Under the pieces are notes generated by a model that was not told where the DNA came from, did not search any database, and saw nothing but the letters and a program-made list of their open reading frames with translations. DNA of 64,000 nt from positions 6,005 to 70,004 of the forward strand of contig CAWAPT010000015.1 in the NCBI GenBank assembly GCA_963784005.1, written 5' to 3'. This document shows positions 1 to 64,000 of the stretch, piece by piece. The position numbers were made by a program, and so were the translations under genes. This DNA is from an uncultured Alphaproteobacteria bacterium (GTDB taxonomy: Bacteria > Pseudomonadota > Alphaproteobacteria > Rhizobiales > Xanthobacteraceae). Within the stretch, counting starts at the first letter, position 1, and each line of letters starts with the position of its first letter.

Positions 1-1
1 G

Positions 2-88
2 ATCAACGCGGTGATCGACCCGGCAGCCGGCAGCGAGAGCGGAAGGATCGGCAACCTCAACCCGCAAAGTAAGATCCGCAAGAAATAA
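2..88 (+). CDS. oxc: oxalyl-CoA decarboxylase, C-terminal fragment (gene begins upstream of the window)
   Basis: Frame 2 reads [28 protein letters not shown] then TAA at 86-88. This resembles the conserved C-terminal tail of ThDP-dependent oxalyl-CoA decarboxylases. It ends 20 nt before frc, the canonical oxc-frc arrangement. Confidence 0.7.
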
Positions 89-108
89 AGGCGATAGGGA
101 GAAACACG

Positions 109-1548
109 ATGGCAAAGCAAAAAACAGCAGCCAAAGCGAAATCCAAGGCGGCGGCGAAAAAGACCGCGAAGAAAGTCGTCAGCTTCACCGCGAAGAAATC
201 GGCGGCGAAAGCGCATCCCGGCAACGGATTGCCGCGGCCGAGCGCAAAGCCGTGGGGGCACGCGGGCAGGGCGCTCGACGGCGTGCGCATCCTCGATTTC
301 ACCCATGTCCAATCGGGTCCGACTTGTACTCAACTTCTCGCCTATATGGGCGCCAACGTCATCAAGGTGGAACGGCCCGGCATCGGCGATATCACGCGCG
401 GCCAGCTGCGCGACGTGAAGGGCGCCGACAGCCTCTATTTCACCATGCTCAACGGCTCGAAGCGCTCGATCACGATCGACTCCAAACATGCCAAGGGCAA
501 GGAGATCCTCGAACGGCTGGTGAAGCTGTGCGATGTGCTGGTGGAGAATTTCGCCCCCGGTGCGCTCGACCGCATGGGGCTCACTTTCGAGCACATCCAC
601 AAGCTCAATCCGCGCATGATCGTCGCCTCGGTGAAGGGTTTCGGCCCCGGGCCGTACGAAGACTGCAAGGTGTACGAGAACGTGGCGCAATGCGCCGGCG
701 GCTCGGCTTCGACCACCGGCTTTCGCGACGGCCCGCCGCTCGTCACCGGCGCGCAGATCGGCGACAGCGGCACCGGCTTGCATCTGGCGCTCGGCATCGT
801 CTCAGCGCTCTACCAGCGCGTCCGTACCGGCCGCGGCCAAAAGGTGCTGTGCGCCATGCAGGACGGCGTGCTCAATCTGGCGCGCGTCAAATTGCGTGAC
901 CAGCAGCGGCTTAAAGCTGGCCCGCTCAGCGAATACAGCCAATTCGGCGAGGGTGTGCCATTCGGCAAGGCGACGCCGCGTGCCGGCAACGATTCCGGCG
1001 GTGGCCAGCCGGGCTGGATTCTCAAATGCAAAGGCTGGGAGAGCGATCCCGACGCCTACATTTATTTCATTACCCAAGCGCCGGTGTGGACCGCGATCTG
1101 CGATCTGATCGGTAAGCCGCAATGGAAGACCGATCCGGATTACGCCACGCCGCCGGCGCGGCTGCCGCGGCTGCGAAATATCTTTGATACGATCGAGCAA
1201 TGGACCATGACCAAGACCAAGTTCGAAGTCATGGACATCTGCAACAGGCACGACATCCCGGTCGGGCCGATCCTGTCGATGAAGGAAATCGCCGAGGAGA
1301 AGTCGCTGCGCGACACTGGAACGGTGGTCGAGGTCGACCATCCGGGGCGAGGCGCTTATCTGACCGTCGGCAATCCGATCAAGCTTTCGGATTCGCCCGC
1401 CGACGTGCGGCGCTCGCCGCTGCTCGGCGAACACACCGACGAAATCTTGCGCAAAGTCATCGGCTACTCGGACAAGGAAGTCGCCGCGATCAAGTCCTCG
1501 GGCGCGATCACCGCGCCGGAGAAGCCGGCCAAAGCGGAGGCGGCGTAA
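109..1548 (+). CDS. frc: formyl-CoA:oxalate CoA-transferase with an unusual ~50-aa Lys/Ala-rich N-terminal extension
   Basis: From [47 protein letters not shown] onward the protein is near-collinear with E. coli/O. formigenes Frc, including [17 protein letters not shown] and [18 protein letters not shown] 109 has a GGGAGA Shine-Dalgarno 7 nt upstream. Confidence 0.93.
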
Positions 1549-1558
1549 TTTCTTTTTC

Positions 1559-1680
1559 GCCTCCCCCTGAAAGGGGGAGGTGGCGAGCGAAGCGAAGCCG
1601 GTGGGGGTTTGTCTTCGGTGTTGGGGCAAGTTTCGAGGCCGTGACCCCCACCCTACCCTCTCCCTTTCAGGGGGAGGGAG
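1559..1680. repeat. REP/MITE-like intergenic repeat, family A (terminal CCTCCCCCT-GAA-AGGGGGAGG hairpins)
   Basis: A perfect 9-bp-stem hairpin lies at 1560-1580 and an imperfect one at the other end. The internal core is GCGAGCGAAGCGAAGCC. A second copy in inverted orientation is at 24761-24877. Confidence 0.85.
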
Positions 1681-1708
1681 CGTGCGCGGCAAGGGAGAGG
1701 CCTTTAAA

Positions 1709-2638
1709 ATGCGTATCGTCGTTCACGGCCAACAGGCGTTCGGCAAGGCGGTGTTGGAAGCGCTGATCAAGCGCGGCGAGAACGTCGTCGCCGTTTATGT
1801 CGCGCCGGAGAAACCCGGCGCCAAGGCCGACCCGCTGAAGGAAGCGGCGCTTGCCGCCAAGCTTCCGGTCTATCAGCCCGACTCCTACAAGAAGCCCGAA
1901 GTGCTGGAAGAATTCAAAGCGCTCAAGCCGGACCTTCAGGTGATGGCGTTCGTTACCCTGTTCGTTCCGGAAGAATTCCTCAATCTGCCGACCCACGGCT
2001 CGATCCAATATCACCCGTCGCTGCTGCCGGCCTATCGCGGCGCCAGCGCCATCAATTGGCCGATCATCAAGGGCGAAACGGAAACCGGTCTTTCGATCTT
2101 CTGGCCCGACAACGGGCTCGATACCGGCGACGTGCTGCTGCAGAAGAAAACGCCGATCGGCCCCAACGACACGCTCGGCACGGTTTATTTCGACCGGCTG
2201 TTTCCGATGGGCGTCGACGCCATGCTGGAATCGGTCGATCTGGTGAAGGCCGGCAAGGCGCCGCGCGTCAAGCAGGACGAAGCGCAAGCCACTTACGAAG
2301 GGCGCTGCGGCGCCGACAATGCCAAGATCGACTGGGGCAAGCCCTGGGAGCAGATCGACCGGCTCATCCGCGGCTGCAACCCGGCGCCGGGCGCCTGGAC
2401 CACGCTCGACGGTAAGCAACTGAAGATTTTCGACGCCAAGCCGCTGCCGGCCAAGGATCCGAAGGGAATCGCCGGCAAGCTTGGCGAGATCGTCGCGGTG
2501 GAAGCCGACGGCTTCACCGTGGTCTGCGCCGATGGGCGCTTCAAAGTTTCGCGTGTGCAGCCCGCCGACGGCAAAAAGATCGAAGCCGGCGAATGGGCCA
2601 AATCCGCCAATCTCGCCGTCAAGTCGAGGTTTGCATGA
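1709..2638 (+). CDS. formyltransferase-family protein resembling the N-terminal hydrolase domain of 10-formyl-THF dehydrogenase
   Basis: The track ORF 1580-2638 reads through repeat A, so the internal ATG 1709 (MRIVVHGQQAFG) is the likely start. Motifs IQYHPSLLPAYRGASAINWPII and LSIFWPDNGLDTGDVLLQ match the Fmt/FDH-N formyl-transfer site (His-x-SLLP-x-x-RG, Asp). Confidence 0.8.
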   Translation: MRIVVHGQQAFGKAVLEALIKRGENVVAVYVAPEKPGAKADPLKEAALAAKLPVYQPDSYKKPEVLEEFKALKPDLQVMAFVTLFVPEEFLNLPTHGSIQYHPSLLPAYRGASAINWPIIKGETETGLSIFWPDNGLDTGDVLLQKKTPIGPNDTLGTVYFDRLFPMGVDAMLESVDLVKAGKAPRVKQDEAQATYEGRCGADNAKIDWGKPWEQIDRLIRGCNPAPGAWTTLDGKQLKIFDAKPLPAKDPKGIAGKLGEIVAVEADGFTVVCADGRFKVSRVQPADGKKIEAGEWAKSANLAVKSRFA

Positions 2639-2665
2639 TCTTTTTTCACTTAGCTCTACGCGCGC

Positions 2666-2768
2666 CGTCATTCCGGGGCGACGCGAAGCGTCGAGCCCGG
2701 AATCCATACTCCGCAGCAGGGATTATGGATTCCGGGCCCGCGAACTTCGCTCGCGTCCCGAAATGACG
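2666..2768. repeat. family B hairpin repeats, two units in inverted orientation with only ~8 bp between them ('empty' pair)
   Basis: Unit 1 is CGTCATTCCGGGGCGACGCGAAGCGTCGAGCCCGGAATCCATACTCC. Unit 2 is GGGATTATGGATTCCGGGCCCGCGAACTTCGCTCGCGTCCCGAAATGACG. The same units flank the GIY-YIG ORF at 30551-30954. Confidence 0.85.
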
Positions 2769-2820
2769 AAATCGGAATGACCGGGATTTCTTCACTCCAA
2801 CTTTTCACGGATCTCACACA

Positions 2821-4518
2821 ATGCCCGCCTCACAGCATCAATCGCCGAAATCCGACATTGAAATCTCGCAAGCTGCCAAGAAGCGCCTGATCGTCGACGT
2901 TGCCAAGGAAAGGCTCGGCATCGGCCCGGAAAACCTCGAGCCCTATGGCCATTACAAGGCCAAGATATCGATGGACTACATCAAGTCGCTACAAAGCAAG
3001 CCGAACGGAAAATTGATACTCGTTTCCGCGATCACGCCGACGCCGGCAGGTGAAGGCAAGACCACCACGACAGTCGGCCTGACCGACGCGCTCAATTACA
3101 TCGGCAAGAAGGCGATGCTGTGCCTGCGCGAGCCGTCGCTCGGACCGTCATTCGGCGTCAAGGGCGGCGCCGCCGGCGGCGGCTATGCCCAGGTCGTGCC
3201 GATGGAGGACATCAATCTCCACTTCACCGGCGACTTCCACGCCATCACTTCGGCCAACAACTTGCTCGCCGCGCTCCTCGACAATCACATCTATTGGGGC
3301 AATGCGCTCGGCATCGACGAACGCCGCGTCGCCTGGCGCCGCGTGCTTGATATGAACGATCGCGCGCTACGCTCGGTGGTCTCCTCGCTCGGCGGCGTGG
3401 CCAACGGCTTTCCCCGCGAGGACGGTTTCGACATCACCGTTGCCTCGGAAGTGATGGCGATTTTCTGTCTCGCCCGCGATCTCGAAGACCTCAAGAAGCG
3501 GCTTGGCAACATCGTCGTCGCCTATACGCGCGACCGTAAGCCGGTGCGCGCCAGCGAACTGAAGGCCAATGGCGCCATGACCGTGCTGCTCAAGGAGGCG
3601 CTGGCGCCGAACCTGGTGCAGACGCTCGAAGGCACGCCGGCCTTTATTCACGGCGGGCCGTTCGCCAATATCGCCCATGGCTGCAATTCCGTATTGGCGA
3701 CGACCACCGCGCTCAAACTCGCCGATTACGTCGTCACCGAAGCCGGCTTCGGCGCCGATCTCGGCGGCGAGAAGTTCATGGACATCAAGTGCCGCAAGGC
3801 CGGCATCGAGCCGTCTTGCGCGGTGCTGGTCGCCACCATCCGTGCGCTCAAAATGCATGGCGGCGTCAAGAAAGAAGACCTCAAGACGGAAAACCTGAAA
3901 GCGCTCGAAGCCGGCATGAGCAATCTCAAGCGTCATGTCGAGAACGTGCAGAAATTCGGCATCGTTCCGATCATCTCGATCAACCGCTTCTCCGCCGACA
4001 GCGAAGCCGAGATCAAGCTGGTCGAGGACACCTGCAAATCGCTCGGCGTCGAAGCCTTCATGGCCGATCATTGGGCCATGGGCGGCGAGGGCGCGGCCAA
4101 TGTAGCGAAGGCCGTCGTCAAGGTGGCCGAGAGTGGCAAGAGCAAGCTGAAATTCCTATATCCTGACGACATGCCGCTTCTTGAGAAGATCCGCACCATC
4201 GCCAAGGAGATTTATCGCGCCAAGGATATTTCCGCCGACAAATCGGTCCGCGACCAGCTCGCGAATTTCGAATCGATGGGCTACGGCAAATTCCCTATTT
4301 GCGTCGCAAAGACGCAATACAGCTTCTCGACCAATGCCGACGCCAAGGGCGCGCCGAGCGATCACATCGTCAATGTGCGCGAGGTGCGGCTGTCGGCGGG
4401 CGCGGAGTTTGTGGTCGCGATCTGCGGCGAGGTCATGACCATGCCCGGCCTGCCCCGGGTTCCGGCAGCCGACGTGATCGATGTCGGCGCCGACGGCAAG
4501 ATCGTCGGACTATTTTAA
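2821..4518 (+). CDS. fhs: formate--tetrahydrofolate ligase
   Basis: 565 aa, with the P-loop [15 protein letters not shown], plus [19 protein letters not shown] and [18 protein letters not shown]. Full-length collinear with FTHFS. Confidence 0.95.
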
Positions 4519-4520
4519 CA

Positions 4521-4640
4521 GTCGTTGCGAGCCAACGGGTCCGGCCCGAAGTGGCCGGCCCGATCACAGGCTCCGCGAAGCAATCCAGTTTGCCTGGACC
4601 AGAGCTGGATTGCTTCGTCGCTTCGCTCCTCGCAATGACG
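4521..4640. repeat. REP/MITE-like repeat, family C (GTCRTTGCGAG ... CTCGCAATGACG termini, inner GAAGCAATCCAG/CTGGATTGCTTC palindrome)
   Basis: It starts 3 nt after the fhs stop. A second copy is at 32282-32361. Confidence 0.85.
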
Positions 4641-4657
4641 CAACAAAGGAGAAGACC

Positions 4658-5344
4658 ATGCTGAAATTTTATTACAGCGGCGCGCCGAACCCGACCAAGG
4701 TCGCGCTGTTCCTGGAAGAAACCGGCACGCCTTACGAGGCCGTCCCGGTCGACACCCGCAAGGGCGAGCAACACAAGCCTGAGTTTCTGGCGATCAATCC
4801 GAATGCCAAATTGCCGGCCATTGTCGACGGCGATGTCACGGTGTTCGACTCAAGCGCGATCCTGCTCTATCTCGCCGAGAAGACCGGCAAGTTCCTGCCG
4901 GCCAAGACCGATAAGGCGCGCGGCGAGCTGCTGTCATGGATGTTTTTCGTGTCGTCCGGCGTCGGCCCGTATTTCGGCCAGTCGGTGCACTTCCGCAATT
5001 ACGCGCCGGAGAAGCTGCCCTACGCCATCAACCGCTATGTCTTCGAGGCGCATCGGCACGCCGGCATTCTCGATGCGCGGCTCGCCAAGCACAAATTCAT
5101 GTTGGGCGATACCTACACCATCGTCGACATGAACGTGTGGGGCTGGGCGCGCATGCTGCCGAACGTGGTCGGCGAGGGCGCGTGGGACAAATACAAGAAC
5201 CTCAAGCGGCTGGTCGACGAGATCAACGCGCGTCCCGCCGCGCAAAAGGCAAACACGCTGAAGGACCGTCACAAGTTCAAGACCGAGATGGACCAGGAAG
5301 CGCTGCACGCCATGTTCCCTCATCTAAAGGAAAAGGCCGCGTAG
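4658..5344 (+). CDS. glutathione S-transferase family protein
   Basis: The track ORF 4481-5344 begins inside repeat C, so ATG 4658 (MLKFYYSGAPNPTKV, AAGGAGA upstream) is the likely start. It has a thioredoxin-like N-domain (INPNAKLPAIVDGD) and a helical C-domain. Confidence 0.85.
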   Translation: MLKFYYSGAPNPTKVALFLEETGTPYEAVPVDTRKGEQHKPEFLAINPNAKLPAIVDGDVTVFDSSAILLYLAEKTGKFLPAKTDKARGELLSWMFFVSSGVGPYFGQSVHFRNYAPEKLPYAINRYVFEAHRHAGILDARLAKHKFMLGDTYTIVDMNVWGWARMLPNVVGEGAWDKYKNLKRLVDEINARPAAQKANTLKDRHKFKTEMDQEALHAMFPHLKEKAA

Positions 5345-5351
5345 TTTTGTT

Positions 5352-5448
5352 CCGTCACCCTGAGGCGGCCGCGAAGCGGCCCTCGAAGGACGACGGCCCG
5401 GGCGGTTCATCCTGCGAGGCTCGCTTCGCTCGCACCTCAGGATGACGG
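5352..5448. repeat. REP/MITE-like repeat, family D (CCGTCACCCTGAGG ... CCTCAGGATGACGG termini)
   Basis: Terminal inverted repeats and an internal GCGAAGCG / CGCTTCGC core. Only a single copy is seen in this window, so the family assignment rests on shared architecture. Confidence 0.6.
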
Positions 5449-5458
5449 TATTGAGTTC

Positions 5459-5494
5459 AAAAAAAAACGGCGCGGCTTTGCAGGCCGCGCCGTT
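5459..5494 (-). terminator. rho-independent terminator of the MFS antiporter operon (could act bidirectionally)
   Basis: A perfect 11-bp stem (AACGGCGCGGC / GCCGCGCCGTT) with a 7-nt loop. On the minus-strand transcript it is followed by a run of 9 U (A9 at 5459-5467 on the plus strand). Confidence 0.7.
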
Positions 5495-5516
5495 CGTATT
5501 TCTGAAGCCGAAGCTG

Positions 5517-5645
5517 TTACTGGAACAGCTTCATGGCATTTTGCAGCGTTTGCAGCACGCCCCAAGCCAAGGGGATGCCGACAAAGCCCCAGGCGAGAAT
5601 GAGCTGCAATGTCGAGCTGCCGGTCTGTTGGTTTGAATTGGGCAT
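5517..5645 (-). CDS. 42-aa hydrophobic mini-protein downstream of the MFS antiporter (possible MFS transporter small subunit)
   Basis: MPNSNQQTGSSTLQLILAWGFVGIPLAWGVLQTLQNAMKLFQ. There is a perfect AAGGAGA Shine-Dalgarno, the start is 13 nt after the antiporter stop, and it has one predicted TM helix. Confidence 0.5.
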   Translation of the reverse strand: MPNSNQQTGSSTLQLILAWGFVGIPLAWGVLQTLQNAMKLFQ

Positions 5646-5658
5646 GACCGTTTCTCCT

Positions 5659-7071
5659 TTAAGCGCCAGCCGGCCGACCGGCGGCGGCGACATTCGCCGC
5701 TCCGGCAAGTCCGGTATTGCGATCGGGTTGCATGTGGAAGCGCTTATCAACTGCCTTGATCATAAGATTGCAGAGGAAGCCGATAACCAGCAAGCCCGCC
5801 ATGATGAACATGGTGACGTTGTAGGCTTGCGCTTTCGGCACGCCACTGTCGATCTGATACTGGCGGATATAGTTGACCAGCACCGGTCCGAACACGCCGG
5901 CCGCCGACCATGCCGTGATCAGCCAGCCATGAATGGCGCCGACATAGCGTGTGCCGAACATATCCTTCAGATAGGCCGGCACGGTGGCGAAGCCGCCGCC
6001 ATACATGCTCATGATGATCACGAAGCAGAGCACGAACAGGCCCACGCTGCCGATCGAGCCGGTCCACGGCACCAAGCAGTACAGCAACGTGCCGAGCGCA
6101 AAGAAGCAGAAATAGGTATTCTTGCGCCCGATATAGTCGGAGGTCGAAGCCCAGAAGAAACGGCCCAGCATGTTGAACAGGCTGAGCAGTCCAACAAAGC
6201 CAGCCGCCGCGACGACCGAAACCTTGCCCGGGAACATTTCCTGGCTCATGGCGGACGCCTGCCCGAGCACGCCGATGCCGGCGGTGACGTTGAGGCAGAG
6301 CACCCACCAGATCAGCCAGAACTGCGGCGTCTTGATCGCGTCATAGACATAGACGTCGTTCCTGGTGATCAGCTTCTGCTCGACGACCGGTGGCGTGTAG
6401 CCTTCCGGCTTCCACCCCGGCGCCGGAATCCGCACGATGAAGGCGCCGACCATCATGAAAATGAAGTAGACGATGCCAAGCGCGATGAAGGTCTCGGCGA
6501 CACCGACATGGGTTGGCGTTGAGAAGTGCGCCATCAGCCAAACCGAAAGCGGTGAGGCGATGAAGGCGGCGCCGCCGAAGCCCATGATCGCCATGCCGGT
6601 CGCCATGCCGGGCCGGTCGGGGAACCATTTGATCAGGGTCGACACCGGCGAGATATAGCCAAGGCCAAGGCCGCAGCCGCCCAACACGCCATAACCCAGA
6701 TAAACGACCCAGAGATTGTGGATATAGACGCCGAACGCCGAAACCAGAAAGCCGCCGCCAAAGCAGCAAGCGGCCGCAAACATCGCTTGGCGCGGACCGC
6801 CCTCCTCGACCCAGCGGCCAAAAATGGCTGCCGAGGTGCCGAGGATGAAGATGCCGATCGAGAAAATCCAGCCGAGATCGGTCAGCTTCCAGTCATCCGG
6901 CGCGGATGCCGTGATGCCGATTAATTTCGTCATCGGCAAATTGAAAACGCTGAACGCATAAGCCTGGCCGATGCACAGATGGATGCAGAGTGCCGCGGGC
7001 GGCACCATCCACCGGCTGAAGCCAGGCTTGGCGATCGTGTGACTACGATCGAGAAAAGGGAGCAATGCCAT
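5659..7071 (-). CDS. MFS transporter, oxalate/formate antiporter (OFA) family
   Basis: 470 aa with about 12 hydrophobic segments. The N-terminus MVPPAALCIHLCIGQAYAFSVFNLPM is typical of OFA-family proteins, and it sits in an oxalate catabolic context. Confidence 0.85.
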   Translation of the reverse strand: MALLPFLDRSHTIAKPGFSRWMVPPAALCIHLCIGQAYAFSVFNLPMTKLIGITASAPDDWKLTDLGWIFSIGIFILGTSAAIFGRWVEEGGPRQAMFAAACCFGGGFLVSAFGVYIHNLWVVYLGYGVLGGCGLGLGYISPVSTLIKWFPDRPGMATGMAIMGFGGAAFIASPLSVWLMAHFSTPTHVGVAETFIALGIVYFIFMMVGAFIVRIPAPGWKPEGYTPPVVEQKLITRNDVYVYDAIKTPQFWLIWWVLCLNVTAGIGVLGQASAMSQEMFPGKVSVVAAAGFVGLLSLFNMLGRFFWASTSDYIGRKNTYFCFFALGTLLYCLVPWTGSIGSVGLFVLCFVIIMSMYGGGFATVPAYLKDMFGTRYVGAIHGWLITAWSAAGVFGPVLVNYIRQYQIDSGVPKAQAYNVTMFIMAGLLVIGFLCNLMIKAVDKRFHMQPDRNTGLAGAANVAAAGRPAGA

Positions 7072-7544
7072 TGCGCGATCCTCCTTGGTGTCCCCAGTCG
7101 CTCAGAGCCGCAGTTTTTTATCGAAGCGTCCCTTTTGGGACGGCGCGGCTTGGCGTTTTTCTTAGTACCGGCAAGAATCTACCTGTAGCCGCAGCGCAAT
7201 AGCAAGTTCGACTATAGTCAACGGCGCGATCTTCTCGCGCCGCCAGCGGCCTTGCGATTGGGATTGCTCCCACGCGCCGATGGCGCCGAAGAACCTAGTG
7301 GTGGTCACAATCCCTCCCGCAACGAGCCTCCGCTACAAAAGGTATTCTATTATCAATGGCTTACATCAATTGTCCAAATCTAAGCCGCGCTGCAATGCCC
7401 CGGGGCAGGTGCGTCGCGCTATCGCAAAGGTGATCACCGCAGCACACACTGTGGGGCCAAGTGTCGCGGCGCGATGTGGATGTGATTGTCGCCGGCCTCC
7501 TTAGCTCTGTTCCAATTGGCGTTTTTGGGTCTTAAAAGGACATC

Positions 7545-9272
7545 ATGAGCTTGACCGAGCCGCCGCCGACACTGCCGCCCGACGACAAGGGACGAGCCGG
7601 CCGCCGCCGCCCGGCGCGCACGCCGAAGGGGCGCCAGGTCGATCCCAAAGCACTCGAAGAGGTGCTCGCGCTCCTCACCGACCGGCCGCGCCGGCGTGAT
7701 TTGCTCATCGAACATCTGCACCTGATCCAAGATCACTACGGCCACTTGTCCGCCGCCCATCTCGCCGCGCTGGCGCAGGAGATGCGGCTCGCGCTCACCG
7801 AGGTCTATGAGGTCGCGACCTTCTACGCCCATTTCGATGTGGTGAAGGAAGGCGAGACGCCGCCGCCGCCCGTCACCGTCCGGGTGTGCGATTCATTATC
7901 CTGCGCCCTGGCCGGTTCCGAGCATCTGCTCGACGCTTTGCCGAAAAAGCTCGGTGCCGGCGTGCGCGTGGTGCGTGCGCCCTGCATGGGCGCCTGCGAT
8001 CGCGCGCCGGTCTGCGCGGTCGGTCATGTCCAGGTCATGCAAGCCGATGCCGCCAAGGTTACCGCGGCCGCCGTCAAGCCGCCGCATGCCCACGCTTATC
8101 CGACACCGAACGCGTTCGCTGCTTATGTGAAAGCCGGGGGCTATAAACTGCTCAAAGCTTGCATCGCCGGCACGCGCGGCCGCGACGATGTGATCAAGAT
8201 CGTCAGCGACGCCGGCTTGCGCGGGCTTGGCGGCGCCGGATTTCCCACAGGCCGCAAATGGTCGCTGGTGCGCGCCGAGCCGGCGCCGCGCCTGTTTGCC
8301 GTCAATTGCGACGAAGGCGAGCCGGGCACCTTCAAGGATCGTTATTATCTCGAACGCGATCCGCATCGTTTCATCGAGGGCATGCTGATCGCGGCCTGGA
8401 TCGTCGAGGCGGCCGATACTTACCTCTATGTCCGCGACGAATATCCCGAACTGATCCTGCTGCTGCGCGATGAAATCGCCAAGGCCGAGGAAGCGGGCCT
8501 ATCGGCGCACACCAAGATCCATCTGCGCCGCGGCGCCGGTGCTTATATCTGCGGCGAAGAATCCGCGATGATCGAATCGATCGAGGGCAAGCGCGGTCTG
8601 CCGCGTCATCGGCCGCCCTATCTGGCCCAGGTCGGGCTGTTCGGCCGGCCGACGCTCGAACAGAATGTCGAGACGCTTTATTGGATTCGCGACCTGGTCG
8701 AGAAAGGCCCCGACTGGTTCACCGCGCAGGGCCGTCACGACCGCAGGGGCTTTCGCAGCTTCTCAGTCTCAGGCCGGGTCAAGAATCCGGGGGTAAAACT
8801 CGCCCCCGCAGGCGTCACGGCGCGCGAACTGATCGAGGAGTTTTGCGGCGGCATGGCCCAAGGTCACGCCTTCAAAGGCTACCTGCCGGGCGGTGCCTCC
8901 GGCGGCATCCTGCCGGCCGCCATGGCCGACATCCCGCTCGATTTCGGCACCCTGGAAAAATACGGCTGCTTCGTCGGCTCCCACGCGGTTGTGATCCTGT
9001 CCGACAAGGACGATATGAAGGCTGTGGCGCTCAACCTCATCAAATTCTTCGAGGACGAGAGTTGCGGGCAGTGTACGCCATGCCGGGTCGGCACCGAGAA
9101 GGCGGCGCACCTCATGGCCCAAGGGCCATGGGATCCTGCCCTCCTCGATGAGCTGTCGGCCTTGATGCGCGACGCCTCGATCTGCGGCCTCGGCCAGGCG
9201 GCGCCCAATCCTTTGCTTTGTGTGCTAAAATACTTTCCCGATGAACTAACCAAGCCGCTGGGACATTGGTGA
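7545..9272 (+). CDS. fdsB: NAD-dependent formate dehydrogenase beta subunit (fused NuoE-like + NuoF-like, FdsG-FdsB type)
   Basis: NuoE-like 2Fe-2S domain (VRVCDSLSCALAG ... APCMGACDRAP), FMN/NADH site (GAGAYICGEESAMIESIEGKRG), and 4Fe-4S motif ESCGQCTPCR. Confidence 0.9.
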   Translation: MSLTEPPPTLPPDDKGRAGRRRPARTPKGRQVDPKALEEVLALLTDRPRRRDLLIEHLHLIQDHYGHLSAAHLAALAQEMRLALTEVYEVATFYAHFDVVKEGETPPPPVTVRVCDSLSCALAGSEHLLDALPKKLGAGVRVVRAPCMGACDRAPVCAVGHVQVMQADAAKVTAAAVKPPHAHAYPTPNAFAAYVKAGGYKLLKACIAGTRGRDDVIKIVSDAGLRGLGGAGFPTGRKWSLVRAEPAPRLFAVNCDEGEPGTFKDRYYLERDPHRFIEGMLIAAWIVEAADTYLYVRDEYPELILLLRDEIAKAEEAGLSAHTKIHLRRGAGAYICGEESAMIESIEGKRGLPRHRPPYLAQVGLFGRPTLEQNVETLYWIRDLVEKGPDWFTAQGRHDRRGFRSFSVSGRVKNPGVKLAPAGVTARELIEEFCGGMAQGHAFKGYLPGGASGGILPAAMADIPLDFGTLEKYGCFVGSHAVVILSDKDDMKAVALNLIKFFEDESCGQCTPCRVGTEKAAHLMAQGPWDPALLDELSALMRDASICGLGQAAPNPLLCVLKYFPDELTKPLGHW

Positions 9273-9290
9273 ATATATAGGGTTTACGCG

Positions 9291-12227
9291 ATGAACGATG
9301 GCAACGGACGAAAACCAGTCGGCTACGGCCACGACAAGAAGGGCGCCGCGGGCGGTGCCGACTACGGCCACGGCAAGCCGGGTGTGGCGCACACGGCACC
9401 GGCCGATAAGCCCGCTGGCAAGGGCGAAGCCAGCGCCACCAAGCCTTCGGCCAACAAGACCTTCACCATCGACGAACGCGAGATCGATATCCGCGAAGGC
9501 GAGACGATTTTCAACGCCGCGCGCCGTCTCGCTATCGATCTGCCGCACCTGTGCTATTCGCCGCAGCCCGGCTATCGGCCGGACGGCAATTGCCGCGTCT
9601 GCATGGTCGAGATCGAGGGCGAGCGCGTGCTGGCCGCAAGCTGCATCCGCACGCCTTCGCCCGGCATGAAGGTCAAGACCCAGACCGATCGCGCCAAAAC
9701 CGCACGCAAGATGGTCGCCGAGCTGTTGCTCACCGATCAGCCCGATCAGGCCCACGCGCACGATCCCAATTCCGAAATGTGGAAAGTCGCGACGCGGATG
9801 GGCCTTAAACAGGGCCGCTTCCCGAAGCGTGAAGCGATCATCGTGCCGGCGCCCGACCGCAGCCATGTGGCGATGGCGGTCAATCTCGATGCCTGCATCC
9901 AATGCAATCTCTGCGTCCGCGCCTGCCGCGAAGTGCAGGTCAACGACGTCATCGGCATGGCCGGCCGCGGCCATGGCGAGAAGATCGTGTTCGACTTCGA
10001 CGATCCGATGGGAGGGTCGACCTGCGTCGCCTGCGGCGAATGCGTGCAGGCCTGCCCGACCGGCGCGCTGATGCCGGCGACGATGGTGGATGACAACAAC
10101 GTCTATAAAGGCAAGCCCGACTACACCGTCGACAGCGTCTGCCCCTATTGCGGCGTCGGCTGCCAGCTCACTTATCAGATCAAGGACGACAAGATTGCCG
10201 CCGTCACCGGCCGCAACGGTCCGGCCAACGAGAACCGGCTCTGCGTCAAAGGCCGCTTCGGCTTCGACTATGTGCACAATCCGCAACGCCTCTTGAAGCC
10301 GATGATTCGCAAGGACGGCGTGCCCAAGGTGGCGCACGAGTTCATCGACCCGTCGAATCCGTGGACGCATTTCCGCGAGGCGACGTGGGACGAGGCGCTC
10401 GACCGCGCCGCCGAGGGCTTGAAGAAAATCCGCGACCGCGACGGCCCGAACGCGCTGGCCGGCTTCGGCTCGGCCAAAGGTTCGAACGAGGAAGCCTATC
10501 TATTCCAGAAACTGGTGCGCACCGGTTTCGGCACCAATAATGTCGATCACTGCACGCGGCTGTGCCATGCCTCTTCGGTCGCGGCCTTGCTCGAAGGGGT
10601 CGGCTCCGCGGCGGTGACCGCGACCTTCAACGAATGCAAGAATTCCGATGTCATTATCGTCATCGGCGCCAACCCGACCGAAAACCATCCGGTCGCCGCC
10701 ACCTTCTTCAAGCAGGCCGCCAAGCGCGGCGCCAAGCTTGTCGTGATGGATCCGCGCGGGCAAGCGCTCAAGCGCCATGCCTGGCGGATGATGCAGTTCA
10801 AGAACGGCGCCGACGTCGCCATGCTCAACGCCATGCTCAACGTCATCGTGACCGAGAAGCTCTACGACCAGCAATATATCCAGACCTATGTCGAAGGCTT
10901 CGAGGCGTGGAAGGAAAATATCAAGGATTTTACGCCGGAGGAGATGGCGCCGATCTGCGGCGTCCCCGCCGACACGCTGCGTGAGGTCGCGCGCACCTAT
11001 GCGCGCGCGCAGAGCGCCATCATCTTCTGGGGCATGGGCGTTTCGCAGCACACCCACGGCACCGACAATGCGCGCTGCCTGATCGCGCTGTCGCTGATCA
11101 CCGGCCAGATCGGCCGACCCGGCACCGGGCTGCATCCGCTGCGCGGCCAGAACAACGTGCAGGGCGCGTCCGACGCCGGCCTCATCCCGATGTTCTTCCC
11201 TGACTACAGGTCGGTGGAGAATCCGGACATTCGCGCCGAATATGAGAAGGCCTGGGGCGTCAAGCTCGATCCGAAAAAGGGCAAGACCGTGGTCGAGATC
11301 ATGGACGCGGTCCACCACGACGAGATCAAGGGCATGTATATCGAGGGCGAAAACCCGGCGATGTCGGATCCCGACCTCAACCACGCCCGCCAGGCGCTCG
11401 CGCATCTCGAGCATCTGGTGGTGCAGGACCTCTTCCTCACCGAGACAGCGGTCTATGCCGACGTGGTGCTGCCGGCCTCCGCTTGGCCGGAGAAGGACGG
11501 CACCGTCACCAACACCAATCGCCAAGTGCAGATGGGCCGCCAGGCGCTGCCGTTGCCGGGCGACACGCGTCACGATTTGTGGATCATCCAGGAAATCGCC
11601 AACCGATTGGGTTGCGGCTGGACCTACAAGCATGTCAGCGAAGTCTTCACCGAGATGGCGGCGATGATGCCGGCGCTCGCCAATATCAGCTGGGACCGTG
11701 TCGAACGCGAAAACGCCGTGACCTATCCGACCGATGGGCCGGACCAGCCGGGCCGCGACGTCGTGTTCGACAAAGGTTTCCCGCGGCCGGGCGGTTTTGC
11801 CAAACTGGTAGCGACCAAGCTTGCGCCGCCGGACGAAGTGCCGGACGAAGACTATCCGTTCATCCTCACCACCGGCCGGGAGCTCGAACACTGGCACACC
11901 GGCGCGATGACGCGCCGCGCCACTGTGCTCGACGCGCTCGAGCCGGGTGCGGTCGCGTCGGTGTCGCGCGGTACCATCGAGAAACTCGGCATCAAACCGG
12001 GCGATCCGATCCGCGTCGCCACCCGCCGCGGCACGGTCGAGCTATACTCGCGCCAGGACGACGCCATTCCGGACGGCGTGGTGTTCATTCCCTTCGCCTT
12101 TGTCGAAGCGGCGGCGAACCTGCTGACCAATCCCAAGCTCGATCCGTTCGGTAAGATTCCCGAATTCAAGTTCTGCGCGGCGAAGGTCGAGGCGATCGAT
12201 CCGGCGGCACGGGTGGCCGCGGAGTAG
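9291..12227 (+). CDS. fdsA: NAD-dependent formate dehydrogenase alpha subunit (molybdopterin)
   Basis: 2Fe-2S (CRVCMVEIEG), two ferredoxin-type 4Fe-4S (CIQCNLCVRAC, CVACGECVQACP), Mo-bisPGD 4Fe-4S (CPYCGVGCQL), and an active-site region HCTRLCHASSV with Cys rather than Sec. The start is uncertain because of a Gly/Lys/Pro-rich 57-aa extension. Confidence 0.93.
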   Translation: MNDGNGRKPVGYGHDKKGAAGGADYGHGKPGVAHTAPADKPAGKGEASATKPSANKTFTIDEREIDIREGETIFNAARRLAIDLPHLCYSPQPGYRPDGNCRVCMVEIEGERVLAASCIRTPSPGMKVKTQTDRAKTARKMVAELLLTDQPDQAHAHDPNSEMWKVATRMGLKQGRFPKREAIIVPAPDRSHVAMAVNLDACIQCNLCVRACREVQVNDVIGMAGRGHGEKIVFDFDDPMGGSTCVACGECVQACPTGALMPATMVDDNNVYKGKPDYTVDSVCPYCGVGCQLTYQIKDDKIAAVTGRNGPANENRLCVKGRFGFDYVHNPQRLLKPMIRKDGVPKVAHEFIDPSNPWTHFREATWDEALDRAAEGLKKIRDRDGPNALAGFGSAKGSNEEAYLFQKLVRTGFGTNNVDHCTRLCHASSVAALLEGVGSAAVTATFNECKNSDVIIVIGANPTENHPVAATFFKQAAKRGAKLVVMDPRGQALKRHAWRMMQFKNGADVAMLNAMLNVIVTEKLYDQQYIQTYVEGFEAWKENIKDFTPEEMAPICGVPADTLREVARTYARAQSAIIFWGMGVSQHTHGTDNARCLIALSLITGQIGRPGTGLHPLRGQNNVQGASDAGLIPMFFPDYRSVENPDIRAEYEKAWGVKLDPKKGKTVVEIMDAVHHDEIKGMYIEGENPAMSDPDLNHARQALAHLEHLVVQDLFLTETAVYADVVLPASAWPEKDGTVTNTNRQVQMGRQALPLPGDTRHDLWIIQEIANRLGCGWTYKHVSEVFTEMAAMMPALANISWDRVERENAVTYPTDGPDQPGRDVVFDKGFPRPGGFAKLVATKLAPPDEVPDEDYPFILTTGRELEHWHTGAMTRRATVLDALEPGAVASVSRGTIEKLGIKPGDPIRVATRRGTVELYSRQDDAIPDGVVFIPFAFVEAAANLLTNPKLDPFGKIPEFKFCAAKVEAIDPAARVAAE

Positions 12228-12296
12228 GCGCGCAGCGGTTGGCGGAAACGACGTTCATGAGAGTTGTTCAACTCCGTCGGGGCGGCGCGTACCGCG

Positions 12297-12640
12297 ATGA
12301 GCAATAACGACCCGCATGACGCGATCGAGCGCCTTGAGGCGGATATCGAAGATCTCGCCGCCAAGATCGAGAACTGCCGCAAATTCATCTGGGCTGGGCG
12401 GATCGCGATGGTGGGTGGCACCATTGTCCTTGCTGCAATTTTGCTTGGCGCAATCCGGTCCGATCTGACATGGATGGCGGGCGCGATGGCTGCGATCCTC
12501 GGCGGCATCGTCGTGTTCGGATCCAACGACAGCACCGCAAAAGAAGCGGCGAATGAAATGGCCGCGGCCGAGGCCAGTCGCGCCGCGCTGATCGGCTCGA
12601 TCGATCTGCGGGTTGTCCCCCGCGCCCGACATTACATTAG
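12297..12640 (+). pseudogene. small two-TM hypothetical protein; natural stop reachable only after a 1-nt correction in a C5 tract
   Basis: [30 protein letters not shown] followed by two hydrophobic helices. As written the frame never stops and runs on to 13991. One extra C in CCCCC (12617-12621) gives ...IDLRVVPPRPTLH then TAG at 12638-12640. Confidence 0.45.
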
Positions 12641-12649
12641 GCCGCAGCG

Positions 12650-12895
12650 CTACTTCTTTTCGTCCTTGAAATACGCCTCGACCGGCCCGGTGAGCTTGAT
12701 CAGCAGCGGGTTGCCATGGCGATCCTTGGTCTTGCCGGCCTCGACGCGGATCCAGCCCTCGCTCACGCAATATTCCGTGACGTTGGTCTTCTCGGCGCCT
12801 TTGAAGCGTATGCCGACGTCGCGCTCGAGCGCCTTGGCGTCGAAATACGGGCTGCGCGGATCGGTGGAGAGACGGTCGGGCGGGGATTTGGGCAT
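12650..12895 (-). CDS. DUF3297-family small protein
   Basis: 81 aa: [51 protein letters not shown]... I recognise this as the conserved DUF3297 family of alpha/beta-proteobacteria. Confidence 0.75.
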
Positions 12896-12956
12896 CGCTG
12901 TCCTCTGCCTAGCTTACGGACTTTCCGCAAGGGGGACCGTGGGTTACACTGGCATA

Positions 12957-13991
12957 ATGTCTCTTGCCGCCGATTCCCTGCCGCCATTCCCGGCCTTAGG
13001 CTTGCCGCGTCACGACTGGACGCGCGGCGAGGTGGGCGCGCTGTTCGATCTGCCGTTTCCGGAGCTGATGTTCCAGGCGCAGAGCGCGCATCGGGCGAAT
13101 TTCGATCCGACCGAGGTGCAGATTTCGACGCTGTTGTCGATCAAGACCGGCGGCTGTCCGGAGGATTGCGCCTATTGCCCGCAAAGCGCGCGCTACGACA
13201 CCGGCGTGCGCGCGGAAAAGCTGATGGCGCTCGACGCCGTGCTGGCGGAAGCGCGCGCCGCGAAAAGCGCCGGCGCCAGCCGCTTCTGTATGGGCGCGGC
13301 CTGGCGCGAGCCGAAGGACCGCGACCTCGACACTGTTTGCGCGATGGTGGAGGGGGTGCGGGCGCTGGGGCTCGAAACCTGCGCCACGCTCGGCATGCTG
13401 ACCGCGCCGCAAGCACGCCGGCTGAAAGGCGCCGGGCTCGATTACTACAACCACAATCTCGATACTTCGCCCGAGTTCTACGACCGCATCATCACCACGC
13501 GGACCTACCAGGACCGCCTGGAGACGCTCGATCACGTGCGCGGCGCCGGCATCCATGTCTGCTGCGGCGGCATCGTCGGCATGGGCGAGACGCGCGGAGA
13601 TCGGATCGGCATGATCGCCGTACTGGCGAGCTTGCCGGTGCATCCGGAATCGGTGCCGATCAACATGCTGGTCAAGGTCGCCGGCACGCCGCTCGCTGGC
13701 CAAGGTATTTCAGATTCGGGCGCGTTTGACCCGCTCGAATTCGTGCGCACCATCGCCGTCGCCCGCATTACCATGCCGCGCTCAGTGGTGCGGCTTTCTG
13801 CCGGCCGCGAGGACATGAGCGAAGAGACCCAGGCTTTGTGTTTCCTGGCCGGCGCCAATTCGATCTTTTATGGGCCGAAATTATTGACGACGCCAAATCC
13901 CGGGCGCGACCGCGATCGCGAATTGATGGATAAGCTCGGCTTGGCGCCGATGGGGCCGACACAGACCGACAGTCAGTTCGGCAATTCATGA
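12957..13991 (+). CDS. bioB: biotin synthase
   Basis: Radical-SAM [11 protein letters not shown], plus [22 protein letters not shown] and [10 protein letters not shown], collinear with E. coli BioB. Internal ATG 12957 was chosen because the upstream part of the 575-aa track ORF lies antisense to DUF3297. Confidence 0.93.
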
Positions 13992-14650
13992 CGCCAGAAC
14001 AAGTCGCCGGAGACCGCAAGCGTCCCGCGCTGCTCGCCACGCTTTGCGTCATTGTCGTTGCCGCGGTCGCACTGTCAGCCGCCGCGCTTGCCGAGCCGCC
14101 AAGCGATATCCTGAGCCGGGATAGCGTGCTGCGCGATCCCGATATTCCTTCTTTGGGAAATCCGAACGGCAACCTGACCGTTGTCGAATTTTTCGACTAC
14201 CAGTGCCCGTATTGCAAGAAGCTGGCGCCGGAGCTCGCAAAACTCGTACAGGACGACGGCAATATCAGGATTGTGCTGAAGGATTGGCCGATCTTCGGTG
14301 AGGCTTCTGTGTTCGCCGCCCGGTTGGCTTTGGCGTCGAAATATCAAAACAAATATTCGCAAGCCCACGACGCCTTGATCGGCGCGAATACCAAGCTGAC
14401 CGAGGCTGCGGTCAACGACCTTCTCGCCAAGGCCGGTATCGATGTCGCCGCGGCGGCATCGGATCTGCAAACGCATCAAAAGTCGATCGATGATCTGTTG
14501 GCCCGCAACAGCGCGCAAGCCGAGGCGTTCGGATTTGACGGCACGCCGGGCTTCATCGTCGGCACGTTCCGGATTCCCGGCGTGCTGGACATGAATGTCT
14601 TCAAGCAAGTGGTGGCCGATGCCCGCGCGGCGGCGAAGAAGCAGCACTGA
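13988..14650 (+). CDS. DsbA-family thiol:disulfide oxidoreductase, membrane-anchored or secreted
   Basis: N-terminal hydrophobic segment, then [12 protein letters not shown] (CxxC) and a DsbA-like helical insert. The ATG overlaps the bioB stop (ATGA). Confidence 0.8.
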
Positions 14651-14666
14651 TCATGGGCGACGACGA

Positions 14667-16263
14667 TTACGCGCCCGCCGCTCCGCCATCCGCCCGCGGA
14701 TCGTGGGCGGCTTCGCAACTGCCGTCCTTGTGCAGCACCGCCGCGCCGGCGTGGCCCATGACGTCGGAATAGGGCTCCGGCAAAACCTCGACATCGTGGC
14801 CGGCTGCGGCAAGCGCCTCGATCACGTTGCCGTCGAAGCGCCGTTCCAGGCGCAGCGCCGTCCGCGCCGCGCCCCAGGTGCGGCCGAGCACCCAGCGCGG
14901 GCGATCGAGGGCGTCCGCTAGCGACTCGCGGAAATTGACATAGCGCGTGAACACGGCGCCTTGGGTTTGCGGCTGGCCGTCGCCGCCCATGCAGCCATAA
15001 GCCATGATGCGGCCGTCTTTGAGCACCGCGAGCGCCGGGTTGAGCGTGTGGAACGGCAGCCGGCCGGGCACGAGATAATTCAGCGCGCCGGCTTGCAGTG
15101 AAAAACTCGCGCCGCGGTTTTGCATCAGCACGCCGGTTGCCGGCAGCACGCAGCCGGAGCCGAACTCCCAATAAAGCGATTGGATGTAGGAGACGACAAG
15201 GCCGCTGGCGTCGGCAGAGCCCATCCAGATCGTGTCGCCGGCGCCGGCGCCGGCGGCGGGCGGCCAGGGCGCGGCTTTATTGCGGTCGATCTCCATCGCC
15301 TCACTGGCGATGAAACGCTCCTCGAGAACAGCGGTCGAGCGCATGCGCCAGATAATGCGGGTCGGTGACGACGCGGTCGCGCACGCGCAACGCCCGCCTG
15401 GTCGCCTCGACCAGGCCATGGATGTGATCGAAACCTTCCGCTTCCGTCACCTTCAATCGCGCGAACAGCGCGAGAATCATCAACGAAACCACGCCTTGGG
15501 TTGGCGCATCGGTATTGTAGACGGTGCCAAACGGTAGATCGACGTGCAGCGGTTCGGCGAAGCTCGCGGTGTAACGCGACAAATCGTTGCGCGTCACTGG
15601 ACTGCCGATGCGTTCGAGATCGGCGGCAATTTCGCGGCCGACGTCGCCACGATAAAAATCGTCGAGGCCGGCGCGCGCCAGATGATCGAGCGTTTGCGCC
15701 AAGGCCGCCTGCTTGAGTTTGGCGCCGACCGCTGGCGGTTTGCCGTCGAGCAAAAAAGTCGCGGCGAAACCCGGCACGTCCTTAAGTTCGGCCAAATGGG
15801 CTGCCGTCAGCCGCGCTTGGCTGCGCGTCACCGCATAGCCGTCGCGGGCTTGCACGATGGCCGCCGCCAGCACCACTTCGAGCGGCAATCTGCCGCCGGT
15901 CGCTTTCGCCATTTCGAGTGCCAGCAGCCAGCCGCCGATGGTGCCGGGCACGGTGAGCGCGGCGCGCGGTCCGCGGGGCGGGATGGTCTCGCACTCGCGA
16001 TAAAGCTCGGGCTTCGCTTGCTGGCCAGCGGGACCCGCCGCCATGGCGGCGCGCACGCGGCCGGACGGCAGGCGAACGAGCCAGAAGCCGTCGCCGCCGA
16101 TATGGTTCATATGCGGATAGACCGCAACGATCGAGGCCGCCATGGCGACCATCGCTTCGAGCGCGTTGCCGCCCTCGGCGAGGATTTGGCGGCCGGCTTC
16201 GACCGCGGCGAAGTGCGGCGCACAAACGACGCCGCGGCGATGGCCGGCGCTGTGCAGATCCAT
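14667..16263 (-). pseudogene. ggt: gamma-glutamyltransferase family protein, one frameshift near 15340
   Basis: The N-terminal part (15301-16263, GVVCAPHFAAVEAGRQILAEGGNA...) and the C-terminal part (14667-15419, GAGDTIWMGSADASGLVVSYIQSLYWEFGSG with the nucleophile Thr) are in different frames. The junction lies between DPHYLAHALD and STAVLEERF. Confidence 0.8.
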
Positions 16264-18362
16264 TAATTCACCGCGACCGGCGCAAAGCCGCGTTTGCGAA
16301 GGAGCGCGTTTGCGCTCGGCAGCCGGCCGCGAAAGGCTTTGTAGGCGTCGGCGGGATCCTGCGCGCCACCGGTGGCGTAGATCGTCTCGCGCAGCCGTTT
16401 AGCCGTTGCCGGATCGAAAATGTCGCCGGTTTCCTCGAACGCCGCGAACGCATCGGCATCGAGCACTTCCGACCACATATAGCTGTAATAGGCCGCGGCA
16501 TAAAAGTCGCCGGAGAAGACGTGGCCGAAGTGCGGCGACCGATGCCGCATGACGATTTCGTCGGGCATGCCGATGCGGTCGAGCGCCGCTTTTTCGAAGG
16601 CGGTGGAGTCAATGTCGCCGGGCGACGGCAGCGAGTGAAACTCGAGATCGACGACGGCCGAAGCGATGTATTCGAGCGTGCTGCATCCGACGTTGAAATT
16701 GCGCGCGGCGAGGAGCCGCTGCAGAAGTTGTTCCGGCATCGGTTCGCCGGTCTGGTAGTGCAGCGCAAACCGCCGCAGCACCTCCGGCTGTTGCAGCCAA
16801 TGCTCGTAAAGCTGCGACGGCAGTTCGACGAAATCGGTGGCGACATTGGTGCCGGAAATTTTCGGATAGGTGACGGCGGAGAGCAGGCCATGCAGCGCAT
16901 GGCCGAATTCGTGAAACAGCGTGCGCGCGTCATCGAAGCTCAAGAGCGTCGGCTCGCCGTCGGCCGCCTTGGCGAAATTGCAGACATTGACGATCAGCGG
17001 CGTAACGTCGCCCGAGAGTTTTTCCTGGTCGCGCAGCGAGGTCATCCAGGCGCCGCTGCGCTTTGACGGCCGCGCGAAATAGTCGCCGAAGAACAACCCG
17101 ATCTTCTTGCCGCCCTCGCCGCGCACCTCCCATACCCGTACGTCGGCATGCCAGGCCGGAACGTCCGGGCGCGGCAAAAAGCTCAAGCCGAACAAGCGCC
17201 GCGCCGTATAGAAAGCGGCTTCGACGATGCGATCGAGATTGAGATAGGGCTTGATTGCCGCCTCGTCGAAATCGCAGCGGCGCTGCCGCAGCTTCTCGAC
17301 GTAATAGCGCCAGTCCCAGGGCGCGAGCTTGAAATTGCCGCCGTCCTCGGTCACCAGCTCTTGCAGGGCGTCGCGATCGGCGAGCGCGCTTGCGCGCGCC
17401 GGCGCCCACACCGTGTCGAGAAGCTTGCGGACATTGGCTGGCGTTTTCGCCATCTCATCCTCGAGACGGTAAGCGGCAAAATCGGAAAAGCCAAGCAGTC
17501 GCGCGCGCTCGGCGCGCAGCCGCACTATTTCCGCGATCGCGGCCTTGTTGTCGGTCGCGCCGCCGTTGTCGCCGCGCATGATAAAGGCGCGAAAGGCTTT
17601 TTCGCGGAGCTCGCGCCGGTCGGAAAATTGCAGGAAAGGCTCGACGCTGGAGCGTGACAGCGTGACGGCATAGCCGTCGAGCCCGCGCTCCTCTGCTTCG
17701 GCGCGCATGGCCTCACGCATAAAATCCGGCAGCCCGGTAAGCTCGGCTTCCTCGATCTGGAGCGTGAAGGCTTGCTCATCGGCGAGCACATTCTGGCTGA
17801 ACGCGGTGGAGAGCGAGGCGAGGCGTTCGATGATCTCGCCAAGACGCTTTTTGCCTTCGGCGTCGAGCGCCGCGCCGGAGCGGCGGAAGCCGGTGTGATA
17901 GCGTTCGAGCACGCGCTTTTGCTCGGCATCAAGGCCGAGTTTGTCGGCGCCGCGCATGACGGTGTCGATGCGCCGGAACAGCGGCTCATTGGTGTCGATC
18001 TTGTTGAAATGCCGCGCGATCCGTGGCGACAATTCGCGCTCGATATCGAGCAGGACATCGTTGCTATGCGTGCCAGCGAGCACGTGAAAGACATTGCTGA
18101 CGCGCTCCAGCGTCTTGCCGCTTCGTTCCAGTGCCGCGACCGTATTGTCGAAATCCGGCGGAGCGGGGTCCACCGCGATGGCCGCGATTTCCGCCTCATG
18201 CTCGGCCAGCGCCCGCGCATAGGCCGGAATGAAATGTTCGGGCTCGATGCGGTCGAACGGCGCGACCCCGTCAGGGGTGGTCCAAGGCTCGAAAAACGGG
18301 TTGCCGGAAGTGGCCGGCATGGTGGCAGCGGCCGGCATGCCGGAAGGGGTGGGCTGGGTCAT
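16263..18362 (-). CDS. dcp: M3-family peptidyl-dipeptidase
   Basis: 699 aa with the zinc motif FHEFGHALHG and the typical M3 architecture. Its stop overlaps the ggt start (TAATG). Confidence 0.9.
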   Translation of the reverse strand: MTQPTPSGMPAAATMPATSGNPFFEPWTTPDGVAPFDRIEPEHFIPAYARALAEHEAEIAAIAVDPAPPDFDNTVAALERSGKTLERVSNVFHVLAGTHSNDVLLDIERELSPRIARHFNKIDTNEPLFRRIDTVMRGADKLGLDAEQKRVLERYHTGFRRSGAALDAEGKKRLGEIIERLASLSTAFSQNVLADEQAFTLQIEEAELTGLPDFMREAMRAEAEERGLDGYAVTLSRSSVEPFLQFSDRRELREKAFRAFIMRGDNGGATDNKAAIAEIVRLRAERARLLGFSDFAAYRLEDEMAKTPANVRKLLDTVWAPARASALADRDALQELVTEDGGNFKLAPWDWRYYVEKLRQRRCDFDEAAIKPYLNLDRIVEAAFYTARRLFGLSFLPRPDVPAWHADVRVWEVRGEGGKKIGLFFGDYFARPSKRSGAWMTSLRDQEKLSGDVTPLIVNVCNFAKAADGEPTLLSFDDARTLFHEFGHALHGLLSAVTYPKISGTNVATDFVELPSQLYEHWLQQPEVLRRFALHYQTGEPMPEQLLQRLLAARNFNVGCSTLEYIASAVVDLEFHSLPSPGDIDSTAFEKAALDRIGMPDEIVMRHRSPHFGHVFSGDFYAAAYYSYMWSEVLDADAFAAFEETGDIFDPATAKRLRETIYATGGAQDPADAYKAFRGRLPSANALLRKRGFAPVAVN

Positions 18363-18441
18363 GGGGGGGTCTTACCAAATGCAGGTCTAGCCGTGATATA
18401 TGTCACCGCCAGGGCCGCTAAAACCCGCACGGAGCGCCAAC

Positions 18442-19398
18442 ATGCCTCGTCACGCCCATTATGTGCCGCACGGCGTCATTCCGGCCGTCTTATTGCCGTT
18501 CGCGGACGACCTTACCATCGACGAAAAGAGCTTCCGCAAACATCTCGCCGACGTGGCGGCGACCGAAGGCCTTTCCGCCGTCACCATCAACGCCCATTCG
18601 ACCGAAGTCGCCTCGTGCAGCTTCGATGAGCAGCGCCAAATTCTCGACATCGCGCAGGACGAGATCGGCGGCCGGCTGCCGATCGTCAATGGCGTATGGG
18701 CCGACGGCAGCCTCGAAGCCGCGCGTATCGCGGGCATGGCGGAGGCGGGCGGCGCCTCCGCGCTCTTGATATTCCCGCCGGCGCCGTTCACGCTGGGCCA
18801 GTCGCCGGCCATGGCGGTTGAGCACTTCAAGCGGATCGCCGACGCCACGAGCCTGCCGCTGATCGCGTTCCAATACCCGCTGGCGACCGGCCAGGGCTAT
18901 CCGCGCGACACGCTCCTCAAAATGATCGAGGAGGTGCCGACCATCCGCGCCATCAAGGACTGGGCCGGCAATGTGCCGCAGCACGAGATGCATATCCGCG
19001 AGCTGCAGGGCCTCAAGCGGCAGGTCAATGTGCTGACGACCCACAGCGCCTGGCTTCTCAGCTCTCTGGTGCTCGGCTGCAACGGGCTCCTGTCCGGCTC
19101 CGGCAGCGTCATTCCCGACCTTCAGGCGGCGATGTTCCGGGCGGTGCGCGCAGGCGACCTCGCCGAGGCGAAACGGCTCAACGACCGCATTTATCCGCTG
19201 GCGCGGGTGTTCTATGCCGATCCGTGGGTGGACATGCACAACCGCATGAAGGAAGCGCTGGTCTTGCTGGGCCGCCTGCCGCGCGCCGTGGTGCGGCCGC
19301 CTTTGGTCAAGATCGGCCGCGCCGAGATCGAGCGCATCCGCGCCGCTCTGGTCGAGGCTGGGCTGCTGGCGCCGAAAGCCAATAGGGACGCCGCATAA
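18442..19398 (+). CDS. dihydrodipicolinate synthase / N-acetylneuraminate lyase family protein
   Basis: GVIPAVLLPFADDLTIDEKSFRKHL ... overall class I aldolase (DapA-family) pattern. The ATG at 18442 is preferred over 18400. Confidence 0.8.
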   Translation: MPRHAHYVPHGVIPAVLLPFADDLTIDEKSFRKHLADVAATEGLSAVTINAHSTEVASCSFDEQRQILDIAQDEIGGRLPIVNGVWADGSLEAARIAGMAEAGGASALLIFPPAPFTLGQSPAMAVEHFKRIADATSLPLIAFQYPLATGQGYPRDTLLKMIEEVPTIRAIKDWAGNVPQHEMHIRELQGLKRQVNVLTTHSAWLLSSLVLGCNGLLSGSGSVIPDLQAAMFRAVRAGDLAEAKRLNDRIYPLARVFYADPWVDMHNRMKEALVLLGRLPRAVVRPPLVKIGRAEIERIRAALVEAGLLAPKANRDAA

Positions 19399-19474
19399 TT
19401 GCTCCCCCTCTCCCGGAACGGAAGAGGGGAGTTGTCGCCTTGAATTACCCGAGCCTTTCGGACAAATTGCCGCC

Positions 19475-19732
19475 GTGATGAACAGCACTCAACCGCCGCG
19501 CTCCCGCCGCATTCTCTGGCCGAACATCCTGACCGTGGTCAGCGCGGCGATTTTGATCAGCGCCGAAGTGTTCGGCGCGGCCTTCGCCGGCAGCTGGGCG
19601 ATCGCCAACCTGTTTGCGCTCGGCACGCTGGGCGCCCGCGTGCTCGACGGGCTCTTCATCCTGTGCGGGATCGCGGTGATGGTGCAGTTTTTGCGCGCCG
19701 CGCGCCGCGTCGAACCGTTCTCGGCGGACTGA
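19475..19732 (+). CDS. hypothetical small membrane protein
   Basis: 85 aa with 2-3 hydrophobic helices and GC3-rich codons. I do not recognise the family. Confidence 0.4.
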   Translation: MMNSTQPPRSRRILWPNILTVVSAAILISAEVFGAAFAGSWAIANLFALGTLGARVLDGLFILCGIAVMVQFLRAARRVEPFSAD

Positions 19733-19759
19733 CGCGCGCCGCGTGGCGCCAATTCACAG

Positions 19760-20216
19760 CCGCGTCGCGAATTTACATTTCCTTAAGACTAAAAAGCTTG
19801 CGCCCCTGGGCAAAATCCCTTATTGCCGTTTTGCCCAATTTCGCACGTGCCTGTGGCCGTGTGTCGGTCGGTGGGTATCCGGACAAGAGGCCGGACAGCC
19901 GCCTAAGGAAGAGACGCTACTTCCTTGCTCATGCGACCGGCAGCCGGAGGCGAAACCGGCAATGCCCGCTCTCCACGGGCGACGCGGCTTAAAGCAACGA
20001 CGGAAGGGCTTTTTTGGTTACTGCCCGGCGCCAATGCCGGGGATACCGAAAGGGCTTGTCCTTCTTTGCCAGCAGTGCGGAACGGGATTTCCCTCATCCG
20101 GACCAAGGCAGCAATCACGGCGACGGCAGTGCTCCGCGCGTCCGCGGAACCACGGCTGCCGCAGTAGGTTCACCTCGGCGGCTGCGCCGCCGGCCCGGAT
20201 AGGGAGTTATTTCGAT
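19760..20216 (+). promoter_or_regulatory. long structured 5' leader of the ornithine decarboxylase gene; candidate speF-type leader RNA
   Basis: About 470 nt without a credible ORF, rich in local hairpins (for example GCCCG-CTCTCCA-CGGGC and CGGCGG-CTGC-GCCGCCG). The alphaproteobacterial speF RNA motif is defined by exactly this position upstream of ODC genes. I did not check it against the consensus. Confidence 0.35.
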
Positions 20217-21347
20217 ATGACGGCACGCATCCGCGAATTCCTCAAGCAACGCACCGATCTCGGACCCTGCCTCGTCGTCGATCTCAACGTCGTGCGCGAG
20301 AACTATCAGAACTTCGCCAAGGCCTTGCCGGACACCAAGGTGTTCTACGCCGTGAAGGCCAATCCGGCGCCGGAAATCCTCAAGCTTTTGGCCGGGCTCG
20401 GCTGCTGCTTCAACGTCGCCTCGGTGAGCGAGACGCAGGACGCGCTCGCCGCGGGCGCTTCGCCCGACCGCATCTCCTACGGCAATACCATCAAGAAAGA
20501 GACCGAGATCGCGGAAGCCTTCCGGCTCGGCGTCACGCTGTTCGCGATCGATTGCGAGGCCGAGATCGAGAAGGTGGCGCGCGCCGCCCCCGGCAGCCGC
20601 GTCATCTGCCGCATCCATTGCGACGGCTCGGGCTCCGAATGGCCGCTATCGCGCAAATTCGGCTGCGAGCCGGACTATGCCACCGACATTTTGGAACTCG
20701 CGCATAAGCGCGGGCTCGTCCCGTACGGCATCTCATTCCATGTCGGCTCGCAGCAGCACAATGTCGAGGCCTGGGACCGCGCGCTGGCTTCGACCGCGGC
20801 GATTTTCCGCTCCTGCGCCGAGCGCGGCATTAGCCTCGCCATGGTCAATCTCGGCGGCGGCTTCCCGGCGAAATACATCCGCAAGACGCCGAAGCTCGAG
20901 AGCTACGGCAAGGCGATCTTCAAGGCACTGCGCAAGCATTTCGGCAATAATCTGCCCAACACCATTGTCGAGCCCGGCCGCGGCCTGGTTGGCAATGCCG
21001 GCGTCATCGAGGCTGAGGTGGTGCTGATCGCCAAGCGCAGTCCCGAGGACGAGGTGCGCTGGGTCTATCTCGACATCGGCAAGTTCCATGGCCTGGCCGA
21101 GACCATCGGCGAATCGATCCGCTACCCGATCCGCACCACCCACGATCGCGACGAGATGGTGCCGTGCATCATTGCCGGTCCGACCTGCAACTCGGTCGAT
21201 GTCCTATACGAAAAGACACCCTATCCGCTGCCGGTCACGCTTGCCATCGGCGACAAGGTGCTGATCGAGGCGGCCGGTGCTTACACCGCGACCTATTCGT
21301 CGGTCGGCTTCAACGGCTACCCGCCGCTGCGGCAATATGTGATCTGA
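20217..21347 (+). CDS. ornithine/lysine decarboxylase (alanine-racemase-fold, eukaryote-type ODC)
   Basis: PLP lysine motif FYAVKANP, plus HVGSQQ, NLGGGFP and the CIIAGPTCNSVD active-site Cys. Start is at ATG 20217; the upstream 158 codons of the track ORF are Arg/Pro-rich junk. Confidence 0.9.
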   Translation: MTARIREFLKQRTDLGPCLVVDLNVVRENYQNFAKALPDTKVFYAVKANPAPEILKLLAGLGCCFNVASVSETQDALAAGASPDRISYGNTIKKETEIAEAFRLGVTLFAIDCEAEIEKVARAAPGSRVICRIHCDGSGSEWPLSRKFGCEPDYATDILELAHKRGLVPYGISFHVGSQQHNVEAWDRALASTAAIFRSCAERGISLAMVNLGGGFPAKYIRKTPKLESYGKAIFKALRKHFGNNLPNTIVEPGRGLVGNAGVIEAEVVLIAKRSPEDEVRWVYLDIGKFHGLAETIGESIRYPIRTTHDRDEMVPCIIAGPTCNSVDVLYEKTPYPLPVTLAIGDKVLIEAAGAYTATYSSVGFNGYPPLRQYVI

Positions 21348-21354
21348 TCTTATT

Positions 21355-21381
21355 CCCCTCCCCGCGCGCGGGAGGGGTTTT
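21355..21381. terminator. bidirectional rho-independent terminator between convergent genes
   Basis: CCCCTCCC-GCGCGCG-GGAGGGG hairpin followed by TTTT. It lies 8 nt after the ODC stop and abuts the stop of the minus-strand gene. Confidence 0.55.
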
Positions 21382-21382
21382 C

Positions 21383-21661
21383 CTATTTTGGCTGAACGCT
21401 CGGATCGCCGCCCGGACTGCCGGGCGGCGGGATCACCGGCATCTTGCCGGCCGGCGGCGTCGGCGCTTTCATGCCGGGATCGACATTGGGCGGGCAGATG
21501 ACGCCGTTCGACCGATCGAGCTTGTCGCTCAAAGTCTGATTGGGCGAACTGCGCGCGTCGGGTGCACACGCCTTCGGGTCGGTGTTTTGCGCTTGGGCAG
21601 ATACCGCCAGAGCAAGCGTAAGCGCCAGCGCGACAAAGGATTTTAGCGTGGTCGCGTCCAT
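21383..21661 (-). CDS. small secreted Pro-rich protein
   Basis: MDATTLKSFVALALTLALAVSAQA signal peptide, two Cys, and a Pro/Gly-rich tail. The track ORF 21383-22402 overlaps the WD40 gene out of frame, so the internal start was chosen. Confidence 0.5.
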   Translation of the reverse strand: MDATTLKSFVALALTLALAVSAQAQNTDPKACAPDARSSPNQTLSDKLDRSNGVICPPNVDPGMKAPTPPAGKMPVIPPPGSPGGDPSVQPK

Positions 21662-21711
21662 AAACACGATAACGGCCGGCCAGGAGCGCAGTTCCGGCGA
21701 TCTCCGGCAAG

Positions 21712-22743
21712 TCACGCCAGATCGATGATTCCGGCCTCGCCACTCTCGGTGCCGAAGGCGAGCAGAAGGCCATCTTCGCTCCAGGCCAGCGCCGTGACCG
21801 GCGCATCGCCCGGCTTCTTGGCTAAAATTTCGGCGCCGTCGTCGATGCGCAGCAGCAGCACCAGGCCGTCGCCATAGCCGGCGGCGACGATGTCTTGCTT
21901 GGGGTGGCAGGCGACCACCGCGATGCGGTGCTCGGAGGGCGCCAGCACGCGCGGTTGCTTGCCCATCGGGCCGTCTTTCGACTGGAACGGCCACAGAATG
22001 AGCTGCGTCGCGCCGGAGGTCGCCAGGAAGTTGCCGCCGGCGGTCCAGCCGAACGAGGTGACTCGCGCGGCATAGCCGGACATGCGCATGTGCTGGCGAT
22101 CCATCAGGCGCCAGCCGTGCAGCATCGGCTCTTGCATGGTGGTGACGAGAAACCGGCCGTCCGGGCTCACCGTGGCGCCGAGATGCGAGCCTTTCCATTC
22201 GAGCTTTTCCGGCGTGGCGCCCACCGCATTGGGAAACCACAGCGTGGCGCCATTGTAATGCGCAACGGCAAGCCGAAAGCCCTTGGGCAAAAAGACAAGG
22301 CCGCCGACACTCGACGGCGCCTCGAATTGCCGTGCCGCCTCCTCGCTTCCCCGCGAGCGCGCAGCGCGGGGGAGCACGAACGCCGTCTTGCCGGCCGACC
22401 ACGCCACCGCGCCGTCCGGCCCGAGCGCGACATGATCGATCCAGCGATGCTTAGGGTCGGTTGTGAGCGAGCGGCTTTCGCCGCTGACGTCGGTTTCTAC
22501 AACTTTGCCATCGTCGCCGCCCGAGACGATGCGCAAATCTCCGACGGCGGTCGCCAGTATCGCGCCGCCGTGAACGGCGACCTTTTTGGTTTCACCGCGC
22601 GGCGCGGCGAGTACCATGGCTTCCTCCGCCAACACAAATACCGCCATGCGCCCAAGAAAATGCGCAGCGACAACCGCGCCGCCCGCGGCGATCGACCGCG
22701 TGCGTTCGACGACGGAAACGGTTTCGCTGCGGGCGTCGCTCAT
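21712..22743 (-). CDS. WD40 / beta-propeller repeat protein, translationally coupled to the COG0523 GTPase
   Basis: Repeated blades such as VSGGDDGKVV, TVSPDGRFLVTT, LATSGATQLILW, VAAGYGDGLVLLL and LAFGTESGEAGIIDL, with no signal peptide. ATG 22743 is 1 nt after the upstream stop (TGAtATG). An alternative ATG at 22764 overlaps the upstream gene by 20 nt. Confidence 0.75.
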   Translation of the reverse strand: MSDARSETVSVVERTRSIAAGGAVVAAHFLGRMAVFVLAEEAMVLAAPRGETKKVAVHGGAILATAVGDLRIVSGGDDGKVVETDVSGESRSLTTDPKHRWIDHVALGPDGAVAWSAGKTAFVLPRAARSRGSEEAARQFEAPSSVGGLVFLPKGFRLAVAHYNGATLWFPNAVGATPEKLEWKGSHLGATVSPDGRFLVTTMQEPMLHGWRLMDRQHMRMSGYAARVTSFGWTAGGNFLATSGATQLILWPFQSKDGPMGKQPRVLAPSEHRIAVVACHPKQDIVAAGYGDGLVLLLRIDDGAEILAKKPGDAPVTALAWSEDGLLLAFGTESGEAGIIDLA

Positions 22744-22744
22744 A

Positions 22745-23821
22745 TCAAGCGATGCAGTTCTCAAACCCTTCGGTGATCTTCTTGCCGGGCAGATTGCGGC
22801 CGATGAAGACGATGCGGCTTTGCCGTTTCTCGTCCTTGGTCCAGGGCCGCTGATGATCGCCGTCGAGGATCATGTGCACGCCCTGGAATACGAAGCGTTC
22901 GTCGTCATTCTTGAAAGCGAGAATGCCCTTGCAGCGCAGAATGCTGGGGCCTTCCTTTTGCACCAGATCCTGCACCCACGGGAAAAACTTGTCCGGATCG
23001 AGCGGCTTGTCGGTTTTCAGCGAAATCGATTGCATGTCTTCGTCGTGGTAATGCTTGAGCCCGCCATGCGAGTGTGCGTGGCCGTGAGCATGATGGTCGT
23101 GATCATGGCCATGATCGTGGTGGTGATCGTGATCGTCGCCTTCGAGGAATTCCGGCTCAAGATCGAGGATGCGGTCGAGATCGAAGGCATTGCGGCCCAA
23201 AACCTCCTGCAACGGGATTTGGGCCCGCTGCGTCTTGTGCACTTTGGCATAAGGATTGATGCCGCGGATACGCGCCTCGACCTCCGCGAGCTCGGCGGCG
23301 GAGACGAGATCGGTCTTGTTGATCAGGATGACGTCGGCAAAGGCGATCTGGTTCTTGGCCTCGGGCGCGTCCTTGAGCCGGTCGTTGAGCCACTTGGCGT
23401 CGGCGACAGTCACCACCGCGTCGAGCCTGGTCTTGCGGCCGACATTCTCGTCGATGAAGAAAGTCTGCGCCACCGGCGCCGGATCGGCCAGGCCCGTGGT
23501 CTCGACAATGATGGCGTCGAACTTGCCCTTGCGCCGCATCAAGCCGTCGAGGATGCGCACGAGGTCGCCGCGCACGGTGCAGCAGATGCAGCCGTTGTTC
23601 ATCTCGAACACTTCCTCGTCGGCGCCGACGACGAGATCGTTGTCGATGCCGATTTCGCCGAATTCATTGACGATCACCGCGTATTTCTTGCCGTGCGGCT
23701 CCGACAGGATGCGGTTGAGCAATGTGGTCTTGCCGGCGCCGAGGTAGCCGGTCAGCACCGTGACCGGAACCTTTTCCTGCACCTTGTCTTGGATTTTTTC
23801 GGATGAAGCTGGTTCGGACAT
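22745..23821 (-). CDS. COG0523 (CobW/YeiR/ZigA-type) zinc metallochaperone GTPase
   Basis: Walker A GYLGAGKTTLLN, CxCC motif NGCICCTVRGDL, NKTD, and a His-rich insert EGDDHDHHHDHGHDHDHHAHGHAHSHGG. Confidence 0.9.
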   Translation of the reverse strand: MSEPASSEKIQDKVQEKVPVTVLTGYLGAGKTTLLNRILSEPHGKKYAVIVNEFGEIGIDNDLVVGADEEVFEMNNGCICCTVRGDLVRILDGLMRRKGKFDAIIVETTGLADPAPVAQTFFIDENVGRKTRLDAVVTVADAKWLNDRLKDAPEAKNQIAFADVILINKTDLVSAAELAEVEARIRGINPYAKVHKTQRAQIPLQEVLGRNAFDLDRILDLEPEFLEGDDHDHHHDHGHDHDHHAHGHAHSHGGLKHYHDEDMQSISLKTDKPLDPDKFFPWVQDLVQKEGPSILRCKGILAFKNDDERFVFQGVHMILDGDHQRPWTKDEKRQSRIVFIGRNLPGKKITEGFENCIA

Positions 23822-23877
23822 GCGGCCCTCCTGCGGCCTATATAGGCAATCCCGCGCCGTCTCAAAACCCGTTCAGG

Positions 23878-24747
23878 TCAGGCCTCGAGATGGCGCCGCG
23901 GCAAGGCAAGCCAGATCAGCCCGCCGAACGGTCCGGCCACGACCGACAGCGCATAGAGCGCGCCCGCCACCAGAATGATGGCCGGGCCGGACGGCAGATC
24001 GGCGTGATAGGAAACCAGCAGCCCTACATAGCCCGAGATTGCGGCCGCCACCACCGCCACCGCGATCATGCCGGCGATATCGCGCGCCCAGAACCGCGAG
24101 ATCACCGCCGGCAGCATCATGATGCCCACGGCAAGCAGTGTGCCGAGCGCCTGAAAGCCGCCGACCAGGTTTAGGACCACGAGGGCAAGGAAAGCGATAT
24201 GCGCGGCGACGCCGGCGCGGCTTACCGAGCGCAAAAATCCGGGATCGACGCATTCGAGCACCAAGGGCCGCCAGATCAGCGCCAGCACGATGAGCGACAC
24301 CGAGGTGATGCCGACGATGAGCAAGAGCGTCGGATCGTCGACCGCAAGCACCGAGCCGAACAAAAAGTGCATCAGGTCGATATTGTTGCCCTTGACCGAC
24401 ACGATGGTGACGCCGAGAGCGAGCGACACCAGAAAGAAGGCGGCGAGCGCCGCGTCCTCTTTCAGCGGCGTCGCCCGCGCGATCAGTCCGGCGCCGATAG
24501 CGATGAGGAGTCCGGCGATTAATCCGCCGCCCGCCATGGCGAACAAGCTCAAGCCGGCGAGCAGGAATCCGATTGCCGCGCCCGGCAGGATGGCATGCGC
24601 CATGGCGTCGCCGATCAGGCTCATGCGTCGCAGCATTAGGAACACGCCGATCGGCGGCCCGCCAAAGGCCAGCGCGAAGGTGCCGACCAGCGCGCGGCGC
24701 ATGAATTCGAAATCGGCAAATGGAGCGATCAGTGTGTCGTACAGCAT
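23878..24747 (-). CDS. znuB: zinc ABC transporter permease
   Basis: 289 aa ABC-3 family permease (LIGDAMAHAILPGAAIGF), with 8-9 TM segments. Confidence 0.87.
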   Translation of the reverse strand: MLYDTLIAPFADFEFMRRALVGTFALAFGGPPIGVFLMLRRMSLIGDAMAHAILPGAAIGFLLAGLSLFAMAGGGLIAGLLIAIGAGLIARATPLKEDAALAAFFLVSLALGVTIVSVKGNNIDLMHFLFGSVLAVDDPTLLLIVGITSVSLIVLALIWRPLVLECVDPGFLRSVSRAGVAAHIAFLALVVLNLVGGFQALGTLLAVGIMMLPAVISRFWARDIAGMIAVAVVAAAISGYVGLLVSYHADLPSGPAIILVAGALYALSVVAGPFGGLIWLALPRRHLEA

Positions 24748-24760
24748 GATTCCTGTTTTT

Positions 24761-24877
24761 CTCCCTCCCCCTGAAAGGGGGAGGGCGGGGGGTCACGGCC
24801 TCGAAGCTTGCACAGGCGTCGAAGACGAACCCCCGCCGGCTTCGCTTCGCTCGCCACCTCCCCCTTTCAGGGGGAGG
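24761..24877. repeat. family A repeat, inverted relative to the copy at 1559-1680, inside the znuC-znuB intergenic gap
   Basis: CTCCCTCCCCCTGAAAGGGGGAGGG ... CCTCCCCCTTTCAGGGGGAGG. Its reverse complement aligns along the whole length with 1559-1680. Confidence 0.85.
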
Positions 24878-24883
24878 AAAAGA

Positions 24884-25624
24884 TTATTCCGCCGCAACCG
24901 CGCAGGCTTTAGCGCCATCGTCGAATGCCTCGCACATGCGTCGCGCCTTGGTGAGGTTTGCCGCCGTCAGCACCTCACGCGTGGCGCCCCAGGCGACCGG
25001 CTCGCGCGCGAGCAGCAATGTTTCCGGAAAGTTTGCTTTGACGAGATCGGTGTCGTGCAGGGCGGCAAAGACGGTCCGCTTTTCGCCGTGCCAGCGCCGC
25101 ACCAAAGCAAGCAGATCGGCCGAGGTCTTTGCATCGATCGCGGTGAACGGCTCGTCGAGCACGATTACGCGCGCGTCCTGAACCAGGAGCCGCGCGAACA
25201 GCATGCGCTGCATCTGGCCGCCCGAGAGCGTACCGATGGTGCGCTGTTCGAAACCGGTCAGCCCGACGGTGGCGATGGCTGATTCGATCGCCTGGTGATC
25301 CTTGCCGCCGATGCCGCCGAATGCGCCCTTGGTCCGCCACAGCCCCATCGCCACCATGTCATAGACGCCGATTGGAAACGACCGGTCGATTTCCGGTACT
25401 TGCGGCAGGTAGGCGATATCACGGGCATCGCGCCCGTTGCGATCAATCGCGCCGGCGAGCGGTTTGAGCGTACCGACCATGCCTTTGAACAGTGTCGACT
25501 TGCCGGCGCCATTGGGCCCGACCACCGCGATCAGCGCACCGGTCTCGACCGCACCGTCGAGATGATGAACGGCCGGATGCCGGTCGTAGCCCAGCGTGAG
25601 ATTGTGGAAGCGGAATTCGGGCAT
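24884..25624 (-). CDS. znuC: zinc ABC transporter ATP-binding protein
   Basis: Walker A GPNGAGKST, signature LSGGQMQR, and Walker B VIVLDEP. Confidence 0.87.
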   Translation of the reverse strand: MPEFRFHNLTLGYDRHPAVHHLDGAVETGALIAVVGPNGAGKSTLFKGMVGTLKPLAGAIDRNGRDARDIAYLPQVPEIDRSFPIGVYDMVAMGLWRTKGAFGGIGGKDHQAIESAIATVGLTGFEQRTIGTLSGGQMQRMLFARLLVQDARVIVLDEPFTAIDAKTSADLLALVRRWHGEKRTVFAALHDTDLVKANFPETLLLAREPVAWGATREVLTAANLTKARRMCEAFDDGAKACAVAAE

Positions 25625-25628
25625 GGCG

Positions 25629-25781
25629 TCAGCGTGTCGCCCACAAGACCGCGGCCCATATCAGCGCAATCAGAATGCCGGCGAGCAGAAGTCGCTGCGG
25701 CGCCGAAAGCCGCAGCAGCGATGGCGAAATTGCAAGCCGCGGATGCGGCGGTCCGCCGTGACGATGATGGTGATGGGTCAC
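25629..25781 (-). CDS. 50-aa His-rich single-TM mini-protein, first gene of the Zur-controlled operon (GTG start)
   Basis: VTHHHHRHGGPPHPRLAISPSLLRLSAPQRLLLAGILIALIWAAVLWATR. GGGGA lies 4 nt upstream of the GTG, and the stop is 4 nt before the znuC ATG. It is absent from the ORF track because it is under 60 aa. Confidence 0.4.
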   Translation of the reverse strand: MTHHHHRHGGPPHPRLAISPSLLRLSAPQRLLLAGILIALIWAAVLWATR

Positions 25782-25807
25782 AAATTCCCCGGCCGGTGGG
25801 TGAGCCA

Positions 25808-25830
25808 GATATGTTATAATATAACATTAT
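25808..25830. promoter_or_regulatory. Zur box
   Basis: A perfect 17-bp palindrome ATGTTATAATATAACAT at 25811-25827, identical to the core of the enterobacterial Zur consensus GAAATGTTATAWTATAACATTTC. It lies about 30 nt upstream of the first gene of the znu operon. Confidence 0.75.
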
Positions 25831-26121
25831 GCCCGCTTTGTTCCAGCCGCGCTGACGGCCTCTGTCGGCCAAGCTGGGGCAGAAGGCTTGTTCCCCAGAG
25901 TTGGTGGAGGCCATGACCGAGCAAGCGGCCGGCACTGTCTGCTTGGACGAAGTTCTGATCCAACCGGTGCGGGGCCGATGCCACGCTGGCGTTATCCTGC
26001 GGCGGGGATGCGTCACCGCTGCAGCGAACCCGCCGCGGCAACGCATTGATACGGCGGCTTCATTCGCGCTATGAAAAGGCCAAGATCATGCGGCCGCTTA
26101 GGCCTCAGGGGGAGGATAGTC

Positions 26122-27144
26122 ATGAAGTTACAAGTCACCAGACGTACGGCCCTTGGCCTTGCCGCCGCCATGCCAGCCTTGGCCTTCGACCGGCCGGCGC
26201 TCGCCGATCCGCTGATCGTCAAATTCAGCCACGTCGTGTCGCCGGATGCGCCCAAGGGCAAGGCGGCTGTGCTGTTCAAGCAGCTCGCCGAGAAATACAC
26301 CGACGGCAAAGTGACCGTTGAGGTCTATCCGAACTCTTCGCTGTACAAGGACAAGGAGGAGCTGGAGGCCCTGCAGCTCGGCTCCGTGCAGCTGCTGGCG
26401 CCCTCGATCTCCAAATTCGGCCCGCTCGGAGTCAAGGAGTTCGACGTTTTCGATCTGCCGTTCCTGATGAGCGACGATACCCATGCGCGCCAGATGATGG
26501 CGAGCCCGATGATGGCGGAGTTCAACAAGAAGCTCGAGGACAAGGGCGTTACGCCGCTCGCCTATTGGGACAACGGCTCCCATGTCTATACCGCCAACGT
26601 GCCGCTGATCGCACCGGACGATTTTCGCGGCCTGAAAATGCGCATCCAGGGCAGCAAGGTGCTTGACGCCGTGGCGCGGCAACTTGGCGCCATCCCGCAG
26701 ATCATTGCCTTCGGCGAGCTTTATCAGGCGCTGCAAACCGGTGTCGTCGACGGCGAGGACAATGTGCCGTCGAACATCTGGACGCAAAAATTCTATGACG
26801 TGCAGAAATACCTCACGGTGTCGCATCATGGGCGGCTGACTTATTCGCTGATCACCAACAAGAAGTTCTGGGATTCGCTGCCGCCGGATATTCGCCCCGG
26901 TCTCGATCGCGCAGTCAAGGAATCGACCGTGTTCTTCGACGACACCGCGGCGAAGGACAATGTCGATGCGCTCGATCAGATCAAGGCGAGCGGCAAGGTG
27001 CAAATGCACGTCCTGACCGCCACCGAGAAGCAGGCCTGGATCGCGGCGCTGATGCCAGTCCATAAAGAGATGGAAGGCCGCTTCGGCAAGGATTTCATCG
27101 AAAGTGTCTATAAAGCGTCCGGCTTCGTACCGCCGCAGTCCTAA
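26122..27144 (+). CDS. dctP: TRAP transporter substrate-binding protein
   Basis: MKLQVTRRTALGLAAAMPALA signal, then a DctP-family fold (VKFSHVVSPDAPKG ... LRIQGSKV). GGAGGA Shine-Dalgarno before ATG 26122. Confidence 0.87.
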   Translation: MKLQVTRRTALGLAAAMPALAFDRPALADPLIVKFSHVVSPDAPKGKAAVLFKQLAEKYTDGKVTVEVYPNSSLYKDKEELEALQLGSVQLLAPSISKFGPLGVKEFDVFDLPFLMSDDTHARQMMASPMMAEFNKKLEDKGVTPLAYWDNGSHVYTANVPLIAPDDFRGLKMRIQGSKVLDAVARQLGAIPQIIAFGELYQALQTGVVDGEDNVPSNIWTQKFYDVQKYLTVSHHGRLTYSLITNKKFWDSLPPDIRPGLDRAVKESTVFFDDTAAKDNVDALDQIKASGKVQMHVLTATEKQAWIAALMPVHKEMEGRFGKDFIESVYKASGFVPPQS

Positions 27145-27187
27145 AGGCCGCGTAGTCCCTCCGCGTGGGGCGGGAGGGATTTAGCTT

Positions 27188-27835
27188 GTGGGGACACCGC
27201 TGCTCGACCGTATCCTCAATCGGCTCGAAGAGTGGATCATCGTCACGCTGATCGGCGCCGCGACGATCATCACCTTTGTCGCGGTCGTGCACCGCTACGG
27301 CGCCAGCAATTCGGCAAGCCTCGCCAGATGGGCGGGTGCGCATCATTTGCTGCTTCTCAAACAAGCGGCAAATTGGGTTTACACCACGCTCGCCGCGATC
27401 AACCTGTCCTGGGCCAACGAACTTGCCACCTACATGTTCGTGTGGATGGCGAAATTCGGCGCAGCGCTTGGCGTACGCACCGGCATCCATGTCGGCGTCG
27501 ATGTTTTCGTCAATAAGCTGACGCCGGCGACGCGCAAGCCGGTGATCGTGTTCGCGCTGTTGTGCGGGGCGTTGTTTACCGGCGTCATCGGCACGCTCGG
27601 CGCCGTCTACGTCTACGAGCTCGATCCCGACCAGGTCTCGCCCGAGCTCGAATGGCCGAGCTGGATCATCTATCTATGTATCCCGCTCGGCTCCTATCTG
27701 ATGTGCTTTCGTTTCCTGCAGGTGATGTGGCGCTTTTTGCGCACCGGATTTGTGCCGCACCAAGGCCACGGCATCGATTATGAGGCGCCGCACGACGCCG
27801 AAACCCTGCTGCCGGCCGGCGAGGGGACGCGATGA
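27188..27835 (+). CDS. dctQ: TRAP transporter small permease
   Basis: 4 TM segments with a GTG start, positioned between dctP and dctM. Confidence 0.78.
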   Translation: MGTPLLDRILNRLEEWIIVTLIGAATIITFVAVVHRYGASNSASLARWAGAHHLLLLKQAANWVYTTLAAINLSWANELATYMFVWMAKFGAALGVRTGIHVGVDVFVNKLTPATRKPVIVFALLCGALFTGVIGTLGAVYVYELDPDQVSPELEWPSWIIYLCIPLGSYLMCFRFLQVMWRFLRTGFVPHQGHGIDYEAPHDAETLLPAGEGTR

Positions 27836-27889
27836 CCGCGCTCTCTCCCGCGGCGAAGACCGGCCGAGGTCAGGCCGTTTACCGCCGGC

Positions 27890-29305
27890 GTGATGTCGGG
27901 GCTGATCGTTCTTCTGCCGATCGCGCTGGCTCTGATCTGCTTTGCCGCGCGGCTGCATATCATCGAGCTGTCGCACACGGTGCGGGCCGAGCTTTTGTTC
28001 GCGCTGTTGCTGGCGCTGATGGCGTCCGGCATGCCGATCTCGATTGCGCTTGGCCTCTCGGTGCTGACGTATTTATTTATTCTCTCCGACGTCGATCCGA
28101 AGATGGTGGGCTTGAAACTGTTCACCAGCATCGATCGCTTCGAGATCATGGCGATCCCGTTCTTCATCCTGGCCGGCAATTTTCTCACTGCCGGCGGGGT
28201 GGCGCGCCGCATGATCGATTTTGCCTCTTCGCTGATCGGACACTGGTATGGCGGCCTTGGCCTAGCCGGCGTGGTCGCCTGCGCGCTGTTCGCGGCGATC
28301 TCCGGCTCCTCGGTGGCGACCGTCGTCGGCATCGGCTCGATCATCCTGCCGGCCTTGGCGCAGCAAGGCTATCCACCGCGCTTTTCCGCCGGCGTGATCG
28401 CTACCTCCGGCGCGCTCGGCATCCTGTTTCCGCCCTCGATCAATCTCGTCATCTTTGCCGTGGCCACGAGTGGCATGCAACCGCGCGGCCCGACCGGCGC
28501 GGTGGTCGATTCCGCTTCGATCGGCCAATTGTTCATCGCAGCCCTGATACCCGGCCTTATCCTGGCGACGATGCTCGGCGCGACGACCTGGTACCGCGCC
28601 TGGCGCAACGACTATCCGCGCATGGTACGCGCGAGCTGGGGCGAGTGCTGGCGCGCGTTCCGCGAAAGCATCTGGGGCTTGTTGCTGATCTTGCTGGTGC
28701 TCGGCGGCATTTATTCCGGCCTGTTCACGCCGACCGAGGCGGCCGCCGTCGCCGCGGTCTACGCCTTCATCATCGCGGTGTTCGTTTATGAGGGCCTGAA
28801 ATTCTCCGAAGTGCCGGCCGTGCTGCTCAAAGCGGCGGCGATGAGCGCTATGATTCTTTACATCATTACCAATGCCGCGGTGTTCTCGTGGCTCCTCACC
28901 TCGGAACAGATTCCGCAGTCGATGGCCGGCTGGATGACCGCGCAAGGCTTTGGCATGGTCGCGTTCCTGCTGGTCACCAATATTGTGTTGCTGGCCGCCG
29001 GCAATTTCATGGATCCTGCCGCCATCACGCTGATCATGGCGCCGATCCTGTTTCCGATGGCCGCAGCGCTTGGCGTGCACCCGGTGCATCTCGGCATCCT
29101 GATGGCGGTCAATATGGAAGTCGGGCTGTGCCATCCGCCGGTCGGTTTGAACCTCTATGTCGCCTCGGGCATCACCAAAATGGGCATCACCGAGCTCACG
29201 ATTGCGGTGCTGCCATGGCTTCTCACCATGCTCGTCTTTCTGGCGATGGTGACTTACATCCCCGCCATATCGCTGTGGCTGCCGCACGCTTTGGGCATGC
29301 TGTGA
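27890..29305 (+). CDS. dctM: TRAP transporter large permease
   Basis: 471 aa polytopic protein with the DctM-family signature (FFILAGNFLTAGGVARRMIDF). The start is approximate. Confidence 0.87.
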   Translation: MMSGLIVLLPIALALICFAARLHIIELSHTVRAELLFALLLALMASGMPISIALGLSVLTYLFILSDVDPKMVGLKLFTSIDRFEIMAIPFFILAGNFLTAGGVARRMIDFASSLIGHWYGGLGLAGVVACALFAAISGSSVATVVGIGSIILPALAQQGYPPRFSAGVIATSGALGILFPPSINLVIFAVATSGMQPRGPTGAVVDSASIGQLFIAALIPGLILATMLGATTWYRAWRNDYPRMVRASWGECWRAFRESIWGLLLILLVLGGIYSGLFTPTEAAAVAAVYAFIIAVFVYEGLKFSEVPAVLLKAAAMSAMILYIITNAAVFSWLLTSEQIPQSMAGWMTAQGFGMVAFLLVTNIVLLAAGNFMDPAAITLIMAPILFPMAAALGVHPVHLGILMAVNMEVGLCHPPVGLNLYVASGITKMGITELTIAVLPWLLTMLVFLAMVTYIPAISLWLPHALGML

Positions 29306-29324
29306 GGGCTCGTCGTTCGTCAGC

Positions 29325-29431
29325 GCTAGAGTATGATCCGGAAAAGTGGAATCCGGTTTTCCGAAAAGATCATGCTCCAACGAAAAAGCTAGACCATGAT
29401 CCGAATCAATTTGATCGGATCATGGTCTAAG
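29325..29431. repeat. REP/MITE-like repeat, family E (CTAGACCATGATCC... / ...GGATCATGGTCTAG with inner GATCCGGAAAAGTGGAATCCGGTTTTCCGAAAAGATCATGC)
   Basis: Matches the reverse complement of 34751-34859 over about 107 bp, at roughly 90% identity by eye. Confidence 0.85.
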
Positions 29432-29454
29432 GCTCGCGGCGCTTTGATGATGAG

Positions 29455-30177
29455 CTAAGACGCCTGACGGAGCGCCGACCGCGCGCCGCGAAGCCCTTTG
29501 AGGATCGCCTTCGCGCGCGCCATCGAGAAATCGCGTGAGCGCTTGTCGAACGCCTCACCGGCGCCGGGCATCATGTAGCCGTGAAGGACGCCCGGGAAAA
29601 TATGCAGATCGAGATTCTTGATGCGCGGCGCGATGGCGCGATAGGCATCCAGCACCTCCGCCGGCGCCGCGTGATCGCGGTCGCCCCACATGATGCATAG
29701 CGGCTCGCGCACGCCCTCGATGTCGCCGATGAAATCGAGCATCTGGGTGCCGTGACAGGAAATGCCCGCGGCATAGCCGAGACGTTTCGGCCCGATAATG
29801 GCGTAAGGGCCGCCGTAACAGAATCCCATCACCGCGGCGCGGCCGTTGAATTGCGGCAGCGTGCGCAGATGGGCCAGTGTGTCGGCGAGATCGGTTTCGC
29901 CAGTCTTGATTCGTTGCAGGCGCGGTTGCGAACGTTCCTTGGTGCGCCGGTCGTCGCGCGATAGCGGCCCCGGGATCGTCCGCCAGAACAGATCGGGTGC
30001 GGCGACGATATAGCCGTCGGCTGCGAATTCGTCGGCGATCGCGCGAATGTCGGCGTCGACGCCATGAACGGCGCTGGCGAGCACTATCGCCGGCACGGCG
30101 GCGTCCGTCTTCGGGATAGCCAGATAGCAATCGAACTCGCCGCCGCTTGAATGGATCTCGACGTTTTTGCCTGACAT
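29455..30177 (-). CDS. dienelactone hydrolase family protein
   Basis: 240 aa alpha/beta hydrolase: DCYLAIP...PAIVLASAVHGV, nucleophile elbow GFCYGG, C-terminal HGY. Confidence 0.85.
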   Translation of the reverse strand: MSGKNVEIHSSGGEFDCYLAIPKTDAAVPAIVLASAVHGVDADIRAIADEFAADGYIVAAPDLFWRTIPGPLSRDDRRTKERSQPRLQRIKTGETDLADTLAHLRTLPQFNGRAAVMGFCYGGPYAIIGPKRLGYAAGISCHGTQMLDFIGDIEGVREPLCIMWGDRDHAAPAEVLDAYRAIAPRIKNLDLHIFPGVLHGYMMPGAGEAFDKRSRDFSMARAKAILKGLRGARSALRQAS

Positions 30178-30207
30178 GAATTCCTCCCTGATTTTCGCCG
30201 TCTATTG

Positions 30208-30552
30208 CTATTCGTGGAAGTCGCCCGATAATAGTTCGATCGGCATGCCGTGCGGGGTTCGCGCGCAAGCGTGCTGCCAAGCGTCACGCGTGCGCGATAG
30301 CGCCTGCGGATCGGTCAAACCCTTTGTGGCGACGATGCGTTCCAGCGTCGCGAGCCAATGGTGATAGTAAGTCTCGCCGGTGTCGGGATCGCCGGCGGCT
30401 TGCGCCTTTTTGATCTCGTCGCCGAGCGTCGCCGCCCATTCTGTCCAGGTGAACAGGCCGCGCTCGTTGAGTTGAAGCGCCAGCGCAAAGGCCTCGGCTT
30501 CCCAGGGCGCGCGGAATATCGGACCGTCTGCGTTGCGGGGGAGCTTAACTCG
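30208..30552 (-). pseudogene. nitrile hydratase accessory (activator) protein, 5' end removed: 114 open codons with no ATG/GTG/TTG start
   Basis: ...LPRNADGPIFRAPWEAEAFALALQLNERGLFTWTEWAATLGDEIKKAQAAGDPDTGETYYHHWLATLERIVATKGL...RTPHGMPIELL matches the NHase accessory-protein family. The frame is closed upstream by a TGA that lies inside the left hairpin repeat (30553-30555). Confidence 0.6.
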
Positions 30553-30954
30553 TCATTCCGGCCGAGCGAGCGAAGCGAGCGAGAGCCGGAATCCATAGTC
30601 ACATGTCCTCATATCAATGTCTCCGAAAGATCGACCCAACCAGGTTTCTTGTTTTCGATAAGCTGAATCTTCCATTCGCGGTTCCATTTCTTTAATTGCT
30701 TTTCACGCGTTATTGCCGACAAGGGGTCATCAAGAATTTCAAAATATACCAGCTTATGAACATTGTAACGTTTGGTGAAGTCTCGAACGATTTTCGATTT
30801 GTGTTGGTGGACGCACTGGATGAGATCATTCGTGACGCCTATGTAGAGCGTGCCGTGTTTGTTATTCGCCAAAATGTAAACGTAGAAATGGTCACTCATC
30901 CGAGAGTTCAGTGATTATGGATTCCGGCTCTCGCTTCGCTCGGCCGGAATGACG
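30551..30954 (-). mobile_element. candidate mobile unit: GIY-YIG ORF bracketed by inverted family B hairpin repeats
   Basis: The left unit (30551-30602) and right unit (30911-30954) are reverse complements of each other apart from two 4-nt GCGA insertions. The AT-rich ORF fills the space between them, with 6 and 11 nt spacers. It sits exactly at the nthB stop / accessory-gene start junction. Confidence 0.55.
30609..30899 (-). CDS. GIY-YIG nuclease family protein (COG2827/UPF0213-like, catalytic domain only)
   Basis: MSDHFYVYILANNKHGTLYIGVTNDLIQCVHQHK...REKQLKKWNREWK carries the GIY/YIG beta-hairpin, a conserved Arg/His region and a Glu. It is visibly AT-rich (roughly 40% GC by eye) in a >60% GC context. 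Confidence 0.85.
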   Translation of the reverse strand: MSDHFYVYILANNKHGTLYIGVTNDLIQCVHQHKSKIVRDFTKRYNVHKLVYFEILDDPLSAITREKQLKKWNREWKIQLIENKKPGWVDLSETLI

Positions 30955-31610
30955 TCAGGCTCCAGATACGGCTCGAACGCTTCGATCGAAACCTTGAGCG
31001 AGGGCTCCGCACCGTCGCCCCATAATTCGCGGCCTTCGAACAGCACCGTGTAGAGCCATTGCGGATTTTCGCCCTGGCCGATCGCGACGGTGTCGGGAAA
31101 GACGTGGCAACCGCGCAGCGCTTCGACCACGCCGACGCGGCCGCGGGCATAGCGCGGCAGGCGCGTATGCGTATCCGGATGGATGTTCTTGGTGCGCACG
31201 CGGTCGCCGGGCTTGAAGCGGGCCGGCGCTTGCGCCGGACGCGCAAACGAGCCGCGCGACAGTGAGTTCGGCACTTCGGCGGCGGTGAGCTTGCGCGCGA
31301 GCGGCTTGCCGGGGCGCAACGCATGGCCGGCATCGATCTCATCGGCGCCGGCAAGCCCAAGCGCCGACCACACGATTTTCCAGGCCCATCGCCCATTTCT
31401 TGTAATAGGAGCTGGTCAGATAAACGTCCGGCGGCAATGGCCTCGATCGCGGCGCGCGCCTCATCGATCGTATAGACGCCGGTGTAGCCCATGGCGCGGT
31501 TGAGCGCGAGCGCAGTGGCCTTCCCACGCCGCATGAAAAACCGGCTCGTCCGGTTCCGGCTCGACTTTGCCGAAGCCGTGCATGCCGCCCATGTCGTGGA
31601 TGCCGTCCAT
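30915..31610 (-). pseudogene. nthB: nitrile hydratase beta subunit, at least 3 frameshifts; C-terminus reads into the right hairpin repeat
   Basis: The pieces [82 protein letters not shown] and ...RFKPGDRVRTKNIHPDTHTRLPRYARGRVGVVEALRGCHVFPDT...EPYLEP lie in different frames. Confidence 0.8.
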
Positions 31611-31624
31611 CACGAAGACCTGCA

Positions 31625-32262
31625 TCACGCGGCTCGGCCGGTTGTTTCGGCAGGCCGGTGCCGATCATGCTGTCGCGCGTGACCAGCGCTGGCGAGTTTT
31701 TCTTCGCTCCAGCCCTCGGTGCCGGCCGGCCGCATCGGCAGCACGATGAAACGCGTCTCGGCGGTCGAATCCCAGACGCGGATGCCGGTGCCCGCCGGCA
31801 GCGTCACGCCGAAATCGGCCAGCACGCCGCGCGGATCGTTGACCGCGCGCGAACGATACGGCGCCGATTTGTACCAGACCGGCGGCAGGCCGAGCACTTC
31901 CCAGGGATAACAGGAGCACAGCGTGCAGACGATCATGTTGTGCTGCTTGCGGCGTATTCTCGACCGCGATCAGATGATCGCCGACGCGGTTGAGCACGCC
32001 GAGCGGCAGCACCGCTTTGCTGCGCGTCTTCGATGCAGCGCCTGCTTGAACGCCGGGTCGCTCCAGGCCTTGGCGACGACGCGCGCGCCGATATGCGGGC
32101 CGACTTTGGTTTCATAGGCCTCGATGATGGCGTCGATCGCGGCCGGATCGATATAGCCTTTCTCGGCCAGCACGGTTTCCAGCGCGCGCACGCGCAATTG
32201 CATCTCGGAGAGTTCCGAGCCGTGTCGTGATGGTCGTGATCGTGATCGTGGTCGTGTGCCAT
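31625..32262 (-). pseudogene. nthA: nitrile hydratase alpha subunit (Co-type), at least 4-5 frameshifts
   Basis: Metal site [10 protein letters not shown] (Thr, so cobalt type). The pieces [115 protein letters not shown]...GWSEEKLAS and [13 protein letters not shown] are in alternating frames. Confidence 0.85.
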
Positions 32263-32281
32263 GATCGGCGGATTATAACAC

Positions 32282-32361
32282 CGTCATTGCGAGGAGCGAA
32301 GCGACGAAGCAATCCAGGCTTTGCCGCCCGACTGGATTGCTTCGCTCCGCTCGCAATGACG
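32282..32361. repeat. family C repeat between the nthA start and the UbiD-like stop
   Basis: CGTCATTGCGAGGAGCGAAGCGACGAAGCAATCCAGG...CTGGATTGCTTCGCTCCGCTCGCAATGACG. Same termini and inner palindrome as 4521-4640. Confidence 0.85.
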
Positions 32362-32363
32362 AA

Positions 32364-33858
32364 CTACAGATCGTCCAGCCCATATTCCTTCCAGCGCGCT
32401 TCGACCCGCGCCGCATCGTCGGCGTGCAGGCTTTACCGTCGGCGGGAAGCGCTCGTTGTTCCATTGCGGGCGCCTCGGATTTTTCCAGGAGCGCGTGGCG
32501 TCGATCAGCATGCGGTTCCACAAGCCGGTGCCGAGCTGCGCCACGTCGCGGTCTTCCATCGGCGTCGATGGATCGATCGGCGAGCCGAAAATGCCCGGGA
32601 AAGACCACCACGCCGCCTTCGCCGGCATTGACGCGATGCGCGAAGGCCCATTCGACCTGCTCGTCCTGCGCAGGATCGATGTCCTCTTCCACCACGGTGA
32701 CATGCTTGTAGCGGTATTGCGCGGCGCTGTTGCCCCACAGCGCCGCCGCGATCTGCTTGGGCTGGCCCTGATAATGTTTCTTGATCTGGATGCGGATGTT
32801 GACGCCGTTGGTGATCGGCGGCGCATAGACGTCGAGAATGCCGGGAATGCCGGCGCCGTTCAAAATATTCCAGGCAATGGCGGCGCGCTGCACCGAGGAC
32901 ATCACGCTGTTTTCGCTGTAGGAGCCGGGCAGCGTGCCTTCGAGCGAGCCGACGAAGATCGGATCGCGGCGGTGGGTGATGCAGCTGACTTTCATGGCGG
33001 GCGCGGCGTCGGCAGATCGGACACATAGCCGGTGAATTCGCCGAACGGGCCTTCGCTTCTCATAGGTCGCCGGGTCGTCGCTGATGGTGCCCTCGATGAC
33101 GATCTCGGCGCCGGCCGGCACTGCGAGATCGACCGTCTCGCAGCGCACGAGCTGCGCCGGCTCGCCGCGATAGGCCGCCCATCACGTCCCATTCGCAGAC
33201 GCCGGCCGGCAGCGGCGAGCCGGCGAGGAACGGCATGATCGGATCCCAGCCGATGACGCAGGCGACCGGCATCGGCTTGCCGCGCGCCGCCCATTTGACG
33301 AAATGCGCGCCCCAGTGCTGGCCGCCTTTGATCAGCAGGAACGGCGCGGTGTCCTTCTTGGCCGATCATGCCGCGATAGAGACCGACATTCATCACGCCG
33401 GTATCGGGGTCCTTGGTCACGATGGCGGAGAAGGTGTGGATGTAGCGGCCGCCTTCGAGATAGTGCCATTTCGGCACCGGAAATTCGGTCTGGTCGATGG
33501 CATCGCCGCGCATGATCACGTCTTTCACCGGCCCGCTATCGACGAAGACCGGCGCAATGGTCTCGCGGTTTTTCTTCATCACGTGCTGGACCAGTTCGCG
33601 ATTGGCGGCATCGGGCGGAAAGCCGAGCGCCAGCGCCAGGCGCGAGCGGGCGCCGAGCCCGCTGGCGAAAAGTTTGGTGCAGCGGCCGGCGGCATAGCCC
33701 TTGATATTCTCGAACAGCAGCGCCGGGCCTTTTTTCTCCAGGACGCGCCGCGTGATGGCGCCGATCTCGCGGTCCCAATCGACCTCGGCCTTGATGCGCC
33801 GCAGCTCGCCTTGCTGTTCGAGGCTCGCCATCCATTGCCGCAGGTCCATAAAGCCCAT
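32364..33858 (-). pseudogene. UbiD-family (prenyl-FMN dependent) decarboxylase, at least 6 frameshifts
   Basis: MGFMDLRQWMASLEQQGELRRIKAEVDWDREIGAITRR..., KPMPVACVIGWDPIMPFLAGSPLP, EGPFGEFTGYVSD, MKVSCITHRRDPIFVGSLEG... and a tail ...ARWKEYGLDDL* can be joined only by switching frames repeatedly. Confidence 0.8.
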
Positions 33859-33974
33859 CGCGCGCTCACTCCAAATTTGTCGCTACGTGCCGCGAAGCTT
33901 GATCGCGGCATTAATTCCCGCAATTCTCCGGCTCCGCAATGGGTTATAGCGCGATCGACGGCCGGGGGAAGACC

Positions 33975-34754
33975 ATGAGCGCAGCACAAATTTTCGATCT
34001 TCCGGCAAAGTGGCGCTGGTGACCGGCGCGTCGAGCGGGCTTGGCGTGCGCTTCGCCGAGGTTTTGGCGGAAAACGGCGCCGCGCGTCGTGCTGGTGGCG
34101 CGGCGGGCCGAGCGGCTCGATGCCGTGAAGGCGCAAGATCGAAAAATCCGGCGGCAAGGCGCATTGCCGTCGAGGCCGATGTCGTGCGACCGCGCGGCGA
34201 TGCGGGCGGCGTTCGATGCCGCCGAGAAACAATTCGGCACGGTGACGATTCTCGTCAACAATGCCGGCGTGGCGCATGCCGGCCGCGCTGTCGATCTGCC
34301 GAAGAAGAATGGCGGCGCGTGCTGTCGACCAATCTCGACGCGGTGTTCTATTGCGCGCAGGAAGCGGCGCGCCGCATGCTCACGGCCGGCAAGCGGCGGC
34401 GCCATCGTCAATATCGCTTCCGTGCTCGGCTTCGGCGTCGACAAAGGCGTCGTCGCCTATGCCACCGCCAAAGCCGGCGTGATCCAATGACCAAGGCGCT
34501 GGCGCTCGAGCTCGCGTTCAAGGGCATTCGCGTCAATGCCATCGCGCCGGGTTGGATCGTCACCGAGCTCAACCGCGATTATCTGCAAAGCGAACGCGGC
34601 GCGGCGCTCAAGCGCGAAATCCCGATCGGCCGCTTCGGCGAAGAGCGCGATCTCGACGGCCCGCTGCTGCTGCTCGTCGTCCGATGCCGGCCGCTTCGTC
34701 ACCGGCGCCACCATCGTCGCCGACGGCGGCCAGGTGGTGGCGTTGCGCACCTAG
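33975..34754 (+). pseudogene. short-chain dehydrogenase/reductase, at least 8 frameshifts in 780 bp
   Basis: TGASSGLG, NNAG, YATAKAG (YxxxK), IRVNAIAPGW and the GRFVTGATIVADGG tail are all present but scattered over three frames. Confidence 0.8.
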
Positions 34755-34859
34755 ACCATGATCCGAGCAAATTGATTTCGAGTCATGGTCTAGCTTTTTC
34801 GTTGGCGCATGATCTTTTCGGAAAACCGGGTTCCACTTTTCCGGATCATGCTCTAGAAC
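34751..34859. repeat. family E repeat, inverted relative to 29325-29431
   Basis: See 29325-29431. It overlaps the SDR stop codon (TAG 34752-34754). Confidence 0.85.
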
Positions 34860-34876
34860 CGGCCAGGGCAGCGGGG

Positions 34877-35611
34877 ATGGGAATAGAACAAGCGATTTTG
34901 ATTCTCGTTGGCGCGTTGGCGGGCGGCATCGTCAATGGGCTCACCGGCTTCGGCACTGCGCTCACGGCTTTGGGCATTTGGCTCTATGCGATCGATCCGG
35001 TCGTCGCGTCGTCCCTGGTGATCCTTTGCTCGACCACCGCGCAGCTGCAGACGATGCATCTGATTTGGCGCGCGATCGGCTGGCGGCGCGTCCTGACCTT
35101 CATCCTGCCGGGCGTTGTCGGCGTACCGATCGGAACGTTTCTTCTGCCGCACATCGACCCGTGGCTGTTCAAGATCGTTGTCGGCGGTTTTCTGGTGATT
35201 TATTCGGCTTATGTGCTGGCGCGAAAGATCGCGATCGAAAGCGACTGGGGCGGCAGCGCCGCCGATGGCGTCGTCGGATTTCTTGGCGGCATTCTCGGTG
35301 GCCTTGCCGGCCTGTCCGGCGTGCTCCCGGTCGTTTGGACCGACGTGCGCGGCTGGGTCAAGGAGCAACGCCGTAGCGTCCTGCAGACCTTCAATATGGC
35401 GATACTGTCACTGGCCTTGGTATCGCACGCCGTCTCCGGCCTATTGACGCGGCAAGTCGCCATGGCCGCGATCATCGCGCTGCCCGGAACGATTGCGGGT
35501 GCATGGCTTGGCGCGTTCATCTACCGGCGGCTCGCCGATCACAGCTATCAGCGCATCATTATGGTGCTGCTGCTGCTGTCGGGCCTCGCGCTGATCTGGA
35601 CCACACTGTAA
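34877..35611 (+). CDS. TauE/SafE (DUF81) family sulfite/anion exporter
   Basis: 244 aa with 7-8 TM segments and the GALAGGIVNGLTGFG and GFLGGILGGLAGLSG repeats typical of DUF81. Intact, immediately after the frameshift-rich block. Confidence 0.85.
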   Translation: MGIEQAILILVGALAGGIVNGLTGFGTALTALGIWLYAIDPVVASSLVILCSTTAQLQTMHLIWRAIGWRRVLTFILPGVVGVPIGTFLLPHIDPWLFKIVVGGFLVIYSAYVLARKIAIESDWGGSAADGVVGFLGGILGGLAGLSGVLPVVWTDVRGWVKEQRRSVLQTFNMAILSLALVSHAVSGLLTRQVAMAAIIALPGTIAGAWLGAFIYRRLADHSYQRIIMVLLLLSGLALIWTTL

Positions 35612-35807
35612 ACGGCAACCCGCGGGCCACCTTGGTCAAGGGGCCTAGTGTATCTAGTATATTATGTGCCGCGGCGGCGGCGTTTGGCCCGTTCCCAATT
35701 GCGTACCTTGGATGATGATCTGGTCCGCATTGTTCTGGCCGGTATTGGTCGAAAGCCACGGCGGCACCGGACAGGGCGGCGCCGAGGGGGCGCCACATTG
35801 GAAGCCG

Positions 35808-36482
35808 TTAAGACTGTACTCGGGGCCGCTGCCATGCTGTCCGAACTTGACTCGTGAGTATTTTTATGTAATGGTCGATTTCCGTCGCCGTGGCTTGCGC
35901 CGGCTGTCCGAAGGGAATGTTCAAACCCGTGATCGTTACCGTAAGGCCCCAATGGCTAAAGGTTATGGTCTTGACGTTATTTGAAATCGTGACCGTGCCG
36001 TGATGATTGGTGACGGTGGTGCCGTTTGGACCTTGCGTGATGGTGTCGGTCCCGCCGCGGATGCCGATCGCCGCATTGGCCGTTTTGATCGTCGTTTCGC
36101 CTTCGTGACTTAAGGCGCCGCCGACATAGCGCAGCGCGCCGTGGGCCAGCGTAGCCAGCATGTGGCCGTTACCCGAATTCGGATCGTAGACAAAATCATC
36201 GATCACGATGCTGGTATTCGGCGCGAGGCTGAGCGAACTGTGGTCGAGAAAGAGTAGCTGGACGCTTCCGGCCGGCGAGGTGTTGATGCGCTCCTGGTGA
36301 AGCACATGCGCGCCGATCGTGAGGGTCCGCGTCGAACCGCCCGGTGGCGTGCTTTCCGACAAGGGATTGACGGCGGTCGCTGTGCCGACCTCCTGCGCGA
36401 CCGCGGAGCCAGCGATCAAAAAGACGCCCGCGAACAGCACAGCGGCATTTTTCCAAAGTGCCGGGATTTTCCATGAGGTCAT
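35808..36482 (-). CDS. secreted FecR-domain protein
   Basis: Signal/anchor AVLFAGVFLIAGSAVAQ and a FecR-like core GSVQLLFLDHSSLSLAPNTSIVIDDFVYDP. The C-terminus may continue in another frame to about 35654 (see findings). Confidence 0.6.
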   Translation of the reverse strand: MTSWKIPALWKNAAVLFAGVFLIAGSAVAQEVGTATAVNPLSESTPPGGSTRTLTIGAHVLHQERINTSPAGSVQLLFLDHSSLSLAPNTSIVIDDFVYDPNSGNGHMLATLAHGALRYVGGALSHEGETTIKTANAAIGIRGGTDTITQGPNGTTVTNHHGTVTISNNVKTITFSHWGLTVTITGLNIPFGQPAQATATEIDHYIKILTSQVRTAWQRPRVQS

Positions 36483-36491
36483 GGCACGCCC

Positions 36492-37844
36492 TTAGAATTT
36501 GATCGACGGTCCGGCCGTCACCGAGAGGTCATGCATCGAAAATGCCGCGACGTTCGACTGGTCGAAGCGATATTGCACCAAAGATCCGAGAACGAGTGCT
36601 TGCCAGATCGGGATATCGAGGCCGAGACCGACGCGCCACTCGGTCGTGTGGGTGGTATTCAGCGGATCGATTGTCGGATCGGGGGCGCCATAAATCCATC
36701 GGGTGATGCCGGCGGTCGGAATAAGCGTCCAAGGCCGGCTGTTGCCCCAAACTGAAAAATTCCACGGCAGCCAAACGTCGGCGAGGTAGCTGTTATAACT
36801 GTCGAAGGCGGCTTGGTCGCTGTCGTGGGCGTAAGCCACGCGCGCCTGCCAGGTCAATCCGGAGGCGACCGGCCCGTTAGCCTGGAGCCCATAAGTCGAC
36901 AGCGTGCCGTTCAGCCCGGTGGCGAGAGGATAGAACGTCGAATTACGAAAGCTCTGCTGGACGACTTCGACATAAGGATCGAAAGAGACATTCCTAATAT
37001 TGGCGTGCAGGGTCAATCCGCCGCCGATGCCGCCCATATAGGCCGCATCCGCCAACGTAGCGCCGGTGGCAACGACATAGGGTTTAAATGTAACCCCGCC
37101 GACGTTACCGGGCACCAGCACGAAACGCGGACCGGCGCGCAGTTCCAGCAATCCGAGATCGAATTGATGAAGGGTGAACTGTTGCGCGTCATAGCCGAGC
37201 AGCGATGCTTCGAAAGTCTCGCCGTTCGGGCTTTCAAAGTCGTGGACGTAATCCAATCCGAATGTGCCGAACCAATTCCAATCGGGTTTTGCGAAAAAGC
37301 GATTATTGAAGGCCTGACCCGAGGCCAGTGTCGTTTGCTGCCCAGGACCCTGGCTGGCATTGCTCTGGTAGCGGATGCCGGTCTGGGCGAAGCCCGAAAA
37401 CTGATCACGTTGGAGTTTTTTCTCAGCGAGTGGGAGAAGATCTTCGATCTTCTGCCGCAATTCCGGCGTCAGGTCCGGCATTTCCAGCGCGGATTGCAGG
37501 TAGCCTCGCGCCATATCATAGGAACCAAGCTCGAAATAGAGGACGCCGAGCTGGAAGCGCGTTAGCGACTGCTTTGGGTCATAGAAAAGCAGCTGCTCGT
37601 AGGCGCTGATTGCCAACTCGATATCGCCGCTCCCCGATGCGCTTAGCGCATATTGCAGGGTGTTGTTGATATCCGTCGGTCGCGTCAGGACGCCCTGGAA
37701 CAACGGATCGAGATTTGGGGCAAGGCCCGACGCGGTTTGGGCGGAGGCGGAAATAGCGGAAAGGCCAAGCAGCAGCATGGGTGCAACAGCACCCGCAACC
37801 CGCCTCCCGAATGCCCGCCTCGCATCGACTTTCAAACGCACCAC
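36492..37844 (-). CDS. outer-membrane protein: N-terminal TPR region + C-terminal beta-barrel (possibly DUF560/Slam-like)
   Basis: Signal peptide ...LGLSAISASAQ, TPR-like helices (ELAISAYEQLLFYDPKQSLTRFQLGVLYFELGSYDMARGYLQSAL), then alternating-hydrophobic strands ending in ...VTAGPSIKF (terminal Phe). Confidence 0.6.
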   Translation of the reverse strand: MVRLKVDARRAFGRRVAGAVAPMLLLGLSAISASAQTASGLAPNLDPLFQGVLTRPTDINNTLQYALSASGSGDIELAISAYEQLLFYDPKQSLTRFQLGVLYFELGSYDMARGYLQSALEMPDLTPELRQKIEDLLPLAEKKLQRDQFSGFAQTGIRYQSNASQGPGQQTTLASGQAFNNRFFAKPDWNWFGTFGLDYVHDFESPNGETFEASLLGYDAQQFTLHQFDLGLLELRAGPRFVLVPGNVGGVTFKPYVVATGATLADAAYMGGIGGGLTLHANIRNVSFDPYVEVVQQSFRNSTFYPLATGLNGTLSTYGLQANGPVASGLTWQARVAYAHDSDQAAFDSYNSYLADVWLPWNFSVWGNSRPWTLIPTAGITRWIYGAPDPTIDPLNTTHTTEWRVGLGLDIPIWQALVLGSLVQYRFDQSNVAAFSMHDLSVTAGPSIKF

Positions 37845-38005
37845 CGCTAGATTTTGCTGCCACGCCGGAACCGGCGGGGTCTTATCGATGGTAGTATCTT
37901 ACGTGCCTTTTCGCGCCTGTCGGCACGTTAATACGGTTGCCGCATAAAATCGATATCTGATTTTGGCTCGGCTTTTGGCCTTCAGCCAGGGGGCCCTTTC
38001 GGTAA

Positions 38006-38896
38006 TCAAACCCCCGATGATTGCGCGCGGACCAGATTGATGATGCCGGAGAAGTCGGTTCCGCTATGGCCTTGTTTGGCGAACTGCTCGTAGATTTCGG
38101 CGGCATGCGCGCCAATCGCATTTTTGACCTTCACCGAAGCGGCGGCTTCGCGGGCAAGCTTGAGATCTTTGAGCATCAAGGCGGCGGCGAATCCCGGCTT
38201 GTAGCCGTTATTCGCGGGGCTCGTCGGCACCGGCCCGGGCACCGGGCAGTAGCTGGTCAACGACCAGCATTGGCCTGACGACGCCGACGCCACGTCGAAC
38301 AGCGCCTGGTTCGAAAGGCCGAGTTTCTCGCCAAGCACGAAAGCCTCGCTGACCGCAATCATCGCAGCGCCGAGAATCATGTTGTTGCAGATCTTTGCCG
38401 CCTGGCCATTGCCGGGATTGCCGCAATGCACGATGCGCTTACCCATGCGTTCGAGCACCGGCTTGCCGCGCGCGAACGCCTCCGCCGAGCCGCCGACCAT
38501 GAAGGTCAGCGTTGCCGCCTTAGCGCCGCCGACGCCGCCGGAAACCGGCGCGTCGAGCGAAGCAATGCCGCGTTCGATCGCCATCGCATGCGCGGCGCGC
38601 GCGCTGGTCACGTCGATGGTCGAGCAGTCGATGAACAGCACGTCTTCCTTGGCCGCCGGCAGCGCGTCCTTCCAAACCGCCAGCACGTGTTCACCGGCCG
38701 GCAGCATGGTGACCACAACGTCGGCATTCTCGACCGCGGCTTTTGCATTCGCAGCGATCTGCACTCCGTCCACCGCGCAGGCCCCGCGCGACGCGGCTGC
38801 GAGATCGAAGCCCACGACGCGGTGGTCCGACTTGACAAGATTGGCGGCCATCGGCGCGCCCATATTGCCGAGGCCGATGAATCCGATGGTCGCCAT
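38006..38896 (-). CDS. mmsB: 3-hydroxyisobutyrate dehydrogenase
   Basis: MATIGFIGLGNMGAPMAANL Rossmann motif, plus DAPVSGGVGGA and GNGQAAKICNNM. Internal ATG 38896 was chosen. Confidence 0.9.
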   Translation of the reverse strand: MATIGFIGLGNMGAPMAANLVKSDHRVVGFDLAAASRGACAVDGVQIAANAKAAVENADVVVTMLPAGEHVLAVWKDALPAAKEDVLFIDCSTIDVTSARAAHAMAIERGIASLDAPVSGGVGGAKAATLTFMVGGSAEAFARGKPVLERMGKRIVHCGNPGNGQAAKICNNMILGAAMIAVSEAFVLGEKLGLSNQALFDVASASSGQCWSLTSYCPVPGPVPTSPANNGYKPGFAAALMLKDLKLAREAAASVKVKNAIGAHAAEIYEQFAKQGHSGTDFSGIINLVRAQSSGV

Positions 38897-38907
38897 GGGC
38901 GTTCCCC

Positions 38908-39975
38908 CTAATTCTCGAATTTCAATTCCAGCGCGCCGACCGGCTTGAAGTGTCGTGCGACGATGGCGGGCGTCACCGCCTCGATCCGGTCCGGCTGCCA
39001 GGCCGGATTGCGGTCCTTGTCGATGACGGCGGCGCGAATACCCTCGATGAAGTCGTGTTCGGCTATGCACGCCAGCGCGATACGGTAATCCTGTGCGAAA
39101 CTCTCCTCAACTCGCTTGAACGAGGCTGCCGCCCGCAAGTTTTGCAGCGTGATCTTGAGCGACGTCGGCGATGCCTTGCGCATTGTTTCAAGGGCCGAGC
39201 GGGCTTCATCCCCGGTCTCGCCGCGCAAGCGATCGATTATGTCTTCGACAATATCCGCGTCATAGCAGCGATCAATCCATGCCCGCGCCGCGGGCAACGG
39301 GCCCGGCGCGGGCATGGTAGAGAGCGCACCGAGCCGGGCTTTGACCTCATCGGCATTGCGGCAATCGGCGAGCGCCGAAGGCAGGTCGGCAAGTTTCGCC
39401 GCCGGGATATGAGTGTCGGCAAGTCCGCTATGGATCGCGTCGGCGGCGCCGATACGGCTGCCGGTAAGGGCTAGATAAGTGCCGGTATATCCGGGCGCGC
39501 GCGATAACGGAAACGATGCGCCGACATCGGGAAAAAATCCGATTCCGACTTCCGGCATGGCAACCGCCGAGCGCTCGGTGACGACGCGATGCGCCGCATG
39601 GGCCGACAGGCCGACCCCGCCGCCCATCACCAGCCCGTCCATGACCGCGATGACCGGCTTTCGATAGCGTGCGATCAGGACATTGAGCTTGTATTCGGTG
39701 GCCCAGAATTGCGCGGGAAGAGGACCACCGGATTTCGCCGCGTCGTAGAGTGCGCGGATATCGCCGCCGGCGCAGAAGGCCCGCTCGCCCGCGCCGTCGA
39801 GCAGCACAGCGCCGACAGCAGGGTCGGTTGCCCATGCCCGCAACATGGCTGTCATAGTGACGGCCATATCGAGCGTGACGGCGTTCAACGCTTTCGGCCG
39901 GTTCAGTGTGACGTGCCGCAGCGCGCCACATTCGTGAACCAAAACGCCGCCGTCTTCAACAGCCGCTCCGGTCAT
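38908..39975 (-). CDS. enoyl-CoA hydratase/isomerase family, 3-hydroxyisobutyryl-CoA hydrolase type
   Basis: RPKALNAVTL, FCAGGDIRAL, MDGLVMGGGVGLS and PEVGIGFFPDVG, about 355 aa with the HIBCH-type C-terminal extension. Confidence 0.85.
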   Translation of the reverse strand: MTGAAVEDGGVLVHECGALRHVTLNRPKALNAVTLDMAVTMTAMLRAWATDPAVGAVLLDGAGERAFCAGGDIRALYDAAKSGGPLPAQFWATEYKLNVLIARYRKPVIAVMDGLVMGGGVGLSAHAAHRVVTERSAVAMPEVGIGFFPDVGASFPLSRAPGYTGTYLALTGSRIGAADAIHSGLADTHIPAAKLADLPSALADCRNADEVKARLGALSTMPAPGPLPAARAWIDRCYDADIVEDIIDRLRGETGDEARSALETMRKASPTSLKITLQNLRAAASFKRVEESFAQDYRIALACIAEHDFIEGIRAAVIDKDRNPAWQPDRIEAVTPAIVARHFKPVGALELKFEN

Positions 39976-41138
39976 CGCCCGACAAGGCTTCTTGCCACGA
40001 CGAGGCGCATGATTTCATTTGTGCCTTCGAGAATCTGGTGCACGCGCAAATCGCGCACGATCTTCTCGATGCCGTATTCCGCCAGATAGCCGTAGCCGCC
40101 GTGCAGTTGCAGGGCTTGATTGGCGACGTTGAAGCAAGTGTCGGTGACAAAGCGCTTGGCCATGGCCGATAGTTGTGTCGCATTGGCGTCCTTGCGGTCG
40201 AATGCGGCGGCGGCGTGCCATAGCAAGGCGCGCGAGGCTTCAAGCTCGGTTGCCATATCGGCGAGGCGGAATTGCAGCGCCTGGAATTCGTCGAGACGCT
40301 TGCCGAAGGCCTTGCGCTCTTTCATGTAGGCGAGCGTTTTTTCGAACGCCGCCTGGGCGCCGCCCAGCGAACAAGCCGAGATATTGAGCCGGCCGCCGTC
40401 GAGCCCGGCCATCGCGATCTTAAAACCCATACCCTCGTCGCCGAGCCGGTTGGCGGCCGGCACGCGCACATCCTGGAAAATCACGGCGCGCGTCGGTTGG
40501 GCGTTCCAACCCATCTTGCGCTCGTTAGCGCCATAGGAAAGGCCGGCCGTCTCGCCCGGCACGATGAAGGCGGAAATGCCGGATGGTCCGGCGCCGCCGC
40601 TTCGCGCCATGACCACATAGAGGTCGCCCGCACCGGCGCCGGAAATGAACTGCTTCTGTCCGTTGAGCACATAATGATCGCCGCCGCGCACGGCGCGCGT
40701 CGCCAGGGCCGCGGCATCCGATCCCGCGCCGGGCTCGGTCAGGCAGTAGCTCGCCAAAAGCTCCATGGTGCAGAGTTTTGGCAGCCATTGCTGGCGCTGC
40801 TCGTCCGAGCCAAAGGCGTCGATCAGCGATGCAGTCATATTGTGGATCGACATATAGGCAGCGACCGTCGGGCAGCCGGTTGCCAACGCCTCGAAGATCA
40901 GCGCTGCGGTCAGCCGCGACAGGCCCGATCCACCGGCATCTTCGGAAACGGATATGCCGCCCATGCCGAGTGTGGCGGCCTTGCGCATCTCAAGCACCGG
41001 AAAATGCTTGGCCTCGTCCCAGGCCACGGCATTAGGTGCAAAAACCGCGTCGGCGAAGCTACGCGCCATGTCGCGAGCCGCAATTTGATCCGCGTCGAGC
41101 GCGAACTGCGACATTGGGCGTGCGGGTTGATCGAGCAT
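39972..41138 (-). CDS. acyl-CoA dehydrogenase (isobutyryl-CoA dehydrogenase-like by context)
   Basis: CLTEPGAGSDAA, KQFISGAG and YGYLAEYGIEKIVRDLRVHQILEGTNEIM. The start is either 41138 or 41114. Confidence 0.88.
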   Translation of the reverse strand: MLDQPARPMSQFALDADQIAARDMARSFADAVFAPNAVAWDEAKHFPVLEMRKAATLGMGGISVSEDAGGSGLSRLTAALIFEALATGCPTVAAYMSIHNMTASLIDAFGSDEQRQQWLPKLCTMELLASYCLTEPGAGSDAAALATRAVRGGDHYVLNGQKQFISGAGAGDLYVVMARSGGAGPSGISAFIVPGETAGLSYGANERKMGWNAQPTRAVIFQDVRVPAANRLGDEGMGFKIAMAGLDGGRLNISACSLGGAQAAFEKTLAYMKERKAFGKRLDEFQALQFRLADMATELEASRALLWHAAAAFDRKDANATQLSAMAKRFVTDTCFNVANQALQLHGGYGYLAEYGIEKIVRDLRVHQILEGTNEIMRLVVARSLVGR

Positions 41139-41225
41139 AAGGACGTTTCCGGTGTGTTTGTTGCGGTCGCGCAATAGGCTAAAGATTAGGCCGTCCCACC
41201 GTCCCCCGCAACGAGAGCCGCCGGC

Positions 41226-42437
41226 ATGGATTTCACCCTTTCGCCCGAGATCGAGGATTTGCGCCGGCGCACGCGCGCCTTCATCGAGGAGCATGTGCTG
41301 CCGCTCGAGGCCGATCCGCTGAATTTTTCCGAGCATGAGAACATCCCGCTGCCGCGTCTTGCCCCGGTGCAGGAGAAAGCGCGGCAAGCCGGGTTATGGG
41401 CGCCGCAATCGCCCAAGGAATTCGGCGGCATGGCGCTGCCGATCGTCGCCTGGGCGGCGATCTACGAAGAAGCCGCGCGCTCGCTGTTCGGCGCGCTGGC
41501 TTTGAACTGCCAAGCGCCCGACGACGGCAATATGAACCTGCTCGCGCGCATCGGCACGCCGGCGCAGAAGGAATGGTGGCTGCGCCCGATCGTCGATGGC
41601 AAGGTGAAATCGGCCTTCGCCATGACCGAGCCGGCGCCCGGCGGCGGCTCCGATCCCGACATGATCCGCACTCACGCAGAAAAGAAAAACGGCAAATGGG
41701 CGATCCGGGGCCGCAAATGGTTCATCACCGGCGCTGGCGAAGCGGCGAATTTCATCGTCGTCGCGCGCACCTCCGATGACAAGCGCCGCGGGCTCACCGC
41801 ATTCCTCTATCACCGTGACCAGCCGGGGTGGCGCATCGTGCGGCGCATCCCGATCATGGGGCCGGAGGAGCATGGCGGCCATTGCGAGCTCGAATTCGAC
41901 GGCCTCGAAGTTACCGATGACAATGTGCTGCTCGGCGTCGGCGACGGGCTGAAAGTCACGCAGATCAGGCTCGGTCCGGCGCGTCTGACCCATTGCATGC
42001 GCTGGCTCGGACTTGCCAAGCGCTGCATGGAGATCGCGCAGGATTACGTCAACAACCGCGAGGGCTTTGGGGTAAAACTCGCCGACCGCGAAAGCGTGCA
42101 AATAAAACTCGGCCAGGTGGCGCAGCAGATCCAAATCGGCCGTCTCCTCACCATGCACGCCGCGTGGAAGCTCGATCGCGGCGATCGCGCGCGCAAGGAA
42201 GTCTCGATGGCGAAAGTGCACGTCGCCGATACGCTGCACAATGCCTGCGATACCGCGATCCAGCTCAACGGCGCCCGCGGCTATTCCAAGGACACGATCC
42301 TGGAATGGATCTATCGCGCGGCGCGCGCCGCCCGGCTCGTCGACGGCGCGTCGGAGGTGCACAATATGGTGCTGGCGCGTTTCCTGCGCGAGGAAGGCCG
42401 CGATTTCTGGACCTGGAGCGCGGGCAACAGGGTGTGA
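41226..42437 (+). CDS. acyl-CoA dehydrogenase family protein
   Basis: 403 aa with AMTEPAPGGGSDP, KWFITGAG and a C-terminal LVDGASEVHNMVLAR. Confidence 0.87.
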   Translation: MDFTLSPEIEDLRRRTRAFIEEHVLPLEADPLNFSEHENIPLPRLAPVQEKARQAGLWAPQSPKEFGGMALPIVAWAAIYEEAARSLFGALALNCQAPDDGNMNLLARIGTPAQKEWWLRPIVDGKVKSAFAMTEPAPGGGSDPDMIRTHAEKKNGKWAIRGRKWFITGAGEAANFIVVARTSDDKRRGLTAFLYHRDQPGWRIVRRIPIMGPEEHGGHCELEFDGLEVTDDNVLLGVGDGLKVTQIRLGPARLTHCMRWLGLAKRCMEIAQDYVNNREGFGVKLADRESVQIKLGQVAQQIQIGRLLTMHAAWKLDRGDRARKEVSMAKVHVADTLHNACDTAIQLNGARGYSKDTILEWIYRAARAARLVDGASEVHNMVLARFLREEGRDFWTWSAGNRV

Positions 42438-42720
42438 GCGATAGCGTAACGCCGCTTAAGGGTTACTACGGATTCCGGCGATGGCCGACATGAGTAGACC
42501 CACCGGCGGCGAAGACGCCGGCAGCGGCAAGGTTTGCCGTGTTGTCAGGCCCCGAACCAGTCGGGGTGCTGGGTAAGCGCCACAACGCTACAGGCGAATA
42601 CCAGCACACAAATGGTCCATAACAGCAGGGCCAAATACCTGTCGTCGGTCATGACCGCAGCGATGCAATCCGCGTGCCAAATTCAGCTCGGATACTCTCC
42701 CCGTCTGCTCGGGGAGCAAC

Positions 42721-43486
42721 TCAGTTCCGCCAATTCGGATCGATCTTGTCGAGCATGCGCAAATAGGCCGGCCAATCGGCCGAGCCGCGGCCGGAATCGT
42801 GATGCTGGTATTGGATGCGCGGTCTTTTCGCAGATCGCCGCCGGAATCTCGACCAGCTCGCCGCCGGTCGCTTCCATCGTGAGCTGGATGTCGGCGGCCT
42901 CGAGCAAAGATTTCATCAGCACGAACGCTTCGCGCATGGTTTTGCCGACCGTCAGCAGCCCGTGATTGCGCAAGATCAGCGCGCGGTTGTTTCCGAGCGC
43001 TTTGTTGATGCGGGCGCGCTCGCCGAAATCCTCGGTGATGCCTTCGTAATCGTGATAGCCGACGCGATCGTAGAAGCGGATCGCGGCTTGCGAGACCATG
43101 CGCAAGCCGTGTTTCAATCCGCCGATCGCCATGCCGGTTTCGGTGTGCACGTGAACGGCGCAATTGACGTCGGGCCGCGCCGACAGCACGCCGCCGTGCA
43201 GCGTGAAGCCTGGCCGATTGACGCCCGCAAATTCGTCGAGATCGTCGTCCATGCTGACCTTGACGAGGTTCGACGGCGTCACTTCGGTGTAGAGGAGCTC
43301 GTGGCGTTTGATGAGGAATTTGCGCTCCTCGCCGGGCACGCGCATGGAGGAATGATTGTAGATGACGTCGCCCCAGCCGTAATGCGCGATCAGCCGGTAG
43401 GTCGCGGCGAGATCGATGCGGGCCTGCCATTCCGCCGGCGAGATGTCTGCTTGGTTGATGGCGGCGAGCTTAACGTGCGGGTTCAT
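42721..43486 (-). pseudogene. class II aldolase/adducin-family protein, one frameshift near 42815 (2 nt missing in a GC-repeat)
   Basis: ...HVHTETGMAIGG...LRNHGLLTVGKT. After ...ICEKTA the conserved tail RIQYQHHDSGRGSADWPAYLRMLDKIDPNWRN* continues in another frame. GCGCGC read as GCGC would explain it. Confidence 0.8.
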
Positions 43487-43790
43487 GGGTCTTGACCTGT
43501 GTGAAATTAGCATGAACCGGTCTCCGCATGCCGATGGCCGGAAGCTGCTAGCATGCGTTCGACGCATGTAACACCGCCCTTCTGATCGGATCGCCGCGGC
43601 GAGGCATGTTGGTTCGGCGCCACTACTCTATGCTTTCGGCATATCCGCTATCTGCGCGATCGATTTCGTCACCATCGATTTTAACCGTTTGCTTTCCATG
43701 TTTGGATCGAGATCCCCGCGGCAATAAAGAAGTCGAAACATTGATGCGCTAGATTGCGTCCAAGGTATCGACCGAAATGCATGGCCGCCC

Positions 43791-46097
43791 ATGAAATTAC
43801 ATCTGCTGCAGCTGCCAAAACTGATCGCGGAGCGCCGCAGCTCCGCGATTTTGGGCGTCGTCATCATCGTCATGCTGTGGGGTGGCGTCTTTCTGAAATA
43901 CTCCCAGGATGTCGAACAGCGATCTGAAGGACGCCGAGCGCACCAGTCAAAGCTTCGCGATGGTCTTCGAAGAAAACGTTCTTCGATCGATCGACGAACT
44001 CGACAACATGTTGTTTTATCTGCGGCGCAATATCGAGGCTCGAAAGGCCACGACGGACTACAACACAATCCTGCACACCACGGATATTCCGAGCGACATC
44101 CTCGTCCAGGTCTCGATCATCGATGCGCAGGGTATCATGCGCGCTTCGACCGCGGGGCCGCAACCGGCTCCGCCCATGGATCTGAGCGATCGCGAACATT
44201 TCAAGGCGCAACTGGACAGCAACGAGGACCGGCTGTTCATCAGCAAGCCGTTGATCGGCCGCGTCAGCGGCAAATGGTCGGTGCAGTTGTCGCGGCGATT
44301 CTTCAATGCCGACGGCACATTCGGCGGCGTCGTCGTCGCCTCGCTCGACCCCGAGCATTTCACGAGATTCTATAACAAGGTCGACTTGGCTTCCTCCGGG
44401 TCGATCTCATTGATCGGCGACGACGGCGTGGTTCGTTCGGCCGGCGGTCAGTCCGGCAATTTGAGGATGGGCCAGGACATCCGCGGCACCGAATTGTTCG
44501 ACCGGATGCAAGCCGGCTTCAATAGCGACTTTGAAGAGCCCGATATGCTCGACCGGACAAACACGGCTGATCGCGCTGCGCAAGGTCAAAGGTCAGCCGC
44601 TCTGGGTGAGCGTCAGTCTCGACAAGAACGAGGTGCTTGGCCGGCTCATAGGCCGATCTGCGCAATGGACTGCATCGCGCGTCGCATTGCTGACCCTGGT
44701 CATTCTCGCGGCGATGGAACTGATATTCCGGACCGAGGCCGGGGCACGGCAAAGTCCAAGGAGCTCGAACTGGCGCTCGAAACCATGGCCCGATTGGCTT
44801 CCGAAGATTCGCTGACCGGTCTGTTAAACCGCCGCGGCTTTCGTTCCGCGCTGGCCGAGATTGAAGGTCAGCACGCTGCCGTGAAGCGAACCACAGATCA
44901 GGTCGAATACGCAGTCTTGTTTCTTGACCTCGATCGCTTCAAGATCATCAACGACACGCTGGGCCATCGGATCGGCGATCTTCTGCTGCAGGAGACGGCG
45001 CAGCGGCTGCGGGCTGCGCTGCGCTCGACCGACTGTATTGGCGCGGCTCGGCGGCGACGAGTTCGCCGTCATTGCGCGCTACGTCAAAACGCGCTCCGCG
45101 CTCGATGATCTCGCGAAGTGTCTCATCAAGGCGATCCGCGAGCCGTTCGAACTCAGCGGCTATCGCGTCCGCACGACGATCAGCATCGGCATTGCCGTCA
45201 GCCCGACGGACGGCGAGAACGCCGACGATCTGGTCGTGGCCGCGGATCTCGCGCTCTACGCCGCCAAAGAGCGCAATCGCGACGGCTATCAGTTCTACGA
45301 AGTCCTCGATGACCAAGGAGCTGACCGATCGGCGGCAGATCGAAGTCGATCTGCGCGAGGCGATCGAGCACAACGAGCTCGAATTATACTATCAGCCAAT
45401 CGTCAGTCTGGAAGACAGTAAGGTCACCGGTTTCGAGGCGCTTGCCCGGTGGAATCATCGGACTAAGGGCTTCGTGCCGCCGTCGGATTTCATTCCGGTC
45501 GCGGAAGATACCGGAATGATGACGCGGCTCGGCGAGTGGGCGCTGATCGAAGCTTGCGGCAAGATCGCGCAGCTCCCGGGCGATTTGAACCTCGCGGTCA
45601 ATCTCTCGCCCGTGCAGTTTTCGGCGCCCGATCTCGTCGAGATCGTGCAACGCGCTCTGGTCATGAGCGGATTGGCCGCGCATCGGCTCGAGCTTGAAAT
45701 CACCGAGCGGCTGCTTCTGGAGAATAATGAGCAGACCATATCCATGTTGCGCCGGTTGCGGCAACTCGGCGTCCGCATCGCGCTCGACGATTTCGGTACC
45801 GGCTACTCCGCGCTTGAGCTATCTTCGAAAGTTTCCGCTGGACAAGATCAAAATCGACCGCAGCTTCGTCACCGACATCGCCACGCGAAGCGACCAGGTC
45901 GCCATCATCCAGGCGGTACTCAGCATCGCCCGCGCGCTCGGCATGACGGTGACGGCCGAAGGCGTCGAAACGGCGATTCAGAAGGATTTTCTCAAGGCGC
46001 TCGGCTGCGACAATGCGCAGGGTTATCTGTTTGGCAAGCCCGTTCCCTTCGAAGAGATCGTCGAAATCGTCGCCCGGCCGGCGAACGTAAAAGCTGA
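43791..46097 (+). pseudogene. membrane sensor diguanylate cyclase/phosphodiesterase (Cache-like periplasmic domain + GGDEF + EAL), at least 6 frameshifts
   Basis: TM SSAILGVVIIVMLWGGVFL, a Cache-like segment, a second TM, DSLTGLLNRRGF, ARLGGDEFAV, ELELYYQPIV, DDFGTGYS and KIKIDRSFV are spread over all three frames. The 3' end is uncertain (46097 or 46194). Confidence 0.8.
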
Positions 46098-46188
46098 TGG
46101 CGGCGTGAACGTCCGTTCGCACTCGTGCGCTGATCGCGGCCTCGTGGATTTACGGCGTTTCGTGCGACCAGTGGCGTCCGCGGGACCT

Positions 46189-47112
46189 TCATGACCGCCG
46201 GCGCCGCCGTTTCGCGATGGGCTTCCTGATAGAGCAAGAATAGCCCCGAAGCGACGACGATGCCCGATCCGACGAGCAGACTGATCGTCGGCACGTCGCC
46301 CCAGACGAAGAATCCAATGAACAGCGTCCAAACCAACAGGAAATAATAAAACGGCGACACCGCCGTGGCCGGCGCCGCATGCAGCGCCTTCGTCCATAGA
46401 TATTGCGCCGCGGCGTTGGCGACGCCGCTCAAGACGAGAAGCCCGGCGTGCTGCGGCGTCGGCCAGCGAAATCCGAAGACGAGCAGAAACGGAGTGCAAT
46501 ACGGCGAGCGTCACCATCTGCCACATCAATAGCGTGTTGGCCGACTTCGTCTTGCTCATGCCGCGCACCGCCACGGTGACGCTGCCATACATGACGGCAT
46601 TGGCGAGCGCGAACAACGCTCCGAGCTGAAATGAATCGGCGCCCGGCTTGACCACGATGAGGACGCCGACAAATCCGCGAGCAGAGTGCCCCAGCGCGCC
46701 GCTCCGGCGCGCTCCTTCAGCCAGAGCACGGAGATCAGTCCGGAAAACAGCGGCGCCGAGAAATTGATCGCGATGGCGCCGGCAAGCGGCATCATGCTGA
46801 AGGCAATGACCGTGAACGTCTGCGAGACCGCTTGCGACAGCCCCGGGCAAGGTGATCGCGCAGCCCGTTTGGTGGCAAACACCGACAAGCCGGTCACCGG
46901 AAGCATGAAGGCCGAGCAGACGATCAGCGACGATCAGCGAACGGGAGAACATGACCTCGCCGACCGGATAAATCGCGACCACCCATTTGCTCAACGCGTT
47001 CGATATCGCAAACATGACCGTCGCGCCGATCATGAACATGATCCCGCGCACGACGTGGTTGTCCCGTGCCGCGCCGGTTTCCTCGATCGCGGCTGCGCTC
47101 GGCCGATGACAT
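46189..47112 (-). pseudogene. EamA/DMT-family transporter, at least 3 frameshifts
   Basis: Fragments RGIMFMIGATVMFAISNALSKW, AFSMMPLAGAIAINFSAPLFSGLISVLWLKER and AAQYLWTKALHAAPATAVSPFYYFLLVWTLFIGFFVWGDVP lie in different frames. Boundaries are approximate. Confidence 0.7.
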
Positions 47113-47132
47113 CGCTCAATTCGGCTCCCTCG

Positions 47133-48183
47133 TCACGCCGCAGCATCGTAAACGCCGCTGATCAGATTGCATTCCAGGAGCCGCGCCGCGATGGCGGCCG
47201 ACGGCGGCGATATCCGAACGATCTTGTCGCCGATCGCGTCGAGCGCCGCGGCAAGCTTGCGGCGTGCGGCGGCGGCCTCTTCCAGCGTGACGCGGCGTAA
47301 ATGAGATTTTCGATCCGATCGGCAGCCGGCCAAGCGCCGGCAGATCCGCCGAGATGACGGTCGCGATCTTGGGATAGCCGCCGGTGGTCTGGTGATCGGC
47401 CAGCAGCACGATCGGCTGGCCGTTGCCCGGCACCTGGATCGATCCGGTCGCGATGGCGTCGGAGACGATATTGAAGCCGTGGCGGTGTCGGAGCGGCGGA
47501 CCTTCGAGCCGCATGCCCATGCGGTTCGATCCCGCGCTCACGGTGTATTCGGCCGCGAAGAAGCGTTCGATCTCGTCTTCGGAAAAGTAATCGCTCTGCG
47601 GTCCGAGCACGGCGCGAAAGCGGCGCGGTGCGGCGAGGTCGAAGCCGTCGATCCGATATTCGTCGCGTTCGATCGCCGTAGCGCGGCGGAGCGGCAGGAC
47701 ATCGCCTTCGATCAGCGCGCGGCCGTGCCAGCCGCCCATCTTGCCGCGGCTGTCGGTGGCGACGCTGCCGAGCACCGGCTCGATGTCGAAGCCGCCCTCC
47801 ACCGCGATATAGAGGGTCGCGCCGTTCTTTAGCGAGCCGACGCGAATGATCTTGGCCGCGCCGAACGCGAACGCTCCGCATGGGCGTCGATCGTCTCGCC
47901 GCTTGTCGGCATTGGCGTCGTCGAGAATTTCGATCGCCGCATCGGCGCCGGCGAAAGCAAGCCGCGCGTCCTCGGCGTCGATGGCAAAGCTTGGGCCGAT
48001 ATAAGACCGCCTCCAGCACACCGGTGTTGCCGGGATTGCCGACGAGCGAATTCGCCGCGCGAAACGCCACCGGATCGAGCGCGCCGCCGAGCGCAGACGC
48101 CAAGCCGCTGGAATCCGGGACGGCCGAGATCTTGAACGGTCGTCGACAGGCCCGGCGATATGATGCGCAGCGCCGGCGTTCAT
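47133..48183 (-). pseudogene. pxpC: 5-oxoprolinase subunit C / allophanate hydrolase subunit 2 (KipA-like), at least 3 frameshifts
   Basis: GALDPVAFRAANSLVGNPGNTGVLE, SAGSNRMGMRLEG, IVSDAIATGSIQVPGNGQPIVLLADHQTTGGYPKIATVISADLP and the tail VTLEEAAAARRKLAA... are in different frames. Confidence 0.8.
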
Positions 48184-48918
48184 GCCACGGCTCCGGCGAA
48201 TTCGCTAATCGGCTCGAGCCTGAGCACGTCTTCCGACGCCCTGGTCGACCAGCGTGTCGTATTCACGGGCGGACACCGGCACGAAAATGACTTTATCCGC
48301 CGGCGCCAACAGTGCAGTGGCGTGCGCGTGGTCCCAGAGCGGAATCGGGCAGCGTCCGATGACGTGCCAGCCGCACGGGGTTTCGAGCGGAAACACGCAC
48401 GACATTGTCGCGGCGATCGCCAGCGAGCCGGCAGGGATCTTGCGTTCGCGGGATCGGCAGCCGTTCGAGTGCCAGCTCCGCCGGTAACTTCGCCCATATA
48501 GGCCTGGCCCGGCAGAAAGCCGAGCATGTAGACGTGATAGACTGGTCCCGCTGTGCCGTTCGACGACTTGCTGCGCGGTGAGCGAGGTCCGCCGCGCAAC
48601 GTCGTCCAGATCGATGGCAAAACGCGGGTCATAGCAGACCGGCAAATGCCAGACATGTCCGACAACGTCCCGCGCTGTGAGCTTTTTCATCTGTTCGTCG
48701 ATCTGCGCGACGAGCGCGGCTTGCGGCAGCACAAGCGGTTCGTAATGCACCATCAGCGAGCGGAATGTCGGAACGGTTTCCACGATTCCCGCAATGCGCT
48801 CGGCATCCAGGCGCTTGCGCGAGCGAAAGCACCGCCGTGCTGAGCTCGCGATCGATGCGGTCGCCGAACTCGACGACGAGCGCCGTGTCTCCTGCCGAAG
48901 GAGCCTGTACTCGAGCAT
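48180..48918 (-). pseudogene. pxpB: 5-oxoprolinase subunit B / allophanate hydrolase subunit 1 (KipI-like), at least 4 frameshifts
   Basis: MLEYRLL, AGDTALVVEFGDRIDRELS, IVETVPTFRSLMVHYEP and VYHVYMLGFLPGQAYMG are in different frames. The stop overlaps the pxpC start (ATGA). Confidence 0.8.
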
Positions 48919-48958
48919 GACAACCGCACCCGAACAAACGCCGCGGGAAAATCGCGAT

Positions 48959-49874
48959 TTAGTTGGGCTGGACCGGATTTTTCTGGTTGGCGCCTGCGTC
49001 GCACTTTGCCGGCTCGGCGGGCAGGAACCACGGCTTGACGGCGACGCCGCGCCGCAGCGAATACATGTAGAAGATCGGCAATTGCGTGGGAAACAGACTG
49101 CGCAGTTCACTGCCGTTGAACGTGACGAAGATCGATCCGGGAAATGCGCGTTCAACGACGCGTTGCTCGATCAAATTCATCCGCAGATAAGTCAGCGCGC
49201 CTTCCTGCGGCGTGCCGCCGCCGTGATACCATTTCTCCGCACTGGCGATGAGGCTCGACAGCGTTTCCGCCTTTACGGCTTCGTCGAGCGGCGCGGCGAT
49301 GCCGGCGTTGCCGGCCGCTTTGACAAGCTGACCCAGCCAGCATGTGTCGAAGCCGCGTTGCTCGGCCGCAAATCGGATCTCGTCGAAGTAGCATTCAATA
49401 TCTTCGGCGACGGTGCCCGTTCAGCTCGGCGTGGGTGTCGGTCAAGATCAGCTTCATCGCCGCGCCGGGCGTATAGACGGCCTTCAGGCGCGACGCGAGC
49501 GCGGTAAGGAAATCGAGGCACTGGGCTTCGGGGGCGGCCGCTTCGTGCCGCGGACCTTTGCCCCAATAGAGCACGAACGGGATCGGCGCTTGCCTGGCAA
49601 CGGCGTCTGCGATGATCTGCACCATCAACTGCGGATCGGACGGCTGCTCGCGCTTGAAAGCCCAGGTGTTGAATGAGCGCAGGATCTTTTCCGCGCTGGC
49701 GCGGATATTGGCTTCTAGCGGCTTACGCTCTTTGAGTTCGCCCGGGCTCGAGCCGGGTTTGTCATTGGACGCCGAACCGCGTCCGTAATTTACACCGACT
49801 GCGTGTGGTTCATGGCTCGTCGAAAACGACACCGTTGCTAAGCTATTGGCAATAGACGCAACTGCACTGGACAT
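48959..49874 (-). pseudogene. hypothetical ~300-aa protein, one frameshift near 49420; possible distant Dit1/PvcA-like fold
   Basis: N-terminal part (49395-49874) ...APIPFVLYWGKGPRHEAAAPEAQCLDFLTALASRLKAVYTPGAAMKLILTDTHAELNG continues in another frame as TVAEDIECYFDEIRFAAEQRGF...FPGSIFVTFNGS...KPWF. The layout resembles PF05141 proteins. The assignment is weak. Confidence 0.35.
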
Positions 49875-50393
49875 GATTACATTGACCCCGGCATTAACGA
49901 TTTGTTGATAATGATTAAGAGGTTGTTAAACGTCAATTTTAAACCTTAAGAAAGGTTAATTGCGTTCGCTAAAGGGCGCTATTGTGAAACCTTTGATCTG
50001 CGAGCCGGTCGGTCGCTGTCGCGGCAGCGTCACAACCAGGACATGCACACACACCTGGAATTCAAAAGTTGCTTCGCATTCATTGCGAGGCGGCCGAGTT
50101 TGGCGCGGGCAATTCAAGATGATGAAATGGGAGTGTCGGCAAACCGGGTGTTGGCTGAGAATTTGCCGGCACCCCGGCAATTCGCACGGCACGCTGATTG
50201 GCGTCGCCGGCATGCTCAAAAATAGCCGTTAAGGCATCGGACGTTCGGGCTTCGCGGTGGCCTAGGGTGACGGCCAAACCAGCATTGCTGTGTTCGCGCC
50301 ACCCACCATATCCTCTGTATAACCCGCCCCTCTGGCAATATCGGTCCCATAAGGGCAAACTGCCCCAATCGTAGTGATAACGAGGCTTGCGTA

Positions 50394-53300
50394 ATGGCAC
50401 TGCGCGACGTCAAACTCGACGATAAATACGATCTCGGCGAGCGCCGCGTGTTCGTGACCGGCTTCCAGGCGCTGGTCCGGCTCTGCCTGATGCAGAAAGA
50501 ACTGGACCGCCGCAACGGCCTCAATACCGCAGGCTTCATCACTGGCTATCGCGGCTCGCCACTGGGGGGTCTCGACAGCCAATTCCTGCGCGCCAGGCCG
50601 TTTCTTGAGAAAAACGACATCCGCTTCCAGGGCGGCATCAACGAAGACCTTGCCGCCACCGCGGTATGGGGCTCGCAACAGGCCGAGTTGCACGGCGAGG
50701 GCAAGTTCGATGGCGTTTTCGGCATGTGGTACGGTAAGGGACCGGGCGTCGACCGTACCGGCGACGTGTTCCGCCATGCCAATTTCGCCGGTTCGGCCAA
50801 GCATGGCGGTGTGCTGGCTTTGATGGGCGACGATCACACCGCCGAATCCTCGACCACCGCACACCAATCCGAATACCACTTCATCAACGTCATGATTCCG
50901 ATCCTCAATCCCGCGGGGGTTCAGGAGGTGCTCGACTACGGACTCTATGGCTGGGCGATGTCGCGCTTCACCGGTGCGTGGACCGCGCTCAAGACCATGC
51001 ACGAGACCATCGAGTCCACTGCGGCAATCGACGGCAGTCTCGAGCGCATCAATATTGTCACTCCGGACGGTTTCCGCATGCCGGAGGGCGGCCTCAATAT
51101 CCGTTTGAACGATGCGATCCTGGCGCAGGAAGCGCGCCTGCACGACTTCAAGCGCGACGCCATGCTCGCCTTCGTGCGCGCCAACAAGCTCAACCGCATC
51201 ATCACGTCCGGTGGCCGCGAACCGAAGATCGGCATCATCACCACCGGCAAGAGTTATCTCGACGTCCGCCAGGCCTTCGACGAGCTTGGCATCGACGAGA
51301 TCAAATGCAACGCGCTCGGCATTCGGCTGTTCAAGGTCGGCTGCGCTTGGCCGATCGCCCGGCAGGAACTCCAGGAATTTGCCAACGGGCTGAGTCTCAT
51401 CATCGTCGTCGAGGAGAAGCGTTCGCTTCTCGAGGTGCAGGTGCGCGAGGAGCTCTACGGCACGGCTGACCAGCCTGTCTGCATCGGCAAGCGGGACGAA
51501 GCGGGAAACTGGCTATTTCCGGCCAAGGGTGCGCTCGATCCCAACGAGGTCGCGATCTGCATTGGCGAGCGGCTTCTTAAATATCATCGCAACGACGACA
51601 TTGCCGGCCGCGTGGCGCGGTTGAAGGAACTGCAACGCATCGCCGCTGCGACCAAGGACGTCGCCCAGCGCATCCCTTACTTCTGCTCCGGCTGCCCGCA
51701 CAACACGTCCACGGTGGTGCCGGAAGGTATGCGCGCGTATGCGGGTATCGGCTGCCATTACATGGCGCAGTGGATGGACCGCTCGACGCTCGGCTACACG
51801 CATATGGGCGGCGAGGGCGCCAACTGGATCGGCGAGGCGCCGTTCTCCAACCGCAATCACGTTTTCCAGAATCTCGGCGACGGCACCTACAATCATTCCG
51901 GCTATATGGCGATCCGCGCCGCGATCGCCTCGAACACCAACATCACCTACAAAATCCTGTTCAACGACGCCGTGGCAATGACCGGCGGCCAAGCGAACGA
52001 CGGCGGCCTGACGGTGCCGCAAGTGGCGCGGCAAGTCGCGGCGGAAGGCGCCAAGCGCGTCGTCGTCGTGACCGACGAGCCGGATAAATATCCGAGCGGC
52101 ACCGCGTGGCCGGCCGGCCTCACCATTCACCATCGCGACGATCTCAACGAAGTTCAGACGGGGCTTGCGAACATTTCCGGCGTCACGGTTCTGATTTACG
52201 ATCAGACCTGCGCGGCGGAGAAGCGCCGCCGCCGTAAGCGCCATACCTTTCCCGATCCCGACAGGCGCGTCATCATCAACGAGCTCGTTTGCGAGGGCTG
52301 CGGCGATTGCGGCATCAAATCGAATTGTGTCTCGGTCCAGCCGCTCGAGACCGAATGGGGCCGCAAGCGCACCATCGACCAGTCGAGCTGCAACAAGGAC
52401 TTTTCCTGCGTCAAAGGATTCTGTCCGTCGTTCGTCACGGTGCACGGCGCCACGCTAAAGAAAGGCACCGGCGTCGCCGCCGATCTCGATCTCGCGTTCT
52501 TGCCCGAACCGACGCTGCCGGCCATCGACCCCACCTACAATATCATCGTCACCGGCGTAGGCGGCACCGGCATCGTCACCGTCGGCGGCATCCTCGGCAT
52601 GGCGGCGCATCTCGAAGGCAGGGGCGTCGGCGTCCTCGACATGGCCGGGCTCGCGCAAAAGGGCGGCGCGGTATTCAGCCATATCCGGTTTGCGCAAAAG
52701 CCTGAGGACATTCATGCCATCCGCGTCGCGGCCGGGCATGCCGATCTTGTGCTCGGCGGCGATATAGTCGTCGCCGGCACGCAAAAGGTCCTGGCCACGG
52801 TCAAGACCGGCGCGACTAAAATGGTCATCAATACCAACGAGTTCCTGCCCGGCGAATTCACCCGCAACGCCGACTTCTCGCTGCCGACCGAGCGGCTTAA
52901 GCGCACGATCGTGACCGATGCCGGCCGCGACAACGCTTATTTCATCGACGCATCGCGGATCGCGAATGCGCTGTTCGGGCAATCCATCGGCGCCAATATG
53001 TTCATGGTCGGCTACGCCTACCAACTCGGCGCCATCCCGCTCTCGGCTGCCGCCATCGAGAAGGCGATCGAACTCAACGGCGAAGCGGTTGCCATGAACA
53101 AGGCGGCCTTCCACTGGGGGCGCCGTGCCGTGGCCAACCGTGACGAGGTCGAAAAGCTGGCGCAGCCTTCAACCGGCAGCAAAACCGACGCCGAACATCT
53201 GTCGGAATCCTTCGACGAGACGGTGCAGCGCCGCGAGAAATTCCTTACCGCCTATCAGAACGCCGCCTATGCACGGCGTTACCGGACCTGGATCGACAAG

Positions 53301-53873
53301 GTCAAAGCAGTCGAGACCGGCCGCGCGCCGGGCAAGTGTGGGCTCGCCGATGCGGTGGCGCGTTACCTGTTCAAGCTGATGGCCTACAAGGACGAATACG
53401 AAGTCGCGCGGCTTTATACCGACGGCTCATTCGCCAAGCAGGTCGCGAACGAATTCGGCGGCGGCAATTTGCGCCTGGAATTTCATTTGGCGCCGCCGCT
53501 TCTCGCGCGCCGCGACAAGACGACCGGCCTGCCGCGCAAGATGAACTTCGGGCCATGGCTGATGCCGGTATTTCGGGTACTGGCGAAGCTGAAGTTTCTA
53601 CGCGGCACGGCACTCGATCCGTTCGGCCGCTCGCTCGAACGTCAGACCGAACGCCGGCTGATCCACGACTACGAGGTGATGCTCGACGAGCTGCTCGTGA
53701 AGCTCACGCCGGAGAACCATCACCTCGCGGTCGGTCTCGCCGTGATTCCGGAAAAAATCCGCGGCTTCGGGCACGTCAAGCAGCGGCACTTGACCGCGGC
53801 CATGGCGGACGAGGCGGCCTTGCTTGAGCAATTCCGCGCCGGAGCGCCGATGCTGCTCAAGGCGGCGGAATGA
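50394..53873 (+). CDS. indolepyruvate/2-oxoacid:ferredoxin oxidoreductase, fused alpha-beta
   Basis: 1159 aa. N-terminus LDDKYDLGERRVFVTGFQALVRL and GYRGSPLGGLD, ThDP region GDGTYNHSG, ferredoxin cluster CEGCGDCGIKSNCVSV, and a C-terminal IorB-like domain GVGGTGIVT. Confidence 0.92.
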   Translation: MALRDVKLDDKYDLGERRVFVTGFQALVRLCLMQKELDRRNGLNTAGFITGYRGSPLGGLDSQFLRARPFLEKNDIRFQGGINEDLAATAVWGSQQAELHGEGKFDGVFGMWYGKGPGVDRTGDVFRHANFAGSAKHGGVLALMGDDHTAESSTTAHQSEYHFINVMIPILNPAGVQEVLDYGLYGWAMSRFTGAWTALKTMHETIESTAAIDGSLERINIVTPDGFRMPEGGLNIRLNDAILAQEARLHDFKRDAMLAFVRANKLNRIITSGGREPKIGIITTGKSYLDVRQAFDELGIDEIKCNALGIRLFKVGCAWPIARQELQEFANGLSLIIVVEEKRSLLEVQVREELYGTADQPVCIGKRDEAGNWLFPAKGALDPNEVAICIGERLLKYHRNDDIAGRVARLKELQRIAAATKDVAQRIPYFCSGCPHNTSTVVPEGMRAYAGIGCHYMAQWMDRSTLGYTHMGGEGANWIGEAPFSNRNHVFQNLGDGTYNHSGYMAIRAAIASNTNITYKILFNDAVAMTGGQANDGGLTVPQVARQVAAEGAKRVVVVTDEPDKYPSGTAWPAGLTIHHRDDLNEVQTGLANISGVTVLIYDQTCAAEKRRRRKRHTFPDPDRRVIINELVCEGCGDCGIKSNCVSVQPLETEWGRKRTIDQSSCNKDFSCVKGFCPSFVTVHGATLKKGTGVAADLDLAFLPEPTLPAIDPTYNIIVTGVGGTGIVTVGGILGMAAHLEGRGVGVLDMAGLAQKGGAVFSHIRFAQKPEDIHAIRVAAGHADLVLGGDIVVAGTQKVLATVKTGATKMVINTNEFLPGEFTRNADFSLPTERLKRTIVTDAGRDNAYFIDASRIANALFGQSIGANMFMVGYAYQLGAIPLSAAAIEKAIELNGEAVAMNKAAFHWGRRAVANRDEVEKLAQPSTGSKTDAEHLSESFDETVQRREKFLTAYQNAAYARRYRTWIDKVKAVETGRAPGKCGLADAVARYLFKLMAYKDEYEVARLYTDGSFAKQVANEFGGGNLRLEFHLAPPLLARRDKTTGLPRKMNFGPWLMPVFRVLAKLKFLRGTALDPFGRSLERQTERRLIHDYEVMLDELLVKLTPENHHLAVGLAVIPEKIRGFGHVKQRHLTAAMADEAALLEQFRAGAPMLLKAAE

Positions 53874-53901
53874 TCTTACGCCGTGCGCCGTACCGCGATT
53901 A

Positions 53902-54159
53902 TCACATGCCGTGACTTTGCAGCACGCCCTGGCAGGCTTTGCTAAGCCGCGCGCGGTTTGTCTGCAGGCAGGACAGTACCCGAAGTTCATCCGGTTCGGC
54001 GTCGCGGCAAAATCGGTGCACGTCGCCGCGGCACGCGTCGTCTTCTTGTTCGCTGTGCGGACCGACTTGTTGTTCGGTGTGCGGACCGCCTTGGCTCTGC
54101 GCCGATGCGGCCGCCCAAATCAAAAATAGTGCAAAGACGAAGAATACGCTGCGAACCAT
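53902..54159 (-). CDS. small secreted Cys-rich protein
   Basis: Signal peptide MVRSVFFVFALFLIWAAASAQS, then CRGDVHRFC...LSCLQTNRARLSKAC (4 Cys, cysteine-rich-repeat pattern). Confidence 0.55.
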   Translation of the reverse strand: MVRSVFFVFALFLIWAAASAQSQGGPHTEQQVGPHSEQEDDACRGDVHRFCRDAEPDELRVLSCLQTNRARLSKACQGVLQSHGM

Positions 54160-54307
54160 AATCTGTTCCCTGTGGCAGGCGGCCGTTTGCGCGAAGGTTC
54201 TATTCAGCGTCAGCGCAATAGGGCCGAATTGAGACTCCAGCGCCGAAGCCGCTGCGCGGCCAAAGGTTTTGCGCGCCAGCCGCGTCGGCATGAGGTATGC
54301 TGTTAGT

Positions 54308-55489
54308 ATGAACGATCATCCGGCCAACCCCGAAACCGCTGCCGCAATTGTGCAACGATCGCCGGCGTCTTCGAACCTTTTGCGCGAACCGCAGAATGTG
54401 TCGCCGTCCGGCATCGCGCCGTCCGACCAAGTTCCCTCGATCGCGCCATCGACGGCAACCGGAGCTATAGCGAATGCCGCGGCGCCGGTCGAGACCACTG
54501 CAACCGGGATCGGCATCCTGCTGGTCAATCTCGGCACGCCCGATGCGCCGACGCCGGCGGCGGTGCGGAGCTACCTGAGGCAGTTTCTGACCGACCCGCG
54601 CGTGATCGAAAAGGATTCGCTGCTGTGGAAAACGCTGCTCAACGGCATCATCCTGCCGGTGCGGTCGCGGCGCAAAGCGCGCGAGTATCGGAAAATCTGG
54701 AACCGCGAGAAGGATGAATCGCCATTCAAGACCATTACGCGGTCGCAGGCGGAAAAGCTCGGCGGCATCCTCGAGCCGCTCGGCAAGCATGTCGTCGTCG
54801 ACTGGGCGATGCGCTACGCCAATCCGTCGATCGCTTCACGCCTCCAGGCGATGGTCGCTGCGGGATGCGAGCGCATCCTGGTGATGCCGCTCTATCCGCA
54901 ATATTCGGCGGCGACGACGGCAACGGTGTGCGATGAAGTGTTCCGTTTCCTGATGTGGCAGCGCCGGCAGCCGGCGCTGCGGATTCTGCCCCCTTATTAC
55001 GACGATCAGCACTACATCGAGGTGCTGGCATCCTCGCTGAAGGTCGCGCTGAAGGCGCTGCCGTTCACTCCCAACGTCATCGTCGCCTCTTATCACGGCA
55101 TGCCGAAGGATTACGTGGCGAAGGGCGACCCCTATGAAAGCCAATGCGTGCGCACGACCGAACTGCTGCGCCAGCAGCTCGGCCTCGATGAGCAAAAGCT
55201 GCTGATGACGTTCCAGTCCCGCTTCGGCCGCGCTAAATGGCTCCAGCCTTATACCATCGACACGATGAGGACGCTGGCGAAAAAGGGCGTAAAGAATGTC
55301 GTTGTGACGACGCCGGGATTTTCCGCCGATTGCCTGGAAACATTGGAAGAGATCGCGGTCGAGAATGCGCGGGCATTCAAGCGCGGCGGCGGGGAGAATT
55401 TCGCCGCCATCCCATGCCTCAATGACAGCGAGGCCGGCATGCTGATGATCTGGCAGCTTGCCATGCGCGAGCTCCAAGGCTGGGTGTGA
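54308..55489 (+). CDS. hemH: ferrochelatase
   Basis: GILLVNLGTPDAPTPAAVRSYLRQFLTDPRVIE, MPLYPQYSAATT, SYHGMP and FQSRFG. The start is uncertain (TTG 54269, ATG 54290 or ATG 54308), with an approximately 60-aa low-complexity leader. Confidence 0.9.
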   Translation: MNDHPANPETAAAIVQRSPASSNLLREPQNVSPSGIAPSDQVPSIAPSTATGAIANAAAPVETTATGIGILLVNLGTPDAPTPAAVRSYLRQFLTDPRVIEKDSLLWKTLLNGIILPVRSRRKAREYRKIWNREKDESPFKTITRSQAEKLGGILEPLGKHVVVDWAMRYANPSIASRLQAMVAAGCERILVMPLYPQYSAATTATVCDEVFRFLMWQRRQPALRILPPYYDDQHYIEVLASSLKVALKALPFTPNVIVASYHGMPKDYVAKGDPYESQCVRTTELLRQQLGLDEQKLLMTFQSRFGRAKWLQPYTIDTMRTLAKKGVKNVVVTTPGFSADCLETLEEIAVENARAFKRGGGENFAAIPCLNDSEAGMLMIWQLAMRELQGWV

Positions 55490-55497
55490 CCAGCATT

Positions 55498-55540
55498 CGT
55501 CATTCCAGGCTCGCGCCTGCGGTGCGCGCCGGAACGGACG
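55498..55540. repeat. solitary degenerate family B-like hairpin unit
   Basis: CGTCATTCCAGGCTCGCGCCTGCGGTGCGCGCCGGAACGGACG has the same CGTCATTCC...CCGGAA..GACG ends as the units at 2666 and 30551. It lies directly after the hemH stop. Confidence 0.5.
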
Positions 55541-55556
55541 ATGAAGGAAAACTGCG

Positions 55557-55787
55557 ATGCAAGACGGCTCGCTCGTATCTTGGACATGGTTCGGATTGGC
55601 GCTTGTCCTCTTCGTGATCGAGGCGCTGCGGCCGGGCAAATTCGCGCTGTGGCTCGGCTTTGCCGCGGTGCTGGTCGGCATCGTCGCTTCGGTGGCCCGT
55701 TGGCCTTGGCCGGCCGAGGCCGTGGCCCTTATCGTATTCGCCGCGCTGCTCGTCCCGGCCTGGCGCCGGTACGAGCGAAAAGTCTAG
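55557..55787 (+). CDS. NfeD-like small membrane protein (membrane part only, no OB-fold domain)
   Basis: 76 aa with two or three TM helices. WFGLALVLFVIEALRPGKFALWLGFAAVLVG resembles the N-terminus of short NfeD/YbbJ proteins. Confidence 0.4.
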   Translation: MQDGSLVSWTWFGLALVLFVIEALRPGKFALWLGFAAVLVGIVASVARWPWPAEAVALIVFAALLVPAWRRYERKV

Positions 55788-55907
55788 GCGGCCAAAGACT
55801 TGATCACGGCCACTGCGGCCGAACCGCAGTCAACCTCTCGTTAACCATATCCGTTTTAACTCCGTTAACCAGCGGTCTGCCGTCCGGCGGCCCGTGCCGT
55901 TTGTCGC

Positions 55908-57845
55908 GTGGCGCATCGCCGCGAGGTGACGCGGACAGGCCGCTTCGGGGCGAGGAGGTCGCAGGTGCCGCGCCGTTGCCGACCACTGAGCGTCACCGGC
56001 TTGGCTGCGTCGGCGGCCTTCGCCGGCTTGGCGGCGGTCTGGGTTGCCGTCTTGACGCTGCCGCTCTTTCCAACGCCAAGCAGCGCGCAATCGGCCAATC
56101 CAAATTCCGGCGCCGATCTGCTGCAGCCGTCCCTGCAAGGCAATCCCAATAATCCGCCGGTCTTCGTGCCGGGAAATAGCGGATCGCCCCCGCCCAGCCA
56201 GGCGCCCCCGCCGGGGAAATTCACCGCGCCGTCGCGCGTCGGCGCGACGCCGGTTTATGGCAGCCCGACCGGCTTTGGCGCAGGCGACACCGGCTTTAAT
56301 TCGAGCAACATGCCAAAACGCAATCGCGTCGCGCCGACGCCGGATCGGGGCACCGTGATCGCGCCGCCGGAATCGACGTTCGATCCGGTCCTGGAAGTCC
56401 CACCCGAACCGGCGTCGCGGCCGCGTGCCCTGGCACCGCCGCCGGCACCGGTCGTCTATCCGGCAAAGGCCGCGGCGCGGCCTGGCGCGGTCTTGCCGCC
56501 GCCGCCGGACCAGCTTCCGATCAGCAACCCGCCGCCGGAAGTGCATCCGGTAACGGCCGCAAACCGGCCCGGCGCGACTTTGCTTATACCGCCGCCGGAA
56601 GATTTCGTCGGCGCCGCGAGTACGCCGCCGCCGGGGACGCCGCCGCAGAATACTTTGCCGCTGGGGACGGTGCCGCAACGGACCTTGCCGGTCGCCGGAG
56701 GCGATCCCTACGAGGCGCTCGGCATCAAGACGGGCAATTTTTTGATCTTGCCCGCGGTCGAATTGTCTGCCGGGTACAATAATAATCCCCAGCATGTGCC
56801 TGGCGGTCCCGGTTCCGCCTACTTCGTCGTCGCGCCGGAATTGCATGTCCGGTCCGACTGGGCGACCAATTCACTGACCGCCGATGTCACCGGTTCCTAT
56901 GCCGATTACGAGAACGGCAGCTTCGTGCCGTCACTCAATGTGCCGTATCTCAATGCCAAGATCGCCGCACGTCTTGACGCCACGCGTGACACGCAGATCC
57001 TGCTTGAGCTGCGCGACAGCATTGCGACGGATAATCCGGGCAGCCCGAACATTCAGGCCGGCCTCGCTAAGCTGCCCATCGACAACACCATAGGTGGCAC
57101 GCTCGGCGTGGTCGAGCAATTCGGCCGGCTCGGCGTCACGCTCAAAGGCACGTTCGACCGCTCCACGTATCAAGAGTCGGAACTGACCGACGGCACAAGC
57201 GCGAGCAACGACTATCGCGACTTCGACCAATATGCCGGCATCTTGCGCGTTGCTTACGAGATCGACCCCGGCTTCAAGCCGTTCGTGGAAGTCGGCTCGG
57301 ATACCCGCCGCCACGATATTCCGCTCGACCCGTTCGGCGAGGATCGCAACTCCACCGGCGCCAGCGGAAAGGCCGGCGCCAACGTCGACCTGTTCGGCTC
57401 GCTGACCGGCGAAATCGCGGTCGGTTATATCGAGCGCGATTATCACGACCCGACGCTACCGAATGTCGGCGGCGTTACGCTCGACGGCTCGCTGATCTGG
57501 CAGGCCACCGCGCTGACGACGGCAAAGTTCACCGCGTCATCGGAGGTCAACGAGTCGATCCTGCAAGACGTTTCGGGCGCGTTCAGCCGCAACGTCGCCC
57601 TCGAAGTCGATCACGCGTTGCGAACCTGGCTCATTGCCAACGCCCAAATCGGCTACGGCCGCGACGAATATGCCGGACTAGGACGTGACGACAACCGCTA
57701 TTTCACGGCGGCCGGCCTGACTTACAAGATGAATCGCGAGATGCAGATCAAAGGCGAGCTGCGCGAGGATTGGCTCACCTCCAATGTTTCCGGCGTCGCC
57801 TATAGCGCGACCTCGCTGCTCATGACTTTGCGATTGCAGAGGTAA
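55908..57845 (+). CDS. outer-membrane beta-barrel protein with a long Pro-rich periplasmic/linker region
   Basis: Signal-like AASAAFAGLAAVWVAVLTLPLFPTPSSAQS, about 200 aa of P-rich low complexity, then a barrel starting GDPYEALGIKTGNFLILPAVELSAGYNNNP and ending ...SLLMTLRLQR. GTG start is approximate. Confidence 0.65.
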   Translation: MAHRREVTRTGRFGARRSQVPRRCRPLSVTGLAASAAFAGLAAVWVAVLTLPLFPTPSSAQSANPNSGADLLQPSLQGNPNNPPVFVPGNSGSPPPSQAPPPGKFTAPSRVGATPVYGSPTGFGAGDTGFNSSNMPKRNRVAPTPDRGTVIAPPESTFDPVLEVPPEPASRPRALAPPPAPVVYPAKAAARPGAVLPPPPDQLPISNPPPEVHPVTAANRPGATLLIPPPEDFVGAASTPPPGTPPQNTLPLGTVPQRTLPVAGGDPYEALGIKTGNFLILPAVELSAGYNNNPQHVPGGPGSAYFVVAPELHVRSDWATNSLTADVTGSYADYENGSFVPSLNVPYLNAKIAARLDATRDTQILLELRDSIATDNPGSPNIQAGLAKLPIDNTIGGTLGVVEQFGRLGVTLKGTFDRSTYQESELTDGTSASNDYRDFDQYAGILRVAYEIDPGFKPFVEVGSDTRRHDIPLDPFGEDRNSTGASGKAGANVDLFGSLTGEIAVGYIERDYHDPTLPNVGGVTLDGSLIWQATALTTAKFTASSEVNESILQDVSGAFSRNVALEVDHALRTWLIANAQIGYGRDEYAGLGRDDNRYFTAAGLTYKMNREMQIKGELREDWLTSNVSGVAYSATSLLMTLRLQR

Positions 57846-57885
57846 TCTCCCGTTTTCCCCGCCGCGTGTGGGGAGGTAGGGTGGT

Positions 57886-58778
57886 CTAACCGCCGTTGAG
57901 GTCGCCGAGGATTTTCTTGATCTCGGCGCGGAAGCCCGGCGCGATGTCGGGACGCGCCAGCGCGTAGGAGACATTGGCGGCGAGAAAGCCGATCTTCGAG
58001 CCGCAATCGAAGCTGCGGCCTTCGAATTGCAAGCCGTAGAACGGTTGCGTCTGCGCCAATTGGATCATGGCGTCGGTCAATTGGATTTCGCCGCCCGGCG
58101 CCGCGCTCCTGCGTGCCCAAAAGCTCCAGGATTTCCGGCTGCAAGATATAGCGGCCGGTGAGGATGAGGTTCGACGGCGCCCGGTCGGCCGGCGGCTTTT
58201 CCACCATGGTGGTGATCGAGAACATATTGCCCTTGCGCTCGCCGACGCCGACGACGCCGTATTGATCGATCCGATCGTGCGGCACTTCCTCGACGGCGAC
58301 GATATTCGGCCTGTCCCGGCAGTTCGCGCGCCGCATCGATCATCTGCGCGAGACAGCCGCGATCGTGCTGGACCAGGACGTCGGGCAGCAGCAGCGCGAA
58401 CGGCTCGTGGCCGATCAGTTCGCGCGCGCACCACACCGCATGGCCGAGACCGAGCGGCTCCTGCTGCCGGGTGAAGCTCGTCGAGCCGGGCACCGGCAGA
58501 TCCTGCTTGAGAAATTCGAGTGCCTTGTGCTTCTGCCGCTCGAGCAGCGTCATCTCCAGCTCGAACTGGCGGTCGAAGTGATCTTCGATGACGCCTTTGT
58601 TGCGGCCGGTGACGAAGATGAAATGTTCGATGCCGGCCTCGCGCGCCTCGTCGACGACGTGCTGGATCAGCGGCCGGTCGACGACCGGCAGCATCTCCTT
58701 CGGCATGGCCTTGGTCGCCGGCAAGAACCGGGTGCCAAGCCCGGCGACGGGGAAGACGGCTTTGCGGACGGGATTCAT
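57886..58778 (-). pseudogene. galU: UTP--glucose-1-phosphate uridylyltransferase, 2 frameshifts
   Basis: [39 protein letters not shown] (N-terminus), [21 protein letters not shown] (middle) and [13 protein letters not shown]...FEGRSFDCGSKIGFLAANV (C-terminus) lie in three frames. Confidence 0.85.
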
Positions 58779-58852
58779 GCGATGCCGTGGGGAAGAGAGA
58801 ATGGCGAAGCTGGGTGAAACGCGTTTCCGGTCAAATTATCGTACAAAGTGCT

Positions 58853-58879
58853 GTTTTCCAAAGTCTGTTTCCAAAGTCT
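58853..58879. repeat. tandem direct repeat GTTT(T)CCAAAGTCT x2 in the galU / transglycosylase divergent promoter region
   Basis: GTTTTCCAAAGTCT GTTTCCAAAGTCT read directly from the sequence. Confidence 0.7.
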
Positions 58880-59093
58880 TGCCTGATTGCAAGTCCAACT
58901 GTGACGGTCGCACGAAGACCGGCAAATCGCGTCGCTATGGAGCTTAACCCGCATCTTATTGCCGCACCGTGAATGCCAGTCACGGAAAATCGCCTGGCTG
59001 CGGAGCGGCAACAGCCCGCTGTTAGTGATTCGCTATACATTAGCAGGCATCTGCTCCATGCGACCACAAGTCCGAGAGTGCAAAGTCACAGCG

Positions 59094-60451
59094 ATGGTCC
59101 TGTTTGCATTGATTCTTCGGCTGCTTGCGTCATCGCTCTTCGCCGCCGGTCTATTGTCCGGCGCCGCGCTGGCGCAAGCAGCCCGACAACTGGCTGACGC
59201 GCCTGTTTCAACCCCCGGCGGCGAGCGCGGTTCCAGGCGGCGATGACGCGGCGCAATGGAGCGGCCAGTCCGGCGCGTCGGGCAATCCGCTGATGACGGC
59301 GGACGCCATCCGCTCTGCGGCTGGCCGAGTTCGGCAACTGCATTGGCGGGCTGTGGCCCGATGCCGCGCGGCGCGGCATCACGCGCGAAAATTTCGAGCG
59401 CTTCACCGCCGGGCTGACGCCGGACCTGCGCATCATGGACATGCTCGACGCGCAGCCGGAATTCACCAAGGCGCCGTGGGACTATCTCGATCTTCTGGTG
59501 AGCGACGACCGCATCGCGCGCGGGCGCGAGCTTCTGGCGCAATATGCGCCGACCTTCGCCGCGGTCGAACGCAGCTTACGGCGTCGACCGTTACATCGTT
59601 GCGGCGATCTGGGGCGTCGAATCGAACTACGGCACGCTCGGCGGCGATCGCCCGGTCATCCGTTCGACCGCGACGCTGGCCTGCGTCGGCCGCCGCCGCG
59701 ATTATTTCCGCGAAGAGTTTTTGTCGGCGCTGGAAATCTTGCAGCGCGGCGACGTGCCGCCCGACCATCTGGTCGGCTCCTGGGCCGGCGCGTTCGGCCC
59801 GACGCAATTCATGCCGACCTCGTTCAAGCGCTATGCCGTGGATTTCGACGGCGACGGCCAGCGCGACGTTGTCGACTCGATTCCGGACGTGATCGCGTCG
59901 ACGGCGAACAATCTGAAAATGGACGGCTGGGTCAGCGGCCAGACCTGGGGCTACGAAGTCGTGCTGCCGCAGAATTTCGATTATCTCCTGGCCGACCGCG
60001 CGCGGCAGCATGACGGTGCGGCAATGGCAGATCCTGGGCATGCGCCGCGCCGGCGGCGGCGCGTTCCCGCATCCCGACGATCGCGCCTATCTGCTTGCTG
60101 CCGGCCGGCGCGCGCGGCCCGGCCTTCCTGATGCTGCAAAACTTTCAGCGTCATCATGAAATACAATCCGGCCGAGGCCTATGCGCTCGCCATCGGCCAT
60201 CTTGCCGACCGGATGCGCGGCGGCGGGCCGCTTCGTGCAGGCCTGGCCGCGCGACGAACGCGTGCTCACGCTCGACGAGCGTTACGAGATGCAGCAGCTA
60301 TTGGCGCGGCGCGGGTTCGACATCGGCGAGCCCGACGGCTTGCTCGGTCCGCGCACCCGCATCGCCATCCGCAATTTCCAGGCCTCGAGTCGGGCAGGTT
60401 CCGGACGGTTTCGCCTCCAGCGACGTGCTCGACCGCTTGCGGCAGCCTTGA
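59094..60451 (+). pseudogene. lytic murein transglycosylase (MltB/SltB family) with C-terminal peptidoglycan-binding domain, at least 6 frameshifts
   Basis: Signal MVLFALILRLLASSLFAAGLLSGAALAQ. The pieces YIVAAIWGVESNYG, GSWAGAFGPTQFMP, DFDGDGQRD, AYALAIGHLADR and the PG-binding motif LLARRGFDIGEPDGLLGPRTRIAIRNFQ lie in several frames. Confidence 0.8.
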
Positions 60452-60592
60452 GCGGCCGCCGTTCGATCGCGGATCTATCTTCAAATCGACACTTTTTTGC
60501 GCATGCTCCTGGGCTAGATTGGCCGAGCTTTTTTCGCCGCGATGCTCTAGACTATCGCGGTTGCGCGCGAAGGCTCGTTTGGATAAGCCATC

Positions 60593-62094
60593 ATGCGATT
60601 ACCGAGTAAGCGGCAGCTGGCGGTTGCGGCGGCTTTCGATCGCGCTCTCGATTGCGTGCGGGCGCTGACGGCTGCTCGCCTGCCTGCCGGCCGCTCAGTT
60701 CTGGGGCGATCGCTGGCCGGATCAGCGCTACTATCAGCCGCCGCCCGCCGCGCGATTACTTTTCATTCCCGTTCTTCCAATGGCGGCGTTTCATGCGGCC
60801 GCCGCCGGTGGTCGATTCCACCAAGGCGCCGCCGCCGCGCAAACTGGAGACGCCGCCGACCAGCACGGTCGTGGTGATCGGCGATTCAATGGCCGATTGG
60901 CTCGGCTACGGACTCGATGAGACCTACGCCGATCAGCCGGATATCGGCGTCGAGCGCAAAATCCGCGCGACATCCGGCCTCATCCACTATGACGCGAAGA
61001 ACGAGACGCTCGACTGGCCGCAGGCGATCAAAGACGCGCTCGCCGACCGAAAAGCCGAACGCCATCGTCGTCATGCTCGGCTTGAACGACCGCATGTCGC
61101 TGCGCGACCAGTGCGCCGCCGCGCCGCCGCGCCCGCAGAAAAAAGGCGAAACGCCGAGCCGCCGGCAGCCGGCAAGCGACGCAGACTGCACCGCAGGCGC
61201 AGCCCCCGCGCCGACCGATACCGAAGCCGCGCCGCAGGACAGTGCCGCCGCCAACGACGCGCAGCGTCCCGTTCCCGGCGGATCGTACGAATTCCACACC
61301 GATCAATGGGCGGCGCTTTACGCCAAGCGCATCGACGAAATGATCGCCGCGCTCAAGAGCCAAGGGCGTGCCGGTGCTGTGGGTCGGGCTGCCGGCGATC
61401 CGCGGCACCAAATCGACCAGCGACATGAGCCTATCTCGACGAGCTTTATCGCGAGCGCGCCGAGAAGGCCGGCATCATCTATGTCGACATCTGGGACGGC
61501 TTTGTCGACGACCAGGGCCGTTACGCGGTGCAGGGCCCGGATTTCGAGGGCCAGATCCGGCGGCTGCGCACCGGCGACGGCGTGCATTTCACCAAGGCCG
61601 GCGCGGTGAAGCTTGCAAGCTATGTCGATCACGAATTGCGCCGCGTCATGTCGAACCACGTCGTGCCGGTGGCGTTGCCGGGTCCGGAGGAGAAGCCGCC
61701 GGCGAAGCCGGGCGTCGCCGGCGGCCCGACGTCGGCCCGGTCGTGCCGCTGGCGGCCGGCAGCGGCGACAGCCGGCGATCTTCTCGGCGCGGGCGGCAAT
61801 CCGGCGCCGGCGACGCCCGATCCGGTCGCGGCGAAAGTGTTGAGCCGCGGCGATCCGATCGCCGCGCCTGCCGGCCGCGCCGACGACTTCTCCTGGCCGC
61901 GTGCCGGGCCGATGGCAATGACGCCCGCGTCGACGCCGCTGGCCGATACGCCGATGCCGGCGGCGCTGGAACGCCGGCGGCCTGCCGGCGAAGAAGGGCA
62001 CCGCCGGCAAGAAGCCGGCCGATGCCAAGCCCGAAGCCGCACCGCCGATTCGGGCGCCGCGAATAGGCTGCGGGCGCCGGCCGGCGGGTTCTGA
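60593..62094 (+). pseudogene. DUF459 / SGNH-hydrolase-like secreted protein with Pro/Ala/Lys-rich tail, at least 4 frameshifts
   Basis: VVVIGDSMADWLGYGL (GDS block), NAIVVMLGLND, VLWVGLPAIRG and RTGDGVHFTKAG (DxxH block) lie in different frames. The 3' end is uncertain (62066 or 62094). Confidence 0.6.
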
Positions 62095-62099
62095 CCGCG

Positions 62100-63542
62100 T
62101 TAGCGCGGCAGCAGCGTCGATCCCATCAGATATTTGTCGACGGCGTGCGCCGCCTGGCGGCCTTCGCGGATCGCCCAGACCACCAGCGACTGGCCGCGGC
62201 GCATGTCGCCGGCGGCGAAGACCTTGTCGATCGAGGTGCGGTAATCGTCGGTCGTGGCGCTGACATTGCCGCGCTTGTCGAGCGCGAGATCGAGGCTCTT
62301 GAGCAGGCCTTCGTGCACCGGATGCACGAAGCCCATCGCCAGCAGAACGAGATCGGCGGCGATCTCGAATTCGCGTGCCGGGATCGGCTTCATCTTGGCG
62401 TCGACGCGCACGCAATGCAGCTTCTTCACCGCGCCGTTCTCGCCGGTGAATTTGGTCGTCATCACCGCGAAATCGCGCTCGACGCCTTCTTCGTGGCTCG
62501 ACGAGGTGCGCAGCTTGAGCGGCCAGTTCGGCCAGGTCAGCGTCTTGTTTTCGTGCAGCGGCGGCTCCGGCATGATTTCGAAATTGGTCACCGACAGCGC
62601 GCCCTGGCGGAACGAGGTGCCGATGCAGTCCGAGCCGGTATCGCCGCCGCCGATGACGACGACGTGCTTGCCCTTGGCGAGGATCGGCTCGCCGGCCGCG
62701 GCCTTTTCGCCGGAGACGCGCCGGTTCTGCTGCGGCAGGAAATCCATGGCGAAATGGATGCCCTTGAGCTCGCGGCCGGGCACCGGCAGGTCGCGCGGCT
62801 TTTCGGCGCCGCCGGTCAGCACCACGGCGTCATAGTCCTTGAGCAGCTTTTCGGCCGGGACATTGACGCCGACATGGGCGCCGTAATGGAACACGACGCC
62901 TTCCGCCTGCATCTGTTCGACGCGGCGGTCGACGTGATGCTTTTCCATTTTGAAGTCGGGAATGCCGTAGCGCAGCAGGCCGCCGGCCTTGGCCCATCGC
63001 TCGTAGACATGGACCTCGTGCCCGGCGCGCGCGAGCTGTTGCGCGCAGGCAAGGCCGGCCGGGCCCGAGCCGACGATCGCGACTTTCTTGCCGGTCCGCG
63101 CCGTCGGCGGCTCGGGCTTGAGTCCCTGCGCGATGGCGCGGTCGGCGATCGCGCATTCGATCGATTTGATGGTGACCGGATTCTCGTCGATATTGAGCGT
63201 GCACGAGGCTTCGCACGGCGCCGGGCAGACCCGGCCGGTGACTTCCGGAAAATTATTGGTCGAATGCAGGTTGCGCGCGGCCTCGTCCCAGTTGCCGTTG
63301 TAGACGAGGTCGTTCCAGTCCGGGATCTGGTTGTTGACCGGGCATCCCGGCGAGCCGGGCGCGACCGAACCGGTGCCCTGGCAATAGGGCACGCCGCAAT
63401 TCATGCAGCGCGCGGCCTGGGTGACATAGTCTTTCTCCGGCAGCGGCAGAACGAATTCGCGCCAATGGCGAATGCGTTCGGCGACCGGCTCGTAATCACG
63501 ATCCTCGCGCTCGTATTCGAGAAAGCCGGTGATCTTGCCCAA
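62100..63542 (-). CDS. gltD: glutamate synthase small subunit
   Basis: [13 protein letters not shown]..., [34 protein letters not shown] and [13 protein letters not shown]. Confidence 0.93.
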
Positions 63543-63597
63543 GGACGCTCTCTTCCACGCTCGCTTGTATTTTATCTTCTTGGTACTTTTTGGCGCT

Positions 63598-64000
63598 CTA
63601 TTCCGCCGCGATGGCCGCAGCCTTCATTTCGTTGAGCGCGCGGCGATATTCGACCGGCATCACCTTACGGAATTTCGGATACCACGTCTTCCAGTCGGCC
63701 AATATCTTGGCGGCAACGGCCGAGCCGGTAAAGCGCGCATGCCGCGAAATCAGGTGATGCAGCCGATGCCCGTCGAAGCGGCTCATGTCCGACATGATGT
63801 CGACCATGCCGTGGGCTTCGAGATCGCGCGCGTGGTGGAAGACGCGCGCATTGATGTCTTCTTCGCCCGGCATCGGCTCAAGCTCGACCATGGCCATATT
63901 GCAGCGCGAGGCGAAGCTGCCGTCCTCGTCGAGCACATAGGCGATGCCGCCCGACATGCCGGCGGCGAAATTGCGCCCGGTCGGCCCGAGCACCACCACC
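63598..64000 (-). CDS. gltB: glutamate synthase large subunit, C-terminal fragment (continues beyond the window)
   Basis: [22 protein letters not shown]... is the GXGXG beta-helix domain tail, directly upstream of gltD. Confidence 0.9.

Follow-up and report, generated by a model that had tools for sequence, protein, structure and literature searches.

A probable Ssn/SRM nuclease–hairpin module at the nitrile hydratase nthB/accessory-gene junction of a Xanthobacteraceae lineage

In REPtrons, RAYT (Y1 HUH transposase) genes reportedly lie between inverted REP sequences (Nunvar 2010 and Ton-Hoang 2012, as cited in PMC11893778). The described system closest to the locus presented here is, in turn, the Ssn family, which was defined together with its NTS/SRM hairpins by Chenal et al. 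(Nat Commun 2025; PMC11893778). Ssn nucleases bind the NTS/SRM hairpin in ssDNA and cut just 5' of it, on the NTS strand only. Their genes are typically flanked by hairpins, as in the NTS-ssnA-NTS architecture, for which the analogy to IS200/IS605 and REP has already been drawn, and residues Y6, Y17, and E64 of Nm SsnA were shown to be catalytic through mutagenesis. The same study used a tblastn E < 1e-10 to Neisseria SsnA as the family criterion, along with the CDD model cd10448, and proposed the SRM search pattern HGTCWYN(0-2)YYVSBRHN(0-5)WNVSBRGN(0-2)RNCYNB. Movement of NTS-ssn-NTS was hypothesised only, and both movement and the mode of loss were left open (PMC11893778).

The present locus lies in a 64-kb stretch of DNA (the window, i.e., the whole stretch that was analysed) from a soil Xanthobacteraceae MAG lineage without known competence. 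An earlier note on this DNA suggested a REPtron-like mobile unit for which it knew of no described mechanism. The parallel to RAYT/REP holds, as does the functional tie between the nuclease and its bracketing palindrome, but current mobility is unsupported, and the mechanism is not undescribed, the Ssn family having been published in 2025. Like a REPtron, the cassette has a single-copy nuclease gene between inverted palindromic repeats, and the repeat is also found without the gene; the hairpin would, by analogy, be recognised in ssDNA by the enzyme, and the whole appears domesticated and vertically inherited, not actively hopping. Unlike in a REPtron, the enzyme is a GIY-YIG hydrolase in place of the HUH Y1 transposase fold, and the repeat sequence is unrelated. 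With IS200/IS605 elements, it shares a small size and, by the same analogy, subterminal hairpins recognised in ssDNA and cleavage a short distance outside the hairpin. However, those elements combine a Y1 enzyme with same-strand hairpins, whereas the window cassette combines a GIY-YIG enzyme with opposite-strand hairpins, and no evidence of its transposition was found.

The ssn gene and its product

The gene, ssn (30609..30899, minus strand; defined by ORF, Pfam, and SsnA alignment), encodes a 96-aa single-domain GIY-YIG nuclease and has the same orientation as nthA, nthB, and the accessory gene. The sole Pfam match of the product is PF01541 (GIY-YIG; residues 5-78, E=3.5e-14), with no added DNA-binding domain. 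No Y1 HUH domain was detected, so the type of enzyme found in REPtrons and IS200/IS605 elements is absent. The initial description of a GIY-YIG-only ORF of 96 aa between inverted repeats is thus borne out by the ORF, the Pfam match, and the complementarity of the repeat arms.

As the Neisseria reference, the N. gonorrhoeae SsnA orthologue was used, a 94-aa ORF (L170:389-673) from chromosomes filed as plasmids in PLSDB; it has Y6, Y17, and E64 as in PMC11893778, and the gene is itself NTS-flanked. The window Ssn is 58% identical to this orthologue (49/85 identical, E=1e-35, BLASTP), and tblastn of the window Ssn to N. gonorrhoeae gives E=5e-25, which lies within the published family cut-off of E < 1e-10. 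Y8, Y19, and E66 of the window Ssn align with Y6, Y17, and E64 of the orthologue, and the catalytic Tyr, Tyr, and Glu are kept in 8/8 lineages at the nthB/accessory junction. The nearest match in a PDB sequence search was a UPF0213 protein at only E=0.02, while the fold is settled by PF01541 together with the alignment to SsnA. An NCBIfam search of the window Ssn matched no family; an exact-protein look-up of the window ORF and the identical P0001 returned no recorded gene, and a cluster look-up returned no name or accession. Judged by its sequence, the small GIY-YIG gene belongs to the Ssn ssDNA nucleases and is a fresh example of the published system. Across lineages, its dN is 0.10-0.18 and its dS at least 1.4 or saturated, with dN/dS below 0.1, values by which ssn is under strong purifying selection.

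The ORF had been singled out as AT-rich in a GC-rich setting, and its GC content is indeed 42% against about 65% in the surroundings (cassette, 0.40-0.42; flanks, 0.61-0.72). The reading of low GC as evidence of recent arrival was rejected, since the GC of ssn is below that of its own flanks in 54/54 loci, i.e., a family-wide trait, and since synonymous sites are saturated here. Weight had also been placed on the ORF being intact while its GC-rich neighbours are frameshifted. The ORF is intact, but the frameshifts are limited to 31365-33361, where 13 single-base insertions form a cluster upstream of ssn, and the genes downstream are intact; because the cluster is local and upstream, the argument carries little weight. 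Selection as the explanation for an intact ssn beside frameshifted genes was likewise rejected, as at the insertion rate of the cluster a 291-nt gene is estimated to escape about 15% of the time.

Flanking hairpins, gene-less pairs, and their association with ssn

The cassette repeat has the termini CGTCATTCCGG...CCGGAATCCATA, in inverted copies on either side of ssn. The outer arms (30551-30569/30936-30954, 19 nt) form an inverted repeat of 100% complementarity, and the inner arms (30578-30602/30911-30935, 25 nt) one of 96%. From these arms, an upstream SRM hairpin is delimited 5' of ssn at the nthB end (30916..30954, minus strand), reading CGTCATTCCGGCCGAGCGAAGCGAGAGCCGGAATCCATA on the minus strand, and a downstream SRM hairpin 3' of ssn at the accessory end (30551..30598, plus strand), reading CGTCATTCCGG...CCGGAATCCATAG on the plus strand. 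The upstream SRM has an 8-bp stem, ATTCCGGC/GCCGGAAT; both hairpins are modestly stable (-7.8 kcal/mol for the upstream one and -8.8 kcal/mol, z -1.4 to -1.8). The spacers of 6 and 11 nt first reported are valid from the extended arms; from the CCATA ends, they measure 11 and 16 nt.

The frame CGTC-ATTCCGGC...GCCGGAAT-C occurs inverted on either side of ssn, with GTC before and C after the palindrome as published, and the repeat has CGTCATTCC...GGAATCC in common with the published NTS. The likeness to the Ssn family therefore comprises a GIY-YIG-only protein of about 95 aa with its identity to the Neisseria orthologue and conserved Tyr, Tyr, and Glu, a CGTC-ATTCC...GGAAT-C hairpin frame on either side of the gene, and gene-less copies elsewhere. 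It is accompanied by several differences. The window hairpin has a CCGG stem and a loop of 14-22 nt with GCGAAGC, whereas the published loop is 3-5 nt; the CGTCA ends point outward in the window cassette, as opposed to inward around N. gonorrhoeae ssnA; the cassette lies inside an operon, with one hairpin encoding the N-terminus of the protein that follows; and the host is the soil lineage described above. None of the four units in the window matches the published degenerate SRM pattern, their loops being longer than the permitted 5 nt, nor do they match the exact NTS consensus; the pattern is a search heuristic and not a definition of the Ssn family. Taken together, the long loop, the pattern mismatch, and the modest stability mean that recognition could differ from that of the characterised Ssn enzymes.

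The sequence CGTCATTCCGG with at most one mismatch was observed 10 times against 2.7 expected, a count reached in no shuffle. The upstream SRM is invariant over 38 nt in 8/9 lineages, though their ssn synonymous sites are saturated; this invariance could come from gene conversion among copies and not from selection for binding. An Rfam search of 30100-31400 yielded no RNA family.

Besides the ssn cassette, two pairs occur in the 64-kb window, one made of the same unit and one of a related unit. The former, which the earlier note had recorded as a gene-less head-to-head pair, is real and occupies 2666..2768, with units at 2666-2708 (plus strand) and 2724-2768 (minus strand) arranged tail to tail around a 15-nt spacer; its CGTCATTCCGG/CCGGAATCCATA termini and outward CGTCA polarity are both as in the ssn cassette. 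Its stems are longer and stronger than those of the ssn-flanking SRMs (-15.8 and -11 kcal/mol). The pair is located between a formyltransferase gene and fhs, in a spacer that is empty in L172 and L173; L171 and L174 have a different SRM-like pair there. The window's own pairs escaped an ungapped palindromic-pair scan, which was set aside. For the Ssn system, pairs without a gene would be either substrates or relics, and Bradyrhizobiaceae-type repeats, which are common in relatives and share a CGTCAT...ATCCA frame, may on sequence grounds belong to it.

The association of hairpin and gene extends to homologues elsewhere. Among 66 other-context homologues of 54-64% identity, a GTC-hairpin-C motif within 200 nt was present on both sides of the gene in 37, on one side in 25, and on neither in 4 (i.e., 62/66 with the motif), typically on the plus strand upstream and on the minus strand downstream, 0-30 nt from the ORF. 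As many as 61% of the motif matches fall in 13% of the sequence, so that motif density within 200 nt of an ssn homologue is about 10 times that in the rest of the contigs; the enrichment of the repeat beside such genes, which the earlier note had proposed to check, is thereby established. The degenerate SRM pattern matches 57/68 other-context loci, and the exact published NTS consensus is present at five. The outward CGTCA arrangement is commoner than the inward one in the metagenome sample; given the inward NTS polarity in N. gonorrhoeae and the outward polarity here, the functional geometry is not universal.

The nitrile hydratase junction in the window and its relatives

The C-terminal part of nthB (30915..31373, minus strand; Pfam NHase_beta_C, E=2e-35) runs into the repeat (...EPYLEPDVIPAERSESRNP*), and the upstream SRM encodes the final 13 codons and the stop of NthB, giving an SRM-encoded tail (DVIPAERSESRNP*). 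This ending of NthB inside the repeat, already seen in the first reading of the window, is shared by L020 and L046, which brings the read-through to three lineages including the window. The core of the nitrile hydratase accessory (activator) gene (30208..30552, minus strand), recognised from its translation with 82% identity to the L001 accessory protein, has a frame closed by a TGA inside the downstream repeat and no start, just as originally noted; the cause is one base missing at about 30543 in comparison with L019. Restoring the missing A yields a 129-aa ORF in the window, the start of which is an ATG inside the repeat (30596-30594, minus strand). In filled relatives, an uninterrupted accessory ORF extends from the SRM ATG and encodes MDSGS(R/H)SLRS(L/F)GRNDELS-IPRN. 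An intact start in relatives had been named as evidence against the mobile unit; the start is intact in the filled relatives, but it is supplied by the repeat itself. By these reading frames, the accessory gene of filled relatives has co-opted the downstream SRM for its start codon and its first 15 codons.

A spacer read from the sequence (30599..30608, minus strand) separates the ssn stop from the downstream SRM. Its Shine-Dalgarno-like GAGGA lies 9 nt ahead of the SRM ATG and shares bases with the ssn stop codon; (A)GGA is kept at this position in 7/9 aligned lineages. Given this overlap, translation of the accessory gene may be coupled to that of ssn. Because a promoter/terminator scan gave no prediction on the coding strand, we infer co-transcription of nthA, nthB, ssn, and the accessory gene.

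Comparison of the junction among relatives, as had been proposed, revealed presence/absence polymorphism of the cassette: eight lineages are filled, others show stages of decay or repeat-derived footprints, and ancestral empty alleles are numerous. Such polymorphism is compatible with gains or with losses plus recombination. All 12 metagenome homologues of at least 69% identity in the sampled set are at this junction, and the sampled homologues include no copy of this ssn lineage at any other place. Decay is represented by L032, which retains both SRMs with 98 nt between them; by L026 and L070, in which ssn is reduced to its 3' end next to the downstream SRM; and by L012, L017, and L024, where the accessory N-terminus includes, in frame, the outer arm of the downstream SRM (24/25 nt identical between L012 and L001). 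The same outer arm, more diverged, is present in L033 and L036. L001 has a complete cassette with an older SRM footprint downstream of it. In L102, a full and an internally deleted copy stand in tandem. The distance from the downstream SRM to IPRN is 9, 39, 57, 60, or 69 nt, which corresponds to at least four or five configurations, and repeated insertion explains these at least as well as one old insertion followed by rearrangement.

The divergence of ssn tracks that of nthB and the accessory gene, although among equally distant lineages such ssn-versus-flank distances fit vertical descent and exchange alike. The filled L019 and the empty L016/L023 are 93-95% identical up to the junction. Filled and empty alleles are interleaved in a group differing by at most 10%, and the nearest neighbours of lineages differ between nthB and the accessory gene, i.e., the flanks are mosaic; together, these features fit allelic exchange by homologous recombination.

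Explanations of the locus and their significance

The locus is probably an Ssn/SRM module resident at the nthB/accessory junction, with the hairpins as its cognate SRMs. By analogy with the Neisseria and Wolbachia enzymes, Ssn, a single-domain GIY-YIG endonuclease of about 95 aa, would bind the hairpin only in ssDNA, only on the strand carrying CGTC-stem...stem-C, and would then cut a few nt 5' of CGTC. As the CGTCA ends point outward, one cleavable site is predicted per strand, just outside the cassette: one falls at the nthB stop, the other about three codons ahead of the accessory protein's conserved IPRN. By comparison among lineages, the cassette probably entered the junction in an ancestral Xanthobacteraceae lineage, in sense orientation, and ssn and probably the upstream hairpin have since been maintained by strong purifying selection. 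The cassette has apparently been lost repeatedly through deletion; filled and ancestral empty alleles still circulate among close relatives, most simply via homologous recombination between alleles. Past mobility of the cassette is plausible, whereas current mobility is unsupported by the evidence.

An unlikely though not negligible alternative is that of an autonomous mobile element analogous to a REPtron or IS200/IS605, in which Ssn would cut the outer edges of the SRMs and host replication/repair would move SRM-ssn-SRM, with gene-less SRM pairs as non-autonomous, MITE-like derivatives. The inverted terminal hairpins with predicted cut sites just outside the unit would suit such an element, but the two hairpins are on opposite strands, unlike the one-strand hairpins of IS200/IS605. 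We know of no strand-transfer activity or covalent intermediate for GIY-YIG enzymes, which are hydrolytic. Both filled and empty sites exist, gene-less pairs are polymorphic for insertion at two other intergenic sites, and the formyltransferase-fhs spacer holds two different SRM subfamilies in different lineages; however, no target-site duplication was recognisable, and L019 is without the 39-nt target remnant expected from a fresh insertion into an L016-like site. The at least four junction configurations, the tandem copies of L102, the cassette upstream of an older footprint in L001, and L032 as an internal-deletion intermediate are all in keeping with movement, against which stand the confinement of this ssn lineage to the junction among sampled homologues and the finding that in no lineage pair is ssn much closer than its flanks. 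Similarly, ssn GC is under flank GC throughout the 54 loci, yet the low dN/dS (under 0.1) and the saturation of dS during a long residence resemble what a host-retained gene would show. It is doubtful that SRM-ssn-SRM cassettes and gene-less pairs are genuinely mobile, in which case the junction would be a recurrent target, hit by four or more independent insertions, with a tandem array and renewed insertion beside old footprints. If true, this would be the first comparative evidence for the mobility of Ssn elements, and the element would survive in the operon because its terminal hairpin gives the interrupted downstream gene a start codon and a ribosome-binding site.

Many GIY-YIG enzymes are homing endonucleases; such enzymes, I-TevI among them, have a separate domain for DNA binding and cleave empty alleles as dsDNA. 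The cassette resembles them in its GIY-YIG domain and its presence/absence at one conserved site among relatives. A homing-type selfish element, in which cut empty alleles (or ssDNA intermediates) would be repaired from the filled allele and so spread laterally at the single site, would account for the restriction of the ssn lineage to one junction, the interleaved alleles within a group differing by at most 10%, the mosaic flanks across the junction, and the donor-like junctions of filled alleles in place of recipient remnants, as co-conversion would give. Such an element is nonetheless distinctly improbable: Ssn has no extra DNA-binding domain, and the characterised Ssn enzymes act only on hairpin-bearing ssDNA, neither bind nor cut dsDNA, and need an SRM, which is absent from empty type-A alleles. 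Moreover, no clearly divergent co-conversion tract was evident beside the cassette in sliding-window identity, and plain homologous recombination of a segregating polymorphism gives the same pattern.

A coincidence, in which generic REP/terminator-like repeats gathered between genes beside an unrelated small GIY-YIG ORF, might draw on the unrelated REP-like hairpins that fill the nthB-accessory spacer in L068 and L088 and on the other palindromic repeat families in the window, but it is effectively refuted by the 10-fold motif density with consistent polarity beside ssn homologues over 68 unrelated contigs and by the invariance of the SRMs despite saturated synonymous sites, and is further opposed by the specific binding and cleavage in published experiments (PMC11893778) and by a coding strand without a T-run or predicted terminator.

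For the resident Ssn/SRM module, the likely cellular role would be the cutting of SRM-tagged ssDNA that DNA uptake, conjugation, or replication gives rise to; recombination of SRM-flanked segments would thereby be modulated as in Neisseria. This role in recombination control is extrapolated from one naturally competent genus. Since a nuclease-plus-hairpin system is already published, no new category is opened. The long-loop SRM is a new hairpin variant, and because it escapes the published search pattern, pattern-based surveys undercount such elements. The junction also offers a natural mobility test set at one orthologous site in dozens of related genomes, with a series comprising a full cassette, a tandem, an internally deleted form, a solo hairpin, an in-frame footprint, and a pristine empty allele. 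Finally, it presents a case of repeat exaptation, in which a hairpin serves as coding sequence for the accessory N-terminus and for the C-terminal tail and stop of NthB.

Domain content and family membership of the ssn cassette

On the minus strand, 29455-33900 holds a UbiD-like gene, nthA, nthB, a 96-aa ORF, the accessory gene of nitrile hydratase and a gene for a dienelactone hydrolase. The 96-aa ORF (ssn, 30609-30899, minus strand), whose sole domain match is a GIY-YIG catalytic domain (E=3.5e-14), lies between a plus-strand hairpin unit, CGTCATTCCGG...CCGGAATCCATA, at 30551-30598 and an inverted copy on the minus strand at 30916-30954, with arms that are complementary over 19 nt at 100% and over 25 nt at 96%. 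Both units fold into hairpins of modest stability, with a loop of 14 or 22 nt and an 8-bp stem (ATTCCGGC/GCCGGAAT) that starts directly after CGTC and has C-CATA behind it. The domain search and the repeat arms bear out the earlier note, which had described a GIY-YIG-only ORF between inverted hairpin repeats, and its AT-richness in GC-rich surroundings is likewise evident (GC of 0.40 within the cassette vs 0.61-0.72 outside).

The same note drew a parallel with RAYT/REP units and knew of no described mechanism for a GIY-YIG version; the core of this reading was sound, but the Ssn/SRM system had by then been described, in 2025. The Ssn family comprises single-domain GIY-YIG proteins of ~94 aa (CDD cd10448) (Chenal et al. 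2025, PMC11893778). SsnA of N. meningitidis binds the NTS hairpin CGTCATTCCCGCGMAVGCGGGAATCYRG solely as single-stranded DNA, and solely that strand, and cleaves a few nucleotides upstream of it; cutting is governed by the GTC preceding the palindrome, and binding depends most critically on the C that follows it (PMC11893778). SRMs, the hairpin repeats recognised by Ssn nucleases, stand on both sides in 42% of Ssn homologues; the authors pointed out the likeness to IS200/IS605 and REP/RAYT and raised the mobility and domestication of Ssn units as a hypothesis (PMC11893778).

The window repeat has exactly the Ssn/NTS frame, i.e., CGTC, a palindrome starting ATTCC, and then GGAAT-C. Additionally, a tblastn search against PLSDB matched two N. 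gonorrhoeae chromosomes, both filed as plasmids, including the 2.17-Mb NZ_CP119140.1. The gonococcal ORF of 94 aa is flanked by NTS copies, carries Y6, Y17 and E64 as in PMC11893778, and shares 49/85 identities with the window protein (BLASTP, E=1e-35), in which Y8, Y19 and E66 align with these catalytic residues. However, the NTS copies of gonococcal ssnA (L170:250-790, NZ_CP119140.1) point inward, on the minus strand upstream and the plus strand downstream, which is opposite to the window and most metagenome homologues. With its loop limit of 0-5 nt, the published degenerate SRM pattern misses the window units; since this pattern is a search heuristic, the mismatch is taken to mark a variant hairpin rather than to count against membership. 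The cassette belongs to the already described Ssn/SRM system, with a long-loop hairpin variant.

A metagenome scan returned 80 homologous loci, among which 66 non-nthB loci with both flanks (54-64% identity) were scored. A GTC-hairpin-C motif occurs within 200 nt of the ssn homologue on both sides in 37/66, on one side in 25/66 and on neither in 4/66, usually at a distance of 0-30 nt from the ORF and on the plus strand upstream, the minus strand downstream. Five loci have the published NTS consensus in its exact form. As to whether the repeat is enriched beside such genes, which the earlier note had left to be checked, the motif is 10-fold denser near ssn homologues than across the remainder of those contigs. 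Arrays of same-orientation hairpins adjoin the ssn homologue in some contigs among L101-L169.

Junction alleles and hairpin-derived coding sequence

An exact-protein look-up located P0003, an 83%-identical homologue, in the same gene order in soil metagenomes, and an NthB scan of species-representative genomes yielded 80 nitrile hydratase loci, nearly all from Xanthobacteraceae or Alphaproteobacteria MAGs. Both filled and empty alleles were found at the nthB/accessory junction of these relatives. In the ancestral empty allele, common to distant outgroups, the stop of nthB and the start of the accessory gene overlap as ATGA, and the N-terminus resembles MSxDAAALRATQSVQS-IPRN, in which IPRN denotes conserved accessory-protein residues. 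The filled state is seen in the window, L001-L009, L019, L020, L034, L041 (with a frameshifted ssn), L043 and L046. L032 is internally deleted, with its two hairpins retained 98 nt apart; L026 and L070 retain the downstream hairpin and the 3' end of ssn; and an in-frame footprint, the outer arm of the downstream hairpin, is clear in L012, L017 and L024, more diverged in L033 and L036, and more loosely assigned in L039, L042 and L037. Solo hairpin-derived N-termini occur in L055, L060, L072 and L062. The footprint arm is joined in frame to the first ancestral accessory codons (AASLRSFGRNDDLN-IPRN); L012 and L001 agree there at 24/25 nt, which rules out chance. Depending on the lineage, the downstream hairpin lies 9, 39, 57, 60 or 69 nt from the IPRN codons. 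The junction of a more distant lineage, L102:384-1071, holds a tandem of a full-length cassette with a late frameshift and one internally deleted in ssn, 59 nt apart, with an intact ancestral accessory start downstream. In the outgroups L068:3151-3411 and L088:3154-3392, the nthB-accessory spacer contains unrelated REP-like GC-rich hairpins; the junction thus tolerates repeat insertions in general.

The downstream hairpin is exapted as accessory-gene coding sequence. The accessory ORF is uninterrupted in every filled relative from an ATG within this hairpin, where TATGGATTCCGG encodes MDSGS..., and an (A)GGA motif overlapping the ssn stop lies ~9 nt upstream of the ATG in 7/9 lineages. The accessory frame of the window does lack a usable start, as had been noticed; however, compared with L019, the window is missing one A after AGTTAAGC, at about 30543. 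Once this base is restored, a 129-aa accessory protein can be read from the ATG at 30596, so that the missing start reflects a single-base defect and not the design of the insertion. NthB also runs on into the upstream hairpin in L020 and L046, so the reported read-through is real.

The earlier note also set an intact ssn against frameshifted neighbours. The gene is indeed intact, but the frameshifts form a local cluster: relative to L001, the window has one insertion of 14 nt and 13 of a single base (mostly C or G), all of them within 31365-33361. This interval covers the UbiD-like gene, nthA and the N-terminal half of nthB and has no single-base deletions. The dienelactone hydrolase gene, the accessory core and an upstream 471-aa membrane-transporter-like ORF nearby are intact. 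From the sequence, an assembly problem seems a likelier source of this all-insertion cluster than gene decay, and the argument from an intact ssn thereby loses most of its force.

Selection, recombination and past insertion

Across eight lineages, ssn shows a dN of 0.10-0.18 and a dS of at least 1.4 or saturated (ratio <0.1), and the 38-nt upstream hairpin, non-coding in most lineages, is yet invariant in 8/9. The distances of ssn co-vary with those of nthB and the accessory gene, and 12/12 metagenome homologues at ≥69% identity sit at the nthB/accessory junction. GC3 is 0.54-0.65 in ssn vs 0.73-0.86 in nthB. Low GC was considered as a sign of recent arrival and rejected, since ssn homologues fall below their flanks at 54/54 other-context loci or contigs (among L101-L169; median difference -0.11), which makes it a family trait.

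The filled state is scattered across the nthAB tree. Within one group differing by ≤10%, filled L019, L092, L093 and L098 are interleaved with ancestral empty L016 and L023, and the nearest neighbours are not the same for nthB and the accessory gene. L019 is 93-95% identical to L016/L023 up to the junction and is without the 39-nt accessory N-terminus remnant expected if the cassette had newly entered an L016-like site. Homologous recombination that reshuffles a segregating presence/absence polymorphism fits this allelic pattern better than recent transposition, and active mobility of the REPtron-like unit suggested earlier is not supported.

Insertion activity at some time is nevertheless pointed to by the variety of junction configurations, by the L102 tandem, by L001, where an older footprint lies downstream of a complete cassette, and by L041 and L043, which have a degenerate hairpin to the left of the cassette. 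Gene-less pairs, too, are polymorphic for insertion. Target-site duplications were sought at cassette and gene-less pair sites, and none were found. The gene-less pair of the same repeat units at 2666-2768, recognised in the earlier note, has the termini and outward polarity of the cassette, with much stronger stems than the ssn-flanking units. The formyltransferase-fhs spacer that holds it (2638-2821) is empty, at 55-57 nt, in L172:1443-1501 and L173:1445-1501, and contains a different SRM-like pair, CGTCATGGCCGGGC...GCCCGGCCATCCACG, in L171:1380-1501 and L174:1354-1501. This repeat, common in Bradyrhizobiaceae genomes, may also be an Ssn-type motif. A third, tail-to-tail SRM-like pair, CGTCATTGCGAG...GCAATCCAG (32283-32362), with a 14-nt spacer and weak 5-bp stems, separates the UbiD-like gene from nthA, and nthA-nthB is therefore bracketed by SRM units. 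L012 has this pair as well; its sister L001 does not, and there the two genes are 18 nt apart. A separate palindromic repeat family, CCTCCCCCTGAAAGGGGGAGG, forms two inverted pairs, at 1560-1677 and 24764-24877, with a spacing of 72-76 nt within each pair.

Proposed mechanism and role

By analogy with the meningococcal enzyme, Ssn would bind its hairpin in single-stranded DNA and cut 5' of CGTC (PMC11893778), and the cut sites are predicted to lie one per strand, just outside the cassette. ssn is probably co-transcribed with the nitrile hydratase genes, since no promoter or terminator was predicted in a scan of their coding strand, and its translation may be coupled to that of the accessory gene. 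The window locus, for which family membership, hairpin association, selection, hairpin exaptation and a polymorphism with a decay series are established here, provides an instructive comparative series. The role of Ssn may be to cut SRM-tagged single-stranded DNA in uptake, conjugation or replication, and such cutting would affect the recombination of SRM-flanked segments.
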